64,000 nt of DNA from Planctomycetota bacterium. GTDB lineage: Bacteria; Planctomycetota; UBA8108; SXIK01. This document shows, piece after piece, positions 1 through 64,000 of the stretch (position 1 is its first letter; each line of letters starts with the position of its first letter). The position numbers and the translations under genes were made by a program. The stretch spans positions 5,344,001 through 5,408,000 of the forward strand of contig OZ244999.1 in assembly GCA_965223265.1 (NCBI GenBank). The letters are read 5' to 3'. The notes below the pieces were generated by a model. That model saw only the letters and a program-made list of their open reading frames with translations. It did no database searches and was not told where the DNA came from.

Positions 1-191
1 TCGAGCGAGTCTGCAGCGACGCGAAGATCTTTGATCGCGCCTCGAATGACCTCGACGCCCGCCCTCTCCTGCGCCACCTTTTGACGATCCTCATCGAGCT
101 CGCGGGGTCTTACCCGCTTCGCTTCACGCAGAAACAGAATCTGCGAATCGAAATCCTGAACCCGCAACAACCGTTCAATCGAGCCATGCAT
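1..191 (-). CDS. C4 zinc-ribbon/coiled-coil protein (CT398/HP0958-like), 5' part only; runs off window
   Basis: Manual translation from ATG at 191: MHGSIERLLRVQDFDSQILFLREAKRVRPRELDEDRQKVAQERAG..., matching the L..LQ..D..I..L.....P..L N-terminus of this family; usual position downstream of rpoD; GAGGGGG upstream. Not in the ORF track because there is no stop in the window. Confidence 0.7.
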   Translation of the reverse strand, partial: MHGSIERLLRVQDFDSQILFLREAKRVRPRELDEDRQKVAQERAGVEVIRGAIKDLRVAADSL

Positions 192-374
192 GGCGCTTTC
201 GCACCCCCTCGTAGCGCTTCATCAGCGAAGACAAGCTTACCGCCCCTGGGAACACCTAACAGCTTTCGTCGAAAGAGTCAATTCCTCCGCCTCCGGCTCT
301 GCATCTCGTGCTTCACGCGAAACCATCGCGACGGCCCACCACACCGCCGCGTCCTCGCGGGAACAATCGCCGTC

Positions 375-409
375 AAAGAAAAAAGCCGGCCCCAGGAGGA
401 CCGGCTTTT
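375..409 (-). terminator. Intrinsic terminator after rpoD
   Basis: Minus strand AAAAGCCGG-TCCTCCTGGGG-CCGGCTTTTTTCTTT hairpin plus U tract. Confidence 0.65.
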
Positions 410-612
410 GGTTCCAATCGGACGCGTTCGAGGCGTCCGTTGCGTCGGCGCGACACTGCCGCGCCGTGAGCAAGCCACGTCGATAGGCGGCTTCGCACAG
501 ATTCGCGCGCGACTGCCTTCGACGACGATGTCATCTCGGAAGGCATCTTGCCGCGCCGGTCGCGGGACGACCCCGCGAGTCAGCCTGCTCTCAACATGGC
601 GCGCGCGTTTCA

Positions 613-2235
613 CTAACTCATGGACTCCAGAAAACCCTCCAACAGCCGACTGCGAATCGGATGCTGCAACTTGCGCACGGCCTTCGCCTCGATTTGACGG
701 ACGCGCTCGCGCGTGACGCGGAAGATTTTGCCAACCTCTTCGAGCGTGTACGTGTAACCGTCGCCCAGTCCGTAGCGCAGCTTGATGATCTCACGTTCAC
801 GGTAGGTCAACGTGTTGAGCACGTCCTCAAGCTTCTCTTTGAGCATCTCATGCGCCGCTGCGTTCACCGGCGATTGAGCCGTACGGTCTTCGATGAAGTC
901 CCCGAAAAATCCATCATCCGAGTCGCCGATCGGTCGATCGAGCGAGATCGGATGTTTGGAGATCTTGATGACTTTTCGGGTCTCTTCTTCGGAGATTCCC
1001 AGCTCGTGCGAGATCTCTTTGATCGTGGGTTCACGCCCGTTCTTTTGGATGAGCTTCTTCGTCGCATTGCGGACCTTGCTCATCGTCTCGATCATGTGCA
1101 CCGGAATACGGATCGTGCGAGCTTGATCCGCAATCGACCGCGTGATCGCTTGGCGGATCCACCAGGTGGCATAAGTCGAAAACTTGTATCCGCGCCGATA
1201 CTCGTATTTCTCGACAGCCTTCATGAGACCTGTGTTTCCCTCCTGGATCAGATCCAAGAAGGTGAGTCCACGATTGCGGTATCGCTTTGCGATGCTGACA
1301 ACGAGACGCAAGTTGCCGCCCGACAGCTTTCGCTTCGCCTCTTCGTAATCGTTGTACCACTTGCGAATAGTCTCGATACGACTGCGCAGCTCTTCCCGTG
1401 ACTCGAGCGCTTCCTGCTCGTACTCACATTGCCGAACCTTCGTCTCTTCGATCCGCTCCTTCTCCGCCTTGCGGAGACGGCGACGGCTGCGCTTCCGATT
1501 GAGCTCGATCTTGTCGACCTCATCCTGCAGCGAGTTCATTTTGCGGAAAAGCTGATGCAGCTCCTGACGCAACTGATTGACGACGGGCTTCTTCAGCGTT
1601 AATTCGCTCGTCAGTACGCCCCCCTTGTTGTTGCGACTACGAATCTTTTGTTCGATTTTTTCATCCGGCTTCTTGGCTGTCGCGACAACTCGGAAGTCCG
1701 CGTGATTCGCCTGGTTCAGCTTACGCAACGTCTCGAGGTTGCTCTGGATGAGGTTGAACGCATCTTCTTTGCTGAAGTCCTCGTTGCCTGAGGGCGTCAC
1801 CTTGACCGTTTTGTCAAGCGCCAGCTCACCCCTGAGGACATCGTCGAGAACCTTGATGACCGTAGTCTGCGCGAGTCCGCTGCTATACAGCTGCTTTTGG
1901 TAGCGCTGCCGAGACATCTCGATCTTTTTGGCGAGGAGGAGCTCCTCAGCGCGCGTGAGCAGCGGAATTTCACCCATCTGAGTCAGATACATCCGAACTG
2001 GATCGTCGATCTTTTCCGAGAGAGATTCCCCATCGATGTTCGGATCATCGGAACCGGTCAGCGGATCATCGCGCAGCTCGATACTGTGAGCCTCGAGCGC
2101 GGCGAAAACCTCGTCGATACGCTCCGGAGAGTTACAATCCTCGGGGAAAATCTCGTTGAAACGATCATACGTGATATAGCCATCACGCTTCCCCTCCTCG
2201 ATCAAAACCTTCAGACGGTCTTCCATCTTCTGCAT
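613..2235 (-). CDS. rpoD: RNA polymerase primary sigma factor RpoD
   Basis: Region 1.1, [64 protein letters not shown]; follows dnaG. Confidence 0.98.
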
Positions 2236-2269
2236 TTTGGCGAAAACCTTTCGTCAGCCAGCCTTTGGT

Positions 2270-4144
2270 TTACCTCGGGCTTGCCGTCTTTTTTTGCTCT
2301 CGTAGTCTTTGAAACCGGCGCTGGACGAGCTCGACAAGACGTTGTTGGTCGCCGCTCGAGCGCGCGCTTTCGATATCCCGATTGAGGACCTCGATCTCCC
2401 GACTCGCCGTGTAGCGTTGAATGTCCTTGAGGACACAATCCCAGCGCTCGCTGTAGTCAACTTCCGCGGCCACGCTTGGGGATGTGTCGTCTCGGTCCAG
2501 TCGGCTCAGAATCTGAATCAAAACAGATTGAGTTGGAGCACTCTGAACGCTTCGCAACAAGTCGTCAGGGTCGATGCCACCGTCTGCAAGTTGTCCCTCT
2601 ATCGCCGGGACCAACTCCGCGTAGGCTTCCCCTTGAAGAATCTCCTTTGGCACGTTGTCCCACATCGAGACCGCATTTTGCGGCATTGCCAGAAGACATT
2701 CGAGGACGACTTGCGCGAGCTCGTGCGCTCCCGCTTGCGGTGAATCCTGAGAATCTACAGGTTGATTCGTCACTGCCCGCTGCGCTGCAGCTTGAGTCTG
2801 ACGCGGCGCGTTCATTCTGACCAGGCGGCGAAACCTCTCCGCCACGGTACGCTCGTCGACACCGATCCGCTCAGCGAAATCTCGCAAGAGAAGCTGTCGA
2901 GTGACCTGATTGGGAACCTTGTTCAGGAGTGTCAGACACTCGTCGAGCGCCCTGCCGCGTGCGTTTGCACCCGAACCGCCCTCCCCGTCCGCAGACGCCT
3001 GCTCGAATGACGCCCGCCACTTGAATTCGAAGGCATCGAGCGCCCCGTCAGTCATGCGCGCAGCGAAGCGGGCGCCGCCGCCCGCCGCAATCGCTTCGCA
3101 GGGATCTTCGCCGGACGGTAGAGAAAAAACTTTGAGCTCGAGCTCGTGCGGCACGAGGAGTTCCAGTGAACGAACAGCAGCCTTGGAGCCGGCCGCGTCG
3201 CCGTCGAACACGAGCGTGACGCGTGAGGCGAAGCGACTGAGTTGTTGAGCGTTCTCACTTGTCAGGGCAGTCCCCAGCGTGGCGACGACGTCTGTGAGTC
3301 CGGCCTGATGCGCCATGATGACGTCGGTATACCCTTCAACAAGCGTCAGCCCCTGCCGCTTCTGAATCGTCGCACGCGCCTGCTCTAGGCCGTAGAGGAG
3401 CCTCGACTTGTCGAACAGCCGCGATGCCGGCGAGTTGAGGTACTTGGGCTCGTCACTACCAAGCGTGCGCGCTCCGAATCCAACGGTCCGGCGCTGAGCG
3501 TTGGAGATCGGAAACATCAGACGGCCGCGAAAGTAGTCATAGTGACTGTCGCGGTCCTGGCGACTCCGAATGAGTCCAGCGTGTTCGAGAATCTTCGGAG
3601 CTAACCCGTGACGTTTCGCGGCGCTCACGAAACCCCTTCCATCAGCAGGGGAAAAGCCGAGGTAGAAAGTCTTCCAACTCTCGGGCTCGATCTTGCGTCG
3701 CTCCAGATACTCTCGCGCCGCCGAAGCAACTGGCGACTCGAGAAGTACGCGGTGATAGAAATCGCGAGCGAACTCGAGGGCCTGGTAGAGGTCGACGGTG
3801 CGCACTTCGTCAGCGACCGAACGCGATGCCGGCCGCCGCCTCACGAGCTCGATACCAGCGCGCTCCGCTAAGAGCTCCAGGGCCTGAACAAAATCCACCC
3901 CTTCCATTTTCTGCACAAAGGTGAAGAGGTCTCCGGTCTCTTGGCAGCCGAAGCAGTGATAAAACTGCCGCTCGACGTTGACGTGAAACGAAGGAGTCTT
4001 TTCACCATGAAACGGGCAGAGAGCTTTGAAGTTTCGCCCCGCGGCAATCAAGTGCACGTTGTATTCGCGCAGCACGTCCTCGAGGGGCAAGCGCTCCCGA
4101 ACCTGCTCCTTCTGGTTGTCGAATCCGATGGCAGAACCCATCAT
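2270..4144 (-). CDS. dnaG: DNA primase
   Basis: CPFH..KTPSF / YHCFGC zinc domain, FRGRLMFPI, PKYLNSP, TOPRIM VEGYTD and FDGD. Confidence 0.98.
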   Translation of the reverse strand: MMGSAIGFDNQKEQVRERLPLEDVLREYNVHLIAAGRNFKALCPFHGEKTPSFHVNVERQFYHCFGCQETGDLFTFVQKMEGVDFVQALELLAERAGIELVRRRPASRSVADEVRTVDLYQALEFARDFYHRVLLESPVASAAREYLERRKIEPESWKTFYLGFSPADGRGFVSAAKRHGLAPKILEHAGLIRSRQDRDSHYDYFRGRLMFPISNAQRRTVGFGARTLGSDEPKYLNSPASRLFDKSRLLYGLEQARATIQKRQGLTLVEGYTDVIMAHQAGLTDVVATLGTALTSENAQQLSRFASRVTLVFDGDAAGSKAAVRSLELLVPHELELKVFSLPSGEDPCEAIAAGGGARFAARMTDGALDAFEFKWRASFEQASADGEGGSGANARGRALDECLTLLNKVPNQVTRQLLLRDFAERIGVDERTVAERFRRLVRMNAPRQTQAAAQRAVTNQPVDSQDSPQAGAHELAQVVLECLLAMPQNAVSMWDNVPKEILQGEAYAELVPAIEGQLADGGIDPDDLLRSVQSAPTQSVLIQILSRLDRDDTSPSVAAEVDYSERWDCVLKDIQRYTASREIEVLNRDIESARSSGDQQRLVELVQRRFQRLREQKKTASPR

Positions 4145-4703
4145 GCTAACTAACGCCCGCGTTCAGTTCAGTCGATTTTCTCTCTTACGTCTCGACCCAC
4201 GAACATTCGCCCAGCCAGGCCGTTTGTTGTGTCACCCTGCCGCCGTGAGCTCGGCTGCTCAAAGCTCCGGCATTCACACTCGATCGCTGCTGCAACCCAG
4301 ATGTGGCCATGAGGTCTCGGCCCGTCGTTCGACCCCGACAGATCTTCACTCTCTTCACGCTCCCGTCATGATCTGACACGCTTGCCCCGCAACTGCAATC
4401 GCGGCACGCACCGGCCGGATCGTCCGGTCGTTTCGAACTCGAGAATCTCTTCCCTAACAGTTCGCTCGAAACCTTGCCTCAGACAGCAACAATCCAGCTG
4501 ACAAAACTTCTCAGATGCTCTTCTCAGAACCAGCTCAGACTTCTCAGGTGGTCGTCGGCAGTGATGGCGAACAATTTGACGAAACGACTTGGCATCGATT
4601 CCGACGCACACGACAGCTTTCCGCAGCACGTCGCCCCCCGACAAGAAAACGTGCTCGTGAGCTCGATTCGCGGCTGATGCAAAAGGCGTAAGATCAAACC
4701 ATT

Positions 4704-4732
4704 ATTAAAAATGGAGCGACAGGGGTTGTCAA
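4704..4732 (-). promoter_or_regulatory. Sigma70-type promoter toward dnaG-rpoD
   Basis: Minus strand TTGACA-N17-TTTAAT in a locally AT-rich patch at the end of rsmA. Confidence 0.55.
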
Positions 4733-5655
4733 ATTCCATCCACAGGAAATTCCTCGGCGAGGCGAGCGAAAGCAGCCGACGAAAGCTCCTCGGGACGCTG
4801 CTGGGCGGAGACACCCACGAGCTCGAGTGCTCGCAGAGCGCGGACGTCCCCGAGTTGACGTCGCAGGAGGCCGCCAAGCTGTTTGCGCCGCTGACCAAAG
4901 AGCGTCTTCACCCACCAGGCATAACTGCCATAATCAGTGAGCTTTGTGGCATCGCCTCGGGGCTCGAGGAGAATCGACGCGGAGTCGACCTGAGGCGGCG
5001 GCCAAAACGCCCTCCGGGAGACCGTCCGCACCCGGCGCGCGCTGGCCCAAAAGGCTCGGAGCGCCGTCAAGGGGCCATACTGCCGGGTTCCCGGCTCGGC
5101 GCAGAGTCGGTCTGCCACCTCTGCTTGCACCAAAAGGAGAGCGCGGCGCCACGAAAACCCCCCAGCCAAAACGGCAACAATCAGTGGCGAGGCGATGCTG
5201 TAGGGCAGATTTGAGACCCAGAGAAATCCCTCGGCGCGCCTCAGTAGCGCAGCCACGTCGGGTGCCAGTTCGTCGCGACTCTCCAAGACGTTGGCGCGGA
5301 TCAGACGGACGTTTTTGTGAGCGGCAAGCTCGCCCCGCGCGAACTCATGCGTTCGCTCGTCAACTTCCACGGAGATCACTTCCGCCGCGGTCTCGGCCAA
5401 CACCCTCGTCAGCGTCCCCGCTCCGGTGCCGACCTCAAAGACAACGTCGCTTGCCGTCGTGCCGGCATCGCGAACCATCGCCTCCAGCAGCTGAGGATCG
5501 TGGAGAAAATGCTGATCGCGGCCGGTCTTTGGTTTGAGCCCGGCGTCCAAAAAACGGCGTACAATCCCGGCGGGCACGCCGCGAACATCTGAGCTCGCCG
5601 CAGACCGCCGCCGGTCGGAATGCGCCGGATTCGTTGGCTCACGCCTGGGGGACAT
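4729..5655 (-). CDS. rsmA: 16S rRNA adenine dimethyltransferase RsmA/KsgA
   Basis: QHFL.D, VFEVGTGAGTLT SAM motif, SNLPYSI, Q.EVADRL, F.PPPQVDS, QRRKQL, RPEELS. Confidence 0.93.
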   Translation of the reverse strand: MSPRREPTNPAHSDRRRSAASSDVRGVPAGIVRRFLDAGLKPKTGRDQHFLHDPQLLEAMVRDAGTTASDVVFEVGTGAGTLTRVLAETAAEVISVEVDERTHEFARGELAAHKNVRLIRANVLESRDELAPDVAALLRRAEGFLWVSNLPYSIASPLIVAVLAGGFSWRRALLLVQAEVADRLCAEPGTRQYGPLTALRAFWASARRVRTVSRRAFWPPPQVDSASILLEPRGDATKLTDYGSYAWWVKTLFGQRRKQLGGLLRRQLGDVRALRALELVGVSAQQRPEELSSAAFARLAEEFPVDGI

Positions 5656-5713
5656 TGCACACCTGAGTCGGAGAAGAATCGCCCGTCGCCCATTCGTCGC
5701 GCCGGTTGTCTAT

Positions 5714-5891
5714 CAGCCCGGTGAAAAAGTCATTCGGCCGAAGAAACGGACCTCTTCCCGCCCAGCTCGACCGCATCAATAGTCGCTATCAGAATCGAAA
5801 GAAGAGGGCCCGAAGATTGCCTGCGTTTGCCGCGGCCGATCTACACACGAAGAAACCAGTTTTCGGCTCGAAGCACTTTTCAGGCAGGCTG
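5714..5891 (+). mobile_element. MITE-like non-autonomous element, copy 1 (about 178 bp)
   Basis: Near-identical to 45882-46060; imperfect terminal inverted repeats CAGCCCGGTGAAAA...TTTTCAGGCAGGCTG; intergenic. Confidence 0.8.
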
Positions 5892-6044
5892 CTATGCGCG
5901 CCAGCGGCTCGAGTCGATGGCGTTCGCTCGTAGCAATGGAGCCAAGCGGAAAGAGCCGGGGAGGAAGAGCCAACCGCCTCCGTTTCTACAACCCTATTCG
6001 CAGGATTTCCAGCCGTCGATTGGCGCAATGTTGCGCGGGCCATC

Positions 6045-6081
6045 AAAAAAACCCCTGACGGCCATGACCGTCAGGGGTTCT
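6045..6081 (-). terminator. Intrinsic terminator after the OmpA-family gene
   Basis: Minus strand AACCCCTGACGG-TCATGG-CCGTCAGGGGTTTTTTT. Confidence 0.8.
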
Positions 6082-6211
6082 CGTTCATCTGCAAGTCGAG
6101 TGTTGACCACTCAGCACCCCACAGTCAACGCGTGCGACCGGGGGCTACGCGCACGGTCTTGGCGAACCACATGCCCCAGATCGTGAACTTCAGGATGGTC
6201 AACTCGGTCGG

Positions 6212-6964
6212 TCAGTACTTGGTCGGAATGGAGGCGGCCGCCACCGGCGTAGAGATCACCGGAGCCTGTCCGGTCCGCCGCACCACCACGCGGCGATTCG
6301 CCCGCATGCCATCGACGGTGTGCGCCGTTTCCGCCTGCACGGGCTTGTTGTAGGAAAACGCCGTGATGATCATGCGGTTCTCGCGAATCCCGTGGTTGAG
6401 AAAGTACCTAAAGACAGCTCGCGCGCGGTTATAGGCAAGGTTCATATTGTCCTGCCAGATCTTGCGCGTGCGGTTGAGCTGCTGCGTGTCGGTGTGCCCC
6501 TCGATGAGCACCGTCTCGTTCGGGTACTGCGATTGAAGGAGCGCCACGACGTCGTCGAGGACCCGTGACGCACCCGGTTTCAGGTCGGCACTACCGGGAC
6601 TAAAGAGCAGCGACTCGCCAAGCGCGAGCCCGCCGCCCTCGATCGATGCGTTGTGCGGAATTTCGCTCGGCGTAAAGGATGGACCACCCGCACGCGCCTC
6701 CTCGAGCTGACGCTGCAAGTCCCTGATCTTCGCCAGATACGCGTCGCTGTCGCCAGCTTCGCCGCCGCCGCGGGTCACCAGCATCTGATTGTACTTCTTG
6801 ATCAGATCCTCGTTCGCCTCGCGGGTGCGCTCGAGCTGTTGGGTGAGATCTTTGTACTTCTCGTACGAAACACAACCGACGGCGAACGAACCTGCGAGAA
6901 AAAGGAGCGCAACCCTGGAACACCCGTGCCACCATGCCCTTGAAATGACCAGCTGAGCCGTCAT
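6212..6964 (-). CDS. OmpA/MotB-family peptidoglycan-binding lipoprotein with N-terminal coiled coil
   Basis: Lipobox FAVGC; LF.PGSADL, IEGHTD, N..LAY.RARAV, NRRVVV OmpA C-terminal motifs; start taken as ATG 6964, not the longer ORF. Confidence 0.88.
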   Translation of the reverse strand: MTAQLVISRAWWHGCSRVALLFLAGSFAVGCVSYEKYKDLTQQLERTREANEDLIKKYNQMLVTRGGGEAGDSDAYLAKIRDLQRQLEEARAGGPSFTPSEIPHNASIEGGGLALGESLLFSPGSADLKPGASRVLDDVVALLQSQYPNETVLIEGHTDTQQLNRTRKIWQDNMNLAYNRARAVFRYFLNHGIRENRMIITAFSYNKPVQAETAHTVDGMRANRRVVVRRTGQAPVISTPVAAASIPTKY

Positions 6965-7418
6965 GTAGACTTCCCTCCGTAAACTTCTTCTCTTCCGCCG
7001 GCTGAATCGCCCAACGAAGAAGACCTGCCGACCCATAGACTCCGTGGAACACACGCGCCGACGGCGACTCTCAGCCAGCGGCACTTCCGACGGAATCCCC
7101 GAGGAGACAAAAGTCTCTTCGATCACGCTCCTCTGCTCAGCGGTGCACGTGACTCGACGGTGGTCCGTCCACAACACTCGAGCCTCTACTCACGTGCTTC
7201 TAAACTTCACTTCTGGGAGCAAACGCCTGATGGATCTGCCGTTCCACCGCAGAAAGCCGCGGAAGCTAGATCATCAGCCCGTTCGCAACAGTGACGGAAC
7301 TATAGCGACAGATCAGGTTCCTGTAAAGTGGATTCTTCTCGCCCATGAGACCCCTCAGTCGCGAAGCTGCGCGCGGGCAACCCCGGCCACAGTGACACGC
7401 GCTCAGACGGATCGCGCG

Positions 7419-7466
7419 GAAAAAAACCAAGAGCCGGCGACCCCTTCGGTCCGCCGGCTCCTGGTT
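7419..7466 (-). terminator. Intrinsic terminator
   Basis: Minus strand AACCAGGAGCCGGCGG-ACCGAAGGGG-TCGCCGGCTCTTGGTTTTTTT. Confidence 0.7.
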
Positions 7467-7499
7467 CGAAAACAAATCAGACCATCGATGCCGTCCGTC

Positions 7500-8348
7500 T
7501 CAGAGGAGGTTACGCAGAAAACCCCCGAGGACGTTGACTTTCTCGACCCATGGCGCGTAGTAGCCTCCTTCGACGCTTTCGGAGCCGAAGAAAATAGAGT
7601 ACGCGACGACTGCCAAAGGAACGAGCAAGACGGCGGCGGTGAGAGCCGACAGAACCGTCATGAGCGCCTGGCTCTCCTTACGCTTCATTTGCATCACGCG
7701 GGCGCCACCGCCGCGAAGAAGAGCGCTCTGATCCGAGACGTCCGCCGTCAAATCGTCGATCGAATCCATCTCGAACGTGTCAGTGTCCTCGGCAAACCCG
7801 AGGTCGGTATCGAGCATCGTGTCGTCGGAAAGAAAGTCTTCGGCGCTACTAGCCACCGGCGTCGTCGCCTCGGAGTCCTCCTCGAGCAATCCATCGATGT
7901 TGAGCAGGGTCTCATCGTCGCCCGCCGCCGAAGCGCCGACTGCACTCGTATCCTCTTCGACGATCAGATCATCGCTACTGAGATCGATTTCGGGCAACTC
8001 GTCATCAAAAGAAAGCTCCACCGAATCCGTCTCACCCGCTGGCGCCACTGCTGCGGTCTCCTCAGCGGCCTCGTCGTCACCCGCCAGCGACAGCTCGCCG
8101 TCGTCATCAAGCGCCAGGAGGTCGATCTGGTCGACATCGTCCTCGAGCAGTGAGAGGTCATCATCGGCGAGCAGCATATTCATGCCGCTGGCGTCACGAT
8201 AGTTGTCAATCACATCTTTGGTGAAGTAGAGCTCGCCACCCTCCTTCAGCGCCAGAATGTCGCCATCCTCAACGAGTTTCTTCAACTCGTCCTCCGAGAT
8301 CCCTAGGGCGCGACTGGCGTCGCCCACGCTCATGCGTTCATCACTCAC
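7500..8348 (-). CDS. Excisionase/MerR-like HTH protein with long acidic linker and C-terminal transmembrane helix
   Basis: MSVGDASRALGISEDELKKLVEDGDILALKEGGELYF N-terminal HTH; D/E-rich middle; hydrophobic ALMTVLSALTAAVLLVPLAVVAYSIFF. Confidence 0.8.
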   Translation of the reverse strand: MSDERMSVGDASRALGISEDELKKLVEDGDILALKEGGELYFTKDVIDNYRDASGMNMLLADDDLSLLEDDVDQIDLLALDDDGELSLAGDDEAAEETAAVAPAGETDSVELSFDDELPEIDLSSDDLIVEEDTSAVGASAAGDDETLLNIDGLLEEDSEATTPVASSAEDFLSDDTMLDTDLGFAEDTDTFEMDSIDDLTADVSDQSALLRGGGARVMQMKRKESQALMTVLSALTAAVLLVPLAVVAYSIFFGSESVEGGYYAPWVEKVNVLGGFLRNLL

Positions 8349-8408
8349 GGTGCAGTCCTCATTTCAAGTAGATCTGTGAACACGTTCAGGTGGTGCGCTC
8401 CGCCAGCG

Positions 8409-8735
8409 CTACTTCCTCTTGCCGCCCTTCTTCGACTGGGCCACGGACTGATGCTTCTTGAGTTCCTCGTACTTGAAATCATGTCCGATGAGACGCACCC
8501 CAGCCACCTTGACGCCGCCATTTCCCGTCGTCGAGTACGCTGCCAAGTGCTTGGTGCCCGGGCTCAAGATGAAGGCAATCGCTTGGTTCTGCGTCGCAGC
8601 GGTGTCCATAATGAACTCACCACTGGCGACCTGCCCGTGCGCGGTTTGTGTGGGCGCCGACCAAAGGGCGATCACGTTGACGACGAGAAGAGTGCAGCAG
8701 ACGGAAAGCAGTGCGACGATGAACTTTTCGCGCAT
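8409..8735 (-). CDS. Small exported hypothetical protein
   Basis: Signal-like MREKFIVALLSVCCTLLVVNVIAL; AAAGGA upstream; protein-like composition. Confidence 0.7.
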   Translation of the reverse strand: MREKFIVALLSVCCTLLVVNVIALWSAPTQTAHGQVASGEFIMDTAATQNQAIAFILSPGTKHLAAYSTTGNGGVKVAGVRLIGHDFKYEELKKHQSVAQSKKGGKRK

Positions 8736-9161
8736 CGGAAGTCCTTTCTTGCCGGCGCTCACGACGACGCTGTTAAAAGAAGCGGCAGTCGCCGAAAACG
8801 CCTCTTGCTATTGTTCCCACGTGGGACCGAATTCTCTAATTTCTCGGATTTCTCACGTCACAAGACGGCGAGGTCCGGACAGCCGAGACCGTTTCCGCTT
8901 GAGCTTAAATCTTAGCATAGGGCTATGCCGAACAAAAGAAAACCTCCCGACTGCGGCGGCCGCGACGACGGCCCACGACGACGGGGCCAGCGCCTCGCCC
9001 GCCCCCACGGATGATCACAAAGCATTGGCAGGAACCAAGTTTCGATCTCGACTCGGGAGCGTGTTCGCAGGCGAGCGAAGATTCGGTTCCTGTTCACCCG
9101 GCCACCCCCGAGTCAAAGCCATGCCCGACGCGGCAGCCCCATCCCCTAGCCGCAGCCGCTC

Positions 9162-10820
9162 TCAGTCCTCAAGACGCTCGCAGAGTGATTCCACTGTGCG
9201 CGCGAAGTGCGGGTCGGGCAGGCGCTCGGCGACGAATCGCTCTGCATCGCGGACGGCGGAGTGGCTCCGACGACAGAAGAAGGCTGCCACCTCCTTCGCT
9301 GTATGCGACGTGTAGCGACGTCCTAAGTACATGGCAACGCGGCGGGCGAACGCAATTCTCTGCGTGCGCGCAGAAGACTGCAGCACAGCAACTGTGAGGT
9401 TGTAATAACCGGAGACGACTTTCCCGATCCGCTCGAGAGTGATCGCACAGCGCTGGTCGCACAAATGCTCGGCGACCACTTCCTTGACGGCGGCGAGATC
9501 AAGCCCTCGGCGCGTCACCCCGCAGTGGTGTTTCAGTTGACTCAGCACTCCGTTGAGCTCGTGGCCGTTACCGCAGAGCGTGTCGGCGACGAATTTGAGC
9601 GCTTCGCCGGCAACGGGAATGCTGAGACGCTTCGCGCCTTGCTCGAGGAGGCAAAGACGGGCCTGCGCATCAAAGGCGCCCAACCGCACCGGCAGCCCCC
9701 CTAGAAAACGACTCGCGAGCGCAGGCGCCACACCCGAAAGCTGGCCCGGCGAGACACTGCTCGCCAACACCACCTGATGCGAACTCTCGACCAGAGCCTT
9801 GTACGTGTGCAACAGCTCTTCTTGGGTTTTCTTCTTTCCAGCAAGCGCATCAACGTCGTCCACGATCAGAACGTCGACGGCACGAAACCGACGGCGAAAG
9901 CTTGAAAGCGTATGCTCACGCAGGCTGGCGACGAATTGGTTGCAGAAATCTTCGGCCGTCACGTAGCGCACAAGCGGCTCCTCGCGCCGGCCGCGCTGCG
10001 CGAGCCGCTTGAGCACCATGTCGCCAGCACGCGCGCGCTGCCGGATCGTTCGCTGCAGCCCCTTCAGGAGGTGCGTCTTGCCAACACCGGTTGGGCCGTG
10101 GACGAAGAGCGGATTGTAGAGGTCGCCTGGATGGGCGAGGACCTCGCGTACCGCGTCGAGGGCAAAGCGGTTGACCGGCGAGACAACAAAAGTCTCCAGC
10201 GACGGCTCACCGTCCACCGGCCTGGGCGCCGTCGCCTCGCGGTCCTGGCCAAGAGGCGCGACGTCGTCGACCTGTGCAGCACCGCCGCCGCTCGCCGCTC
10301 GCGAGCTTCGCTTCGACGCTGGCGCGCTGTCACCGTCGCTCTCGCGGCGGCCGAATAGCATCCTTTGTTCCCGTGCGCTGGCGTGGCAGGGCGAGGCATC
10401 GTTCACTGATAAGACGACGCGCATCGGCTGCCCCGCAACCTTCTCCAAGACCCGTTTGAGGATCAGCAGATACCGTTCCTCAAGCCAGTCTTTGACGAAG
10501 GTGTTCGGAACGCCGAATCGCACCAGGTCTCCGCTCGTCGACAGGACTTGCAGACTCGCAAGCCACCGGGTGTAGCGATCCTGGCCGCACTCGTCGACCA
10601 AAAGGGACTCCACTTTGGCCCACAGAGCGCCGTGCGCTCCAGCGCCAGTGACTCCACCAAGTCTCTCTTCGGTCACCGGGAGCGAAAGCTCCCGGTGGTT
10701 GTCCACCACCACGTGAATACTCTCTCCACTCTGACTTCGACGCAGACCAGGCGCCGCCCGCTTCACTGGAGCGGCTGTCTGGACACGCTGAATCGACTCC
10801 GCAGTTCCTTTGCCGCGCAA
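9162..10820 (-). CDS. dnaA: Chromosomal replication initiator DnaA (divergent, probably a second paralog; true start may be downstream)
   Basis: Domain I (Y.RWL...VPN.FVKDWL), YNPLFVHGPTGVGKTHLL Walker A, LIVDDV Walker B, TQEELLH, SRF; domain IV ARRVAMYL..RSHSAV. Confidence 0.9.
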   Translation of the reverse strand: MRGKGTAESIQRVQTAAPVKRAAPGLRRSQSGESIHVVVDNHRELSLPVTEERLGGVTGAGAHGALWAKVESLLVDECGQDRYTRWLASLQVLSTSGDLVRFGVPNTFVKDWLEERYLLILKRVLEKVAGQPMRVVLSVNDASPCHASAREQRMLFGRRESDGDSAPASKRSSRAASGGGAAQVDDVAPLGQDREATAPRPVDGEPSLETFVVSPVNRFALDAVREVLAHPGDLYNPLFVHGPTGVGKTHLLKGLQRTIRQRARAGDMVLKRLAQRGRREEPLVRYVTAEDFCNQFVASLREHTLSSFRRRFRAVDVLIVDDVDALAGKKKTQEELLHTYKALVESSHQVVLASSVSPGQLSGVAPALASRFLGGLPVRLGAFDAQARLCLLEQGAKRLSIPVAGEALKFVADTLCGNGHELNGVLSQLKHHCGVTRRGLDLAAVKEVVAEHLCDQRCAITLERIGKVVSGYYNLTVAVLQSSARTQRIAFARRVAMYLGRRYTSHTAKEVAAFFCRRSHSAVRDAERFVAERLPDPHFARTVESLCERLED

Positions 10821-11902
10821 CGCCAGGCTCCACCACCCGGGCTCACAGCGTCACAGAACACCAGCGACGATCGGCTGACCTCTCACCCGTCGCGATCTGC
10901 GTCGGTGTCCGCGACGTCCTCGGATCGAGACCAAGAACGCAGGTCATCGCCGGCAGACAGCGCCAGGAGACTCGTGGCCGGGACACAACTCAACGGTCCC
11001 TGCGGGCGCGAAAGTCTCGAGCCTCGAGCCGGCCGCGGCGTCTTGGGCTCGGCAACCCCTGCGTTGCGGCGCAGCGCCGCGGTTGGCGAGGCTGCGCCAG
11101 CTTCACTGCGATGCAGAAAGCGACCGGAGCGGCAGATGGTAGACTCCCGCCGAACTCGATCGCACGCGCGAGTGCGATCGAGTCGTCGGCACTCATGGCC
11201 CCCGAACGCAGGGCGCGAGAGACACGGCTGCTGTGTGATTTTGGCCACCATAAAATCCCCAAGCAACACTGTACGGATCAACTGACTGCAAGAATTCAAC
11301 TGACTGCAAGAATCGGCGAATCGGGAGACTGCTCTCCGAGTGATCCTCCGTCGTCGCCGCTGCACGGCGATGTTACGCTGCAATAAACGTGACGCTGCGA
11401 TGCTTGACTGCGATGTCTGCACGCGATTCCGTTGCGACACCTCGGGAAGTGAGCCCTACGCTTGCGCTCGGAATCAAGTCATCCGAACGCAAGTGCGCCG
11501 ACAACACACATTCTCTCTGTCGCGCACGCCTTCACTCGAAGAAAACCGCTGCATGCCATCGGCGAAGCGGGAAACGAACTGACGCCACCTATGCGGCAGC
11601 GATCGCATGCGACACAAATGCATCACGACGCTCGCACGGCGGAAAGATCGTCTTCAAGCGTTGACTTGTTTTGGATGGAGCAGAAATGTGCGCTGCTGCG
11701 AGACTCCCATCTCCTCCGCATGTCTTGCGATTGTTCTTGCCGCGCGCGCGTGGATCGTTGTCGCGACCCGACGTCGCCCGTTGAACGACCCTTTGGGAAT
11801 CGTTTGAGAGCTGAGACAACTCAACCCGCGACGAGACGACACCCAACGAGTCTTCGCAGCAAAAACGCGCTTAACAAGCAGCGTTCACAGCGAACGACGC
11901 GG

Positions 11903-11931
11903 ATCCTAACAAGCTCCCAAAGAGCTGTCAA
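11903..11931 (-). promoter_or_regulatory. Sigma70-type promoter facing the dnaA upstream gap
   Basis: Minus strand TTGACA-N17-TAGGAT; AGCTC-N5-GAGCT palindrome over the spacer. Confidence 0.55.
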
Positions 11932-11997
11932 CGGGCTAGCTAAAAAGCGCCGAACGTGTTCGATACAGATGTAGAAACGCGGCAAGAATCGTCGCGT

Positions 11998-12918
11998 TCA
12001 GCTCGTGGTCTCAGAGTCCGTTTTGGACTTGACAGCGTCCGTCTCGACAGCGTTTGACGCCGAGCTTTTCTTGCTCGCGCCGTCGTCGCTACGGCTAGCT
12101 TCTTTCTCGCGCTTCTCTTTCTCCTTCGACCACCACGCATGCCATAGGTCGCGCGCGTGTTGACGCAAAGCAGGAACTGCTTCGGGCCGGAAGCCGAGAT
12201 TTTTCTTAGCGAACTTGCGAAGAGCCTGAACGGCGTAGTCGCGCACGTAAACGGTTTCGTCGTCGAGCGCGGCAAGACAAACTTCCACCACTTCGTCGTT
12301 CTCACCGCTGGCATGTTCGGCAAAGAAGCGATACACGATGGTGCGCGTTAGGTCCGCGCCGTTCTTCGCCACCGGGATGAGAAAGGGGATCGCAGGCTCG
12401 CCGATTTCGCGCAGCTGGCGCTCAGCCCGCCATCGATGCTTGGCCTTCTGACGCTGCAGATCGTGAACCGCAGCCTCGATCTGCTTCTTGAGTTCGGGAT
12501 CGATTGCCTCGTCTTCGCTCTGGCTCTGCTGTTTTGCGTCGCCGGGCTGACGATCGACTGGGTCCGCCTCATCCTGAGCGCTATCGTCTGAACTCGCGGC
12601 GGCTTCCTTCGCGGAGGACTCGTCCTCGGCGCTGTCGGGCTTCTCTTTGACACCGGGCAAGTCGAGCTTCCGGTTCACCACAGGAGCTTGCCCAGTCGTG
12701 CCCGTGCGGCTGTTCTTCTCGACGTGGCTGATCTTCTCGACTTCGATCTCCAGCTTGCCGATTCTGCCGATCGAAACCTGGATCACCCGCTCACTACGCG
12801 CCGTGACGACCCCATCAATGTAGGAGCCGTTCTTCAGGTAGACCGTGTCGGCTTGAAGCGGCGCGGCTGCGCCGATCACGCACGCGGCACCGATGAAGAT
12901 TCTCAAGATGCGCAACAT
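11998..12918 (-). CDS. Secreted HEAT-repeat protein
   Basis: Signal peptide then ADTVYLKNG (planctomycete-type N-terminus); HEAT-like repeats AERQLREIGEPAIPFL, LDDETVYVRDYAVQAL. Confidence 0.75.
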   Translation of the reverse strand: MLRILRIFIGAACVIGAAAPLQADTVYLKNGSYIDGVVTARSERVIQVSIGRIGKLEIEVEKISHVEKNSRTGTTGQAPVVNRKLDLPGVKEKPDSAEDESSAKEAAASSDDSAQDEADPVDRQPGDAKQQSQSEDEAIDPELKKQIEAAVHDLQRQKAKHRWRAERQLREIGEPAIPFLIPVAKNGADLTRTIVYRFFAEHASGENDEVVEVCLAALDDETVYVRDYAVQALRKFAKKNLGFRPEAVPALRQHARDLWHAWWSKEKEKREKEASRSDDGASKKSSASNAVETDAVKSKTDSETTS

Positions 12919-13296
12919 ACTCAGACACTCCTGTCGAGACGATGGGATTGGCGAAGTTGTATGTTTCTTCGACCGCCGAGCCACTCACCTTTGCTCGAAT
13001 CTGAGCTCGAGCGGCCATTTGCAAGCGCTCAGGGCCGGGTCTTCGGAGCGAAGTACTCGGAGCGTCACGTCCGACCAGCCGCCACCAACGTTCACGTGGC
13101 TTCGCGTCTATCGGAAGACTACCCTGCAGCCGCCAATTCTGTCCACGACGATCAAAAACCGCGCCAATGGGCCGAAAAAGGAGCCCCGGCAGACGTAGCG
13201 GTGGACGTCATCGTAAGTCGTGCTGTGCAAACGAACCGTCTCCGACGCAGACACACGAGCGCTGGCACCTGACGGGTTCGAGACCGCGCGCCAACT

Positions 13297-14358
13297 TCAG
13301 ACCGAGAAGCGGAACTCAACAACATCGCCGTCAGCAACGACGTAGTCCTTGCCTTCGACCCGATACGTCCCTTTCTCCTTCGCCGCCTTGACACTTCCTG
13401 CCTTCTCATAGTCGGCGTAGGAAACCACCTCCGCACGGATGAAGCCGCGCTCGAAGTCCGAGTGGATGGCGCCCGCCGCCTGCGGCGCGGTGTCCCCCTG
13501 GCGGATCGTCCACGCTCGCACCTCTTTTTCCCCAGCCGTAAAAAAGCTGATCGCTCCTGCGGCGCGGTAGGAAGCCTCGATGATCGCCTGTTGGTGAAAC
13601 TCTTCGACCCCGTATTCGGCCAGAAACACGTCACGCTCCTCGACCGGCAGCTGCAAGATCTCCAGCTCGTTGCGTGCTGGGACGACGATCATACCGTGCG
13701 TCGCCCGCGTCCTCAGATCCTCGACCACTTCGGGCACGACCCCACTCTCGTCGCAGCTGACGACGACGACGGCAGGCTTGGCACTCAAGAACCCGAAGCC
13801 GCCCAATTTCTTCTCCTCCTCCTGCGAGAGCTCGCAACTGGCGAGCGCTTTGTCGCTCTCAAGATGCTCCTTGAGCCGTGTGAGGATTTGGATTTCCTTG
13901 GCCTCTTCCTCTTGGAACGCCGGTTTGCGGCGCTTCGCCTCCAGCTTTTCGAGCCGCCGCTCGACGAGCTCGAGGTCCGACAGGATCAGCTCTCCTTCGA
14001 CTTCATCCAAATCCTCAGCGGGCCGGGCACTCGGTAGCCCCGGGGACGAGAACGCGCGTACAACGATGAGCAGCGCGTGCGCCTCGCGCGCCGGCGCCAG
14101 CAAATCTGCCAGCCCCGCTCGGTCCTGACCTTCGCGCTTCACTGGAGGAAAGTCTAGCAAGTCAACGGCAGCGGGCGTGAACTTCTTCGGCTGAAAGTCA
14201 TCGCGCAGTCGCTCCAGTCGTTGGTCGTGAACCAGGACGCGCTTGAGTTGCGGCTTGTTCGCGGCTCCGGTGTAACCGGGTGTCTCAGATTCGCCCGTGA
14301 GCAGCTGAAAAAGGGTCGTTTTACCGCTTCCCGGAAGCCCTATGATCCCGACCTTCAT
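13297..14358 (-). CDS. ychF: Ribosome-binding ATPase YchF (Obg family)
   Basis: GIIGLPGSGKTTLF, FFTAGEKEVRAWTI, AAGAIHSDFERGFIRAEV, EGKDYVVADGD. Confidence 0.95.
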   Translation of the reverse strand: MKVGIIGLPGSGKTTLFQLLTGESETPGYTGAANKPQLKRVLVHDQRLERLRDDFQPKKFTPAAVDLLDFPPVKREGQDRAGLADLLAPAREAHALLIVVRAFSSPGLPSARPAEDLDEVEGELILSDLELVERRLEKLEAKRRKPAFQEEEAKEIQILTRLKEHLESDKALASCELSQEEEKKLGGFGFLSAKPAVVVVSCDESGVVPEVVEDLRTRATHGMIVVPARNELEILQLPVEERDVFLAEYGVEEFHQQAIIEASYRAAGAISFFTAGEKEVRAWTIRQGDTAPQAAGAIHSDFERGFIRAEVVSYADYEKAGSVKAAKEKGTYRVEGKDYVVADGDVVEFRFSV

Positions 14359-15713
14359 GATGCTGCGTCCCGTTCCTCCTTCTTTGCCATCAAATCGCTC
14401 GCCAGGATTCCGGCCTCATAGAGAAGAATGAGCGGACCGGCCATCAGAAGCAACGTGATCGGATCAGGTGGCGTCAACATCGCGGCAGCACAGAAACCAA
14501 AAAAGATCGCTGGTTTGCGATGCCGCCGAAATCCTGCCGCGTCGATGATGCCGATCTTCGAGAGAAAGATCATAAGGAGCGGTACCTGGAAGACAAGCCC
14601 CATCAAGATCGTAAGCGTGAGGAAAAGACCGATGTAGTTGCCCAGCGTGATGCTGAGGCTAACCTCTTGGACGCCCCAACTAGCTAGGAACTGAAGGCCG
14701 AGCGGTATCATGATGAAATAACCAAACAGCACGCCGGCGACGAAGAGTCCGAGTGAGATTGGGAGAAAGATCACGACGTACTTCTGTTCGTGATCGTAGA
14801 GGCCGGCTCCCACGAACTTCCAGAGCTCGTAGAGCACGAACGGCAGCGACAACCCGAGACCAAAAATCCCTGCCACCTTGAGATACGTGATGAAACTCTC
14901 GAGGTAGTGGATCATGATCAAATTCACGGAGGGCTTGAGAATCGCTTCGATGTCTCGCTTGGTTTCGCCCAGGCGTCGCTGCAAGTAGGCGGGTAGCTGA
15001 GACTCCAGCACGCGCGCGCGAAGCTCTTCGAGCGCGACGCCGCTCTTCGCGGCCTCGTCTCGACGCTCCTCAAGAAAAGCCGTGAACTCGCGGTACTGCC
15101 CCACGACCTCACCGAGGTCCTCTCCGAGCCCGAGGGCGACTTGCGCTGAGTTCGGCCCGTAGAGCTCATGCGCCGACACCAACAACCTCTCGACCTCAGC
15201 GACGAGGGCACTCACGTCCCGAATCTGTGCCGTCTCCAGGTCCGAAACGAAGTGGGTCGACACCGATTCGGCAAATCGCGTCGCCAACGACTTCAAAAGA
15301 CGATCGAGCACCTGTCGCTGGCTCGGCACGAAGGCGTCGACCGCCTCGAGATCGCGCGATGTCGCCGCGGCAGCGTCTTCGAGCAGCTCAGCCAATCCGG
15401 GCACGGCGAGATCCTTGGCGAAGAGAACCTCCCACTGCACAGCCTCGGCTTCGAGTGTGACGATGTCGTCGCCGACCTGGTCGCCGGCACGCAGCCGCGC
15501 CAAATCGTCCATTGCGGCGCTCAGCCGACGCGTTGCTTGGTCACGAAGCGCCGCCTCGATCGCGGCCTCGTGAGGCCGGAGCGCCGCTCGCATCAACTCC
15601 TCGCCAAAAATGAGACAAACCGTGACCGCGACGAGCAGGAAGATGATCGCGCGAATCAGGCAAGAACGCAGCTCTTCGAGGTGCTCTCCGAAGGTCATAC
15701 GAACTTCGCGCAT
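14355..15713 (-). CDS. tatC: Twin-arginine translocase subunit TatC with large insertion
   Basis: MTFGEHLEELR, P.VLYELWKFV.AGLY.HE, FQVPL, AAMLTPPDP, LYE. Confidence 0.92.
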   Translation of the reverse strand: MREVRMTFGEHLEELRSCLIRAIIFLLVAVTVCLIFGEELMRAALRPHEAAIEAALRDQATRRLSAAMDDLARLRAGDQVGDDIVTLEAEAVQWEVLFAKDLAVPGLAELLEDAAAATSRDLEAVDAFVPSQRQVLDRLLKSLATRFAESVSTHFVSDLETAQIRDVSALVAEVERLLVSAHELYGPNSAQVALGLGEDLGEVVGQYREFTAFLEERRDEAAKSGVALEELRARVLESQLPAYLQRRLGETKRDIEAILKPSVNLIMIHYLESFITYLKVAGIFGLGLSLPFVLYELWKFVGAGLYDHEQKYVVIFLPISLGLFVAGVLFGYFIMIPLGLQFLASWGVQEVSLSITLGNYIGLFLTLTILMGLVFQVPLLMIFLSKIGIIDAAGFRRHRKPAIFFGFCAAAMLTPPDPITLLLMAGPLILLYEAGILASDLMAKKEERDAAS

Positions 15714-16295
15714 TCGACACTCCTTACGAATTCAGCAGGAAACGGGAGCACCATCACCCCGGCACTTTCCGACGGAAAATCGCCGGTTGCAGGGTGCGCG
15801 GCTGATCGCGACCGCGTCCGCACGCGGTGATCGCCCCGGACTGCGCACACGCCGAGGGCGCGGGCGCAAAAAAAGCAGCCTTCACGGGACGACCGCCAAG
15901 CGGCCAGGCTCCTGATCCATGCATCCAGTCCAGGGCTGGACGACTTCGCGCCGGCAAGTTTTGGTGCCGGCAGGTGTTGTCCAAGCCGCGAGGGAGCGCC
16001 CGGTGAAACGTCCGCTCAACGCGAGTTTCTACGCCCTGCGAGGCGAGCTGTTAGCTCACGCGTCGCCGCGAACTCGCGCAGGCGCGCTTCGCGTGACGGC
16101 TCGCTCAACGAGCGGACCAGACGCAGGCGCGCCATGCCTTCGGCCTTCCGATTGTTAACATCCCACAGCAGCAGGTGCACCGCACCCCCTTGAGGGATCA
16201 TTTGTTACTGTAGGCGACTCGAAAAGTCAACGCCCCACGGGAGCCGTCGTGCAGTCGCCGGTGGGTGATCTGAGAACTCCGCTCGGCGCTGCCGG

Positions 16296-17537
16296 TCAAA
16301 TACCGAGCAGGCTCAACAGGTCGCGCTCACGAATGACGACAACACCGTATTCACGCGCCGTGCGATATTCCTGCGACGTCTCATAACCGTCAATCAAGAT
16401 CACGAAGTCAGTGTTGAGATCGACACGCGGTTCGACGATTCCACCATTCGATCCGATCATGTTCTTGACGAAATCAAGACTGAACTGATCGCTCGAAAGA
16501 GATCTCCCTGCAAAAACGAACACCGGTTTCTTCTCCGGGTCGAAGAGAGGGCTCGAGACGAAGTCGCCTGCGGTGATCGGATTCAGACTGTCCACTTCCT
16601 CGTAGCTCACCTCAGCTTGATTCTCCTGCACCGCGCGCACTTCCGCCTGCCCCTTATGGATGGGTCGCCCACCCTTGCCGAGCTGATAGACGCGGAAGAT
16701 CAGTCCCTTGCGGAGAAAATCGGACCGCCCTAGGTCAATCCACCCCTTGCGGGCGTCGGAGTCGACAACCAACAGTAGGCCGTCAGGATCGACGTCCTCA
16801 AGTGTCTGCTCTTTGTACTGCTGCTCTTCCAGGCTCTGGAGTCGACGCCCCATGTTGGAAAGCAGCGTCGCTTGATAGGCGGTCAGTCGCCGCGAACGTG
16901 TCAAGTCTTCGCCGTACGTATCGTTCAGTTGCTCGATCCGCAGCAGGTACTCCTCTTCCTTCTGCTTTGAGCTGCTGTCGAGTTCTTCTAGGCGCACCTC
17001 AAGATCGCTGACTTGGTCTGCCAGCTCCTTGTTCTTCGTCTGGATGGCCGCAACGGTGTTGTCGCGGTCCGTCTCCGCTACCTGTACGGCCTTCTGCGCT
17101 TCGTCGGTCCGTGTCGCCATCTCAGCGAACAGCTTGCGATACTCAGCCAGCAAACTCTGCAAATGGTCGTACGGTTCAACGAGGTACTGGAAGTCGGATT
17201 CGGGAATCTGAACGCGATCTCCGAGCTCTTTGACAGCCTCGTTGTATGACGCCTCGATCGATTCGAGTCGCGTTTGGGTGAAGTGAAGGTCTCCGGGCCA
17301 ACTGGCTTCGTCTTCGTAGGTCGGTCCGCCGACGGCGACGCGCAAATCCGACAGCGTATCGCTGAGCGACTGGACGTTCGTCGCTTCGGCCTCGAGGCGA
17401 CTACGGAGCGCGGAAAGCTGGTTGTTGGCTTCGGTGCGCTTCGCGTTTGTCGTGATAAAAAAGACCGCCATCACTCCGAACAGTAGCAGCATGATGATGA
17501 AGAGGGTTAGGTAAACCGATCCTTCCCGCTGTGCCAT
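16296..17537 (-). CDS. Membrane-anchored coiled-coil protein with C-terminal BRCT-like domain
   Basis: N-terminal TM, long heptad-rich region, then FVFAG...IGSNGGIV..RVDLNTDFVIL...AREYGVVVI BRCT pattern. Confidence 0.75.
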   Translation of the reverse strand: MAQREGSVYLTLFIIMLLLFGVMAVFFITTNAKRTEANNQLSALRSRLEAEATNVQSLSDTLSDLRVAVGGPTYEDEASWPGDLHFTQTRLESIEASYNEAVKELGDRVQIPESDFQYLVEPYDHLQSLLAEYRKLFAEMATRTDEAQKAVQVAETDRDNTVAAIQTKNKELADQVSDLEVRLEELDSSSKQKEEEYLLRIEQLNDTYGEDLTRSRRLTAYQATLLSNMGRRLQSLEEQQYKEQTLEDVDPDGLLLVVDSDARKGWIDLGRSDFLRKGLIFRVYQLGKGGRPIHKGQAEVRAVQENQAEVSYEEVDSLNPITAGDFVSSPLFDPEKKPVFVFAGRSLSSDQFSLDFVKNMIGSNGGIVEPRVDLNTDFVILIDGYETSQEYRTAREYGVVVIRERDLLSLLGI

Positions 17538-17746
17538 TTCAGTCCTCCGCCACGCGGCGTTTCAAAACCATAGACGACATGGGTGAACAAGCGAAAGAAG
17601 GCAGGAAAGGACTCCTTCCGCCGGCGGCGCGCGTCGACGATCCAGTCCGCTTCATTTCTTACGTAGATGTAGTGGAGATACCGAGTTCGCTACGGATCGT
17701 TCCGCGAACTCTGAGGCGGGCGACACACCCATACGCCCAGCCCTCG

Positions 17747-17776
17747 ATTGTAAAGACCCATGCGTAACGGAGTCAA
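17747..17776 (-). promoter_or_regulatory. Sigma70-type promoter for the BRCT coiled-coil gene
   Basis: Minus strand TTGACT-N18-TACAAT. Confidence 0.5.
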
Positions 17777-18270
17777 GTTCCCAGCCGTACGGTCGATTCT
17801 CAGGGGTTATTCCTTGACAAAGAAAACGGCGGAATCGATGATCCCGTAAAGGCAAAGTGAGTGAGAAACGCCTGGAGTTCGTCGTAACACCCGCCTGAGA
17901 ATCCGCCGCGACGACAACGAGGAGCTTAGAAAACAGAGACTCGCTGTTTTCGTTTCCCTGACGTGTTGTGTCAGGCAAGTGTTTGGCAGGCACTCCTCAC
18001 GACGCTTTCCGAATTCTTAGAATCTCTCTTCTCAGTCATCGTTCGGTCATCGCCACGTCGAATTTCAGCACTCGCTGTGAGCGTCCTGGCCGAATGGCTT
18101 CGACAAGATTCGAAATTCGAAGAACAATCAATCGCGAAAAGAAGTGACCGCTCAGCCGGACGACTGAGCCCTCAAGCCCTCATCCCAACATTCCCCTTTT
18201 CCAATCCCGTTTCTCGCGCCCCTGTGCGGGGTCGAGCACCCGAGTCCCCCAAAAGGAAGGCTCTTTCCCG

Positions 18271-18963
18271 ATGATCGTTGCCGTTGTCGGTGGCATCGCC
18301 GCAGGCAAGTCGACCGTCGTTGACTTGCTACTGGAACTGGCGCGCACTCGCGACCTGCCGCCTGGTCAGGCTGCGCCGCGCGCCGAGTCGATCAACGCCG
18401 ACGCGATCGCCCACGAAGTTCTCAACAGCCCCAGCGTCCGCTCACAGGTGGTTGAATGGCTCGGGCCCGGCGCGCTCGAGGCCGACGGGTCTGTCGATCG
18501 ACGCCAAGTCGCCGAGCGTGTGTTTTCCGACCGCGGCGCGCTCGCCCACTTGGAGAGCCTCGTCCACCCCGAGGTGCGCCGGCGCATCGCAGCGCGCATC
18601 GAGTCTTTTCGTCAAGCGGCATCGAGTAGTGACCTTCTCGTTCTCGACATTCCTTTGCTCGCCCGCACACCGTTTCCTCGCGACTGCGACTCGATTGTGT
18701 TTGTGGAAACCTCGAGCGCGGAACGCGTCCGCCGGGCGAAGGAATCCCGCGGCTGGGATGAGGCAGAGCTGAAGCGACGAGAGACAATGCAAGCGCCCAT
18801 CGCGGAGACGCGCCGACTGGCGGACTTCGTGATCGACAATTCAGGAGATCGAGAAACGACGCGGGAACAAGCGAAGCGATACATGGCGCACCTCGCAAGC
18901 GCTGCAGCCCCGGGGCCTAAAAGCCGGTTGAAAGAGTCCGAAGCACCTTCGACAGGCTGCTAA
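18271..18963 (+). CDS. coaE: Dephospho-CoA kinase
   Basis: [40 protein letters not shown]. Confidence 0.95.
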
Positions 18964-19009
18964 ATCAACGACCAATCGAAAACATCACGCTGAACGGAGG
19001 CGGAGCACG

Positions 19010-20440
19010 ATGGCAACAGCGAAGGCCAAAAACAACTCGCGAAAGAAACGCGGCGACGGCGGCAAGGCAGCGCCGCGCGGTGGGCGCTCCAGCAGCGGGC
19101 TGCCGAGCGACGAAGAGCTCGAGGCAGAAGCGAAACAATTGGAAGCCTCGGGGACGAGCGGCGGCGAAAAGGAAGGTCTCCACATCAGCCAACTGCAGCG
19201 AATGACCGTGCCGGAGCTCCACGAGCTCGCCAAGGCGGAAGATGTGACGGAATACACCGGCCTAAAAAAGCAGGACCTGATCTTCAAGCTCCTCAAAGGC
19301 AGCGCGTCGAAAAACGGACTCATGTACGGTGAAGGCGTGCTTGAGGTTCTCCCGGACGGCTTTGGATTCTTGCGTTCGCCACGCTACAGCTATTACCCAT
19401 GTCCGGATGACATCTACGTGTCGCCGTCGCAAATCCGCCGCTTTGGTATGCACACCGGTGCGGTGATTTCGGGGCAGATTCGCCCGCCAAAGGAAAACGA
19501 GCGGTACTTCGCCTTGCTTCGCGTCGAAGCCATCAACTACGAGGAGCCAGAGAAACTCCACAGTAAGGCGAACTTTGACGACCTCACCCCGCTCTATCCG
19601 GAAGAGCGTCTCGTTCTGGAATGTGATGCGGCCAACTTCGAGACGAGAATCATCGATCTCGTCACCCCGATTGGCAAAGGGCAGCGCGGCTTGATCGTCG
19701 CACCACCGCGAACCGGCAAGACGATCTTGCTGCAAAAGATTGCTAATAGCATCACTCGCAACAATCCTGAGGTCGACTTGATCGTACTATTGATCGACGA
19801 GCGACCAGAAGAAGTGACCGACATGGAACGCTCGGTGAAGGGCGAAGTCATCAGCTCGACGTTCGACGAGCCGGCCGCCCGTCACGTCCAAGTCGCTGAA
19901 ATGGTGATCGAGAAGGCGAAGCGCATGATCGAGTATGGTCGTGACGTCGTCATCCTTCTTGATTCGATCACGCGTCTCGCACGCGCCTACAACACCGAAG
20001 TGCCGCACTCAGGCAGGATTCTCTCCGGTGGTGTGGACGCGAGCGCCCTTCAGAAACCAAAGCGCTTCTTTGGATCGGCTAGAAACATCGAAGAGGGCGG
20101 CAGCTTGACGATCATCGCAACGGCGCTTGTTGACACCGGCAGCCGCATGGACGAGGTGATCTTCGAGGAGTTCAAAGGAACCGGCAACATGGAGCTTCAT
20201 CTCGATCGTCGGCTCGCCGACAAACGCGTCTGGCCGGCCATCGATATCACCCGCTCCGGCACACGCAAAGAGGAGCTGCTACTCGACAGTGATGAGCAGC
20301 GTCGCATCTGGGTGCTCCGCAAGGTGCTGCACGACATGAACCCAGTGGAGGCGATGGAGCTGCTGACCACGAAGCTGAAGCAGCACCCAACGAATCCGGA
20401 GTTCTTGCTGTCGATGAACGCCGATCGCATCGTTTCCTAG
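19010..20440 (+). CDS. rho: Transcription termination factor Rho
   Basis: [68 protein letters not shown]. Confidence 0.99.
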
Positions 20441-20596
20441 GGCATCGTTTGCGAAGGGCATCGTTTGCGAAGGGCATCGTTTGCGAAGGGCATCGTTTGC
20501 GAAGGGCATCGTTTGCGAAGGGCATCGTTTGCGAAGGGCATCGTTGCGAAGGGCATCGTTGCGAAGGGCATCGTTGCGAAGAGCACCGTTGCGTAA
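20440..20596. repeat. Tandem repeat (VNTR): 6 x GGGCATCGTTTGCGAA, 3 x GGGCATCGTTGCGAA, 1 degenerate unit
   Basis: Read directly; starts at the last base of the rho stop codon; no spacers. Confidence 0.95.
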
Positions 20597-20807
20597 GGAC
20601 ACCGCGTCGTAGGCACAGTGTCGGCTGGACCTGCTGTCTGCCCGATCGCGACCCGGGGCAGTGCCGCCCGCTCCCGCGGGATACGATTCGCCTCGCATCA
20701 GACTTCGCGAGCCGATGGCGACGTCGATTCGCTAGCTATTTCGGGCAGTCAATCGTCGGCGTTAACTTAACAGCCCGCTCAAGCCGCTGGTTCTCGTCAG
20801 ACGTGAA

Positions 20808-21767
20808 TTACGGTTGCGAAGGTGGCCAACATGGCGGCTGTGGAAACAATCGTCGGCGCGACTCGAAGAGCCTCTGCAGTTCCGATGACGTATTGTCCAG
20901 CCCGTATTCGATGGCATAGACCAGAAATCCGCGGAGTAGTTTTGTTTTCGCGAAAACTGGAATCTGGGCCAGCATCGCATCGCTTAGAGAACAGGATTCC
21001 GCGTACCCTTCCAAGAGATTGCCGAAGACGATCCGTCGTTGATCTAGCGGGCGCCAGCTGAAAAAGTGCAGAAAGCACGCCAAGTCATACGCATACCAAT
21101 GATCGCAGCAGCCATCGAAATCGAACAGCGAGACGGAATCATTCGTGTAGTGGAGGTTTCTTACGGTGAAATCGCCGTGAACAAGGCCAAAGTCGGCAGG
21201 TTCTTCGAGAGCGGCCCAGGATCGACGTAGTTCAGTGTAGAGTGCCCACGCGGCTGTCTCGGATTCTGGGATGACACGGTCAAATTGATCCCAGCGCTCC
21301 TCGATCCATGCCAATCGAGTGAATTCACTCGGCCTCTTGTACGCCCGCAGAACGGCGTGGAGCCGCCCCAGAGTTCTGCCAGTGTTCCGACAGAACCCAC
21401 CTAAATCCGTAGGCGGCAGCTGCTCGAACGAGACGCCCGGGCACTCCGAAAAAACGCATGCCGTGAAGCTTCGCCCATCCAGCTCAATCTCCCTGGACAA
21501 TTGCCCATCGCGCGCAGGCACAGGGACGTTCGCCGGAAACGACTCGTCGTGTAAGTAGCAGAGCAGATGGAGTTCAGACTCAATTTGCTGGTTCGTGCGC
21601 CGGCTTTCCGGAGAGAACCTGAGGTAGCACACTGAGCCGTTGAGTAACACCCGATAGACAACATTGTCGAACCGCTGCACGAACCGCGCACTCTCGAACG
21701 GCCACACGGCAGCAGCAGCCGTGCACAAGTCACTTGCGAACGTCGGCGCATTAGTGCTCTCTGCCAT
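20808..21767 (-). CDS. APH/choline-kinase-like phosphotransferase (homoserine kinase type II / YerI-like)
   Basis: N.VYRV...YLR, IESEL..L.YL, LGRLH, Brenner motif HGDF...N, FDFD, WYAYDLA. Confidence 0.88.
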   Translation of the reverse strand: MAESTNAPTFASDLCTAAAAVWPFESARFVQRFDNVVYRVLLNGSVCYLRFSPESRRTNQQIESELHLLCYLHDESFPANVPVPARDGQLSREIELDGRSFTACVFSECPGVSFEQLPPTDLGGFCRNTGRTLGRLHAVLRAYKRPSEFTRLAWIEERWDQFDRVIPESETAAWALYTELRRSWAALEEPADFGLVHGDFTVRNLHYTNDSVSLFDFDGCCDHWYAYDLACFLHFFSWRPLDQRRIVFGNLLEGYAESCSLSDAMLAQIPVFAKTKLLRGFLVYAIEYGLDNTSSELQRLFESRRRLFPQPPCWPPSQP

Positions 21768-21905
21768 CCTCGTGCGTCGTCCACGTTCAATTCAGCGGGC
21801 GAGAGACCGGTCGTGGTACGCACGGCGATTTCGCCGCGGCCTGACCGCACAAGTTTTCCGTGATTCGAAGCCAGTTGTGCGGCGCTTCAGAACGACAGGA
21901 GCAAG

Positions 21906-22028
21906 CAGCCCGCCTGAAAAAGTCATTCGGCTGAGACCGGCCTCTTCACGCCGAAGTCAGCCGCGGCGAGCCTCGCCGTGTAGATCTTATAGAAGAGGCC
22001 CGGAGATTACCTGCGTTCGCCGCGGCTG
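21906..22028 (+). mobile_element. MITE copy 2, truncated and diverged
   Basis: CAGCCCGCCTGAAAAAGTCATTCGGC...GGCCTCTTCACGCC...GAAGAGGCCCGGAGATTACCTGCGTTCGCCGCGGC matches the left two-thirds of the other copies. Confidence 0.7.
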
Positions 22029-22038
22029 CTCAACGCTG

Positions 22039-23445
22039 TCAACGCGAACGACGACGGATGGAGACGACGCGCTGTAGGGTCTTAGGGTTGCGGCCGTCGT
22101 CGTCGACGATGCGCAGCGTGATCCGCACTGCGGCCGGCAGAAACGCCGCTTTATACAGGATCCCGGTCTGATTCTGGTTGTTCCAATCTGTTGAGTCGAT
22201 GATTTCGTTGAACTCAAGCAAACCGCCGAAATTCGCCTTCACCGTGTAGTCGCCGGAGGGGAACCGCGCCAACTGAGAGACGCTGCCGCCGGATCCCGGG
22301 GTTCGACCCGCGCGGTTCGACTCCGTGAAGACGAACATTTTGTCGCCCGGCACGAGCTGGGCAAACTGAATCGAACGATCTCCCTGGAATCCGAACATCG
22401 TCGACTTGTGCTGCCCCTGATTGAAACCAACATTGCGATCTCCGCGCGCGCCCGAGTACGCACTCGCTTTCGGAAACCCAGCATCGAGCTTCATACTGCC
22501 GTAGCCGAAGTGCTTTCTGTACGAGTTCGCGCGACGATCGAACACCGGGCGCACGGCGAGCTCGGGTGAGTCCTCATACTCTTCCTTCGGCGTATAGTAC
22601 CGAAGACTGGCCTTGCCGCCGATGTTGAGAAGCCGAGGCTCGCTGGTGTACTCGACGCGAAAATCAGTGACGTTCGTTGCAAGATCGATCACGCGACGCT
22701 CAACTGGAGTCGTCGCCTGCTTGAGAATTATGTCCGGGGTGATGTTGTAGTAGCGCACGACTTTCGTCAACGTCAGGTCGCGGGCATGCAAACGATCGGT
22801 GATCCTAGTCGGAGGATCGTGGATCTTGTCGTCATCGCCGTCGAGCCGGCGTGGATCTGCGAGGAAGTACTCGACGTTCGCGAGGCGCATTGCCTTATCG
22901 ACGTAGGTGATCGTCTGGAAGTACAGGCGGTACGCGTCGTGCACGTACTCATCCGCCTGATCGAATGACGTCTTCTCCGGCTCGTTACTGATGTAGCTAC
23001 CCTGCTGGATGAACGCGAATTCATCGAAATCCCCGATAGCCCCGCCGTCGAGCACCCCCTTGCCCCACTCGTCGCTTCGGTCCGGGGCTTCTTCGCCTGG
23101 ATCCCAGTGGTCGTTGAGCGATCCACCGCGACCGCGGCCATCCTGATAGAACTCGAGTTCGGACGTCGGCACCCATCCCTTCAAGTCCTCTTCCAGAGAG
23201 CGCAGCGCGTAGCGAAAACGGTTGTAGACTTCTACTTTGTTAACAGTCTCCTCGTACGTCACTCGCGCTTGCGAAGAGATCGACATGATCGACATGGAGA
23301 TGATCGCCGCCAGTCCGAGCGCGACCATCAGCTCGATCAGCGTGAATCCGCGCGTTCGTGGAGACGACGACACGCCGCAATCGCCCGTCGTGTCGAGACG
23401 TTTCGCGTGCAAGTGAAGCCGCCCTCTCGTATGGAGCCGGTTCAT
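22039..23445 (-). CDS. Prepilin-type minor (pseudo)pilin, GspJ/PilW-like
   Basis: Class III signal RGFTLIELMVALGLAAII, then R.AL..LEEDL. Confidence 0.85.
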   Translation of the reverse strand: MNRLHTRGRLHLHAKRLDTTGDCGVSSSPRTRGFTLIELMVALGLAAIISMSIMSISSQARVTYEETVNKVEVYNRFRYALRSLEEDLKGWVPTSELEFYQDGRGRGGSLNDHWDPGEEAPDRSDEWGKGVLDGGAIGDFDEFAFIQQGSYISNEPEKTSFDQADEYVHDAYRLYFQTITYVDKAMRLANVEYFLADPRRLDGDDDKIHDPPTRITDRLHARDLTLTKVVRYYNITPDIILKQATTPVERRVIDLATNVTDFRVEYTSEPRLLNIGGKASLRYYTPKEEYEDSPELAVRPVFDRRANSYRKHFGYGSMKLDAGFPKASAYSGARGDRNVGFNQGQHKSTMFGFQGDRSIQFAQLVPGDKMFVFTESNRAGRTPGSGGSVSQLARFPSGDYTVKANFGGLLEFNEIIDSTDWNNQNQTGILYKAAFLPAAVRITLRIVDDDGRNPKTLQRVVSIRRRSR

Positions 23446-24386
23446 ATCGCCACCTCGAAATCAAGCTCGTAGATCGGCGGCTCCACCAACGATGCGTCGT
23501 CATCGCTTTCGGGCGAATAATGGAACGACCGAAAAACCATAACGCGCACGTGGAAGAGACGCAGCGCCGGGATGAATGTGCTCACGTTCGGACTCAGGTT
23601 CGAGTCCTCAAGACTCGGTGAAATCGCAAAAGCATACGAAAACTGCCGCAACGTATCGATTTGCTGATCCGGAAGCGCGTCGGGTGTCCCCTCCTCCGGC
23701 AACAGATTGCCGAGCGAATAGGTCTTCTTGACCAAGATGTCTTCGAACTCGCGGCCATCTGCCGCCGTGCGCATGATGACGTCGTTATTTGCCCGCAGGC
23801 GTCGACCACCACCGTTCGCCGGTGAATCAGATTCCGGATAGCAGAAAGTCTGCATGCGCGCGAGCGCATTCCTGCGCCGACTCCGCCCGGAGAAACCAGA
23901 GCCGCCGCGTCGATACCCAGGCAGCAGGATATAGTAGTCCTTCCTATGGTCTTCCTGTGCGCGCACGGCCGGAATCCTATCCATGACGCCGTCGTGCTTG
24001 AAGACGAAGTATTCATCGCCGACTCGATTGAAGCGGCGTTGATTGCGCAGGCCCTCGCGAATCGCATCGGCGACCGACTCGGCGATCACAATCGCCGTCG
24101 AGTTGTCCATGACTTTCTTGCTATTGAAGATCGCCACGGGAAAGAGCGCCAGGATGCCGACGAGCCCCAAAGTCAGGATCGCTGTAGCGATCATGATCTC
24201 CATGATCGTGAAGCCATGCTGCCGTCGTTGACGCGCGTACCGGCGGACCGATGCCCACTCCTGCGAGCCACTTCCTGAGCGCCCTCCTGAACGACGTCGC
24301 GCCCCTTCAACTCTCGCGAGCAGCGGGTTCCTCATCATTGGTGCCATCCGTTCTGTCGTCGTCTCCAATCGCTCAATCGTCGACAC
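23442..24386 (-). CDS. Prepilin-type minor (pseudo)pilin, GspI/PilV-like
   Basis: HGFTIMEIMIATAILTLGLVGILALFP. Confidence 0.85.
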   Translation of the reverse strand: MSTIERLETTTERMAPMMRNPLLARVEGARRRSGGRSGSGSQEWASVRRYARQRRQHGFTIMEIMIATAILTLGLVGILALFPVAIFNSKKVMDNSTAIVIAESVADAIREGLRNQRRFNRVGDEYFVFKHDGVMDRIPAVRAQEDHRKDYYILLPGYRRGGSGFSGRSRRRNALARMQTFCYPESDSPANGGGRRLRANNDVIMRTAADGREFEDILVKKTYSLGNLLPEEGTPDALPDQQIDTLRQFSYAFAISPSLEDSNLSPNVSTFIPALRLFHVRVMVFRSFHYSPESDDDASLVEPPIYELDFEVAI

Positions 24387-24413
24387 CGTCCATCAACAGA
24401 AAACATCACGTCC

Positions 24414-25208
24414 TCACGACCTCTTGCGCCTTCGACGTTTTTTCTTCTTCTTGGAATCTTCTGCTTCCAAGGAAGGACGCCGCGGCTCCTCAGCGAGAGA
24501 CACCGTCCGTGAACGATTCTGTCCCGTACGCTGGATATCTATGAAACACCCTGTCGGGTTCCCAACATTGTAAACAATAATGTCAGCGCCCTTGGGTGGG
24601 TCTTCCTGCAGGGCTATGGAGGAAACATCCGACCCCACATCGAAGCGAACGGACCCATCACGTAAGAAGGTCAGCGTCGGAATGTCTCTGAGATTCAGCT
24701 GCTTCTCCTCCTGTTGTTGACGACGACGGCGAGCGCGACGTGAGCGACGCGAGCTCTTCGACGAATCGTCATCGATGACGGGGACGTTCTTTTCCTCCCA
24801 CTCGGCGTAACTCTGGAGTCGAAGATTCGGGCGCTCGTTCAAAAACCCGAGCACGTACCAGATGCTTCCGTCGGCGATCGGGGTGCCTTTGACGGCGAAG
24901 TTCTCGTCGACGAACTTATTCTCACGCGCGCTAAAAACGCGTATGCCTTCTCGAAAGAAAACGAGTTGCACCTCACTACGCTCGTTCACAGCCCGAAGCC
25001 GGGCAGCGCTGATCGCCCCCCGAATGAGCGAGACCGACTGGTCGAGCTGACGCTGCTTGAAGTACTCAGTGATGCTTGGCGTCATCATCCCAGCCGCCAG
25101 CACAATGATGCCGATTACGACCATGAGCTCGATCATGGTGAAGCCGCTGCGAGGGTGCGTCGAGCAGCGGTGAAACTTCAACATCGACATTGGCGCAAGC
25201 TCCTTCAT
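24414..25208 (-). CDS. Prepilin-type minor (pseudo)pilin, GspH/FimT-like
   Basis: SGFTMIELMVVIGIIVLAAGM..P...AISAARLRAV; ATGA overlap with the upstream gene. Confidence 0.85.
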   Translation of the reverse strand: MKELAPMSMLKFHRCSTHPRSGFTMIELMVVIGIIVLAAGMMTPSITEYFKQRQLDQSVSLIRGAISAARLRAVNERSEVQLVFFREGIRVFSARENKFVDENFAVKGTPIADGSIWYVLGFLNERPNLRLQSYAEWEEKNVPVIDDDSSKSSRRSRRARRRRQQQEEKQLNLRDIPTLTFLRDGSVRFDVGSDVSSIALQEDPPKGADIIVYNVGNPTGCFIDIQRTGQNRSRTVSLAEEPRRPSLEAEDSKKKKKRRRRKRS

Positions 25209-26002
25209 GACTCGAATTGAGTCAGATTCCATGTTCCCATCGGCAGACACTCGGGTTCTTCTTCGTCGTGCCCACGCGGTCCGTGCGACCAAATGTCGAA
25301 CCGACCTCGATTCTGAATCCCACGCCGGCGAACGACCTCCTTACCGTCGATCGTGTTCTTCGCAGCGCGCGGATCGTCGGGATGCCAATCGGTCACTGGC
25401 GGAAAGTGGACACTTCCGTCCTGAGGCACAAAGCGGTCATTCGCGACGTTGTCGTAGTGCATCGGCTCCCCAAAGCCGTCGATGATCTCGAATACACCGT
25501 CGTAATCATCCGAAAGCTCCGCACTCTTGATGGAAGCGACCGGTGGCAGCTCGCGGAGGCGCACTCGACTGCCCACGATATCATCTGCGATCACCGAACG
25601 ACTCAGTTGGTAGTGCAGCGCACCGACACCGCGAAGGCGCGTGCCGGTGTCACTCTCATACGGCTCGTCGAGTCCGTCCTTCGGATAACTCCCCTTCAGG
25701 CTGCGATACTCCTCCGCCCACGACTCGAGCCGGCGGATAATCGACACGGTCGCTTTCACTTGAGCCCTTTCCAAGAAGGGCCCAACGGTGACGACGACAA
25801 GACTGAAGAGCGTCGCGAGAATCGCCACCACGACGAGGAGCTCGATGAGAGTGAACCCGGTCCGTCGTCCCATCCAAACCCGTCCCCTCGGAATGCTGCA
25901 CCGGCGACGTGCAGTCCGACGCGCGCCGCTGGCGACACTCTGGCTCAAGTTGGCAGGTTGAATGCGCATCTGCAATGATTCACCAATGAGGAGGCCTACC
26001 AA
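25205..26002 (-). CDS. Prepilin-type pseudopilin, GspG-like
   Basis: TGFTLIELLVVVAILATL, IIDGFGEPMHY, FDIWSHGP.G; true start probably near 25970. Confidence 0.85.
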   Translation of the reverse strand: MVGLLIGESLQMRIQPANLSQSVASGARRTARRRCSIPRGRVWMGRRTGFTLIELLVVVAILATLFSLVVVTVGPFLERAQVKATVSIIRRLESWAEEYRSLKGSYPKDGLDEPYESDTGTRLRGVGALHYQLSRSVIADDIVGSRVRLRELPPVASIKSAELSDDYDGVFEIIDGFGEPMHYDNVANDRFVPQDGSVHFPPVTDWHPDDPRAAKNTIDGKEVVRRRGIQNRGRFDIWSHGPRGHDEEEPECLPMGTWNLTQFES

Positions 26003-26628
26003 TTACCGATGTCATCGTTCTCGTCATCGCTACCGGTCTTGGTCTGGTCGGTAGCGTCCGGCCCTAGGCTGTAGAGATCCGCGCCCCTTCGCTTGTGCAT
26101 GTAGGGACGAGGCCTGCGCCCCTTGTTGCTGCGGTAGACAAGCGGTGTCCCCCAGGCATCGACCATGTACTTTTTCACCCGCGGCTCGAAGAGCTCGCTG
26201 CGTGTGGCCGGGCGGTAGGCGTCTTCGGCTTCATCCCAAACGCGGACCTTATCCTCCTTCAACTCAATGTAGGGAGCGCCGCGTCCACCCGGACCGTTGG
26301 GCTTGGGATCACCGAAAATCGCGTTGAACAAAAGCGGAAACTGATTGTCGTCGGCACCGATCTTTTTCGCATCCTGACCCGGAAACACACCTTCATCAAG
26401 AACGTAGCGCTGCAGCGCCTGATCGAGCGACGAAATATCGCTTGTGGTCACCGACTTGTTCGATCGTTCGCGCACCGTGGAAATACCCGTCATGGCGAGA
26501 CCGGCGAGGATACCGATGATCGCAATAACGATGAGAAGCTCGATCAATGTGAAACCAGAGGCTCCTCTCGCGCGCGGCGAACGACAATCGCTTTGGTTGA
26601 CTTGCGTGACCATAAAACAGAACTCCAC
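25996..26628 (-). CDS. Major pseudopilin GspG-like
   Basis: SGFTLIELLIVIAIIGILAGL, ALQRY..D.GVFP, DAWGTPLVY, DLYSLGPD, DDIGNW C-terminus. Confidence 0.9.
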   Translation of the reverse strand: MEFCFMVTQVNQSDCRSPRARGASGFTLIELLIVIAIIGILAGLAMTGISTVRERSNKSVTTSDISSLDQALQRYVLDEGVFPGQDAKKIGADDNQFPLLFNAIFGDPKPNGPGGRGAPYIELKEDKVRVWDEAEDAYRPATRSELFEPRVKKYMVDAWGTPLVYRSNKGRRPRPYMHKRRGADLYSLGPDATDQTKTGSDDENDDIGNW

Positions 26629-27150
26629 TTGCTAAAGGCGAATAAACACGAAGACGATTCCGGCAGTTCTTCACCACCGCAGCCCGAAAGTCGATGACGC
26701 ACCGCATACGGTCTACGATCGTCGTCGTTTCGATACAGTCTCTCGATGTCTGTTCGGCCGACTACTGACGACACCAAACGACGAACGCGCCACCCACGTG
26801 AGCTACTTCTCTGAAGTCACCCGAAGCCAACGCGGCTAGCTAACCCGCTTAACCCATTCCACGACAGGCGCTTCAGGCGAATCTCAAGGATAGCGTGTCG
26901 CCGGTTTGGGCGCAACAGGGCCGCCGCGCGGCTCTCCGTAGGATCTCCAGGAAAAGCGGAGCCGCTCTCTTGGCTGAGGCGTCCGAATTCGTCTCCGTTC
27001 TCCGGCAGAAGACGTGGCCAACGGCACGCCTGTTGCGCAGAATCCGCGGCGGCGGGAGGAATTCTCGCCATAACCGGAGGGCGAGGATGGCCCCAACAAG
27101 GTGCGAATCTCCGCCGTCGGAGCTGCGAGAGAGCCGCACGAGAGCCGCAG

Positions 27151-28500
27151 TCACGGCATGAAATATTCCTCGAGAAAGCCGGTGTCGACTTTCCCTTTGA
27201 CGAAATGGAAGTGCTGGAAGATCTCTTTGTGGAGCGGAATCGTCGTGGCGACGCCCTCGATGCGCAGCTCATCGAGCGCCCGCCGCATCCCCGCCAGGGC
27301 GGCGGCTCGGTCCTCCCCCCAAAAAACCAGCTTGGCGATCATGGAATCGTAAAACGGCGGCACCGCATATCCGGTGTAAACGTGCGTGTCGACGCGGACA
27401 CCCCGTCCGCCCGGCACCTCGAAGCGCGTCACGGTGCCCGGCGACGGCTTGAAGTCGTTGGCGGGATCTTCGGCGTTGATGCGGCACTCGAACGCCCAGC
27501 CGCGCAGCTCGATGTCGTCCTGCGTCATCGACAGGGGCTCTCCCGAGGCGATGCGAATCTGCTCCTTAATGATGTCGACACCGGTGATCATCTCCGTGAC
27601 CGGATGCTCCACCTGAACGCGAGTGTTGACTTCGATGAAGTAGAAATTCTCGTCGCGGTCGACAAGGAACTCGACCGTCCCGGCATTGGCATAGCCCGCC
27701 GCGCGCGCCAGTGAGGTGGCCGCCTCGCCCATAGCGCGCCGCATGTCTTCAGTGATGCTGGGAGACGGCGCTTCTTCGACGAGCTTTTGATGGCGGCGCT
27801 GGAGACTGCAATCTCGTTCGCCGAGGTGGACGACGTTGCCGTGCTCGTCCGCCAAGATCTGGATCTCGACGTGGCGCGGCTTCTCGACGAGCTTTTCGAT
27901 GTAGACGTCAGGGTTATTGAACGCCCCTTCCGCCTCGACGCGCGCCGCCATGAAGCCGCTCATCAGACTGATATCGTTGTGTGCAACGCGCATGCCGCGG
28001 CCACCGCCACCGGCGACCGCCTTGATCATGACGGGATAGCCGATACCGCGCGCAACCTCGAGTGCCTGCTGTTCGTTCTTGATCACCCCGTCGCTTCCAG
28101 GGACACACGGCACGCCGCTCTTGGCGGCGAGTTCACGCGCCTGGCCCTTGTCACCAAGGAAGCGGATAGCATGAACGCTTGGGCCGATGAACTTGATGTG
28201 GCACGACTCACAAACCTCAGCAAAATGAGGATTCTCTGCCAAAAAACCATACCCCGGGTGGATGGCGTCGACGTCCGCGATCTCGGCAGCGCTGATGATC
28301 TTCGAGATATCCAAATAGCTCTGCAGACTCGGCCCCGGACCTATGCAGATCGTCTCGTCAGCAAACTCCAGGTGGAGCCCGTTCTTGTCCGCCTCCGAGT
28401 AGACGGCGACGGTCTCGATATCGAGTTCCTTGCAGGCGCGGAGAATGCGCAGCGCAATCTCGCCACGGTTGGCGATGAGAATCCGCGAGAGCTTCTTCAC
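27151..28500 (-). CDS. accC: Biotin carboxylase
   Basis: [61 protein letters not shown]. Confidence 0.98.
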
Positions 28501-28985
28501 TCGGTGTCGATTCTAAAAAGTGGTTGACCGAACTCGACCGCGTCGGTGTTCTTGACGAGAATCTCGCGGACGACGCCCGAGACTCCAGCGCGAATCTCGT
28601 TCATCACCTTCATCGCTTCGATGATGCAGAGGACCGTCTCAGCGTCGACCTTGTCGCCCTCGCGCACGAATGGCTCCGCCTCTGGACTCGGCGAGCGGTA
28701 GAAGCTGCCGACCAACGGCGACGTCACTTCGTGGCCCGATGGAGCTTCGGGCGTCGCGGCGGTCTCTGCGGCGCCCGCCGGCGCCATCTCTGCAGGCATC
28801 GGCGCGGCGGCCGAAGCTGCCGGCGCGGCATAGCTGATGATCTCTCGCGGCGCCTGCGGCTCGCTGCGGCGCAAGCGAATCCGCTGTCCTTCGCCTTCGA
28901 GCTCGAGCTCGCTCAATTCGTATCGCCCCATGAGCTCGAGAAGGGACTCGAGGTCCTTGAGGTCCCGGAACTTGGTCAGATCCAT
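28497..28985 (-). CDS. accB: Biotin carboxyl carrier protein
   Basis: [20 protein letters not shown] biotinylation motif; overlaps accC start. Confidence 0.97.
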
Positions 28986-29463
28986 GCGCCCTTCTACCAA
29001 TCCGAAGTCAGCAGCTTGCGATTCACCACCGGTGCGCCTCTCGAAGCAGCAGTCCGAAAGAGCAGGCGGAAACAACAAACCGCAACATAAATGTCGAATC
29101 TAAAAGAAGTTATATCGATCGAGGCGGCCAGATTCTAGGTGCAGATCAGGGCAATTGTCAAGCGAAAATCGCTCAAGAGGGCGCGCTCGGGCGGAACCCA
29201 TGCTTGGCTGTCGCGCACGTCGCAGGGCGCAGCCGGAGTCGGATCATTCCCGCTCGGATGCCTGAGCGGGGACTCGGAGCGCAGTCACGGAGCCGATGGG
29301 AGATTTTGCGTTTTTTCTGCATTCTGCGTATACGGTGTGAAAATAGATGAGCAGCGGCTCGCGCGCAGGAGCCTCTGTGCGCTCGCCCGGCCCTGCCGCG
29401 CTCCGCGCCTCGATGCAACCGTCGAAACTACGGTGAAGAGTGAGAAGAAGGAGATCTAAACCG

Positions 29464-30630
29464 ATGCTAGCGATGATCACACAATCCTCTCGTCGCGCCC
29501 TTTGTATCGCTGCCTCGATCGGCCTGATCGGGGTCGCCTGTTACGTCGGACCCTCTGGCGGCACGCCCCCACCGCTGGCCGCCGACGATCAACCCGTGCC
29601 ACCACCAGATCTGCAGCCACGCGAGCAGGTCATCGTCGACATCTTCCGCCGCGCTGCCGATTCCGTTGTGTTCGTCACCCAAAGGACTAGGGTCCGGCGG
29701 CAAGTCGGCCTTTTCGCCTTCGCCGATCGTGACGTTGAGAGCGGTACGGGCTCCGGGTTCATCTGGGACGCCGAGGGCCACGTCGTCACCAACGAGCACG
29801 TCGTCACCAACGACCTCGTTGACGAGGAGCAGACGAGCTTCAAGGTCACGCTAGCCGACCAAAGCGTCTACGAGGCGACGCTGGTAGGAAAATACAAAGA
29901 CAAAGACGTCGCAGTTCTCAAGATCGATGCACCGAAAGAGAAGCTGAAGCCACTGGCGCTCGGCACTTCCCGCAATCTGCTGCGCGGGATGACGGCACTC
30001 GCCATCGGCAACCCGTTCGGGCTTGATCAAACCTTGACAGTCGGCGTCGTGAGCGCACTCGGTCGCGATATCAAATCGCGCAACGGCCGTACGATCCGTG
30101 GTGTGGTCCAGACCGACGCAGCGATCAACCCCGGCAACTCGGGGGGGCCTCTACTCAACTCCAAGGGAGAGCTCATTGGCGTCAACACAGCCATCCTGAG
30201 TCCGAGCGGCGCGAATTCGGGAATCGGCTTCGCGGTCCCAGTCGACGTCGTGAAGCGAGTGGCGAACGATATCATACAAAAAGGCAGCATCACTCGTCCG
30301 GGATTGGGCGTCCACCTCATCGAAGACTGGATCCAGCGAAAGCTGCAGCGCTACGGACTTCCGCCTGGCGTCTTGATCGGCGACGTCCCGGCTGCATCGG
30401 CGCTCTCAGATGCGGACTTGAAAACCACCGTCATCTACAATGACGGCTCCGTCGACGTCGGCGACCTGATCATCGGCCTCGGCGGGCGGAGAATCGGTGA
30501 CAGCATCGCACTGCTGGATGCAATTGACCGCTACTCCGTCGGCGACGAGGTGGAGCTGGTCGTTCTGCGTGGCAAGAAGGAACGACGCATCAAGACTCGA
30601 CTCGTGCAGATCGAAGTCCTGCCGGACTGA
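29464..30630 (+). CDS. HtrA/Deg-family serine protease with PDZ domain
   Basis: GSGFIWD, VTNEHVV, DVAVLKI, QTDAAINPGNSGGPL. Confidence 0.95.
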   Translation: MLAMITQSSRRALCIAASIGLIGVACYVGPSGGTPPPLAADDQPVPPPDLQPREQVIVDIFRRAADSVVFVTQRTRVRRQVGLFAFADRDVESGTGSGFIWDAEGHVVTNEHVVTNDLVDEEQTSFKVTLADQSVYEATLVGKYKDKDVAVLKIDAPKEKLKPLALGTSRNLLRGMTALAIGNPFGLDQTLTVGVVSALGRDIKSRNGRTIRGVVQTDAAINPGNSGGPLLNSKGELIGVNTAILSPSGANSGIGFAVPVDVVKRVANDIIQKGSITRPGLGVHLIEDWIQRKLQRYGLPPGVLIGDVPAASALSDADLKTTVIYNDGSVDVGDLIIGLGGRRIGDSIALLDAIDRYSVGDEVELVVLRGKKERRIKTRLVQIEVLPD

Positions 30631-30866
30631 ACCGTTTGCGGACGGGCTATCAAGGAACCGGACAACCACGCCGACGCTGAACGTGGCGTCGCACGTACCA
30701 GAATTCTGCAACCACGCTCGGCGTCGCGCACACAACTACAAAGGGCGAACACCTTAGCGGCCGGCCAAACAACGCCTCAGGGTGCTGACAGTCGGTCTTT
30801 CACAACTCGGCACGATTCTTTCAAGGATCCCCTGCGTCGCGTTTTTGCAATCGGGAGTGTCGAGCT

Positions 30867-31124
30867 ATGAGAATGATCATCCTGCTGGCTATGGCCGGCG
30901 TATTCGGCCTGTCAGCACCGCAGCCGCTGGCCACCACCGCCTCAGCCCCTACGGCGCTCGCCGTTCAGCGTGGAAAGCTCGACGTCTGCCGCAGGAGGAC
31001 GTTTCGCCGCCGGAGTCGTGCCGTCCGGCTCGGACGCCCCAGAGTCCGCAAGCTCGACCGGCGCAGCGTTTGTTCAACGGTGGTATTCCCGCACCGCACC
31101 GTCGCCAAAGCGGCGGTAGTGTAG
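30867..31124 (+). CDS. Possible small secreted basic protein
   Basis: GGGAG RBS, signal-like MRMIILLAMAGVFGLSA, Arg-rich remainder. Confidence 0.35.
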   Translation: MRMIILLAMAGVFGLSAPQPLATTASAPTALAVQRGKLDVCRRRTFRRRSRAVRLGRPRVRKLDRRSVCSTVVFPHRTVAKAAVV

Positions 31125-31148
31125 CGGCGATACTTTCATGCGGCGCAG

Positions 31149-33272
31149 TTGATCGCGCTGCGCATCTCTCCTAATCTTTGGGGCATGAACCCATACCTCA
31201 TCGATTTGCTTCCGGAGCGGGCCGCGGCGGCGCGACCTGCCTCCCGTTGTTGGATGCCCTGGGCCATACTCGTGTGTCTCACTGCGGCGACGCCGGATTC
31301 TTCGGCCGCGGACGCGCTGAACGACGTTGCTGCCATCCCGCGCCGTCTGCCGCCTGCGGGTGTCTCGCTGTCGCCCGCCACGCTCGCCGCGCTCGAAACC
31401 GAGGCGACAGCGATGGCGACCCGTCTGGAGATGCTGCGCACGGCGTTTGAGCAAGATGCCACGAAAACGCATCTACAGGGCGCCATTGCGGACGTGGAGA
31501 TTTACACCAAAGCGGTCCGCTACGCCGCTGCGCATGGCGAGTTCTGGGACGAAGGCGAGCTCAAGATAGCACGCCAGCACGTCGAGCGAGCCGCCGCACG
31601 CCTGGCCAGTCTTGAGCAGGGCGAGACGCCGTGGACCACGCAGCGCGGGCTCGTCTTCCGAGGTTTCCGATCGCACCTCGATGGCTCCGTGCAGCCCTAC
31701 GGCGTCGTTATTCCCGAGCAGCTCGACCTCGCGGCGAAAACACCGTTATACGTCTACCTTCACGGCCGACGCGAAAAGATGGTCGAACTTCAGTTTCTTG
31801 ATCAGCGTCATGAGGTCGGACGCATTCACGCCGACGACGCCATCGTCTTGCACCCGTTCGGCCGTTACTGCAACGCGTACAAATCCGCTGGTGAAATCGA
31901 TGTCCTCGAAGCGATTGCTCATGCCACAGAGGCCTATGGAATCGATCCGGACCGTATCGCACTCACCGGCTTCTCGATGGGAGGGGCCGGAGTTTGGCAC
32001 TTGGCGGCGCACTACCCGAGCCTCTGGAGCGCCGCGAGCCCGGGAGCAGGATTCGCCGAAACGGCGCTCTACAACCGACTGACGCCAGACGATCTGCCGC
32101 CAACATACGAGCAACGACTATGGCATCTCTACGATGCTCCGAGCTACGTCCGCAACTTGTTCAACTTTGACGTCATTGCCTATAGCGGCGAGCACGACAA
32201 GCAGATCCAAGCGGCGCGCACGATGCAGCGCGCCTACGAGCTGCACGGCAAGGAGCTCACCCATATCGTCGGCCCGGGCATGGGCCACAAGTACCATCCC
32301 GAGTCTCTGCAGGAGATTCTTCGCCGGCTACACGAGCGCCAACAAACAGGCCGAAATCAAGACGCCGAGCGCGTTTCCTTGCAAACACGAACGCTCCGCT
32401 ACAATCGTTGCCACTGGTTGACTATTCTCGGTCTCGAACGACACTGGGAAGAGAGTCGCGTCGACGCACGTCAAATCGCCGAGTCCGTTGTGTTGACGAC
32501 ACAAGGTGTCACCTCGCTGCGGATCACAGCCGCACCTGCGCATTCGAACTTGAGACTCAAGCACTTCACGATCGATGGCCAGACGGTTCCAGCACCGGCC
32601 ACCGCACAGACAAACGCGGCGCGTCTTGACAAACGTCGTGGTCGCTGGATCTGGGTGAACGACAGAGCACCGTCGAGCGGCAAAGTCCCCGGTCTACAAG
32701 GTCCCATCGACGACGCTTTCATGGCGCCGTTCCTCGTCGTCGAACCCGACGGTCGCTGTCGCCAACCAGCGGTCGATCGCTGGGTGGCGTTCGAGCTCGA
32801 ACACTTCAAGGAGCGCTGGCGACGTCTCTTTCGCGCCCACGTGCGTTCGAAAACTCCGCAAGCAGTCAACGCCGAAGACGTGGAGCGTTTCCACCTCATC
32901 CTTTGGGGCGACGCAACGGCAAACAGCCTCATTGCGCGTGTGCTCCCCGGTCTACCTCTTGAGTGGAACGAGCATGGGCTTCGTCTTCGCGACGTTGACG
33001 AGGCCGCCGCCGGCTCCACGGACGAACCTACGTTCCCAGCTGCCCATCACGTGCCTCTCCTGATCTATCCGAATCCCCTGAACCCGAAACGTTATGTCGT
33101 CCTCAACAGCGGCATCACATTTCGCGAAGGTCACGATCGCACCAACTCACTGCAGAACCCAAAGCTGCCGGACTGGGCGATCGTCGATGTGCGTCGGGAC
33201 CCGGACGCGCTCGCCCCCGGACGCATTGCCGCGGCCGACTTTTTCGACGAGGGTTGGCGCCTACGCCCGTAG
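31149..33272 (+). CDS. Alpha/beta hydrolase (prolyl oligopeptidase/esterase-like), probably exported
   Basis: LDGSVQPY, YLHGR, nucleophile elbow GFSMGG, GMGH; start uncertain (ATG 31185 or 31254). Confidence 0.85.
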   Translation: MIALRISPNLWGMNPYLIDLLPERAAAARPASRCWMPWAILVCLTAATPDSSAADALNDVAAIPRRLPPAGVSLSPATLAALETEATAMATRLEMLRTAFEQDATKTHLQGAIADVEIYTKAVRYAAAHGEFWDEGELKIARQHVERAAARLASLEQGETPWTTQRGLVFRGFRSHLDGSVQPYGVVIPEQLDLAAKTPLYVYLHGRREKMVELQFLDQRHEVGRIHADDAIVLHPFGRYCNAYKSAGEIDVLEAIAHATEAYGIDPDRIALTGFSMGGAGVWHLAAHYPSLWSAASPGAGFAETALYNRLTPDDLPPTYEQRLWHLYDAPSYVRNLFNFDVIAYSGEHDKQIQAARTMQRAYELHGKELTHIVGPGMGHKYHPESLQEILRRLHERQQTGRNQDAERVSLQTRTLRYNRCHWLTILGLERHWEESRVDARQIAESVVLTTQGVTSLRITAAPAHSNLRLKHFTIDGQTVPAPATAQTNAARLDKRRGRWIWVNDRAPSSGKVPGLQGPIDDAFMAPFLVVEPDGRCRQPAVDRWVAFELEHFKERWRRLFRAHVRSKTPQAVNAEDVERFHLILWGDATANSLIARVLPGLPLEWNEHGLRLRDVDEAAAGSTDEPTFPAAHHVPLLIYPNPLNPKRYVVLNSGITFREGHDRTNSLQNPKLPDWAIVDVRRDPDALAPGRIAAADFFDEGWRLRP

Positions 33273-33589
33273 CACGCACGCGGTCGGCGGAGGTGGGGCG
33301 AAGAGACGCTGCGTGCGGCGGAGAGGCGCGAGTGCGTGGGCATGGATCCTCGGGCGCCTGCTGCGTCTCTGCCTGATCTTCGTCTGCTTCGTTCGCTTCT
33401 GTTCAAAATTTAAGAGATCAGAAGAATTGTTGAACGAAAGGAAACCGAGTCAACGAAGGAAGACCGTCCAAGGGAGCAGGCAACGCCGTGGGTCGTCCAG
33501 TCAGGCACACTCCGACGCCATTGTTGCAAAAGAAAAGTGCTTCAAGGCCATCCCCGATTGCGTGGGCGTGCGCGCGCCAGCACTCTGCT

Positions 33590-33697
33590 TCTGACTCCGT
33601 GTCTGACTCTGTATCCGTATCTCCTTCTGACCCCGTGTCTGACTCTGTATCCGTATCTGTATCTGACTCCGTGTCTGACTCTGTATCTGTATTAGTC
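33590..33697. repeat. 3 x 36-bp imperfect tandem repeat built from hexamers
   Basis: TCTGACTCCGTGTCTGACTCTGTATCCGTATCTnnn three times between convergent genes. Confidence 0.85.
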
Positions 33698-33813
33698 TGT
33701 ATCCGACTCCACCCGCTGCCCACGGCCGCCGCCGTCGCCTCCGTTTTTCGCGAGTCTCGGGTTGAGTCGACCTTCGTTGGCAAAAAAAAGCACGAGACGT
33801 GCGGAAGCAAAAG

Positions 33814-35331
33814 CTAGGACGCCTGCATGACGCGCACTTTGAATCCGAGCGCCGTGCTCACGGCAGCCATCTCCTCGAAGATATCCCCGTAGGCGACGAC
33901 GATGTGGTTCGACATGTAGTGCGCCATCACCGTCTCCTGCGAGCAATGCAGATCGGCGGCCATGAACGGCCACTCACGCGTCGTGCCTTTCCACCACGCG
34001 TCACGCTTCTTTGGCGGCAACTTGACGACATCACCCCGACCGATATCCATCCATAGGTCTCCGCCATTGAGATAAGCGCGCGCCCAGGTCATCTTGCCTG
34101 GACGACTTTCGCCGGCGAAGGTCCCGCCCGGCTGTGGAAAGTAGCCGGCAGGCTGGCGATACGAATGCACGCCTTTGAGCGTCTTCGCGTCGTGGTTGAA
34201 TGCGTACGCACCGCAAGACCCGGAGTTGAGAAGCACCCAGACGAATTTGCCGTTGTGCGTGCCGCCCCAGCGCACGTCGTGGAACATCGTCGCCGGATGT
34301 AGTCGTTTCTTCTTGAGGATGCGTTTCATGAGTTCCATGGGGACGAGGTTCCCCTGGTCGGCCTCAGTCGCACACATCACGGGTTCACCCGTTGACTCAG
34401 GACGGCATGCGGAGTTGAACAGACCTTCGCAGAAGTCGCTTGGCGGCAGGAGCGGAATGAGCCCGAGCTGGTACTGCCAGCCGAGACAGTCCGCCTTGAA
34501 CTCTTTCATTAAGTCGACGACGGCGAGATACATCCGCAGCTGCTCGCGGGTCGCGTCCTCGTCGAAGTCTTCAGCGCCTTTCTCCCGCCAGTGGAACTTG
34601 ACGCCTTTCGAGACGACATACTGAAATGCTTTCTCAACGCGCGCATTGCTGATCCGCTTCATACGGTCGATGATCCATGCTTGGTCCACCTTGTGTTCGG
34701 TGAACCCGATCTGGTTCAGCAGACGACTACCAAAGTAGCCGTTGATCATGCCCATGGATGTATCGCCAAGCATGAGGGCGAGGACGCGTCGTTTGCGAAT
34801 GTCATCAACGACCGCATCGGCAATCTTCTTCGCCCGTGGACTGACCGTCGCGGTGAAGCTCAGTTCGTCCTCGCGGTAACGGATTTTGCCGGTCGAACAC
34901 CACTCGTCGAGGCGAGCCATCGCCTTTTTATCCTTCGTCCAATCCTTCGCCGCGGTCCAGAGGCGTGAGAATTCGCGCCCAACGCTCGCCAGACACGCGC
35001 CCGTGTTGAGTAGAGCAACCAACCCTGGCCAAGTTCCGGAGAAGTTGCTTGCCAGGAGCAATGGGTTGTCCTTGCCAACAACTCCGTCGGTGGTATGTGG
35101 CCCGTACGTCCAATGCACGAAGACGCCGATCATCGGGTCGTCGATACGACTTAGTTTCGTGATTGCCTGGTCGGGCTTGGTGATGAAACCCGGAATCAGT
35201 CGCGGCTTCCGCCCCACCTTTTTCAAAGCGCGAGTGAGATTGCTCACGGTGTCGTTCACTTGCGGTAGCGCCCACTTGTTCGGCAGCGCTCGATAATCGC
35301 CCGGCAGGAAAATCGCGACAGTCTTGGACAA
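33814..35331 (-). CDS. L-fucose/L-arabinose isomerase-like protein
   Basis: Long clean ORF; ATEADQG metal-ligand motif, LNSGS, YMSNHIVVAYGD C-terminus as in the FucI/AraA superfamily; divergent from a sugar kinase. Confidence 0.75.
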   Translation of the reverse strand: MSKTVAIFLPGDYRALPNKWALPQVNDTVSNLTRALKKVGRKPRLIPGFITKPDQAITKLSRIDDPMIGVFVHWTYGPHTTDGVVGKDNPLLLASNFSGTWPGLVALLNTGACLASVGREFSRLWTAAKDWTKDKKAMARLDEWCSTGKIRYREDELSFTATVSPRAKKIADAVVDDIRKRRVLALMLGDTSMGMINGYFGSRLLNQIGFTEHKVDQAWIIDRMKRISNARVEKAFQYVVSKGVKFHWREKGAEDFDEDATREQLRMYLAVVDLMKEFKADCLGWQYQLGLIPLLPPSDFCEGLFNSACRPESTGEPVMCATEADQGNLVPMELMKRILKKKRLHPATMFHDVRWGGTHNGKFVWVLLNSGSCGAYAFNHDAKTLKGVHSYRQPAGYFPQPGGTFAGESRPGKMTWARAYLNGGDLWMDIGRGDVVKLPPKKRDAWWKGTTREWPFMAADLHCSQETVMAHYMSNHIVVAYGDIFEEMAAVSTALGFKVRVMQAS

Positions 35332-35348
35332 GGTTCTTCTCCGTTGAG

Positions 35349-35533
35349 CAGTCTGTTGAAAAAGTGCTTCGAGTCGAAAACCGGGTTAATCCGCGCCCAG
35401 GATCGGCGGTGGCAAACGCAGGTAGTCTCCGAGCCTCTTCTGTAAGACTAAGACGTGTTTGGCGAGTATTGACGCAGTCGAGCTGGGCGTGAAGGGCCCG
35501 GTTCGTCGGCCGAATGACTTTGTCAGCGGGCTG
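35349..35533 (-). mobile_element. MITE copy 3 (inverted, diverged)
   Basis: CAGTCTGTTGAAAAAGTGCTTCGAGTCGAAAAC...CGGCCGAATGACTTTGTCAGCGGGCTG is the reverse complement of the other copies. Confidence 0.8.
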
Positions 35534-35749
35534 TGAGTCGTTGCGATCGGAAGCGTCACGGTGAGGACGACCGACTGCATGCCTCAGCGAAGTTGAACGG
35601 CCCAGCTCGCTTGCAAACGCAGTTGGAGGATGCGAACGTATTACCCTAACTCTTCACTGCTTTCAAGTCGGCAGGCTGCGTCGCTCAGGATCTCGGCACG
35701 AACGGAGTCGCCGGCGTGCAGGTCCCTGGAGAAAATCCTCGCGTTATCG

Positions 35750-37258
35750 ATGTCAAGGTCTCGAGCTCATTCCTATCTCGCCATCGATCTCGGAGCAGCG
35801 AGCGGTCGCGTCATGCTCGGTCGACTGCAGGAAGGCCGGATCGAACTCCACGAGCTCCATCGATTTGCGAATCAACCGGTTCGCGTCCACTCCACCCTCT
35901 ACTGGGACGTGCTACGCCTGTTCCTCGAGATCAAGGAAGGGCTGCGGCGAGGGGCCGAACGCTGTGGTGGCAACGTCGACGGCGTCGCGGTTGATAGTTG
36001 GGGAGTCGACTATGCGGTCCTAGATAAGGCAGGGAATCTGCTCGGCAACCCCGTGCACTACCGCGATGCGCGAACCGAAGGCATGATGGCTCGCGTCTTC
36101 GAACGTCTCCCGAAGGACGATATCTTTGGGGAAACGGGCCTACAGTTTCTTGAGCTCAACACGATCTATCAGCTGGCAGCGCACCGCGATCAGTGGCCGG
36201 AAAGCTGGAGCTCCGCCGCATGCATTCTTCTGGTGGCGGATTTGATCAGTTACTTTCTTTGCGGCGCCAAATTCGCTGAGCGAACACTCGCTTCAACAAC
36301 CCAGCTGTGGAATCCGGTCTCGCGCGACTGGTCCACACGCCTCGCCAGCGCGCTCGAGATCCAGTCGTCCCTGCTACCCCCGCTGGTCGATCCGGGGACC
36401 GTCGTCGGAACGCTGCGTGCTGACCTTGCGCGCGACGCCGGCTTTCGAACACCCCCACCGGTGATCGCCTCGTGCTCGCACGACACCGCCGCCGCGGTCG
36501 CCGCAGTGCCGGCCGACGAAGGCGACAACTGGGCTTTCATCTCCAGCGGCACGTGGTGCATGCTCGGAGTCGAGCTCGGAAGTCCGCGGATGCGCCCCGA
36601 AGTGCTAGCCGCCAATTTCACGAACGAAGCAGGCATCGACGGCACGACGCGATTTCTCCGCAATCTGAACGGACTCTGGCTTGTGCAAGAATGCCAACGC
36701 TCCTGGTGCGACGAAGACGGCCACGAGACCTCGCACGCTGAGTTGACGCGATGGGCGAGTGAAGTCTGTGAAAACCGGTCATTCATTTCTCCGAACCACG
36801 GTATGTTCTTCGCGCCAAAGAACATGCCGGAAGCGATTCGCGACTTCTGCCGCCGCAGCGCGCAAGAGGTACCCGACTCGCGCGGCCATGTTCTGCGCTG
36901 CGCTCTCGAGTCGCTGGCGCTGTCGTTTCGCGGCGTGATGGCGCGGGCCGAGGAACTGAGTGGGCGCAGCGTCGAACGAGTTCACATCGTCGGCGGCGGC
37001 AGTCAGAACGTCGTATTGAACCAGCTCATCGCCAACGCGCTGGGACGCCCGCTGATCGCAGGCCCGGCAGAGGCGACAGCAACCGGAAACGTGCTGGTGC
37101 AGGCGAAAGCTACCGGATCCATCCGATCACTCTCCGAGCTCCGCACCATCGTGCGTACGTCAGCGGACCCCGTCGAATACCTTCCGAAGGAGAATGCTGC
37201 CTGGGCAGAAAAGGCCAAGCGCTACGGCGAGCTCGTGGATCTCCCGATCACCGGGTGA
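35750..37258 (+). CDS. rhaB: Rhamnulokinase (FGGY family)
   Basis: LAIDLGAASGRV, VDSWGVDY, YRDART, SHDTA.AV, ISSGTW, FTNE.G, GLWLVQEC, VGGGSQN, EATATGN. Confidence 0.92.
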   Translation: MSRSRAHSYLAIDLGAASGRVMLGRLQEGRIELHELHRFANQPVRVHSTLYWDVLRLFLEIKEGLRRGAERCGGNVDGVAVDSWGVDYAVLDKAGNLLGNPVHYRDARTEGMMARVFERLPKDDIFGETGLQFLELNTIYQLAAHRDQWPESWSSAACILLVADLISYFLCGAKFAERTLASTTQLWNPVSRDWSTRLASALEIQSSLLPPLVDPGTVVGTLRADLARDAGFRTPPPVIASCSHDTAAAVAAVPADEGDNWAFISSGTWCMLGVELGSPRMRPEVLAANFTNEAGIDGTTRFLRNLNGLWLVQECQRSWCDEDGHETSHAELTRWASEVCENRSFISPNHGMFFAPKNMPEAIRDFCRRSAQEVPDSRGHVLRCALESLALSFRGVMARAEELSGRSVERVHIVGGGSQNVVLNQLIANALGRPLIAGPAEATATGNVLVQAKATGSIRSLSELRTIVRTSADPVEYLPKENAAWAEKAKRYGELVDLPITG

Positions 37259-37271
37259 CGCAGCCTGACGA

Positions 37272-39875
37272 TCACGCCGGGGCAGTGTGGTCTGCGGGCA
37301 CCGGATCGTGTGCCGGACGATTCTCAGCGCGCCACCACGTCAGGAGTCCGGTCTCGAACTTGTTGCCGACGTCGCGACGCATCGGCAGGGCGCGCACGGC
37401 GAATCCGTGCTGCCCGGCTTCACGACACGGCACGTCGCCAACGTACACCGCAGCGTCACCGTCGAAGCCCCTAAACTCCAGGGCGATCGTCTCGATTTCG
37501 TTGAGTTCGGCGCTAGAGTCAAGTGGACCAAAAATCACTTCCACGGCAACTTCTTCCTGCGACAAGCTGCCGAGAGCGAGCTTCGCTTCGAGGGTCAAGT
37601 CCGCGCCTACTTCGAGCTCCTGCGACGAGTCGGCGTCGACCGCGAGAATCCGCACTTCATCCCAGTGATCGCGCACACGCCGCTTCCATTCCGCGATGGA
37701 GCGAGCGACGGTGTATTCGTTGTCGGCAAGGGATGCTGCTTGCAGCATCGCCGGCACGTACATCCGTTTTGTGTACTCCTGGACCATACGGTTCGTGTTG
37801 AACTGCGGCCCACAGCTGCGGATCGACTCCTTCATGCGAGCCGTCCACTCGCGCGGCACATCGTCAGGGCCGCGTTCGTAAAAGAGTGGCACAACCTCAG
37901 TTTCCAGCAGGTCGTAGAGCATTTCCGACTCGACCCAGTCCTGGTAGTCGCGATCCGCGAACTCCTCGCCGGATCCAATCGCCCAACCGTTGTTGCCGTT
38001 GTATCCCTCGCACCACCAACCATCGAGCACGCTGAGGTTGAGGCTACCATTCATCGCGGCTTTCATGCCGCTCGTGCCGCTGGCCTCGAGAGGTCGCCTC
38101 GGCGTGTTGAGCCAAACATCAACGCCCTGCACGAGATATCGCGCCACTTCGATGTCGTAGTCCTCAATGAACACGATGCGATTCTGAAATTCCTTCGTCT
38201 TTGCAAGATGGACGATCTGTCGAATGAGTTCCTTACCCGGCTGGTCCTGAGGATGCGCCTTGCCGGCAAAGATCAACTGCACAGGACGGTCTCGATCATG
38301 CAGGATACGCCCCAGTCGCTCGGTATCGCGGAAGATGAGATTGGCGCGCTTGTAGGTGGCAAATCGGCGCGCGAAACCAATCGTGAGTGCATCCGGATCG
38401 AGCGCCTCTTCGGCGAGGCTCAGCTTGGTGTGCGACGCGCCCTGGCGGCGCAGCTGTTTCCTGACACGATCGCGGGCAAAGTTCACCAGCCGCGACCGAA
38501 GAAGCTCTTTCGCCCGCCAGACCTCGTGCTCCGAGATATCGGAGACACGCAGCCAGACGCGCTGATTGACGGCGTCGTCGAGCCAACGCGGTCCGAGATA
38601 GCGCTCGAATAGTCGGCCGAACTCGTCGGAGAGCCAAGAGTGAGTGTGGACACCGTTCGTCACGTGCGAGATCGGAATCTCTTGCTCAGGAACCCGCGGC
38701 CAGATGTCCTGCCACATTCGTCGACTGATCTTGCCATGCAGAGCGCTAACGCCGTTGGCCTTAGAGGCGAGGCGCAGGGCGAGAATCGTCATACAAAAGT
38801 GCTCGTTGGCGTCCGCTGGATCTTGCCTACCTAGTGCGATGAAGTCATCCATCCGCAGCTGCAGTAGCTCGACGTATTCACCAAAGTACTTGTGAATCAA
38901 CTCGGCAGGAAAACGATCGTTGCCAGCCGGTACTGGCGTGTGGGTTGTGAACACTGTTCCAGCGGCAACGGCTTCTCGAGCCTCGTCGAAGCTTAAACTG
39001 TGCTCCTCCATGAGCACCCGCACACGCTCGAGAGCAAGAAACGCGGAGTGCCCCTCGTTCATGTGGCATACCGTGGGGTGGACACCGAGGAGAGCAAGTG
39101 CACGCAAGCCCCCGATGCCGAGGAGAATCTCCTGTCGTACACGCATGTCGAGGTCGCCGCCGTAGAGCCGGCGGGTAATCTCTCGATCCCGCGGGTCATT
39201 CGCCGGTACGTTCGAATCGAGGAGATAGACAGGCACCCTCCCAACCTGCACCTTCCAGATGCGCGCACGCACGAGCCGTTCGCCAATCTTCACTTCCACC
39301 TGCAGCTCACGCTTGTGGTCGTCGCGCACAAGAGTCATCGGCAGGTTGAAAAAGTCGTTGTCCGGATAGTGTTCCAGCTGCCAGCCGTCGGAGCTAAGGT
39401 GCTGATGGTTGTAGCCCTGAAAATAGCAGAGGCCGATTCCCACGAGCGGCAGCCCGAGCTCAGCGCAGCTCTTGATGTGATCCCCGGCGAGGACCCCGAG
39501 GCCTCCAGAGTAAACCGGCAGGCTTTCATGCAGGCCGAACTCAGCCGAGAAATACGCGATCGAAGCCGATTCGGCTGCGGCGTAGGTTTTGCGGAACCAC
39601 GTCGTCGCCTCCAAGTGCTGCTTGAGGTCAGAGTGAACCGACTCCATGTGAGCGATAAATGCTTCATCCTCGCAGAGGAGCTGCAAACGGTCCTCGCGCA
39701 GCGCCCCCAACAAGGCGATCGGGTTGTGGCCGCATTCCTCCCACAGATCGAGGTCGATCCGTCGAAAGAGGGACACCGCGTTACGATTCCACATCCACCA
39801 CAAGTTTCGCGCGATCGTCAGAAGCGGGCGCAGGCGTTCGGGAACACGGGGCACAACGGTGAATTTCTGAATCAC
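37272..39875 (-). CDS. glgP: Alpha-glucan (glycogen) phosphorylase
   Basis: AYFSAEFGL, YSGGLGVLAGDH, HMNEGH, FTTHTPVPAG, ARRFATYKR, PLP motif EASGTSGMK. Confidence 0.97.
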   Translation of the reverse strand: MIQKFTVVPRVPERLRPLLTIARNLWWMWNRNAVSLFRRIDLDLWEECGHNPIALLGALREDRLQLLCEDEAFIAHMESVHSDLKQHLEATTWFRKTYAAAESASIAYFSAEFGLHESLPVYSGGLGVLAGDHIKSCAELGLPLVGIGLCYFQGYNHQHLSSDGWQLEHYPDNDFFNLPMTLVRDDHKRELQVEVKIGERLVRARIWKVQVGRVPVYLLDSNVPANDPRDREITRRLYGGDLDMRVRQEILLGIGGLRALALLGVHPTVCHMNEGHSAFLALERVRVLMEEHSLSFDEAREAVAAGTVFTTHTPVPAGNDRFPAELIHKYFGEYVELLQLRMDDFIALGRQDPADANEHFCMTILALRLASKANGVSALHGKISRRMWQDIWPRVPEQEIPISHVTNGVHTHSWLSDEFGRLFERYLGPRWLDDAVNQRVWLRVSDISEHEVWRAKELLRSRLVNFARDRVRKQLRRQGASHTKLSLAEEALDPDALTIGFARRFATYKRANLIFRDTERLGRILHDRDRPVQLIFAGKAHPQDQPGKELIRQIVHLAKTKEFQNRIVFIEDYDIEVARYLVQGVDVWLNTPRRPLEASGTSGMKAAMNGSLNLSVLDGWWCEGYNGNNGWAIGSGEEFADRDYQDWVESEMLYDLLETEVVPLFYERGPDDVPREWTARMKESIRSCGPQFNTNRMVQEYTKRMYVPAMLQAASLADNEYTVARSIAEWKRRVRDHWDEVRILAVDADSSQELEVGADLTLEAKLALGSLSQEEVAVEVIFGPLDSSAELNEIETIALEFRGFDGDAAVYVGDVPCREAGQHGFAVRALPMRRDVGNKFETGLLTWWRAENRPAHDPVPADHTAPA

Positions 39876-40576
39876 GAGAGCAACTTCCTCTTCCTGTCCG
39901 GTTCAGTTCGGTCGATTCAATCTCGTTCAGAATGTGTTCATCGGCCCAGACCGGCACACAGCTAAACGCCTGCGCACGAGATCCTCAAACGTCTCTCCAC
40001 GCGCCGACGCAACACCCCGCAATTATCGGATCACAAATGCAGCGAAAAGTGGCACGGTACGAGGATTCCTCGGCCGCGGTCGCATCCCCGCGTTCGCGAG
40101 ATTTTCAGGTCGGTGCGGGTTTGACAGCCTGCTAACTGCCGAGCTTCTCCGTCGCTACTGGTCGCCCCCCGCGACCGAAGCCGATTCACGCTGGTCGTTT
40201 GGCCTCTCGGAAGAACCGCTGGGAGGGCCGATTCGAAGAGCTGCAAGTCGTTACGCGCCGACGCTCTTCTCCACACACGGTTGAGAGTATAATGGGATCA
40301 GCGCGTCGGCGAACGCCGGTGCGTCGAGGCGCGTATTGTACCCGGCGCCTCTCTCGAGATTCCACTGAAGAAGAGACTCTTGCCGCAGCGCGTGAACAGA
40401 ATGACGACTGAATCTCCTCTGTCCGGTTGCAGCGGGCGGCAGGGCTGACGAGCCAAAATGCGCCACGCGGTAGCGAATTTGCGATTCGGGACGACGTCTC
40501 TGCGGACGAAGAAGTCTTAGGAGGCGAGCTACTACGGCGAACTGAGCTCAGCCACTCTAATTTCCGGAAATCTCCT

Positions 40577-41032
40577 GTGCGCATCCTGATCATCGACGAC
40601 GACCAAAGCCATGGCGAGAGTCTCGCGGATCTGATTCAGGTCCTGGGGCACGAGCCGCAGTACGCTGCGAGCTTCGACGACACGCAGTGGCTCCTCGAGC
40701 TGTTTTCGTTCGATCTGGCTCTCATCGACTTCGACATGCCGACGACGACTGGCGTACAAGTAGCCAAGACACTGCGCCGAGACTTTCCTCAGATCCACAC
40801 GGTGATCATGTCAGCGCGCGCGCTCGATCGAGAGACGTCGAGCGAGCTCGTCGGCTTAACGTTCATGCAAAAGCCGCTGTCGCGGTCGGTCCTCAAAGAA
40901 CTGTTCTTGGACCTGGCTCGATCGCAGTCGGGCCTGAGCATCGTGCGGCGAGCGTCGTTCCCGCTCCTCAAGGTCACCGACGATAAACCGACCGACAGCG
41001 ACGACAAAGGCGACGCCGAAGCGACGACGTGA
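40577..41032 (+). CDS. Single-domain response regulator
   Basis: RILIIDDD, LIDFDMP..TG, MSA, KP; GTG start chosen. Confidence 0.85.
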   Translation: MRILIIDDDQSHGESLADLIQVLGHEPQYAASFDDTQWLLELFSFDLALIDFDMPTTTGVQVAKTLRRDFPQIHTVIMSARALDRETSSELVGLTFMQKPLSRSVLKELFLDLARSQSGLSIVRRASFPLLKVTDDKPTDSDDKGDAEATT

Positions 41033-41219
41033 GTGCGGCAAATCGGCGCAACTCTGCTACCGCAGCTTTTGGGTACACAGCGGCGGCGTAAGATGGGACA
41101 ACTGTTAGCGTACCGCCCTGCAATCGGAGCTCGCCACTGGGGCCCATCGTGAGTCGCACGCTCTGAGCCAAAAACCGGGGCTTCTTCGCGGCGGCTTCCG
41201 TTTCAGATTCGACTCGAGG

Positions 41220-42314
41220 TTGAGAGAGATCCGCACGCATCCGACGAATCAACTGCGCTCGTACTTCGAGCTCGTCCGTGTCTTCTTGACACCTACCGCC
41301 GTGGCGGACAGCTTCGCAGGCTACGTCTTAGCGGCGCGGCTATTCGGCGTGCCGTCGAATGCGGAGAGACTGGATGCCGAGAGACTGGGGTTCGTGTGCG
41401 CGGTAAGCGTCGCGATCTATTGGTTCGGGATGATCTGTAACGATCTGTTCGATCTACCGAAGGACCGAGCCGCAAACGTCAACCGGCCGATCGTCCAAGG
41501 CCGCGTTAGCGTCCGTGGGTCGATCATGCTCGCTGTAGTGCTGGGGGCGGCGGCGCTCGCCATGGCCGCCTACCTGGGTGCATTGATTCCTGCTCTCGCA
41601 CTTGTCGCGCTTGTCTGCGCATACGACTTCGGCGGCAAGAGAATCCCAGTGGTTGGAAACATACTCATGGGGAGCTGCCGCAGCGGCAACCTGCTCATCG
41701 GCGCGTACGCCGCCGCAGGCAGCGACGCCCTCACTTCTTCCACGGTCATCGCGGCGGCCGCGATCCTCGGTGTCTATATCGCCGGCGTCACTGCGGTGAG
41801 TCTGCTGGAGGACTCTCCATTCGATGCCCGCCGCCTGGCGGTCAGTGCGGCACCACTCTTCTTGACGCCGTGCCTCCTCGCGGCGTTGAACTCAAGCCAC
41901 CTCTTCAACGTGCTCAACTCGATCGTTCTCGTCGTCCTGCTGGGCAGCGCACTCAACACCGCCCGGCGAGTCGGGGCTGCGAACGCCGCAGGGAGGTCGG
42001 GTCAGGAACTGGCTTCCACGGTCGCCAGCACCCCAGCCGAAGACACCCCCGCCGCGGCGCGAGAGATTCCAGCCAAGGAGAGCTCAACTGCCGAGCCAGT
42101 CGCGAACACCGCACCTCACGGCGCCGCCATTTTTGTTCGCCAGTCGCTCGGAGGGCTCTTTCTCGTCGACGCCGGCTGCCTGATGGCGCTCAGCCCGTCG
42201 TCGCCGACGGGGACGGCGGCGTTCGACCAGCAAGCCGCAATCCTCTACGCCCTCTTCGCCCTGGGCTGGGCGTGGAAACGGCGCTGGATACGCCAGGGTT
42301 CACAAGGTTCGTAG
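41220..42314 (+). CDS. UbiA-family prenyltransferase
   Basis: GMICNDLFDLPKDR...RPIVQGRV motif, multiple TM helices. Confidence 0.88.
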   Translation: MREIRTHPTNQLRSYFELVRVFLTPTAVADSFAGYVLAARLFGVPSNAERLDAERLGFVCAVSVAIYWFGMICNDLFDLPKDRAANVNRPIVQGRVSVRGSIMLAVVLGAAALAMAAYLGALIPALALVALVCAYDFGGKRIPVVGNILMGSCRSGNLLIGAYAAAGSDALTSSTVIAAAAILGVYIAGVTAVSLLEDSPFDARRLAVSAAPLFLTPCLLAALNSSHLFNVLNSIVLVVLLGSALNTARRVGAANAAGRSGQELASTVASTPAEDTPAAAREIPAKESSTAEPVANTAPHGAAIFVRQSLGGLFLVDAGCLMALSPSSPTGTAAFDQQAAILYALFALGWAWKRRWIRQGSQGS

Positions 42315-42756
42315 GGCGAGAGCTCTGCAAGGACGTCGCCCTCGAGAACGTCTTGGTGCCTGACCGTAACGCCGCAAGCTCGACCATCTGCCATCTCGCG
42401 CCGGCCTGGCCCAGTTCGGGATTCCAAAGCCCGTGAGAGTTTTTCATCACCCCCGAGGAACGTTGTGGGGTCCAGAAGGCGCGGTCCCGCCTCTCGAGGA
42501 AAACCCCCGCCAGCCTCGCTCCTGCGCCACACTGGCGGCAAGATCGTGCCCGAGTCGCTTGTGGGTCTCGACGCCAGATGGCCGAACTCGAGCGGACTGC
42601 TTGACAGACCCTGGGTACGCACGCCATCCTCCTCAACACCACGGTAGTCGCCCGCGTTCAAGAGGCGTTCGGCACTCCAGTCTCGTCAACCTCCCTGCGG
42701 TAGGCGCCGCGAAGCGACTTCCCGGAGAGACTCACGATCGCAACGAAAGGATCACC

Positions 42757-44031
42757 ATGAAAATCCTCGTTCTCGGCTCGGGCGGCCGCGAACATGCGCT
42801 GGTGACGGCATTCGCTCGCTCGCCTCAAAAGCCGCAAGTTTTCTGCTCCCCTGGCAACGCGGGCATTCACGCCGAGGCCGACGCGCTCGAGGTCAGCCCG
42901 CACGGTGCTGTGGCGCACGGCGACCTCATCGAGGCGGCTCGTCGCGAACGGATCGACCTGACGATCGTTGGTCCCGAAGCTCCCCTAGCGGCCGGTATCG
43001 TCGACGACTTCGAATCGGCGGACCTGAGAATCTTCGGGCCGGATGCGCAGGCGGCCCAGCTCGAGGGCAGCAAATGCTTCACAAAGGAGTTCCTCGCGCG
43101 TCACGATATCCCGACCGCGGCGTTCGAGATCTTCGAGGACGCTCCGGCAGCATACGCCTACATCGAGAAACGCGGCACGCCGATCGTCGTCAAAGCGGAT
43201 GGCCTCGCCGCCGGCAAAGGGGTCGTGGTCGCTCAAGACATGGACGCGGCGTGTCAAGCCGTCGATTCCATGCTGGTCGAAGGCGACTTCGGTGACGCCG
43301 GCCGACGCGTCGTCATCGAGGACTGTCTCCGCGGCTCGGAAATTTCGCTGTTCGCGATTTGCGATGGCACCGACTACGTCCTGCTCGAGACCGCGCAGGA
43401 CTATAAGCCGATCTTCGACGGCGACCGTGGCCCGAACACCGGCGGCATGGGGACGTACTCTCCTTACTATGCCGTGCACGATCCAATCGTCGTCGAGGCG
43501 CGACGGCGCATCATCGAGCCCACGCTGGCAGGCATGCAGAAGGAAGGCCATCCGTTTCGCGGCATTCTGTACGCAGGGCTCATGCTCACCCCTTCAGGCC
43601 CACAGGTCATCGAGTTCAATGTCCGTTTCGGCGACCCAGAGGCACAGGTGATCCTGCCGCGGCTCCTGAGCGACCCGCTCGAGCTCTTCGAGCGGGCTGC
43701 CGTCGGCGAGCTCGCAGGATACGAGCCACGCTGGGATCCACGTCACAGCGTCTGCGTCATCGCGGCATCAGGCGGCTATCCAGGGAGCTACGCCAAGGGT
43801 CGCAAAATCACCGGCCTGGAGGCGATCAAAGATCCGCTGGTGAAGGTGTACCACGCGGGCACGGCGCGCGATCACGACGGCGACCTGATCACCAGCGGCG
43901 GACGCGTTCTCGGCGTCACGGCGCTCGGGGACGATCGTCAGGCCGCACGCGCTCGAGCATACGCTGCGATGGCGCACATTCAGTTCGACGGTGTGCAGTA
44001 TCGGCGCGACATTGCGAGCGGAGAGCGTTAG
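42757..44031 (+). CDS. purD: Phosphoribosylamine--glycine ligase
   Basis: MKILVLGSGGREHAL, GPEAPL, KADGLAAGKGV, PNTGGMG.YSP, EFNVRFGDPE, TSGGRVL. Confidence 0.98.
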   Translation: MKILVLGSGGREHALVTAFARSPQKPQVFCSPGNAGIHAEADALEVSPHGAVAHGDLIEAARRERIDLTIVGPEAPLAAGIVDDFESADLRIFGPDAQAAQLEGSKCFTKEFLARHDIPTAAFEIFEDAPAAYAYIEKRGTPIVVKADGLAAGKGVVVAQDMDAACQAVDSMLVEGDFGDAGRRVVIEDCLRGSEISLFAICDGTDYVLLETAQDYKPIFDGDRGPNTGGMGTYSPYYAVHDPIVVEARRRIIEPTLAGMQKEGHPFRGILYAGLMLTPSGPQVIEFNVRFGDPEAQVILPRLLSDPLELFERAAVGELAGYEPRWDPRHSVCVIAASGGYPGSYAKGRKITGLEAIKDPLVKVYHAGTARDHDGDLITSGGRVLGVTALGDDRQAARARAYAAMAHIQFDGVQYRRDIASGER

Positions 44032-44073
44032 GTCGCCAGACGTACGTTCTGAACCAGTGACGCATCACTCGAA

Positions 44074-44112
44074 CAGAAATGCGCGTAGACCTCTGGCGCG
44101 CGTTTCTGCTTT
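44074..44112. terminator. Hairpin between convergent purD and tRNA array (possibly bidirectional terminator)
   Basis: CAGAAATGCGCG-TAGACCTCTGG-CGCGCGTTTCTG. Confidence 0.55.
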
Positions 44113-44119
44113 AGAGGCG

Positions 44120-44191
44120 TGACCCCACCGGGAATCGAACCCGGTCCTCCAGGTTGAAAGCCTAGCGTCCTACACAGTAGACCATGGGGCC
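44120..44191 (-). tRNA. tRNA-Glu(TTC), no encoded CCA
   Basis: GGCCCCA...CTAGG-CT TTC AA-CCTGG...CCGGG-TTCGATT-CCCGG-TGGGGTC-A. Confidence 0.88.
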
Positions 44192-44195
44192 ACGG

Positions 44196-44271
44196 TGGTG
44201 ACCCCGGCGAGAGTCGAACTCGCGTCTCCGGATTGAGAGTCCGGTGTTCTGACCAACTAAACTACGGGGCC
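44196..44271 (-). tRNA. tRNA-Glu(CTC)
   Basis: GGCCCCG...CCGGA-CT CTC AA-TCCGG...GCGAG-TTCGACT-CTCGC-CGGGGTC-ACCA. Confidence 0.92.
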
Positions 44272-44312
44272 ACGGTGAAGTCGTGTGCGCTCGCGTAGTT
44301 GCTGGTGAAAAA

Positions 44313-44387
44313 TGGCGGCGGCGGCCGGAGTCGAACCTCCGTAGCTGGGCTTATGAGGCTCAGCAGGCAACCAACAGCCTCACCGCA
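44313..44387 (-). pseudogene. Degenerate tRNA-Met(CAT), initiator-like
   Basis: CT CAT AA loop, 1:72 mismatch, encoded CCA, but an A.C mismatch in the anticodon stem and two T-stem mismatches. Confidence 0.7.
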
Positions 44388-44484
44388 CCAGGGTAGAAAG
44401 CACCTACCACTCGAGAGCGCGCGTTCTGCGCTCCCGTTCATGAAACTGGAACTTGTGGAAGTGGTTCATGGCCACGGCTGAGGT

Positions 44485-44524
44485 TTGCGGTTTACGAGAC
44501 AGCAGCTCTGTGAGCTACGCAGGC
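44485..44524 (-). pseudogene. 5' remnant of tRNA-Thr(CGT)
   Basis: GCCTGCG-TA-GCTC-ACA-GAGC-T-GCTGT-CT CGT AA-ACCGC; D loop collapsed, T arm absent. Confidence 0.6.
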
Positions 44525-44536
44525 AAAGGAAAAGAG

Positions 44537-44613
44537 TGGTAGGGCCGGGTGGATTCGAACCACCAACAACCAGGCTCTCGACCTGGTGCCTCTGCCAGTT
44601 GGGCTACGACCCC
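44537..44613 (-). tRNA. tRNA-Leu(GAG), short variable loop, C at position 33
   Basis: GGGGTCG...CCAGG-TC GAG AG-CCTGG-TTGTT-GGTGG-TTCGAAT-CCACC-CGGCCCT-ACCA. Confidence 0.82.
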
Positions 44614-44623
44614 AGAGTGTTTC

Positions 44624-44701
44624 TGGTGGAGGTGGTGAGATTCGAACTCACACGTAACGAGATTCTAAATCTCGCGCCTCTGCCAGTTGGGCTACACCTC
44701 C
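44624..44701 (-). tRNA. tRNA-Leu(TAG), short variable loop
   Basis: GGAGGTG...CGAGA-TT TAG AA-TCTCG-TTACGT-GTGAG-TTCGAAT-CTCAC-CACCTCC-ACCA. Confidence 0.9.
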
Positions 44702-44798
44702 ACGTTACTGTTCGGCGCTTGGGCTCCGGATGAGCGGCGGGATGATTGCGTGCGTACGACTCCTTTCAAGAAGGGGAAATCGACTTTTTTCGAATGAG

Positions 44799-44864
44799 TA
44801 CCCGTGGAAGGATTCACCCGCGAGGTTTTAAGCCTCGCCGCTCTGCCAGTTGGCGCACACGGGT
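44799..44864 (-). pseudogene. tRNA-Leu(TAA) with deletion in the T arm
   Basis: Intact acceptor ACCCGTG/CACGGGT and CGAGG-CT TAA AA-CCTCG arm; 5' T-stem strand and TTC missing. Confidence 0.75.
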
Positions 44865-44873
44865 ACAAAAGCG

Positions 44874-44945
44874 GTGGAGACCGGGAATCGAACCTGACAC
44901 AGGAGGTTTGCGACAGCTCCTCTCCCCCTTGGCACATGGGCCCCC
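44874..44945 (-). pseudogene. Degenerate tRNA, probably Cys(GCA)
   Basis: TCAGG-TTCGATT-CCCGG T arm, GCAAA-CCTCC anticodon 3' side, disrupted acceptor and D arm. Confidence 0.55.
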
Positions 44946-44953
44946 AAGTGAGA

Positions 44954-45010
44954 GTGCCCGAGGCAAGAGTCGAACGTGCAACTAGCTGGGTTTAACGAGT
45001 CTGCTACGAG
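44954..45010 (-). pseudogene. 3' remnant of a tRNA (isotype uncertain, Leu-like)
   Basis: TTAAACCCAG-CTAGTT-GCACG-TTCGACT-CTTGC-CTCGGGC-A; 5' half lost. Confidence 0.5.
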
Positions 45011-45025
45011 CCCACACTGCTTCGA

Positions 45026-45117
45026 TGGCGGAAGGCCTGGGAATCGAACCCAGAGGACCGCACGCAGTCCCACGGTTTAGCAAACCGCTCCGGCTAACCA
45101 ATATCCGGCTACCTTCC
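45026..45117 (-). tRNA. tRNA-Ser(GCT)
   Basis: GGAAGGT...GCGGT-TT GCT AA-ACCGT, long variable arm, CTGGG-TTCGATT-CCCAG, GCCA end. Confidence 0.92.
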
Positions 45118-45119
45118 AA

Positions 45120-45213
45120 TGGAGGAAGGTAGAGGAGTCGAACCCCCGACGACACATGACACGCCGCCGCCCCGGTGTTCAAAACCGGTTCGCTACCACT
45201 AGCGATACCTTCC
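45120..45213 (-). tRNA. tRNA-Ser(TGA), atypical D arm, U73
   Basis: GGAAGGTA-TCGCTA-GTGG-TAGCGA-A-CCGGT-TT TGA AC-ACCGG, long variable arm, GGGGG-TTCGACT-CCTCT-ACCTTCC-TCCA. Confidence 0.85.
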
Positions 45214-45220
45214 TTTTTCC

Positions 45221-45296
45221 TGGTTCGCCCGAGAGGACTCGAACCTCTAACCTCAGCGTTCGTAGCGCTACGCTCTTCCAGTTGAGCTACGGGCGA
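45221..45296 (-). tRNA. tRNA-Arg(ACG)
   Basis: TCGCCCG...TAGCG-CT ACG AA-CGCTG...AGAGG-TTCGAGT-CCTCT-CGGGCGA-ACCA. Confidence 0.93.
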
Positions 45297-45305
45297 AGAA
45301 TTCTC

Positions 45306-45381
45306 TGGCTGGCCCGGTAGGGATCGAACCTACGACCTCCGGGTTCAAAGCCCAGCGCTCTTCCAGTTGAGCTACAGGCCA
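45306..45381 (-). tRNA. tRNA-Gln(TTG)
   Basis: TGGCCTG...CTGGG-CT TTG AA-CCCGG...GTAGG-TTCGATC-CCTAC-CGGGCCA-GCCA; U1-A72, G73. Confidence 0.92.
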
Positions 45382-45390
45382 GCAAATACT

Positions 45391-45466
45391 TGGCACGCCC
45401 GCGAGGAGTCGAACCTCGAACCGGCGGATTTGGAATCCGCTGCGCTACCAGTTGCGCCACGGACGC
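45391..45466 (-). tRNA. tRNA-Trp(CCA)
   Basis: GCGTCCG...GCGGA-TT CCA AA-TCCGC...CGAGG-TTCGACT-CCTCG-CGGGCGT-GCCA. Confidence 0.93.
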
Positions 45467-45479
45467 ATGCACGAGCAAA

Positions 45480-45491
45480 TTGTCAAAGAAC
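45480..45491 (-). promoter_or_regulatory. boxA-like Nus antitermination site
   Basis: Minus strand GTTCTTTGACAA, 13 nt upstream of tRNA-Trp; fits the rrn boxA pattern GYTCTTTRAMAA. Confidence 0.65.
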
Positions 45492-45557
45492 ACGTTTCCT
45501 TCCATCACGGCGTGAGCCGCTTCGTGAAAAAGAAGAGTCACGTCGGACTCGCAAGTT

Positions 45558-45639
45558 TGGCGCAGACGCGGGGAATCGGACCCCGAGCTGCGGGATAGAC
45601 AATCCACCAAGATGCCGTTGCACCTTGCACCACGCCTCC
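45558..45639 (-). pseudogene. Degenerate tRNA-Asp(GTC)
   Basis: GGA-TT GTC TA-TCC loop, GCCA end, but T loop TCCGATT, G.G mismatch in acceptor, distorted D arm. Confidence 0.7.
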
Positions 45640-45710
45640 ATAGGCGCTCGTGCGACGGTGAACTCTTCAGTAGAGTCGCGGGAGAGTGAAGGTCTCGTTC
45701 TCTGGGGTCC

Positions 45711-45869
45711 CTACGACCGCAGGGAGAGAAGAGACAGGCGCCGCCTATTCCAGGACGGACAGGCGCACTGCCAGATAGCGAGACTATCGTGGCGTTCCAA
45801 GACCATGGCCGCTCTTTGGTGGGCGGCTTCGCGTGAGTGCGAATTGAGGTTGGTCTTCGGCTTGGTCAT
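45711..45869 (-). CDS. Putative 52-aa leader peptide upstream of the tRNA array
   Basis: MTKPKTNLNSHSREAAHQRAAMVLERHDSLAIWQCACPSWNRRRLSLLSLRS*; below ORF-track cutoff; stop inside a long hairpin. Confidence 0.35.
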   Translation of the reverse strand: MTKPKTNLNSHSREAAHQRAAMVLERHDSLAIWQCACPSWNRRRLSLLSLRS

Positions 45870-45881
45870 GACTTAACTTAA

Positions 45882-46060
45882 CAGCCCGTTGAAAAAAGTC
45901 ATTCGGCCGAAGAAACTGGCCTCTTCACGCCCAGCTCGACCGCGTCAATACTCGCCATCAGAATCGAAAAAAGAGGGCCCGAAGATTGCCTCCGTTTGCC
46001 GCAGCCGATCTGGACGCGAAGAGACCAGTTTTCGGCTCGAAGCACTTTTTCAACAGGCTG
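45882..46060 (+). mobile_element. MITE copy 4 (best preserved, 179 bp)
   Basis: TIRs CAGCCCGTTGAAAAA / TTTTTCAACAGGCTG (14 of 15 match), TTAA on both flanks. Confidence 0.88.
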
Positions 46061-46062
46061 TT

Positions 46063-46113
46063 AATAGACGACGCTCGGGGGTCGTCTATTGCACATTTTT
46101 TGAAAAAAATTTC
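46063..46113 (-). promoter_or_regulatory. Candidate ECF-type promoter with palindrome and A/T tract
   Basis: Minus strand AAATTTTTTTCAAAAAATG-TGCAAT-N17-CGTCTA; perfect inverted repeat AATAGACGAC-N8-GTCGTCTATT. Confidence 0.45.
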
Positions 46114-46231
46114 TTGGGGTTTCTCTCGGGCACGACGCTGCGCGCTGTGGCGAGCCATTCCGTCTCGGGGCCAGCAAACACAGCGACCACGGACGGTGGA
46201 AGAAGACGCCAAAGCTGACGAAAGCCGCGTG

Positions 46232-47461
46232 TCAGTCCTTCGATTTCCCGCGTCGTTTCTTCTTCCCGCGCTTTTTCTTCTTGCCCTTCTTCTCGGCCTT
46301 GCCGTCCTTATCGGCTGTGGCCGCGGCCTTGCCGTCATCGCCCTCGTCTTTCTTCGCGTCACCCTTCTGGGCATCGCCGTCTGACGGTTTTGTCGCCGGC
46401 TTCTTTGCTGTATCCTCTTTTTTGGTCTCGGGGCAGGCCGACGCGAGGATCGCGGAGACAACCCGGTTCAGCGCCGCACGGTCGACGGGATCGGCGTAGC
46501 CGGCGTCAAATCCTTCGAGTTTCGCTTTCTCGCGTCTCCCATCGAACTTGAAGTCTTCTTCCTCGAGCGACTTCATGAAAGCCTCTTGGCGCTCGACGCA
46601 CGTCTTCGAAACCATGCGACCGAGTTTCAGCAGCTCAATGAACGCCTCCGACGTGTTGCGCAGCAACTGTTGACGATTCATCTGCAGCTTCAGAATGTCG
46701 TTTTGCACTTTGGCCTGCGAGGTCCGCCAGTCCAGGACTTTCCGACGCAGCTTGCGCAGGTCGACGTCGACTGCCTCTTCAGACTCTTCATCAGGCTCAA
46801 CCTCCGCCATGATCTTCGAAAAATCTTTGTAGTTGTTGATCAAGCGGTCGATGAACTTGCCGTAGACGTCGCACGCCTCCTTCACCAATTTGTCGAGTTC
46901 CTCGCGACTGCCGACAAGGAGGGGCGTGTCCCGAAATGTGAACGGCCATGGAGCGTCCTTAGTCTTGTACGCCTTTGAGATCTGACGCTTGACAGCGGCG
47001 TTCTGCTTTTTGGGGTCGAGCTCCACCTTGACGTAGTACGCGTCGATCTCCGGATCGATCGATGGATCAAGGTTGCCCCTGGGTGTCCACTCCAGCGTCA
47101 AGTTGCGCTTTTGGGCGCCGGCAACTTCGTATTCCTTCACACCACCGTCGACGAGCGCACCGCGGTTCACCAAATTGAAATCGATCTTCGCCCCAGCTGG
47201 CAGGCTCTTCGACAAGTGAAAGGTGATCTCGATCGTCGTCCGCCCTCGTCCGGTGCGCGCGATCTGCTTGACTCCCTGCAGATCGATCAGCGGCTCATAG
47301 CCGTCGTAGCTCAGCGCTTTCCGGTCCTTCTTTTTCTTGGCTTTCGCCTTCCCCTGACCTTCCGTTTGCGACGCGACGCCGAACATTAACAAACCGCACA
47401 GCGCCGCACAGACGAACCGTGAGCTCTGAGTCAGCATGGAATGAGACCTCCTCGCAGTCAC
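46232..47461 (-). CDS. Exported hypothetical protein, Lys-rich termini
   Basis: Signal-like FVCAALCGLLMFGVASQTEG; coupled (GTGA overlap) to the upstream giant pilin gene. Confidence 0.75.
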   Translation of the reverse strand: MTARRSHSMLTQSSRFVCAALCGLLMFGVASQTEGQGKAKAKKKKDRKALSYDGYEPLIDLQGVKQIARTGRGRTTIEITFHLSKSLPAGAKIDFNLVNRGALVDGGVKEYEVAGAQKRNLTLEWTPRGNLDPSIDPEIDAYYVKVELDPKKQNAAVKRQISKAYKTKDAPWPFTFRDTPLLVGSREELDKLVKEACDVYGKFIDRLINNYKDFSKIMAEVEPDEESEEAVDVDLRKLRRKVLDWRTSQAKVQNDILKLQMNRQQLLRNTSEAFIELLKLGRMVSKTCVERQEAFMKSLEEEDFKFDGRREKAKLEGFDAGYADPVDRAALNRVVSAILASACPETKKEDTAKKPATKPSDGDAQKGDAKKDEGDDGKAAATADKDGKAEKKGKKKKRGKKKRRGKSKD

Positions 47462-50400
47462 TCAACTTCTTCTTGCAAATGAATCTTAGGCGTCGGCAAA
47501 AAATACGTGAGTGTGACGTCGTCGATGACTGGCGTGGCGACGGAACCACCACTCGTGTTTCCCGTAACGCCTTTTGCGGCCTGGAATCGAAAACGGTAGC
47601 CGACTTTAACATGGTCACCCTGAACACCAGTCGCACGCCGTGCTGCCCGACGACCGGCGATGCGATTGACAGGTTCCTGCAGCTGCCACGGCTCGATGAA
47701 GCCGCCCGGGATCGTGCTGTTTCCGACCGGGAGATAGACGACTTCAGCCTGGATCTGCATATCGCTGCGTCGCAGCGGCTGAGGAATCTGCTGCGGCAAA
47801 GAATCCGTGAACATCGCCGGATAGTACGACGTCCAGTCGAACGATCGGAGCATGATCGAGTCAACGCTCGGCGGCAACGGCACGTCGAACACGTTCGCGT
47901 ATTCGCATGGACGGTTCGTGTAGTAGCCAGGCGACTGCGCCACAAGGTAGTTCTTCACACCCGGGAAGGCGCCGTCAAACACAATGAATTCGTCGATCGT
48001 GGCGTTCGCCATGAATCGCTTGACGTTGCGCTCAACCTCGACGATTCCGCCGCGCCCCTGACCAGCGCTCGTCGAGTTCGTGTACCACTTGAACAGGCCG
48101 TAGTTTGAGTCACCCTGCTCCCGGATAAACCCACCTATGTGGAGGCCATCTTTGGGTTGCCGCTCGTTCAGGCGCACCCAGGAGTTCGCCGAACCGATAT
48201 CGCCCTGCGCGTGAATCGGCCCGCCGCCGGCGCGGCTCTCCTGAAAGTCGACGTAGAGGCGCACCGAAAGATTCGGATTCTGATCGTCCCAGTCGATCGC
48301 GATGTGGTGCCACTCATGCGCCTTGAAGTGGCGAATCGGCACCATGATGTCGGTGCGCGAGATAATCTTCTGCGGATCGAGCAACTCGAGAATCGGGTTG
48401 CTCTCGTTGTCTGCGATCACCTGTGGGTAGAGCTGCGAGACGCCGTCGCCGCCTTCTCCAATCGAATGGAGAAATGCTTGGTGGTAGTACATGCGGACGA
48501 CGCGGAGCTGGCCGATCGAATTCTTGAAGATATAGAACTGAGAGCCTTCAGAGCCACTGAAGTCTGCACCGTTCTGACTGACTTCACGCACCACCTGGGT
48601 GGACGAGACCAGTCCGGAGAACACAGGGTCGTCGCCGTTGAACTCGAACTTGACCCAAAACCCAATGCCGCCGCGATAATAAGGCACGTTACCGAGCGTG
48701 TTCTGACCGCGGCTCCCAAGCCCCGAGGCGCCAACCTTGACCACACCGCTTTCCTCACGGCCAAGATCGATCCGCTGCCGTGCGGGCATCGACAGATGCC
48801 GGCTAGCGATGTGGCTGGTGCGCACGATCGACGAGTGCAGGCCGTCGGGGAAGACGTCAGTCCCCAGCACTTCCTTGTTGATCAGAGGATCTCGCGGGAT
48901 CGCCGCTTCATTGGTGTAGGCCTGATAGTTCAGCACCTCGGCGCGGCGATAGAACTTATCCATGCGGGCGCCAAAACGTGAGAAGGGGGCGTCAAAGAGG
49001 TCACGCAGCGCGTCGGTAAACTCCTCGGTGAAGAGGCTTGTGCTGCCGCCCTGCTTGACGCGGCGAAGACGGCTGAGGGACTGCGATGGACGAGAGTCGA
49101 AACCATTCGTCACCGTGATCGACGGGTGCGATGCACGATATGTCTGCGGCCGACTCAAATAGGCGCCTTCCATGCGGCGGCCGTCCAAAAGCCCTGCCAC
49201 CTCGATGCGCCCATCGCGCACGCTTCCCGCAGTCACCAGTTCTGTCAAAGCTTCCATCGGTTCTGGCCAGGTGACGACATTTTTGCGGTTGTTGACGCTG
49301 GAAAGCGCGCCGACACCCTGGAACGTCTTTTCGAAGTGGTACTGGTTCGTGTGCCGGAGGACTCCATACGTCTGCACGACCGTACGAACGCGGCGCTCGA
49401 ACGGACGTCGAAACGGCACCGGCATGCCAAGCTGTCCCCGCCCTCTCGACGAAGTCGTGGTCGAGCTCTGCGCCGTGCGATCGGAGATGGGCCCGATCTG
49501 TCCCAAGCTGGTGATTTCGTAGTACCCCATGGAGTCGAAAGCGAACTCCGTGGTGTTGCCTTTGAACAGATTGAAGTTGTCCTGCGCCCAGACCAAGTCG
49601 GACTTGTCCACCGGCACGTACACCGCAGCGTTTGGGTTGTAGCGATTGATGCGCGTGTTGGGATTGAAGTTCGCTTTGAGGACGCCTTTGACGAGCTCGT
49701 AGTACCATGCGTTCTGATCGTGAAACCCGATCCCCGCCTGGCGGTACGTGCCGCGCGTGCTGCCAACATCGGTCCCCTTGATCCAGAGGCGCCCGACGGG
49801 GCTTGTGGCGCCGCCCGACACCAAAGCGCGTTTGATCTGCTGGTTGTTCGGCTGGTCCGGGTCGATCACGAGAGCGTTGGTCGGCGATGGAAAAAAGCTC
49901 GTCTCCAGGAGATCGACGAAATCTTCGAATCCTTGACGCCCCTGGTCGTTCGTCCGCCAAGCCATGAACGGCCGGATCTTTCGCCGCACGATGATTTGCT
50001 CCGCCAGTCGCTTTGCATGCTGGTATTCCAGCCGCGGGCTGTAGACGAAAATCGCCCGCGGCAGCACGCTGCCAACCTCCTCCTGCGCGGTGAGGCGACG
50101 ACCTAGGATCTGCGCCCCGGCATCGACCTGCGGCGCCATTGTCGCGTTGATGCCAGCACCACCCCCGAGGAACGAGAAGGGAAAAACGCGCCGCCCCGCA
50201 AGTCCTTGCAGACAAGCAATCAGCACCTCTTCGGGTGCGGTGTTGAGGTTGACCGGATACCGCGGCTGTCGCTCCATGCGCGGCTGAGCCGACGCCGGCG
50301 GCTGAGACTGCTGGGCGCTGCTACCACCCAGCCCGCCCGTCGAACCGAGAAGCTCCGGCACCTCGTTGAGACCATCAAGCGGCCCGAACACGTCACTGTC

Positions 50401-51132
50401 CAGCCAGCCATAGCAGGTCACGAAGTCCTTGACGATTTCATAATTCTCATCGCCAATCAGCTGCCGCAGCTGCGTCTTCGACGTGAATTGACCGCCAGGA
50501 AGGCGACGACGCAGTCGCACGATGTCCGCGCCGCGAATCCGCTGCCCGCTCCGGTTCGGTCCTTCATAGAACGGGTTAGTGATCTTCCGGCCACCACGTT
50601 TGAGTCGCTCACTGCTATCGATCGCTTGGCCAAGGTTGTCGAGCATGCGAGCGAGCGTATCCTGACGACCGTTCAAATTGATCTGTGAGGCGCAGTCGAT
50701 CACCTTGGTGTTGATCCACTGCTCGACGCCCGAGCGGCGTGCGAACATCTCCCAGCGGCTGACGCGGCGGTTGTTCATATCGACACGGCCGTGCGCCATA
50801 GTGTCCTCATCGCGCAGACGATAAAGCCACGGATTGTCTGTGTAGACCGAGAAGCTGCGAAAGTTCTTCGCCCCCTGCAGTTCGGCGATCGCGCGGCTGA
50901 GTCCAGTTTCGAGCAGAAAGTCCATCTGCCGTGCTTCGAGGTAGTTGTCGGTAGCAGCTCGTTCCAGGCGCATGAGCTGTGCGAATGCCGTACCCAGAAC
51001 GGCCATAATCGTCAGCACGCCGAGCGCAATGATCAGCACCGCACCGCGCTCGCCGCGGTCAGAACTGCCAGAGCGGCACCGACCGTGTGAACACGGCAAC
51101 TGCGAGGAACGTTGAGAGATCCATCGCCTCAT
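47458..51132 (-). CDS. Giant GspK/PilX-like minor pilin with HhH motifs and LamG/ConA-like C-terminal domain
   Basis: RGAVLIIALGVLTIMAVLG (no Glu5), IDCASQINLN and VNLNTAPEEVL GspK motifs, GIGFWVK...WHHIAIDWD...TIDEF LamG motifs. Confidence 0.82.
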   Translation of the reverse strand: MRRWISQRSSQLPCSHGRCRSGSSDRGERGAVLIIALGVLTIMAVLGTAFAQLMRLERAATDNYLEARQMDFLLETGLSRAIAELQGAKNFRSFSVYTDNPWLYRLRDEDTMAHGRVDMNNRRVSRWEMFARRSGVEQWINTKVIDCASQINLNGRQDTLARMLDNLGQAIDSSERLKRGGRKITNPFYEGPNRSGQRIRGADIVRLRRRLPGGQFTSKTQLRQLIGDENYEIVKDFVTCYGWLDSDVFGPLDGLNEVPELLGSTGGLGGSSAQQSQPPASAQPRMERQPRYPVNLNTAPEEVLIACLQGLAGRRVFPFSFLGGGAGINATMAPQVDAGAQILGRRLTAQEEVGSVLPRAIFVYSPRLEYQHAKRLAEQIIVRRKIRPFMAWRTNDQGRQGFEDFVDLLETSFFPSPTNALVIDPDQPNNQQIKRALVSGGATSPVGRLWIKGTDVGSTRGTYRQAGIGFHDQNAWYYELVKGVLKANFNPNTRINRYNPNAAVYVPVDKSDLVWAQDNFNLFKGNTTEFAFDSMGYYEITSLGQIGPISDRTAQSSTTTSSRGRGQLGMPVPFRRPFERRVRTVVQTYGVLRHTNQYHFEKTFQGVGALSSVNNRKNVVTWPEPMEALTELVTAGSVRDGRIEVAGLLDGRRMEGAYLSRPQTYRASHPSITVTNGFDSRPSQSLSRLRRVKQGGSTSLFTEEFTDALRDLFDAPFSRFGARMDKFYRRAEVLNYQAYTNEAAIPRDPLINKEVLGTDVFPDGLHSSIVRTSHIASRHLSMPARQRIDLGREESGVVKVGASGLGSRGQNTLGNVPYYRGGIGFWVKFEFNGDDPVFSGLVSSTQVVREVSQNGADFSGSEGSQFYIFKNSIGQLRVVRMYYHQAFLHSIGEGGDGVSQLYPQVIADNESNPILELLDPQKIISRTDIMVPIRHFKAHEWHHIAIDWDDQNPNLSVRLYVDFQESRAGGGPIHAQGDIGSANSWVRLNERQPKDGLHIGGFIREQGDSNYGLFKWYTNSTSAGQGRGGIVEVERNVKRFMANATIDEFIVFDGAFPGVKNYLVAQSPGYYTNRPCEYANVFDVPLPPSVDSIMLRSFDWTSYYPAMFTDSLPQQIPQPLRRSDMQIQAEVVYLPVGNSTIPGGFIEPWQLQEPVNRIAGRRAARRATGVQGDHVKVGYRFRFQAAKGVTGNTSGGSVATPVIDDVTLTYFLPTPKIHLQEEVE

Positions 51133-51669
51133 GTCAAAGCTCTCCCTGAAACCTGCTGAGGAGACTGTTACCCAGCGGTCTGGTTGTGTTCGTGGACGCG
51201 GCGTAAGTCACGGTCGCTTCCGAATGTCTTCCGAATGTCTTCTGGCTCACGAGCGAATTGTCTGCCGGGCATTCTGCATCAAAGACAGACGTGGCGGTCG
51301 CTCTGTTGCATCAAACGCTCCGCTCAACGGCCCGGCTGGAACGGTTGATATAGTAACAGTTGGACGAACTCCTCCGTCGTCAATCCCTCGCTCAGCCCGG
51401 AAACAGTCACGCATTCTTTAAACGCACTTCTCATTCTGCCGCTCATTTGCCATTCGTCCTGCACTCGCTCATTCGCACCCAACGCGGCCTCGTCGTGCCC
51501 GTCGCAGATCGCCAACTCGTGACGCGGACATAACATGTGACGAGACCCTGAGCCGGAAGCCCTCAGTTTAGCACACCAGCATAAGTTCCCCAACGGGCTT
51601 CGGGGACGGTCGCAGACTTCTTGCAGCAGTTTTAGGGTAGGCTCGGGACGGCGCGGCCGATCCTGGGCC

Positions 51670-52794
51670 TCAGTTAGACTCAGGCGAAGCCCCGCCTTCA
51701 CTCACGACGAGGCCGAGCTTGGTCCGCACCTCACGATCCAGTTTCTCCAGAAGTGGTGGGTTTTCGTCCAAAAACTGCACCGAACGGTCACGCCCTTGGC
51801 CGAGGCGAACCTCGCCGTAGGAATGCCACGTACCACTCCGCGCCACGACGTCGTTTTCGACCGCAAGGTCAAGCAGATCACCGATATACGACACGCCTTG
51901 GTTGAAAAGGATGTCGAACTCTGCCTGTCGAAACGGCGGTGCCACCTTGTTCTTGACGACTTTGACACGGGTCCGGTTACCACGCACGCGATCGCCCTCT
52001 TTGAGCGCGGCAATGCGCCGGATATCAAAACGCATGGAGGAGTAAAACTTGAGGGCTCGACCGCCGGTCGTGGTCTCAGGGCTACCAAACATCACACCGA
52101 TCTTTTCACGGATCTGGTTGATGAAAATCAGGCACGTCTGGGATTTGTTGACGATCGCGGTGAGCTTGCGCATGGCCTGCGACATGAGCCGAGCGTGCAA
52201 ACCGACATGCGAGTCACCGATCTCGCCTTCGAGCTCCGCACGCGGCACGAGAGCTGCAACCGAATCGACGACGACGACGCTAATGGCGTTTGAAGAGATG
52301 AGCATCTCGGCAATCTCAAGCGCCTGCTCTCCCGAGTCCGGCTGCGAGACGAGAAGCGTGTCGAGGTTCACCCCAAGCCGTTTCGCGTAAGCTGGGTCGA
52401 GAGCGTGCTCGGCATCGATGAACGCGGCGTTGCCCCCAGCGCGCTGGGCATTGGCAACGATGTGCAGAGTCAAAGTGGTCTTGCCGGAAGACTCCGGTCC
52501 GAAGATCTCAACGATGCGCCCCTGCGGCACACCACCGACGCCCGTCGCAACATCGAGAGACGGTGAACCGGTCGAAATGACCGGTACGTTCGCCTTGTAG
52601 TCAGCACCCAGGTACATGATCGAGCCCTGACCACAGCGCTTCTGGATCTGCCCCAAGGTGAACTCAAGAGCCTGGTTTTGCTGCTTGTCATCATCTGCAG
52701 CCCGGCCCTTTGTCGCCCGTGTGCCGTTGCTGCGGCTGCGGGACGTGGTCTCAGCCGACGCTCGTGAGCTGGTGGACGTTTTCATTTTTCCCAT
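51670..52794 (-). CDS. recA: Recombinase RecA
   Basis: [59 protein letters not shown]. Confidence 0.99.
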
Positions 52795-52926
52795 GCGGAT
52801 TCACTTCCTTTCTTGGCTCAACGGCCTTTCTTGGCTCAACCGCTTCGCAAAAACTTTTTTACTTCAACGACGTTGACTCTTTCTCGCACGTGCTGGCGTG
52901 CGACCTCTTGCACCGTGACTTCGCCT

Positions 52927-53322
52927 CTACTCTTCACCGCCCCGAAGCCGCTCTCGCACTTCGAGGTCGATCGCCCGCCGCTCCGCAGCAGTGATCTCGT
53001 CTTGTTCACGCTGCAGTGACTTGTAGTACGCATCGATCTCGCGCTCGGTCCGGCCTGGAAAGTTCCCCAGCCGGTCAGCGAGAGAGTAAGAGATCTCCTG
53101 GCGCTGAACGAGCTGCCGTTTGTAGCTCAGCGCTTCCATTTCCGACAACCGCCGGTCCTTGTCGTTACAGCCCGTCACCGCAGACACGGCGACACCGATC
53201 AGCAGCGCGGAAGCGACAAACCGGCGAGCCCAAAAACAGACGCCCCGATCACGACGCGACTTGCGACGAGGCGCAGTACCGCTGCAGGTGGTCTCGACAA
53301 CAACACGACGTTCGGCAGCCAT
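52927..53322 (-). CDS. Hypothetical lipoprotein
   Basis: FVASALLIGVAVSAVTGC lipobox, helical charged C-terminus; start uncertain. Confidence 0.55.
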   Translation of the reverse strand: MAAERRVVVETTCSGTAPRRKSRRDRGVCFWARRFVASALLIGVAVSAVTGCNDKDRRLSEMEALSYKRQLVQRQEISYSLADRLGNFPGRTEREIDAYYKSLQREQDEITAAERRAIDLEVRERLRGGEE

Positions 53323-53643
53323 TCGCTCAGCTGCCAGGCATTCGGTGTAGAAAGAGGATCTCATGTGACGAGGAAAGCCTCGGGATGAACAGTGGAGAAA
53401 GGGCGGAAGAACTCCAGCCAGCGCAGCGGTTCTGCCGACCGACATGGACGCAACGAGACAGACACAACACCGATGGCATGCGCGCCGCGGCTTCCCAAAA
53501 CGAACGCGCCTTCAAACGCTGAACGTCAGACGACGAACGCCAGAAGACTCTGCGGAAAGGGTTGCCTTGTCCTGGTAAGAGGTCCACCCATACCCGACCC
53601 TTACCAGGTGACTGCAAGACGTGAAATACCGACTTGAACGGTC

Positions 53644-53671
53644 ATTGTAGAAGGCGACTTCGACGCATCAA
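53644..53671 (-). promoter_or_regulatory. Sigma70-type promoter toward lipoprotein/recA
   Basis: Minus strand TTGATG-N16-TACAAT just downstream of the tRNA terminator. Confidence 0.45.
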
Positions 53672-53672
53672 G

Positions 53673-53707
53673 GAAAAAGGGTTCACGACGAACGTCGCAA
53701 ACCCTTT
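53673..53707 (-). terminator. Intrinsic terminator of tRNA-Ile2
   Basis: Minus strand AAAGGGTTTGCGACG-TT-CGTCGTGAACCCTTTTT. Confidence 0.75.
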
Positions 53708-53717
53708 GGCGTCATCT

Positions 53718-53794
53718 TGGTGGGCCCAGCAGGACTCGAACCTGCGACCCGGAGATTATGAGTCCCCTGCTCTAACCAACTGAGCTATAGGCCC
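53718..53794 (-). tRNA. tRNA-Ile2(CAT), lysidine type
   Basis: GGGCCTATAGCTCAGTTGGTTAGAGCAGGGGACTCATAATCTCC...GGGCCCACCA; Ile2-type body (Met less likely). Confidence 0.93.
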
Positions 53795-53919
53795 CCAGCC
53801 GGCGCCTATCATGCCCGCAATGCCGCCCGGAGTGAAGAGGGGGCCCGCTGGCGCAATATCGGTGCGGCATGACCCGGTCGCGGCAGGTGCAGGAACCGTT
53901 CTCTGCCGGCAGCGGCACA

Positions 53920-54393
53920 TCAGATGCCCTGAGGCCGCACCTTGTCTAGAATCTCACGGGCGATCGCTTGTTCTTCAAGCGGCAACCGCTGCAGCGGCTT
54001 CCAGCGCTCGACTCCCATGAACTGATTGCGGCTCTGATACACCGTGCCTGGGTCGCCGCTGTGGGGTGGCTGCCCCCACTCGACGTACTCGGTTACCGTC
54101 ACGCGCGGCTCAAAAGCGCCGGTGAAGTTCGGCCTGACGGCAATCGATATCTGCTTGCGGCTTTTCGCGGTGCCGTTCAGCTCGACCTCCGTCAAAGCGT
54201 ACAGCTGCGCGTACCGCTCGGTCGACGAACTCATCGCATAGCGCTGCGACAAAACCTCGCGTGCTGCCGCGAAAACCTGGTCTCGATGAGGCGCAGTCTC
54301 GGGCAGCGTCGACTGACACCCGGTCGCGGCCACCATCGAGAGAACAGCCGCTGAGACGATCGCCGCACCTGCACTAGTGGAGAAACGGGTCAT
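53920..54393 (-). CDS. Hypothetical lipoprotein
   Basis: AAGGA RBS, AAIVSAAVLSMVAATGC lipobox, DQVFAAAREVLSQRY. Confidence 0.7.
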   Translation of the reverse strand: MTRFSTSAGAAIVSAAVLSMVAATGCQSTLPETAPHRDQVFAAAREVLSQRYAMSSSTERYAQLYALTEVELNGTAKSRKQISIAVRPNFTGAFEPRVTVTEYVEWGQPPHSGDPGTVYQSRNQFMGVERWKPLQRLPLEEQAIAREILDKVRPQGI

Positions 54394-54752
54394 GCGAGAT
54401 AATCCTTCCATCGTGTGAGACCGACCGCAGAGCGCGCCTCGTGCCCGCAACCGAATCGCTGCCGACCGACGAACGCTCTTGGCGCCCACCGATCCAGTTG
54501 GCGATGAGACTTCCGCTCCAAAGTTGAGGTTCAACTCTCTTCGGCGACTTCTCATCCTAAACGCGGACGAAAACAGCCTCAAGAAAAACCAAACCGTGCG
54601 GCGCCACCCGAACACTGGGCTCACAAACTGGCGACAGTCCCAAGCGAGCGCCCGCGCGGTCCGCCCATGGGCAAGGCACACACCCGAGTGCGACTCAACG
54701 CGAGATCACGCCTGGAGCCCACCAGGAGAGATCGTAGGAGCGTCTCTGTACC

Positions 54753-55115
54753 TTATGGGGCAGACGAGTCGCCGCTGACTTCCGGGCTGGGAACCTGCAC
54801 CCCAGAAGATTCGCCCGCGCCGTCGTCGTCTTCGCGCTGAATCTTCTTCTTCATGAGACGACCGACTTTGAACTTAACTGTCGTCTTCTCAGGAACTTGA
54901 ACCTTGTCACCGGTGCGCGGATTGCGCGCCACACGCTGCGCCTTTGACTTCGGCTCGAAGACACCGAAGTCTCTGAACTCGAGACGATTGCCGTTGGCAA
55001 GCTCGTTGATGATCTCGTCGAGGAAGCTCTGGATCACCTCTTTTGCACTCACCTGCTGCACGCCCGTCTTCTCGGCGATTCGCTGCACCAGCTCACGTTT
55101 CGTTATGGTTTGCAT
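54753..55115 (-). CDS. HU/IHF-family nucleoid protein
   Basis: TKRELVQRIA, FRDFGVF, ARNPRTG, VKFKVG. Confidence 0.95.
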   Translation of the reverse strand: MQTITKRELVQRIAEKTGVQQVSAKEVIQSFLDEIINELANGNRLEFRDFGVFEPKSKAQRVARNPRTGDKVQVPEKTTVKFKVGRLMKKKIQREDDDGAGESSGVQVPSPEVSGDSSAP

Positions 55116-55514
55116 CCGACGACTCCTTGAGTACCCGACTCAACGCGGCAGACGAACGACTTGTTCGGCCCCTGCTCGCCCGGTCGAGCTCCATAGAGTA
55201 TTACCTCTATTTCAGTTACGTCTCAAGCGAAGATATCCCAATCATGCGGCCGAGACAAGCGCCGATCTTTTGAAAACAGGCACAACTCGTTTCCGTAGAA
55301 AGGGTTAAAGCCTGCAACAAAGACGCCACAGAGACCACCTTCGCGGCCTCATCGGCAGCGTTTACCGGCCCCCTTCGGCTAGAGGCTTAGGCGCTTTTGG
55401 GTCCAGGACTTATGGCCCTCGTTCAGAAAAAAGGGGGCACCGCCGATAGCACCAGGAAGCGCGCAAGGGTTGGGGAATCATTTGCGCCGGTCTGACCGCG
55501 GAGGAGGGTCAACA

Positions 55515-55703
55515 ATGCTGAGCACGCTCTCAACGGAAGAATTCCAATTCATCAAGGCGATCGAGAAGTACAAAGCAGAGAACAGTAAGACGTTCCTGTC
55601 GTGGTCCGAAGTTCTCAAGATCGTGAAAGACCTGGGCTATCGCCAGCAAGCGCAGCGATCGGCCCCTGAGCCCAAAAAAGGAAGCGGCGGCAGCAGCAGC
55701 TGA
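55515..55703 (+). CDS. Small planctomycete-type hypothetical protein
   Basis: GGAGGAGG RBS; EFQFIKAIEKYK....FLSWSEVL.IVKDLGY pattern recalled from a planctomycete small-protein family. Confidence 0.75.
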   Translation: MLSTLSTEEFQFIKAIEKYKAENSKTFLSWSEVLKIVKDLGYRQQAQRSAPEPKKGSGGSSS

Positions 55704-55719
55704 CACCGAGCGACCGAAT

Positions 55720-57078
55720 TCAGCCGCCGCTGGCTGCAGGGGCGACGCCCTCGTCGTCGCCTGCGGACATCCCCGCATCGTCAACGGCCGGGCCTGGCGC
55801 CGCTTGGCCACTAGCGCGCTGCTCTTCGATCAGCGCCCACCACTCGTCCTGAAGAGCTCCTAGGCTCTTGCCGTAGGTGTTTTCAAACGCCTTGGAGAGC
55901 GACTCTTGCGACTTCAGCTCGTCCAGCAGTAGACGTAGTCGGAAAAGATGATAGCGCTGCTGCAAGTAAACGACGAACCCAAGACCATGAAGGTAGATCG
56001 AACGCACGAGTTCCTCGTCCTCGATCGCCGCCAAACGTACCGGCAGCTGCTCGAAGTGAAGGCGCTGCACCGTTTTGAGACGCCGTGCAATCTCCTCTGA
56101 GGCGGGGGCCTCGCCGAGCAGCTGGGCCAGGCCTTCGTTCAGCCAACCGGGACACAGCGGCGCGATTTCGCGCACGTGCGCGTGCGTCAGCTCATGGCGC
56201 AGCGCACGCTCGATGTGGTCAAGCTCCTGCGGCGACGGAGTGCCGACGGGAACCGGCAGCTTGACTTGCCCATCATAGCGGCCGCCAACCCAGTGCTTCG
56301 CACCGATCGCGGCGTGAAAATCCGCGTCCGGTAAGAGGACGACGACGACGTTCGCTCTCGACCGATGCGCCAACGCCTGGCGCACATGAGCCCCGGCCCG
56401 CCGCACCATACGGCGGTAGCGAGTGAGCTGCTCGCTGTCGATCCGAGTGTCGCTGAAGAGAACGAAACCATCGAGCAGCGTCCGCTTCTGATCCGGTGAG
56501 TGGGCACGTTCGTTCTCCCACCTCTCCAAAAGCTTCTTCGCCTCGACATCACGAGGGTCGCGCTGATGCGCCTCCCGCAGAAGCTGGAGAGCGCGCTCCA
56601 CCTCCCCAGCTCGATAGGCGATGACGGCGAGGATCTTGTAGGCTACGGCTTGGCCTGGATCGAGCTCGATCGCGCGCGTCAGCTCCTCGCGCGCAGACTG
56701 GTCTTCAGCACGCAAGAACGCGACCATTCCCAGCCCGACGTGAACCAGCGGGTCCAGCGCGTCCTGTTTAGCACGCTGAAGAATTCGCTGTGCCTGCCGA
56801 ACCTCACCGACATCGAGCATCTGCATGGCCAGCGCGCTGCGTATTCGAGCCAATACACGCCGGATGTGCGGGCGCTCGGAAGCGGCGGCGCGCTCCAGAG
56901 CTGTTTCGTAAGCCGCGAGCGCCTCGGAAAACTGCCGCCGTTCGTAAAACGCCGCGCCGCGCTTCTCGAGGTCGCCGACCGTGGGCTCTTCGGCCTGGGT
57001 GCTTCGTGTCAGTGCGGCACTCAGCACGAGGCAGCCAGCTGCAGAAACGAAGAGAGCGCGTCGCCAGAGCCGATCCAT
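55720..57078 (-). CDS. TPR-repeat protein with peptidase MA-like domain
   Basis: Signal peptide, TPR helices, WVGGRYDG, LRHELTH...WLNEGLA zincin motif. Confidence 0.88.
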   Translation of the reverse strand: MDRLWRRALFVSAAGCLVLSAALTRSTQAEEPTVGDLEKRGAAFYERRQFSEALAAYETALERAAASERPHIRRVLARIRSALAMQMLDVGEVRQAQRILQRAKQDALDPLVHVGLGMVAFLRAEDQSAREELTRAIELDPGQAVAYKILAVIAYRAGEVERALQLLREAHQRDPRDVEAKKLLERWENERAHSPDQKRTLLDGFVLFSDTRIDSEQLTRYRRMVRRAGAHVRQALAHRSRANVVVVLLPDADFHAAIGAKHWVGGRYDGQVKLPVPVGTPSPQELDHIERALRHELTHAHVREIAPLCPGWLNEGLAQLLGEAPASEEIARRLKTVQRLHFEQLPVRLAAIEDEELVRSIYLHGLGFVVYLQQRYHLFRLRLLLDELKSQESLSKAFENTYGKSLGALQDEWWALIEEQRASGQAAPGPAVDDAGMSAGDDEGVAPAASGG

Positions 57079-57091
57079 GCATGCGGCGGCG

Positions 57092-57865
57092 TCAACGCGC
57101 CCGGGTGAGCTCAAGAACCTCCGCCCCCAGTTTGCGAAAATCCTCCGCGCCGCGCGATTCGGGAGCATACTCAAAGATCGTCTTCCCATGGCTCGAAGCC
57201 TCGGCCAGCTTGACGTTCGTGTGAATGATCGAGTCAAACACCTTGGCCTCGAAGAATCGCCGTATGTCCGCCAGCACTTCGCGGCTCAGGATGGTCCGCA
57301 TATCGTAAAGTGTGGGGATCACGCCGGTGATCTCAAGTGGCATTCCAAGGTGGGATCTGACCTTCTCCACGAACTCAAGCAGTCCGCTCGTACCCTGCAG
57401 CGCGAAAAACTCCGTCTGTAGAGGGACGAAAACTTCCTCCGCGGCTGTCAAGGCGTTGAGAGACAGGAGGCCAAGCGATGGCGGGCAGTCGAAGAGTACG
57501 AAGTCATAGGAGCGGGACTCAAGCAGCGGCGCCATGGCGCGCTGCAGAACCGACTCGCGCCCGATGGCGTTGACCAGTTCGATCTCCGCTCCCGAGAGGT
57601 CGATGTTCGAGGGCATGACCGAGAGATGGGGGCGCAGGTCGAAGCATGTCGCCGCCTCAGCGGTCGATCGCCCCGTGAGTACGGTGTACACACTGTTTTC
57701 GAGTTCGTAAACGTTCACGTTGAGATGGATACTCAGGTTCGCTTGAGGATCCATGTCGACAAGTAGAACGTCTCTCCCTTCGAGAGCCAGAGCAGCCCCG
57801 AGGTTGACAGCGCACGTCGTCTTACCAACGCCGCCCTTCTGATTCATGAACGCGATGCGACGCAG
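57092..57865 (-). CDS. parA: ParA/Soj-family ATPase
   Basis: NQKGGVGKTT, DMDPQAN, DCPPSLG, P.QTEFFAL; CTG start inferred at 57865 (first ATG at 57847). Confidence 0.93.
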   Translation of the reverse strand: MRRIAFMNQKGGVGKTTCAVNLGAALALEGRDVLLVDMDPQANLSIHLNVNVYELENSVYTVLTGRSTAEAATCFDLRPHLSVMPSNIDLSGAEIELVNAIGRESVLQRAMAPLLESRSYDFVLFDCPPSLGLLSLNALTAAEEVFVPLQTEFFALQGTSGLLEFVEKVRSHLGMPLEITGVIPTLYDMRTILSREVLADIRRFFEAKVFDSIIHTNVKLAEASSHGKTIFEYAPESRGAEDFRKLGAEVLELTRAR

Positions 57866-58286
57866 GGCCTCGTCCTCCAGTAGTGGATCGCTGCAATGTC
57901 CGAGAGCGCCGACGCACGCAATAGGCTGCCGGACTACGGGAAGGTCTCAAAGTGAGACTCCCGGCGTCCTACCTTGACGTGATCGCAGCTCGGGTTCAAC
58001 AGTGAGCCCGAAAAGTGTGTCGTGGTGACACAGGCTCGCGGCGAGCGGCCGGCAAGAGATCACGGCAAGAAGTTGGCTGGCTTGGCGGCCTGGCCGCGAG
58101 TTCTGGCCATTTCGAATCGCGCCTGGAATACAGGGAAGACAGGAGGCGTCGAGGCCAGGGAGCGACCCGGGCGCGATCCTGTGCGCGATCGTGGCGGAGA
58201 GGCGAGGCGGGGCGTCGACCTTCCTGGCGCTCGCCGGCGCGCCGGGAAAAGCTTGCTCAACGTGCAAAGGACTTCTCGGCCACGCT

Positions 58287-58331
58287 TTCACTGCACGGAT
58301 CCACTGCATTCACTGCACGGATTCACTGCAC
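58287..58331. repeat. Short tandem repeat of CACTGCA(CGGAT) units
   Basis: TTCACTGCACGGATCCACTGCATTCACTGCACGGATTCACTGCAC just downstream of thiL. Confidence 0.75.
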
Positions 58332-58347
58332 AGGCCGGCCGGTAAGT

Positions 58348-59442
58348 TCACGAGCGATCAGCTCCGTCGACCGCAGCACGCCGAAAATGGTCCCAACCGC
58401 GACGCGGTTGCAGCCGCACGCTACGGCCGCCTTGCTGCCGTAGACGAATTCCCGCCGCGCCGGTAACCGTCCCTATTTGCCGCAGCGCGACACCAAAACG
58501 ACGCTCGAAACGACGCACGATCGACGTGCTCAGGCTGCCTGGGGCGGTCATGAAGCACAGCTCGTACGCTTCCCCGCCGAAGAGCAAGAAACTGACCGGG
58601 TCTTCATTCAGGGCGCGCGCTGCGGACTCCAGCCGAGCGCCACCAGTCCACGACGCCGGGTCGAGCTCCACCCCGAGCTGGCCGCTTCGGGCGGCACGAC
58701 TCTCCGAGATAATGTGGTCGACATCCGCGACCAAACCATCGCTCACGTCGATCATGGCACGGGGCTTAGCATTTCGACGCAGAAACAGCGCCTCTGCGAC
58801 GCGGGCGCAGGGACGCCGGTAAGCCGCAACCGCGGCGCGAAGCGACGACGGCGGTGCCGGCAACTTGCGGCCGGGCTCTTCAGGCTCGGCGCGCCGAAGC
58901 CACTCGACGCCAGCGGCGGCAAGCCCCGGCTCACCCGTCACCCACACCTCGTCGCCCTCACGAGCGCCCGCGCGTTTCACGAGAACGCCCGCTTTCCCTT
59001 CACCTAACGCTGTCACATGGAGAGCCAGGGGGCCCCCACTCAGGTTGCCCCCGATGACGGCTGCACCGTAGTCGTCCGCCGCCCGCTGCACGCCGGATTG
59101 AATCTGACGAAACTCTCGCGTCGGAGCACCAACGGGGAGCGTCATCGAAACCAACACCGCGCGGGGCTCGGCTGCCATCGCCGCTAGATCGCTCACCGCA
59201 ACCGCAACCGCTCGGCGACCCAGCTGAGCGAGAGAGAGCCAGCGCCGCCGAAAGTGGATGCCCTCACACTGTGCGTCGACCGTCGCCACCACGGCCGTGC
59301 CGGGGTGCGGCCGCCACGCGGCAGCGTCGTCGCCGATGGCGATCGGAAAGCGTCGGCCGCCAGTGGCGGGAGCCCGATCGCGTGCCCATTCGATCCAGGC
59401 GAATTCTTGGCGCCCGCCGCCGCGCCGCGATCGCGCGCTCAC
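58348..59442 (-). CDS. thiL: Thiamine-monophosphate kinase
   Basis: IGDDAA, EGIHF, VSDLAAM.A.P, VTGEPG, MIDVSDGL, GGE.YEL, GWDHF. Confidence 0.95.
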   Translation of the reverse strand: MSARSRRGGGRQEFAWIEWARDRAPATGGRRFPIAIGDDAAAWRPHPGTAVVATVDAQCEGIHFRRRWLSLAQLGRRAVAVAVSDLAAMAAEPRAVLVSMTLPVGAPTREFRQIQSGVQRAADDYGAAVIGGNLSGGPLALHVTALGEGKAGVLVKRAGAREGDEVWVTGEPGLAAAGVEWLRRAEPEEPGRKLPAPPSSLRAAVAAYRRPCARVAEALFLRRNAKPRAMIDVSDGLVADVDHIISESRAARSGQLGVELDPASWTGGARLESAARALNEDPVSFLLFGGEAYELCFMTAPGSLSTSIVRRFERRFGVALRQIGTVTGAAGIRLRQQGGRSVRLQPRRGWDHFRRAAVDGADRS

Positions 59443-61583
59443 TCCTCTTCGTGATCCTGGTAGCGCCGGAGGCCGTGCGCGATTTCCTCCAGCCGACGAT
59501 CAACAAGGTCGAAGACACTTCCGGGGGTGTAACGCCCGCTTTTCAGCCGGCGACCGGCCGGAACGCCCGTGAGGATCTCAATACCCTGGTCGATCGTGTC
59601 GATCGCGAAGACATGAAACTTCCTCCTCGCGATCGCCTTGACGACATCTTGGCGCAGCACCAGTTCGCGAAGATTCTTGCTGGGAATGATCACTCCCTCG
59701 CGACCGGAAGGCCGAGAGGCGCGCACGCAATCAAAGAAGCCTTCGATCTTCTCATTCGCACCACCAATCGGCTGCATATCACCTTTCTGGTTGAGCGACC
59801 CGGTGACGGCGATGTCTTGACGTACGGGCAAACCCGATAGGCTCGAGAGGATGGCATAAATCTCCGACGCCGAAGCGCTGTCACCGTCGATGCCCGAGTA
59901 CGACTGCTCGAAACAGACGCTCGCCGTCAAGCTGAGCGGCCGGGTTTGCGCGAACAACGAGCGCAAATAGGCGACGAGAATGTGGACGCCCTTGTCGTGG
60001 CTGCGACCACTGAAGCCGACTTCTCGCTCGATGTTGATGATGCCGCTTTGCCCAACCGAAGTCTCGGCGGTGATGCGCGATGGTTTCGCGAACAGGTAGT
60101 CCCCCATGTCATAGATCGCCAGCCCGTTGACCTGGCCGATGCGCTCGCCAGACGTGGTGATCAGAATGGTCCCTTCGCTGATCATTTCGGAGATCTTCGT
60201 CTCGACCAGATTGAGCCGCAAAACCGCTTCGCTGACGGCTCGCTGCACGTCTGCGCCGGTGATGACCCGCCGGTTCTCCACGCGACACCAGTAGTCGGCC
60301 TCGCGCAGGAGGTCTTCGACGACAGCGGTTTCCGCGATCACTTTGCGTTTCCGACCGGCTTTGCGCACCGCGAACTCAAGCACGCGCGCGACGCCGCTCG
60401 CCGACACAGGTCGCAGCCCCCGCCGCTCGCAACTGCGCGACACGAGCGCCGGGTAGTCCTTGCGGATGATCTTCGACGTCAAAGGAACCTCGGAGTCGAA
60501 ATCAACGCGAATCTTAAACACGTCCGGAAAGTCGGGCTCAACCTCGAAGAGATGGTCATAGAGGCCGAAGTCGCCAACGAGAATCACTTTGGTGCGAATC
60601 GGAATCGGTTCGGGGCGCATGCCGCTGCGCGGCCCGGCGCCGTCGCTGTCGTCGATACAGAGGCGCCCGTACTTCAGGCACGTCTTCAGACCGTTCCAAA
60701 CGTTGAGGTGTCCCTGGAAATCGGCCGCGTTGAGGACCAAAACGCCGCCGTCGGCGCTCAAAAGCGAGCCGGCATGAATCTCTGAGAAGTGCGGTACCTG
60801 CCCCGCCTCCCCCATCGACCGGCGCCCAACCCAACCGAAAAGGTTCGACGCCGATGGATTCTGCTCGAAAATGACCGGCGCCTTCTTTCGTGCCGGTTGA
60901 GTGAGGAGGTTGATCTCGAAGTCCTCGATATAGGCGTCGAAAATATGATCGATCAAGTGACGCCGCCAGCCGCGCAGGAAGGACCGAATGGACTTGAGGG
61001 GAAACTCAGCGTCCAGCCCCGCCACGCCTTCACGTAGTACCTTGGCAGCGACGTTCTTGCGGTTCTGCTCTGGCACCTTGTCGAGCGCTCGGTGCAGTCG
61101 AACGAGAAGTGCGTGGACGCCATCAGCGAGCGCCGCACCGCGACCCGCAGGCAGCTCGAGAAGCTTCGGCCGCAGGGGGTCGGCGAAATTGTGCACGTAG
61201 CAGCGGTCGGGGGGCCGCTCCCACTCGAGGCGCTCGCGAGCGATGTGATCGACCAACTCCGCGATCGACTCGGTACTCGAGAGGCCGCAGATGAAAAGAT
61301 TGTAGCCGTGTCCGTGCATCGCCAAGCCAAGACTTAGGGTCTTGAGCGCCTGACGTTGTCCGAGCATGCCGCGGAGCGGGCGCACCTCCTTGGTGTTGCG
61401 GAAGTCGAACAGCTGCGGATCGCAGCTCCACGTCAACTGCTCGACTGGCACGCGCAAGCGGCGCACGCGCTGGGACACCTTCGCTCGCGTTGCGCGCAGC
61501 GGCAACGGACGCCGCGCAGCGGGTGCCGGCGCCGCCGTCTTGTAACTCTTTCCCCTGGACTTCTTCTTTTTCGCTTTGGCCAT
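59439..61583 (-). CDS. Lon-like protease, LonC type (S16 protease domain, degenerate AAA module)
   Basis: GQVNGL, FEQSY.GIDGDSAS (Ser), AVTGS.NQ.G..QPIGG.NEKIEGF (Lys); no intact Walker A. Confidence 0.92.
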   Translation of the reverse strand: MAKAKKKKSRGKSYKTAAPAPAARRPLPLRATRAKVSQRVRRLRVPVEQLTWSCDPQLFDFRNTKEVRPLRGMLGQRQALKTLSLGLAMHGHGYNLFICGLSSTESIAELVDHIARERLEWERPPDRCYVHNFADPLRPKLLELPAGRGAALADGVHALLVRLHRALDKVPEQNRKNVAAKVLREGVAGLDAEFPLKSIRSFLRGWRRHLIDHIFDAYIEDFEINLLTQPARKKAPVIFEQNPSASNLFGWVGRRSMGEAGQVPHFSEIHAGSLLSADGGVLVLNAADFQGHLNVWNGLKTCLKYGRLCIDDSDGAGPRSGMRPEPIPIRTKVILVGDFGLYDHLFEVEPDFPDVFKIRVDFDSEVPLTSKIIRKDYPALVSRSCERRGLRPVSASGVARVLEFAVRKAGRKRKVIAETAVVEDLLREADYWCRVENRRVITGADVQRAVSEAVLRLNLVETKISEMISEGTILITTSGERIGQVNGLAIYDMGDYLFAKPSRITAETSVGQSGIINIEREVGFSGRSHDKGVHILVAYLRSLFAQTRPLSLTASVCFEQSYSGIDGDSASASEIYAILSSLSGLPVRQDIAVTGSLNQKGDMQPIGGANEKIEGFFDCVRASRPSGREGVIIPSKNLRELVLRQDVVKAIARRKFHVFAIDTIDQGIEILTGVPAGRRLKSGRYTPGSVFDLVDRRLEEIAHGLRRYQDHEEE

Positions 61584-61867
61584 TGGATCTCGTGGCTGTT
61601 CTGCCGTCCGATCAGCGCCTTCTCGGCGGGCTGGGCGGCTCGTTCGACGCCGCCCCACGGCGACGCGGGGCGAGGCTCAGGATGAGTTATACACCAGGGC
61701 GCCGCCCGAGGAGACCCGGTTGTTTCGAGACAACTGGCTAACAGCAGCGGGAAGAGGCAACGGCTGCCCCCTAACTCCAAAGAGAGCCTCACTCTACCGC
61801 GCGACGGAAACCGCGGAGCGGGGCGACAAATGGAGCTTGTGACAGCCGGAAGGCGGCGTGGAAGAAG

Positions 61868-61897
61868 TTGACTTCGGCCAACGCGCAGTCCTACAAT
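61868..61897 (+). promoter_or_regulatory. Sigma70-type promoter for small lipoprotein 1
   Basis: TTGACT-N18-TACAAT. Confidence 0.5.
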
Positions 61898-62143
61898 GGA
61901 CGTTCCCTGAATGGGAGATTCGGAGTCGTTCCTGACTTTGCCGTCTCCTGACACACCTAGCCTAAAAACTGGCCTGCAACCAAGAGAGCAGCTGTCACCA
62001 CGGCGTCCGTCACACGACCCGAATGACAGTTGAATCACTCAAGTTGATCCGGAATTCCGCCAATGTTCCGGTCCGTCGTCGTCAGGCTGTAGGAATTCGT
62101 AAGATTGAAGCACGCGCTCCGCCAGGAGCGTCGGGAGGATTTC

Positions 62144-62353
62144 ATGCTCAAACGATTGTTGATCGTCGCTGGTCTCGTCGGAATGTTTGTTCCCTTCGGT
62201 GCGGGCTGCAACACCACAGAGCCGGTCATGTGGAGTTGGCCGCATCACAAACGCCGCATCATGACCGTGCTCGATGGGTTCCATCGCTTCCATATGGATG
62301 TCGATCGCATCATCTTCGACATGGAAGAGCACCCGATCGAGTCGGAGTACTAG
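62144..62353 (+). CDS. Small lipoprotein 1
   Basis: GGAGG RBS; MLKRLLIVAGLVGMFVPFGAGC lipobox. Confidence 0.75.
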   Translation: MLKRLLIVAGLVGMFVPFGAGCNTTEPVMWSWPHHKRRIMTVLDGFHRFHMDVDRIIFDMEEHPIESEY

Positions 62354-62793
62354 GCACTCCACGCAGACCGGGCTCTGCCGCTGTCTGAGTGTTTGACGTC
62401 TGCGCCTGACCGCCCACTTCCGAGAATCACCTCCGAACATCACCTCCGAGCACTCCATTACCGGGTATTGGAGCTCAAGAAAGAATTCAGCACACACTGA
62501 CGGACGCCTCCGTGGCGTCCGTTTTCTTTTTCGGGCGCTCGCACACCTGCCCGGCGTTTTCCCTGCACAGGAAGCCTCGCCCACGCCGAAAGCAATGGTG
62601 GCTCCCCGTTTGTTTTGCACCAGCTGCGAGCGGGCTAGCCACCCGAAATGCTTTCAGCTCGCTGCCAGCCCTCGCACAGCGTCTTCGGAAGTTGTCGAGG
62701 TGAAGCCCGATGCTATTCTTTTTCTGAGTTCAAATCGCTGCTCGATCCGTAGGGGACCTGATCCCCGGCGTCTCAGCGTCCACGGAGGATTGC

Positions 62794-63018
62794 ATGATTT
62801 CGCGTGTTTGCCTTGTCGCCGTCTTGCTCGCCGGTTCATTTCTCGCTGGTTGCGGCTCCTGTCGCTGTGTCGGCCTTGAGCCACCTCGATTCAAGGTGTG
62901 CAACGGCGGCCGCATCGTCGACGAGTTCCGCTGGCTCTACGCCGATATTCAAGACACGATCTTCGGCGTCGACTACAACTACGACATGGATCACGAGTTC
63001 GACACCGATCCTTATTGA
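62794..63018 (+). CDS. Small lipoprotein 2
   Basis: GGAGG RBS; MISRVCLVAVLLAGSFLAGC lipobox. Confidence 0.75.
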   Translation: MISRVCLVAVLLAGSFLAGCGSCRCVGLEPPRFKVCNGGRIVDEFRWLYADIQDTIFGVDYNYDMDHEFDTDPY

Positions 63019-63284
63019 TCGCAGCGTACGGTAACGCCCGGATCTGCGGCTACCGCGGGTTCCGGGCGCGCCAAGGCGGCACTCTTCGTTGTCAGAACGC
63101 TGCCTCTCCGCGCGACTCGTGTGCGGCGTAGCCGCTTCTCGTCCCCCACAGGACCATCGTGCGCCAATTCGCCTGCGTCGGCCGATGGTCTCACCGTGCT
63201 GCAAAGACTCCTCCAGACCTTCTCTGATCGGTCTGCGGATTCTTGCTGCTCAACACAGGAGTGCGTGGGCAGAGCTTCGCCCCC

Positions 63285-64000
63285 TCACGCTCCGCGACCA
63301 AGTCGCCGCAACACGTCGTCGGCCCATTGCCCGGGATCGGCAGCACCGGATGCGATCCACTCGATCGGCATCTTGCGAAACCAAGTGAGCTGTCGTTTGG
63401 CGAAACGACGTGTGCTCTGCTGTACACGCGCGATAATCTCTGCTTCAGTCTCCCCCGCTTCCCAGCCGGCAATCACCTCCTTGTAGCCGATGACTTGAAG
63501 CGCGCTGCGCGAAAGCGGCGAACGTCGCCCGCGCGCCCGGCGAATCTCGTCGAAGAGTCCGGCGTCCACCATGCACTCGACGCGCCGGTTGATGCGTTCG
63601 TAGAGCGTCTCTCGGTCCCATTGGATTCCGAAGATCCTCGCCGGACGTCGCCGCTCCCCGGGTCGATCACCCCACTCGCGGCGCGCACTCGGCAGCTCGC
63701 CCGTCTGTTTGTGGATTTCGAGGGCGCGCACGAGACGGCGCAGATCGGTGGCGTGGATTCTCTCGGCGGAAGCTCGGTCGATCGCAGCTAAACGGACGTG
63801 TAGCGATTCACTGCCCTGAGCTGCAGCCTCGCGCATCAGCTGCCGGCGAAAACCCCAATCAGCCGCAGGTCCGTCGCGAAATCCGTCGAGAAACGACTTC
63901 AGATAGAGCGCCGTGCCGCCACAGAGGATCGCCGGCGTCGACCTCGTCTCGAGCTCGTCGAGGACTGCCTCAAGTCGGCACAAATACTCGCCGGTGCTAA
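63285..64000 (-). CDS. miaA: tRNA dimethylallyltransferase, 3' part (start outside window)
   Basis: GGTALYL, IH..D.RR..RALE, IGYKE, TRRFAKRQLTWFR. Confidence 0.95.
   Translation of the reverse strand, partial: STGEYLCRLEAVLDELETRSTPAILCGGTALYLKSFLDGFRDGPAADWGFRRQLMREAAAQGSESLHVRLAAIDRASAERIHATDLRRLVRALEIHKQTGELPSARREWGDRPGERRRPARIFGIQWDRETLYERINRRVECMVDAGLFDEIRRARGRRSPLSRSALQVIGYKEVIAGWEAGETEAEIIARVQQSTRRFAKRQLTWFRKMPIEWIASGAADPGQWADDVLRRLGRGA

Follow-up and report, generated by a model that had tools for sequence, protein, structure and literature searches.

A partly decayed, horizontally acquired tRNA array with an rRNA-type boxA in a planctomycete chromosome

What is a dense run of tRNA genes doing between purD and a conserved gene of a large planctomycete chromosome, and how might it be transcribed? 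tRNA arrays are known but poorly understood mobile DNA, and transcription and function are known for very few of them. The locus lies in a 64,000-nt stretch of contig OZ244999.1 (the window), part of a 9.18-Mb genome, and had been described in an initial annotation as an accessory tRNA array with its own multilayer control region. ARAGORN, the check which that annotation had suggested, was run and detected nine intact tRNA genes, all on the minus strand at 44119-45466 and in the order previously given. In array sense they are:

45391-45466, minus strand: tRNA-Trp(CCA), the first intact gene of the array; Rfam 62.5 bits
45306-45381, minus strand: tRNA-Gln(UUG); Rfam 66.5 bits
45221-45296, minus strand: tRNA-Arg(ACG); Rfam 64.3 bits
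45120-45213, minus strand: tRNA-Ser(UGA), 94 nt; Rfam 31.9 bits
45026-45117, minus strand: tRNA-Ser(GCU), 92 nt; below the Rfam threshold
44624-44701, minus strand: tRNA-Leu(UAG), 78 nt, no long variable arm, A73; Rfam 58.7 bits
44537-44613, minus strand: tRNA-Leu(GAG), 77 nt, no long variable arm, A73; Rfam 50.1 bits
44196-44271, minus strand: tRNA-Glu(CUC), 76 nt; Rfam 73.4 bits
44119-44191, minus strand: tRNA-Glu(UUC), 73 nt, the last gene of the array, CCA not encoded; Rfam 60.3 bits

The Rfam tRNA gathering score was reached by eight of these nine genes, the exception being tRNA-Ser(GCU), for which the only match was a sub-threshold one to the tRNA-Sec model (38.1 bits). All nine were found to fold as cloverleaves in which G-U is the sole type of stem mismatch, apart from one unpaired position adjoining the anticodon stem of tRNA-Ser(UGA). 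Both Ser tRNAs carry A instead of U8, the usual residue at position 8 of tRNAs. The nine genes occupy 1348 nt, a density of 6.7 per kb, and are separated by 2-12 nt between intact neighbours and by up to 324 nt where decayed genes intervene. The decayed genes are the following, each with its best local alignment score and the maximum of 30 shuffles; G005 and G009 denote two other genomes of the phylum that carry related arrays.

45558-45642, minus strand: pseudo-tRNA-Asp(GUC), with a short duplication within the D arm; 43 against 28, closest to the Asp genes in the G005 and G009 arrays
about 44952-45026, minus strand: tRNA remnant, detected by ARAGORN at -ps70; 41 against 26
44871-44948, minus strand: possible, marginal pseudo-tRNA-Cys(GCA), detected by ARAGORN only at -ps60; 31 against 29
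44773-44866, minus strand: pseudo-tRNA-Leu(UAA), detected by ARAGORN at -ps80; 38 against 26
44455-44536, minus strand: tRNA-Thr-like remnant, detected by ARAGORN only at -ps60; 35 against 25
44313-44387, minus strand: pseudo-tRNA-Met(CAU), detected by ARAGORN only at -ps80; 41 against 26, best match the Met gene of the G009 array

Thus, five of the six pseudogenes and remnants claimed earlier (Asp, the 45-kb remnant, Leu, Thr and Met) outscore their shuffles, and the pseudo-Cys gene is only marginal. That six genes have decayed speaks for selection having been relaxed over some of the array at least.

The neighbouring genes indicate how the array came to its present site. They are:

42433-44031, plus strand: purD, the right flank, identified by the Pfam domains GARS_N/A/C and by synteny
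46232-47461, minus strand: a 409-aa gene without a Pfam family, the left flank, on the array's own strand

In all five relatives, the 409-aa gene directly adjoins purD and no tRNA separates the two; no tRNA was found at any of the ten loci spanning this junction. The array is therefore an insertion foreign to the purD/409-aa locus, as the empty site in the relatives supports. No integrase (PF00589) and no RtcB (PF01139) match was found inside the 64,000-nt window, in agreement with the earlier statement that no integrase, phage or RNA-repair gene is adjacent, and no nuclease, defence, phage or homing endonuclease gene adjoins the array.

Does the array add anything to the tRNA repertoire of its host? 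A second, housekeeping copy of each of the nine anticodons was found elsewhere in the genome, so that the redundancy check proposed in the initial annotation left none of these genes as the only genomic copy. The array is accordingly accessory, adding supernumerary genes and no new anticodons. Its tRNAs are only 63-75% identical to the housekeeping tRNAs of the same anticodon, and its Leu tRNAs of 77-78 nt lack the long variable arm, whereas the housekeeping Leu tRNAs measure 84-89 nt; the tRNA bodies are indeed atypical, as had been noticed. These figures also bear on a native origin, by which host tRNA genes would have been duplicated locally and inherited vertically (an A-array). The Trp, Gln and Arg genes recur exactly every 85 nt, and the 85-nt units are 62-73% identical, as local duplication might leave them. 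However, such an origin is contradicted by the empty site in the five relatives and by the low identity to host tRNAs; the Leu tRNAs are of a structural class unlike the host's, the best relatives of the array genes are tRNAs from arrays at other loci in other families, and a native A-array is hardly credible.

Those relatives define the family to which the array belongs. Related arrays in the phylum comprise 11-34 genes, and those of G005 and G009, with 19 and 17 tRNAs, stand at different loci; the G005 array starts (Asp, then Trp) and ends (Glu-UUC) as the present one does. tRNA-Leu(GAG) is 81% identical to its counterpart in the G005 array, with four compensatory pairs, and tRNA-Ser(GCU) is 82% identical to that of the G009 array. 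Across eight isoacceptor pairs between arrays, 108 of 174 stem pairs are the same, 21 show a one-sided change that keeps the pairing, 33 are compensatory, 10 are broken and 2 are gapped; that the stem changes are mostly compensatory shows past constraint, not present constraint. The signature of the short tRNA-Leu was found in 49 of 401 genomes of the phylum, belonging to 36 of 287 genera. At 79 of 84 viral matches (200 loci examined) it lay within a short tRNA-Leu with the same type of D arm, and many of these matches belonged to clusters with 10-38 tRNAs. Any one phage or plasmid record covers at most 13% of the array. The array tRNAs are not host copies but members of a family of arrays scattered over the phylum, resembling phage clusters even in the Leu tRNAs without a long variable arm.

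A resemblance to phage clusters raises the possibility of a reserve against attack on tRNAs, in which divergent tRNAs with altered anticodon loops replace those cut by the anticodon nucleases of defence systems, toxins or competitors. Such a reserve has been proposed for phage and mycobacterial arrays. By reading of the sequences, seven of the nine anticodon loops differ from that of the housekeeping copy, and tRNA array units have been termed a putative anti-defence system in the available part of one report (PMC12803027). Against this, no nuclease, defence or phage gene lies beside the array and the retained set of isotypes follows no evident logic, which leaves a reserve of this kind improbable.

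How would such an array be expressed? The initial annotation had answered with a stress-inducible backup operon, silent until translation is impaired, whose control stacks an alternative sigma factor, leader attenuation and Nus antitermination. The features that bear on this answer are:

46062-46091, plus strand: 11-bp palindrome with a T run after it; z -5.4 on the minus strand, terminator-like on the plus strand
45878-46064, no strand given: young copy of a MITE of about 186 bp with terminal inverted repeats
45643-45877, minus strand: leader of 235 nt holding a 52-codon ORF (45711-45869); fold z -3.05
45535-45550, minus strand: weak terminator-like hairpin with a T run, between pseudo-Asp and boxA
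45476-45492, minus strand (array sense): boxA 17-mer TGTTCTTTGACAATTTG, 9 nt 5' of tRNA-Trp and identical to the 16S leader of the host genome
44742-44769, minus strand: sigma-70-like match TTGAAA-16-AATCAT, internal, before tRNA-Leu(UAG); not above chance
44074-44108, plus strand: hairpin between the purD stop and the last tRNA, folding better on the purD strand

Many housekeeping tRNAs of this genome are preceded by TTGACA-N16/17-TAnAnT. In 43900-46400, one sigma-70-like site was found, the internal one, and none upstream of the array, against 0.4 +/- 0.6 in shuffles. The palindrome proposed to accompany a promoter is real. The candidate promoter itself and its alternative sigma factor are unsupported: nothing recognisable was found at that place, and the scan did not exceed chance. 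The leader has no tRNA similarity and no relatives were found for it. The same 2.2 kb of non-coding DNA contain 23 ORFs of 40 aa or longer, that of the leader among them, and five terminator-like sites were found where 3.0 +/- 1.8 are expected; attenuation through a leader ORF and hairpin is therefore unsupported, both elements being at chance level. The region is structured, but neither a conserved regulatory ORF nor alternative hairpins, by which leader-peptide attenuators are recognised, were found in it. The surroundings of the hairpin at 45535-45550 show no folding advantage over shuffles (z -0.22), and no promoter fits between this hairpin and boxA; with a terminator-like hairpin just upstream, polymerase may seldom reach boxA. 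The MITE was found at 309 distinct genomic loci, 214 of them with at least 150 nt aligned, and contains no ORF. In length, terminal inverted repeats and copy number it is like other MITEs, and it lies next to the array without belonging to it; the element thus stands, whereas its supposed role as a control layer falls with its being a recent copy of a genome-wide repeat. The hairpin proposed to end the array after Glu likewise fails on the array strand (z -0.93), the better fold being on the purD strand (z -2.6).

The boxA, in contrast to the two unsupported layers, was confirmed as a motif, letter for letter the 17-mer of the genome's 16S leader. The 17-mer occurs twice in 9.18 Mb, in the 16S leader and in the array, where 1.5e-4 occurrences are expected, and its 13-mer likewise occurs exactly twice, at the same two places. 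When the rrn leader is compared with the 2.2-kb gap, this is the longest exact match, at 17; in 1000 shuffles the longest reached 15. The other six genomic copies of the 11-mer core lie under open frames of at least 180 aa and are missing the flanks. The site agrees with the published consensus GYTCTTTAANA in 10 of 11 letters and with the host and clade rrn boxA in 17 of 17, and a leader boxA with the same TTTG tail was found at 15 of 19 relatives' 16S loci. Its distance to tRNA-Trp is too short for a -35 element. NusB domain and Rho proteins are both encoded by the genome, and windows with C exceeding G occur in the decayed spacers downstream of boxA. No boxB, boxC or promoter was identified with the array boxA.

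Is a boxA common among such arrays? The clade core G[CT]TCTTTGA[CA]A was found four times in sense and never in antisense orientation among 20 tRNA clusters from the phylum, which total 39,089 nt. Three of the four occurrences (G000, G054 and G316) stand 25-105 nt ahead of the first tRNA. The boxA is not a defining part of the array family, because the contigs of the closest related arrays (G005 and G009) carry none and because none was found within 700 nt in seven of the 11 array leaders checked, with up to two mismatches allowed. Among 65 mostly viral arrays, six of 13 sense-strand boxA matches contain TTGACA and a good, correctly spaced -10 accompanies at least one, so that some of the matches may be promoters. 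It is a tentative proposition, with less than an even chance, that mobile tRNA arrays, chromosomal and phage-borne, recurrently place an rRNA-type boxA at their head and borrow host Nus antitermination to finish a long, untranslated, Rho-exposed transcript. If true, rRNA antitermination would thereby be connected with the supply of tRNAs by horizontal acquisition. No paper pairing rRNA-type boxA antitermination with mobile tRNA arrays was found in the literature searched.

Because the alternative-sigma and attenuation layers are unsupported, putative Nus antitermination is the only one of the three proposed control layers with any evidence, all of it from sequence. The stacked backup operon can still point to the redundancy of the array, to a real boxA, to the missing housekeeping-type promoter, which fits conditional expression, and to the Anabaena L-array, which, in the available part of its description, is induced by translational stress (PMC8421152). 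However, no promoter motif of any kind was identified, the leader has the shortcomings given above, the MITE is a genome-wide repeat, and neither RtcB nor a homing endonuclease is nearby. Moreover, the same source explains control in Anabaena not by attenuation but by a probable repressor and direct repeats that overlie the -10 box (PMC8421152). Overall, a backup operon with these three layers is decidedly unlikely, more so than the attack reserve.

A stronger contender, although still on the unlikely side, is an inert relic that arrived horizontally, is not usefully expressed and is eroding, its intact nine genes simply not yet struck and its boxA a leftover of the donor or a small chance conversion. 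About six of 15 genes are decayed, no promoter is recognisable, a MITE has inserted upstream and a terminator-like hairpin stands ahead of boxA; L-arrays are also described, in the part of the source available, as mostly cryptic, with counter-selection expected (PMC8421152). Yet nine survivors without stem mismatch beside wrecked neighbours are uneven for neutral decay, and a boxA matching the present host's rrn motif, tail included, exactly heads the intact part. The mostly compensatory stem changes count against a relic only for the past. Such selective erosion, nine structurally intact genes beside about six wrecks, amounts to a natural experiment on which spare tRNAs cells keep.

The array is horizontally acquired, of the L-array kind and partly decayed; the reading favoured here, given about an even chance, adds that its host-type boxA acts in Nus antitermination and that expression is little or conditional. 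Polymerase entering from upstream would transcribe boxA, on which NusB/S10 and other Nus factors would load as at rRNA operons, and the modified polymerase would withstand Rho across the following 1.35 kb of untranslated RNA. Because about 630 nt of this RNA are decayed, C-rich spacer, antitermination would allow the distal Leu and Glu tRNAs to be made, and the tRNAs would be released by RNase P and 3' processing. Upstream of the array there is no promoter of the kind that the host normally uses, so that expression is probably low, conditional or the result of read-through from the upstream 409-aa gene on the same strand. The MITE would be a later, unrelated insertion. A foreign array bearing the host's rRNA antitermination signal suggests how a kilobase-long untranslated operon might escape Rho.

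What sets this array apart from known systems? Same-direction operon-like spacing, a horizontal and patchy spread with absence from close relatives, and supernumerary genes, three of the marks of L-arrays (Santamaria-Gomez et al., 2021), are present here; a further mark is a length greater than gene accretion predicts for the phylum. As far as the available text of PMC8421152 goes, the array is like L-arrays such as the trn operon of Anabaena sp. PCC 7120 in being tightly packed on one strand, in supplying redundant isodecoders and not new anticodons, in a patchy distribution implying horizontal transfer, in lacking a strong constitutive promoter and in its interspersed pseudogenes; Planctomycetes are among the phyla listed there. 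It differs in having nine intact genes, against up to 43, and, from the Anabaena array, in its chromosomal position between core genes, where neither a homing endonuclease nor RtcB is close by and no operator of direct repeats was seen. tRNA array units are defined, in the accessible portion of Tran et al. (2015; PMC4758250), by at least 20 tRNA genes at a density of at least 2 per kb, and are reported there in a few Planctomycetes; the present array shares their redundant isoacceptors and, at 6.7 per kb, exceeds that density, but counts nine intact genes, or about 15 with the wrecks. Generic tRNA bodies and short tRNA-Leu are shared with phage clusters and with mycobacterial and plasmid arrays, as these are described in the sections available (PMC5966550; PMC12803027). 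Some viral tRNA clusters have boxA-like motifs 17-24 nt ahead of their tRNAs, but unlike in phage clusters, no phage genes lie beside the present array. The available text of PMC8421152 makes no mention of boxA. As in rRNA-operon leaders, so far as their available descriptions extend (PMC5725501; PMC4807359), the boxA here is in sense orientation and is followed by a long, structured RNA that is not translated, with the difference that this RNA holds foreign tRNAs and not rRNA. Aside from boxA, the array is unremarkable, a degraded representative of a class already catalogued; its possibly new feature, judged from the DNA, is an rRNA-type boxA.

ARAGORN calls ten tRNA genes in the window. Nine are arranged in tandem on the minus strand at 44119-45466, in the order Trp, Gln, Arg, Ser, Ser, Leu, Leu, Glu and Glu that the initial annotation, made without database searches, had already read. 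Eight reach the gathering score of the Rfam tRNA family; the ninth, Ser(gct), was detected only below threshold, through the tRNA-Sec model, and a pattern for this unusual tRNA found no match among viral contigs. All nine form a cloverleaf, with stem pairs that are all Watson-Crick or G-U except in Ser(tga), which has a single unpaired position next to the anticodon stem. Six decayed genes had also been claimed, in stretches that ARAGORN picks up at lowered thresholds only. Each stretch was aligned to 100 tRNAs (from the array's own genome, G000, and three related arrays), and its best score was compared with the maximum of 30 shuffles.

Decayed tRNA genes of the array (best alignment score and shuffle maximum)
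Pseudo-Asp, minus strand: 43, shuffle maximum 28
Remnant, 44952-45025, minus strand: 41, shuffle maximum 26
Pseudo-Leu(taa), minus strand: 38, shuffle maximum 26
Thr remnant, minus strand: 35, shuffle maximum 25
Pseudo-Met, minus strand: 41, shuffle maximum 26
Pseudo-Cys, minus strand: 31, shuffle maximum 29 (marginal)

Five of the six were thus recovered above all shuffles, and pseudo-Cys only marginally so. Similarity to tRNA did not exceed that of shuffles in the leader (45643-45877) or in the spacers at 44702-44789, 44390-44454, 44272-44309 and 45467-45557, and an Rfam search of 43900-46400 with E up to 10 returned tRNAs only, with no riboswitch, leader or further RNA family. Judged by ARAGORN, Rfam and the shuffle tests, the array as first described is borne out for the most part.

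The window sits in one 9.18-Mb contig (G+C 60.8%), in which ARAGORN finds 60 tRNAs and one tmRNA. All nine anticodons of the array recur in a further tRNA gene outside it in this contig. The array tRNAs are just 63-75% identical to the housekeeping tRNAs of the same anticodon, and are therefore no recent duplicates. The gene purD (42433-44031) adjoins a homologue of the 409-aa gene (46232-47461) in all five relatives compared, three of the same family and two of the same order, and no tRNA was found at the junction in any of ten loci spanning it. In G000 this junction measures 2.2 kb and holds the array, which is thus an insertion. A native array, a reading to which the tRNA-free junctions are opposed, is scarcely credible.

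Next to purD, the 409-aa gene is kept across the order; its product, which has a Lys-rich tail, and a 1224-aa protein are encoded on the minus strand at 46232-51132, both without a Pfam family. Elsewhere in G000, two tRNA-Cys(gca) calls (G000:C1:5637533-5637604 and 5645785-5645861) share an identical 3' half, and the first, without a proper 5' part, looks like a partial duplicate of the sort that integration leaves behind. Two further ARAGORN calls, at 1384907 (Thr, 92 nt) and 5678809 (Arg, 85 nt), are apparent false positives.

Kindred arrays were found in two other genomes, G005 (19 tRNAs) and G009 (17 tRNAs), both off the purD-bearing contigs. The G005 array starts with Asp, a gap and Trp and ends with Glu(ttc), the same pattern as in G000, and its Asp gene is the best match of the G000 pseudo-Asp; its flanks are ordinary genes (a HAD hydrolase, a PLP enzyme and cytochrome c). 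Within it, ARAGORN calls a tRNA-Pyl(cta) (L011 5271-5346) that is paralogous to the tRNA-Gly(tcc) next to it. Judged from the stem, the loop may present UCU instead, and the gene would then be a Gly-like body with an Arg anticodon.

Eight isoacceptor pairs, comprising 174 stem pairs, were compared between the G000 array and the G005 and G009 arrays. Pairing is kept at 21 pairs with a change on one side and at 33 with changes on both, and 108 pairs are unchanged; 10 are broken in the partner array (6 of them in a single poorly aligned isoacceptor pair) and 2 fall in gaps. The array family has therefore been under cloverleaf constraint during its evolution, which demonstrates past function but not present function in G000.

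No record of INPHARED (phage) or PLSDB (plasmid) covers more than 13% of the array. The reported lack of an adjacent integrase or RNA-repair gene was confirmed, with zero integrase or RtcB matches within the window. An anti-nuclease reserve, in which the array tRNAs would replace cleaved housekeeping tRNAs, is distinctly improbable. G000 has three RtcB paralogues and 32 integrase-domain matches, some as identical multi-copy sets, all distant from the array.

Both array tRNA-Leu genes are 77-78 nt long and are without the long variable arm; housekeeping tRNA-Leu measures 84-89 nt. Among 200 loci, 115 of 123 matches to the D-arm signature of these genes on genome contigs, and 79 of 84 on viral contigs, fall within a tRNA-Leu of less than 80 nt; clusters of 10-38 tRNAs make up many of the viral loci. 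The signature occurs in 49 of 401 sampled genomes of the phylum (reversed control pattern, 2), and 30 loci read for it included 9 arrays (5-21 tRNAs) and 18 single genes. This wide distribution, viral tRNA clusters included, ties the array to a phage-like tRNA gene pool. The accessible part of a review (PMC9976931) describes a long arm in tRNA-Leu of all organisms except animal mitochondria, which makes the short form noteworthy. The same part names A73 and D/T-loop tertiary pairs, and not the variable arm, as crucial to leucine identity in E. coli, and charging of the short array tRNA-Leu is therefore plausible. More generally, tRNA-Leu of this short form (73-78 nt, A73; 44537-44701 in the window, L024-L314 among the loci read) is frequent in phage tRNA clusters, and in two phyla it is frequent both in arrays and as single genes. 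In two genomes, G136 (L320 2884-2956) and G041 (L321 2797-2869), the sole match of the Leu(taa) D-arm and anticodon-loop pattern is a short gene, which may thus be their only tRNA-Leu(UAA).

The initial annotation had proposed a stress-inducible operon controlled by an alternative sigma factor, attenuation and Nus antitermination, with a MITE in the control region. The MITE (45878-46064) is a real element, about 186 bp long and bounded by terminal inverted repeats, with 309 loci in G000, but as a genome-wide repeat beside the array it does not qualify as a layer of control. The copy is young, with 98% identity to several others; of all copies, 214 can be aligned over 150 nt or more (median identity 82%), and 8 that reach 95% identity or more indicate recent activity. 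The stretch is present, without differences, in four sequencing runs of one study as flat-depth contigs broken at the MITE; these runs resemble DNA and may be the source assembly. No RNA run was listed among those carrying the stretch.

Many housekeeping tRNA genes of G000 carry TTGACA-N16/17-TAnAnT 11-36 nt upstream. The 2.2-kb gap holds a single promoter-like site reaching 8/12 (shuffles, 0.4 +/- 0.6), internal and ahead of Leu(tag), and an alternative-sigma promoter found no support. Nor did attenuation: the gap contains 23 ORFs of 40 aa or more, most of them overlapping tRNA genes, and the leader ORF (45711-45869, 52 residues), whose DNA has no relatives in 40 genomes, is just one of these. 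The 235-nt leader between MITE and pseudo-Asp (45643-45877) folds better than shuffles (z -3.05), with no tRNA derivation and no relatives. A strong palindrome (46062-46091) is terminator-like on the plus strand and the hairpin 3' of Glu(ttc) is more stable when read on the strand of purD; both may come from purD or from the pre-insertion junction.

The third layer fared differently. The genome has just two copies of the 13-mer GTTCTTTGACAAT, one 252 nt upstream of the 5' end of the 16S gene and the other 9 nt before tRNA-Trp, and the stretch common to rrn leader and array is a 17-mer (expected occurrences from base composition, 1.5e-4), so the claimed boxA is identical to the 16S-leader motif of G000 itself. 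With its TTTG tail, the motif lies 143-393 nt ahead of the 16S gene in 15 of 19 loci of relatives and is thus the rrn boxA of the clade. It agrees at 10 of 11 positions with GYTCTTTAANA, a gamma-proteobacterial consensus in the part of PMC5725501 consulted. Six further copies of the 11-mer core, all without the flanks, fall within open frames that span 180 aa or more (260 aa or more in five cases). A transferred fragment of the rrn leader was rejected because the likeness ends at the 17-mer; a -35 element was also rejected, since TTGACA ends 18 nt before tRNA-Trp and a -10 box is absent. Of the three proposed layers, boxA alone is thus supported, at the level of sequence, and the full model is very unlikely. 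G000 encodes NusB-domain genes and rho; the window that contains the array also contains rho (about 19331-19552) and recA (51670-52794).

The clade core was counted in 20 tRNA clusters of at least three genes each, drawn from 18 loci in the phylum and totalling 39,089 nt; it has four sense-strand occurrences and no antisense one.

Sense-strand boxA cores in tRNA clusters of the phylum
G000 array, sense: 25 nt upstream of the first intact tRNA
G054 (L322), sense: about 70 nt upstream of tRNA-Asp, which heads a series of 21 tRNAs
G316 (L324), sense: about 105 nt upstream of the first tRNA (31 in all)
G021 (L013 3795-3805), sense: between Leu(gag) and Tyr

No -10 box follows the core at the three sites outside G000. 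No boxA was found within 700 nt in 7 of 11 array leaders checked, those of the closest relatives G005 and G009 included, which counts against a general rule. A wider set of 65 mostly viral arrays gave 13 sense and 0 antisense matches to the boxA consensus (mean of 300 column permutations, 1.5; 1 of 300 reaching 13). This count is a lead only, because the set was selected through the short-Leu motif, two loci (L205 and L248) resemble one contig counted twice, and six of the 13 matches contain TTGACA, at least one being promoter-like; some of these sites may be promoters. A viral pattern of boxA plus the 5' part of a tRNA matched four contigs, three of them distinct, an excess over chance that is not clear by rough estimate. 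At viral loci L315-L318, the core GYTCTTTGACA is again in sense orientation, at the array head or close to it, 24 nt before the first tRNA in a 31-tRNA viral cluster.

At the level of sequence comparison, the array is established as foreign, redundant and partly decayed, with a host-identical boxA heading its intact part. The best explanation, held with even confidence, is a horizontally acquired, partly decayed array of the L-array type, in which the host-identical boxA would direct Nus antitermination. Polymerase entering from upstream would transcribe boxA; as no promoter belonging to the array was recognised, the simplest source would be read-through from the same-strand 409-aa gene. Nus factors would modify the polymerase at boxA, as at rrn, and it would then withstand Rho over 1.35 kb of untranslated RNA, about 630 nt of which lies outside intact tRNA. 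In E. coli rrn, boxA by itself is able to confer resistance to Rho-dependent termination. Decayed spacers of the transcript 3' of boxA contain C>G windows. The missing promoter and a weak terminator-like hairpin immediately 5' of boxA are weaknesses of the antitermination proposal. An inert relic, a state that the decayed genes would suit and the host-identical boxA would not, is rather unlikely.

The literature searched yielded no report that pairs an rrn-type boxA with tRNA arrays, only papers on rrn or Nus factors and one irrelevant match, the name of a PCR primer; subscription journals were mostly uncovered, so novelty is unproven. The boxA survey of PMC5725501, in the part available, left non-coding RNAs out of consideration. 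Arrays in Planctomycetes are listed in the consulted parts of two surveys, PMC8421152 and PMC4758250. As far as these parts describe them, the G000 array is below the 20-gene threshold for an array unit of Tran et al. (PMC4758250), and resembles the L-arrays of PMC8421152 in orientation, spacing, redundancy and patchy distribution. As an array, the G000 locus belongs to a known kind, in degraded form.
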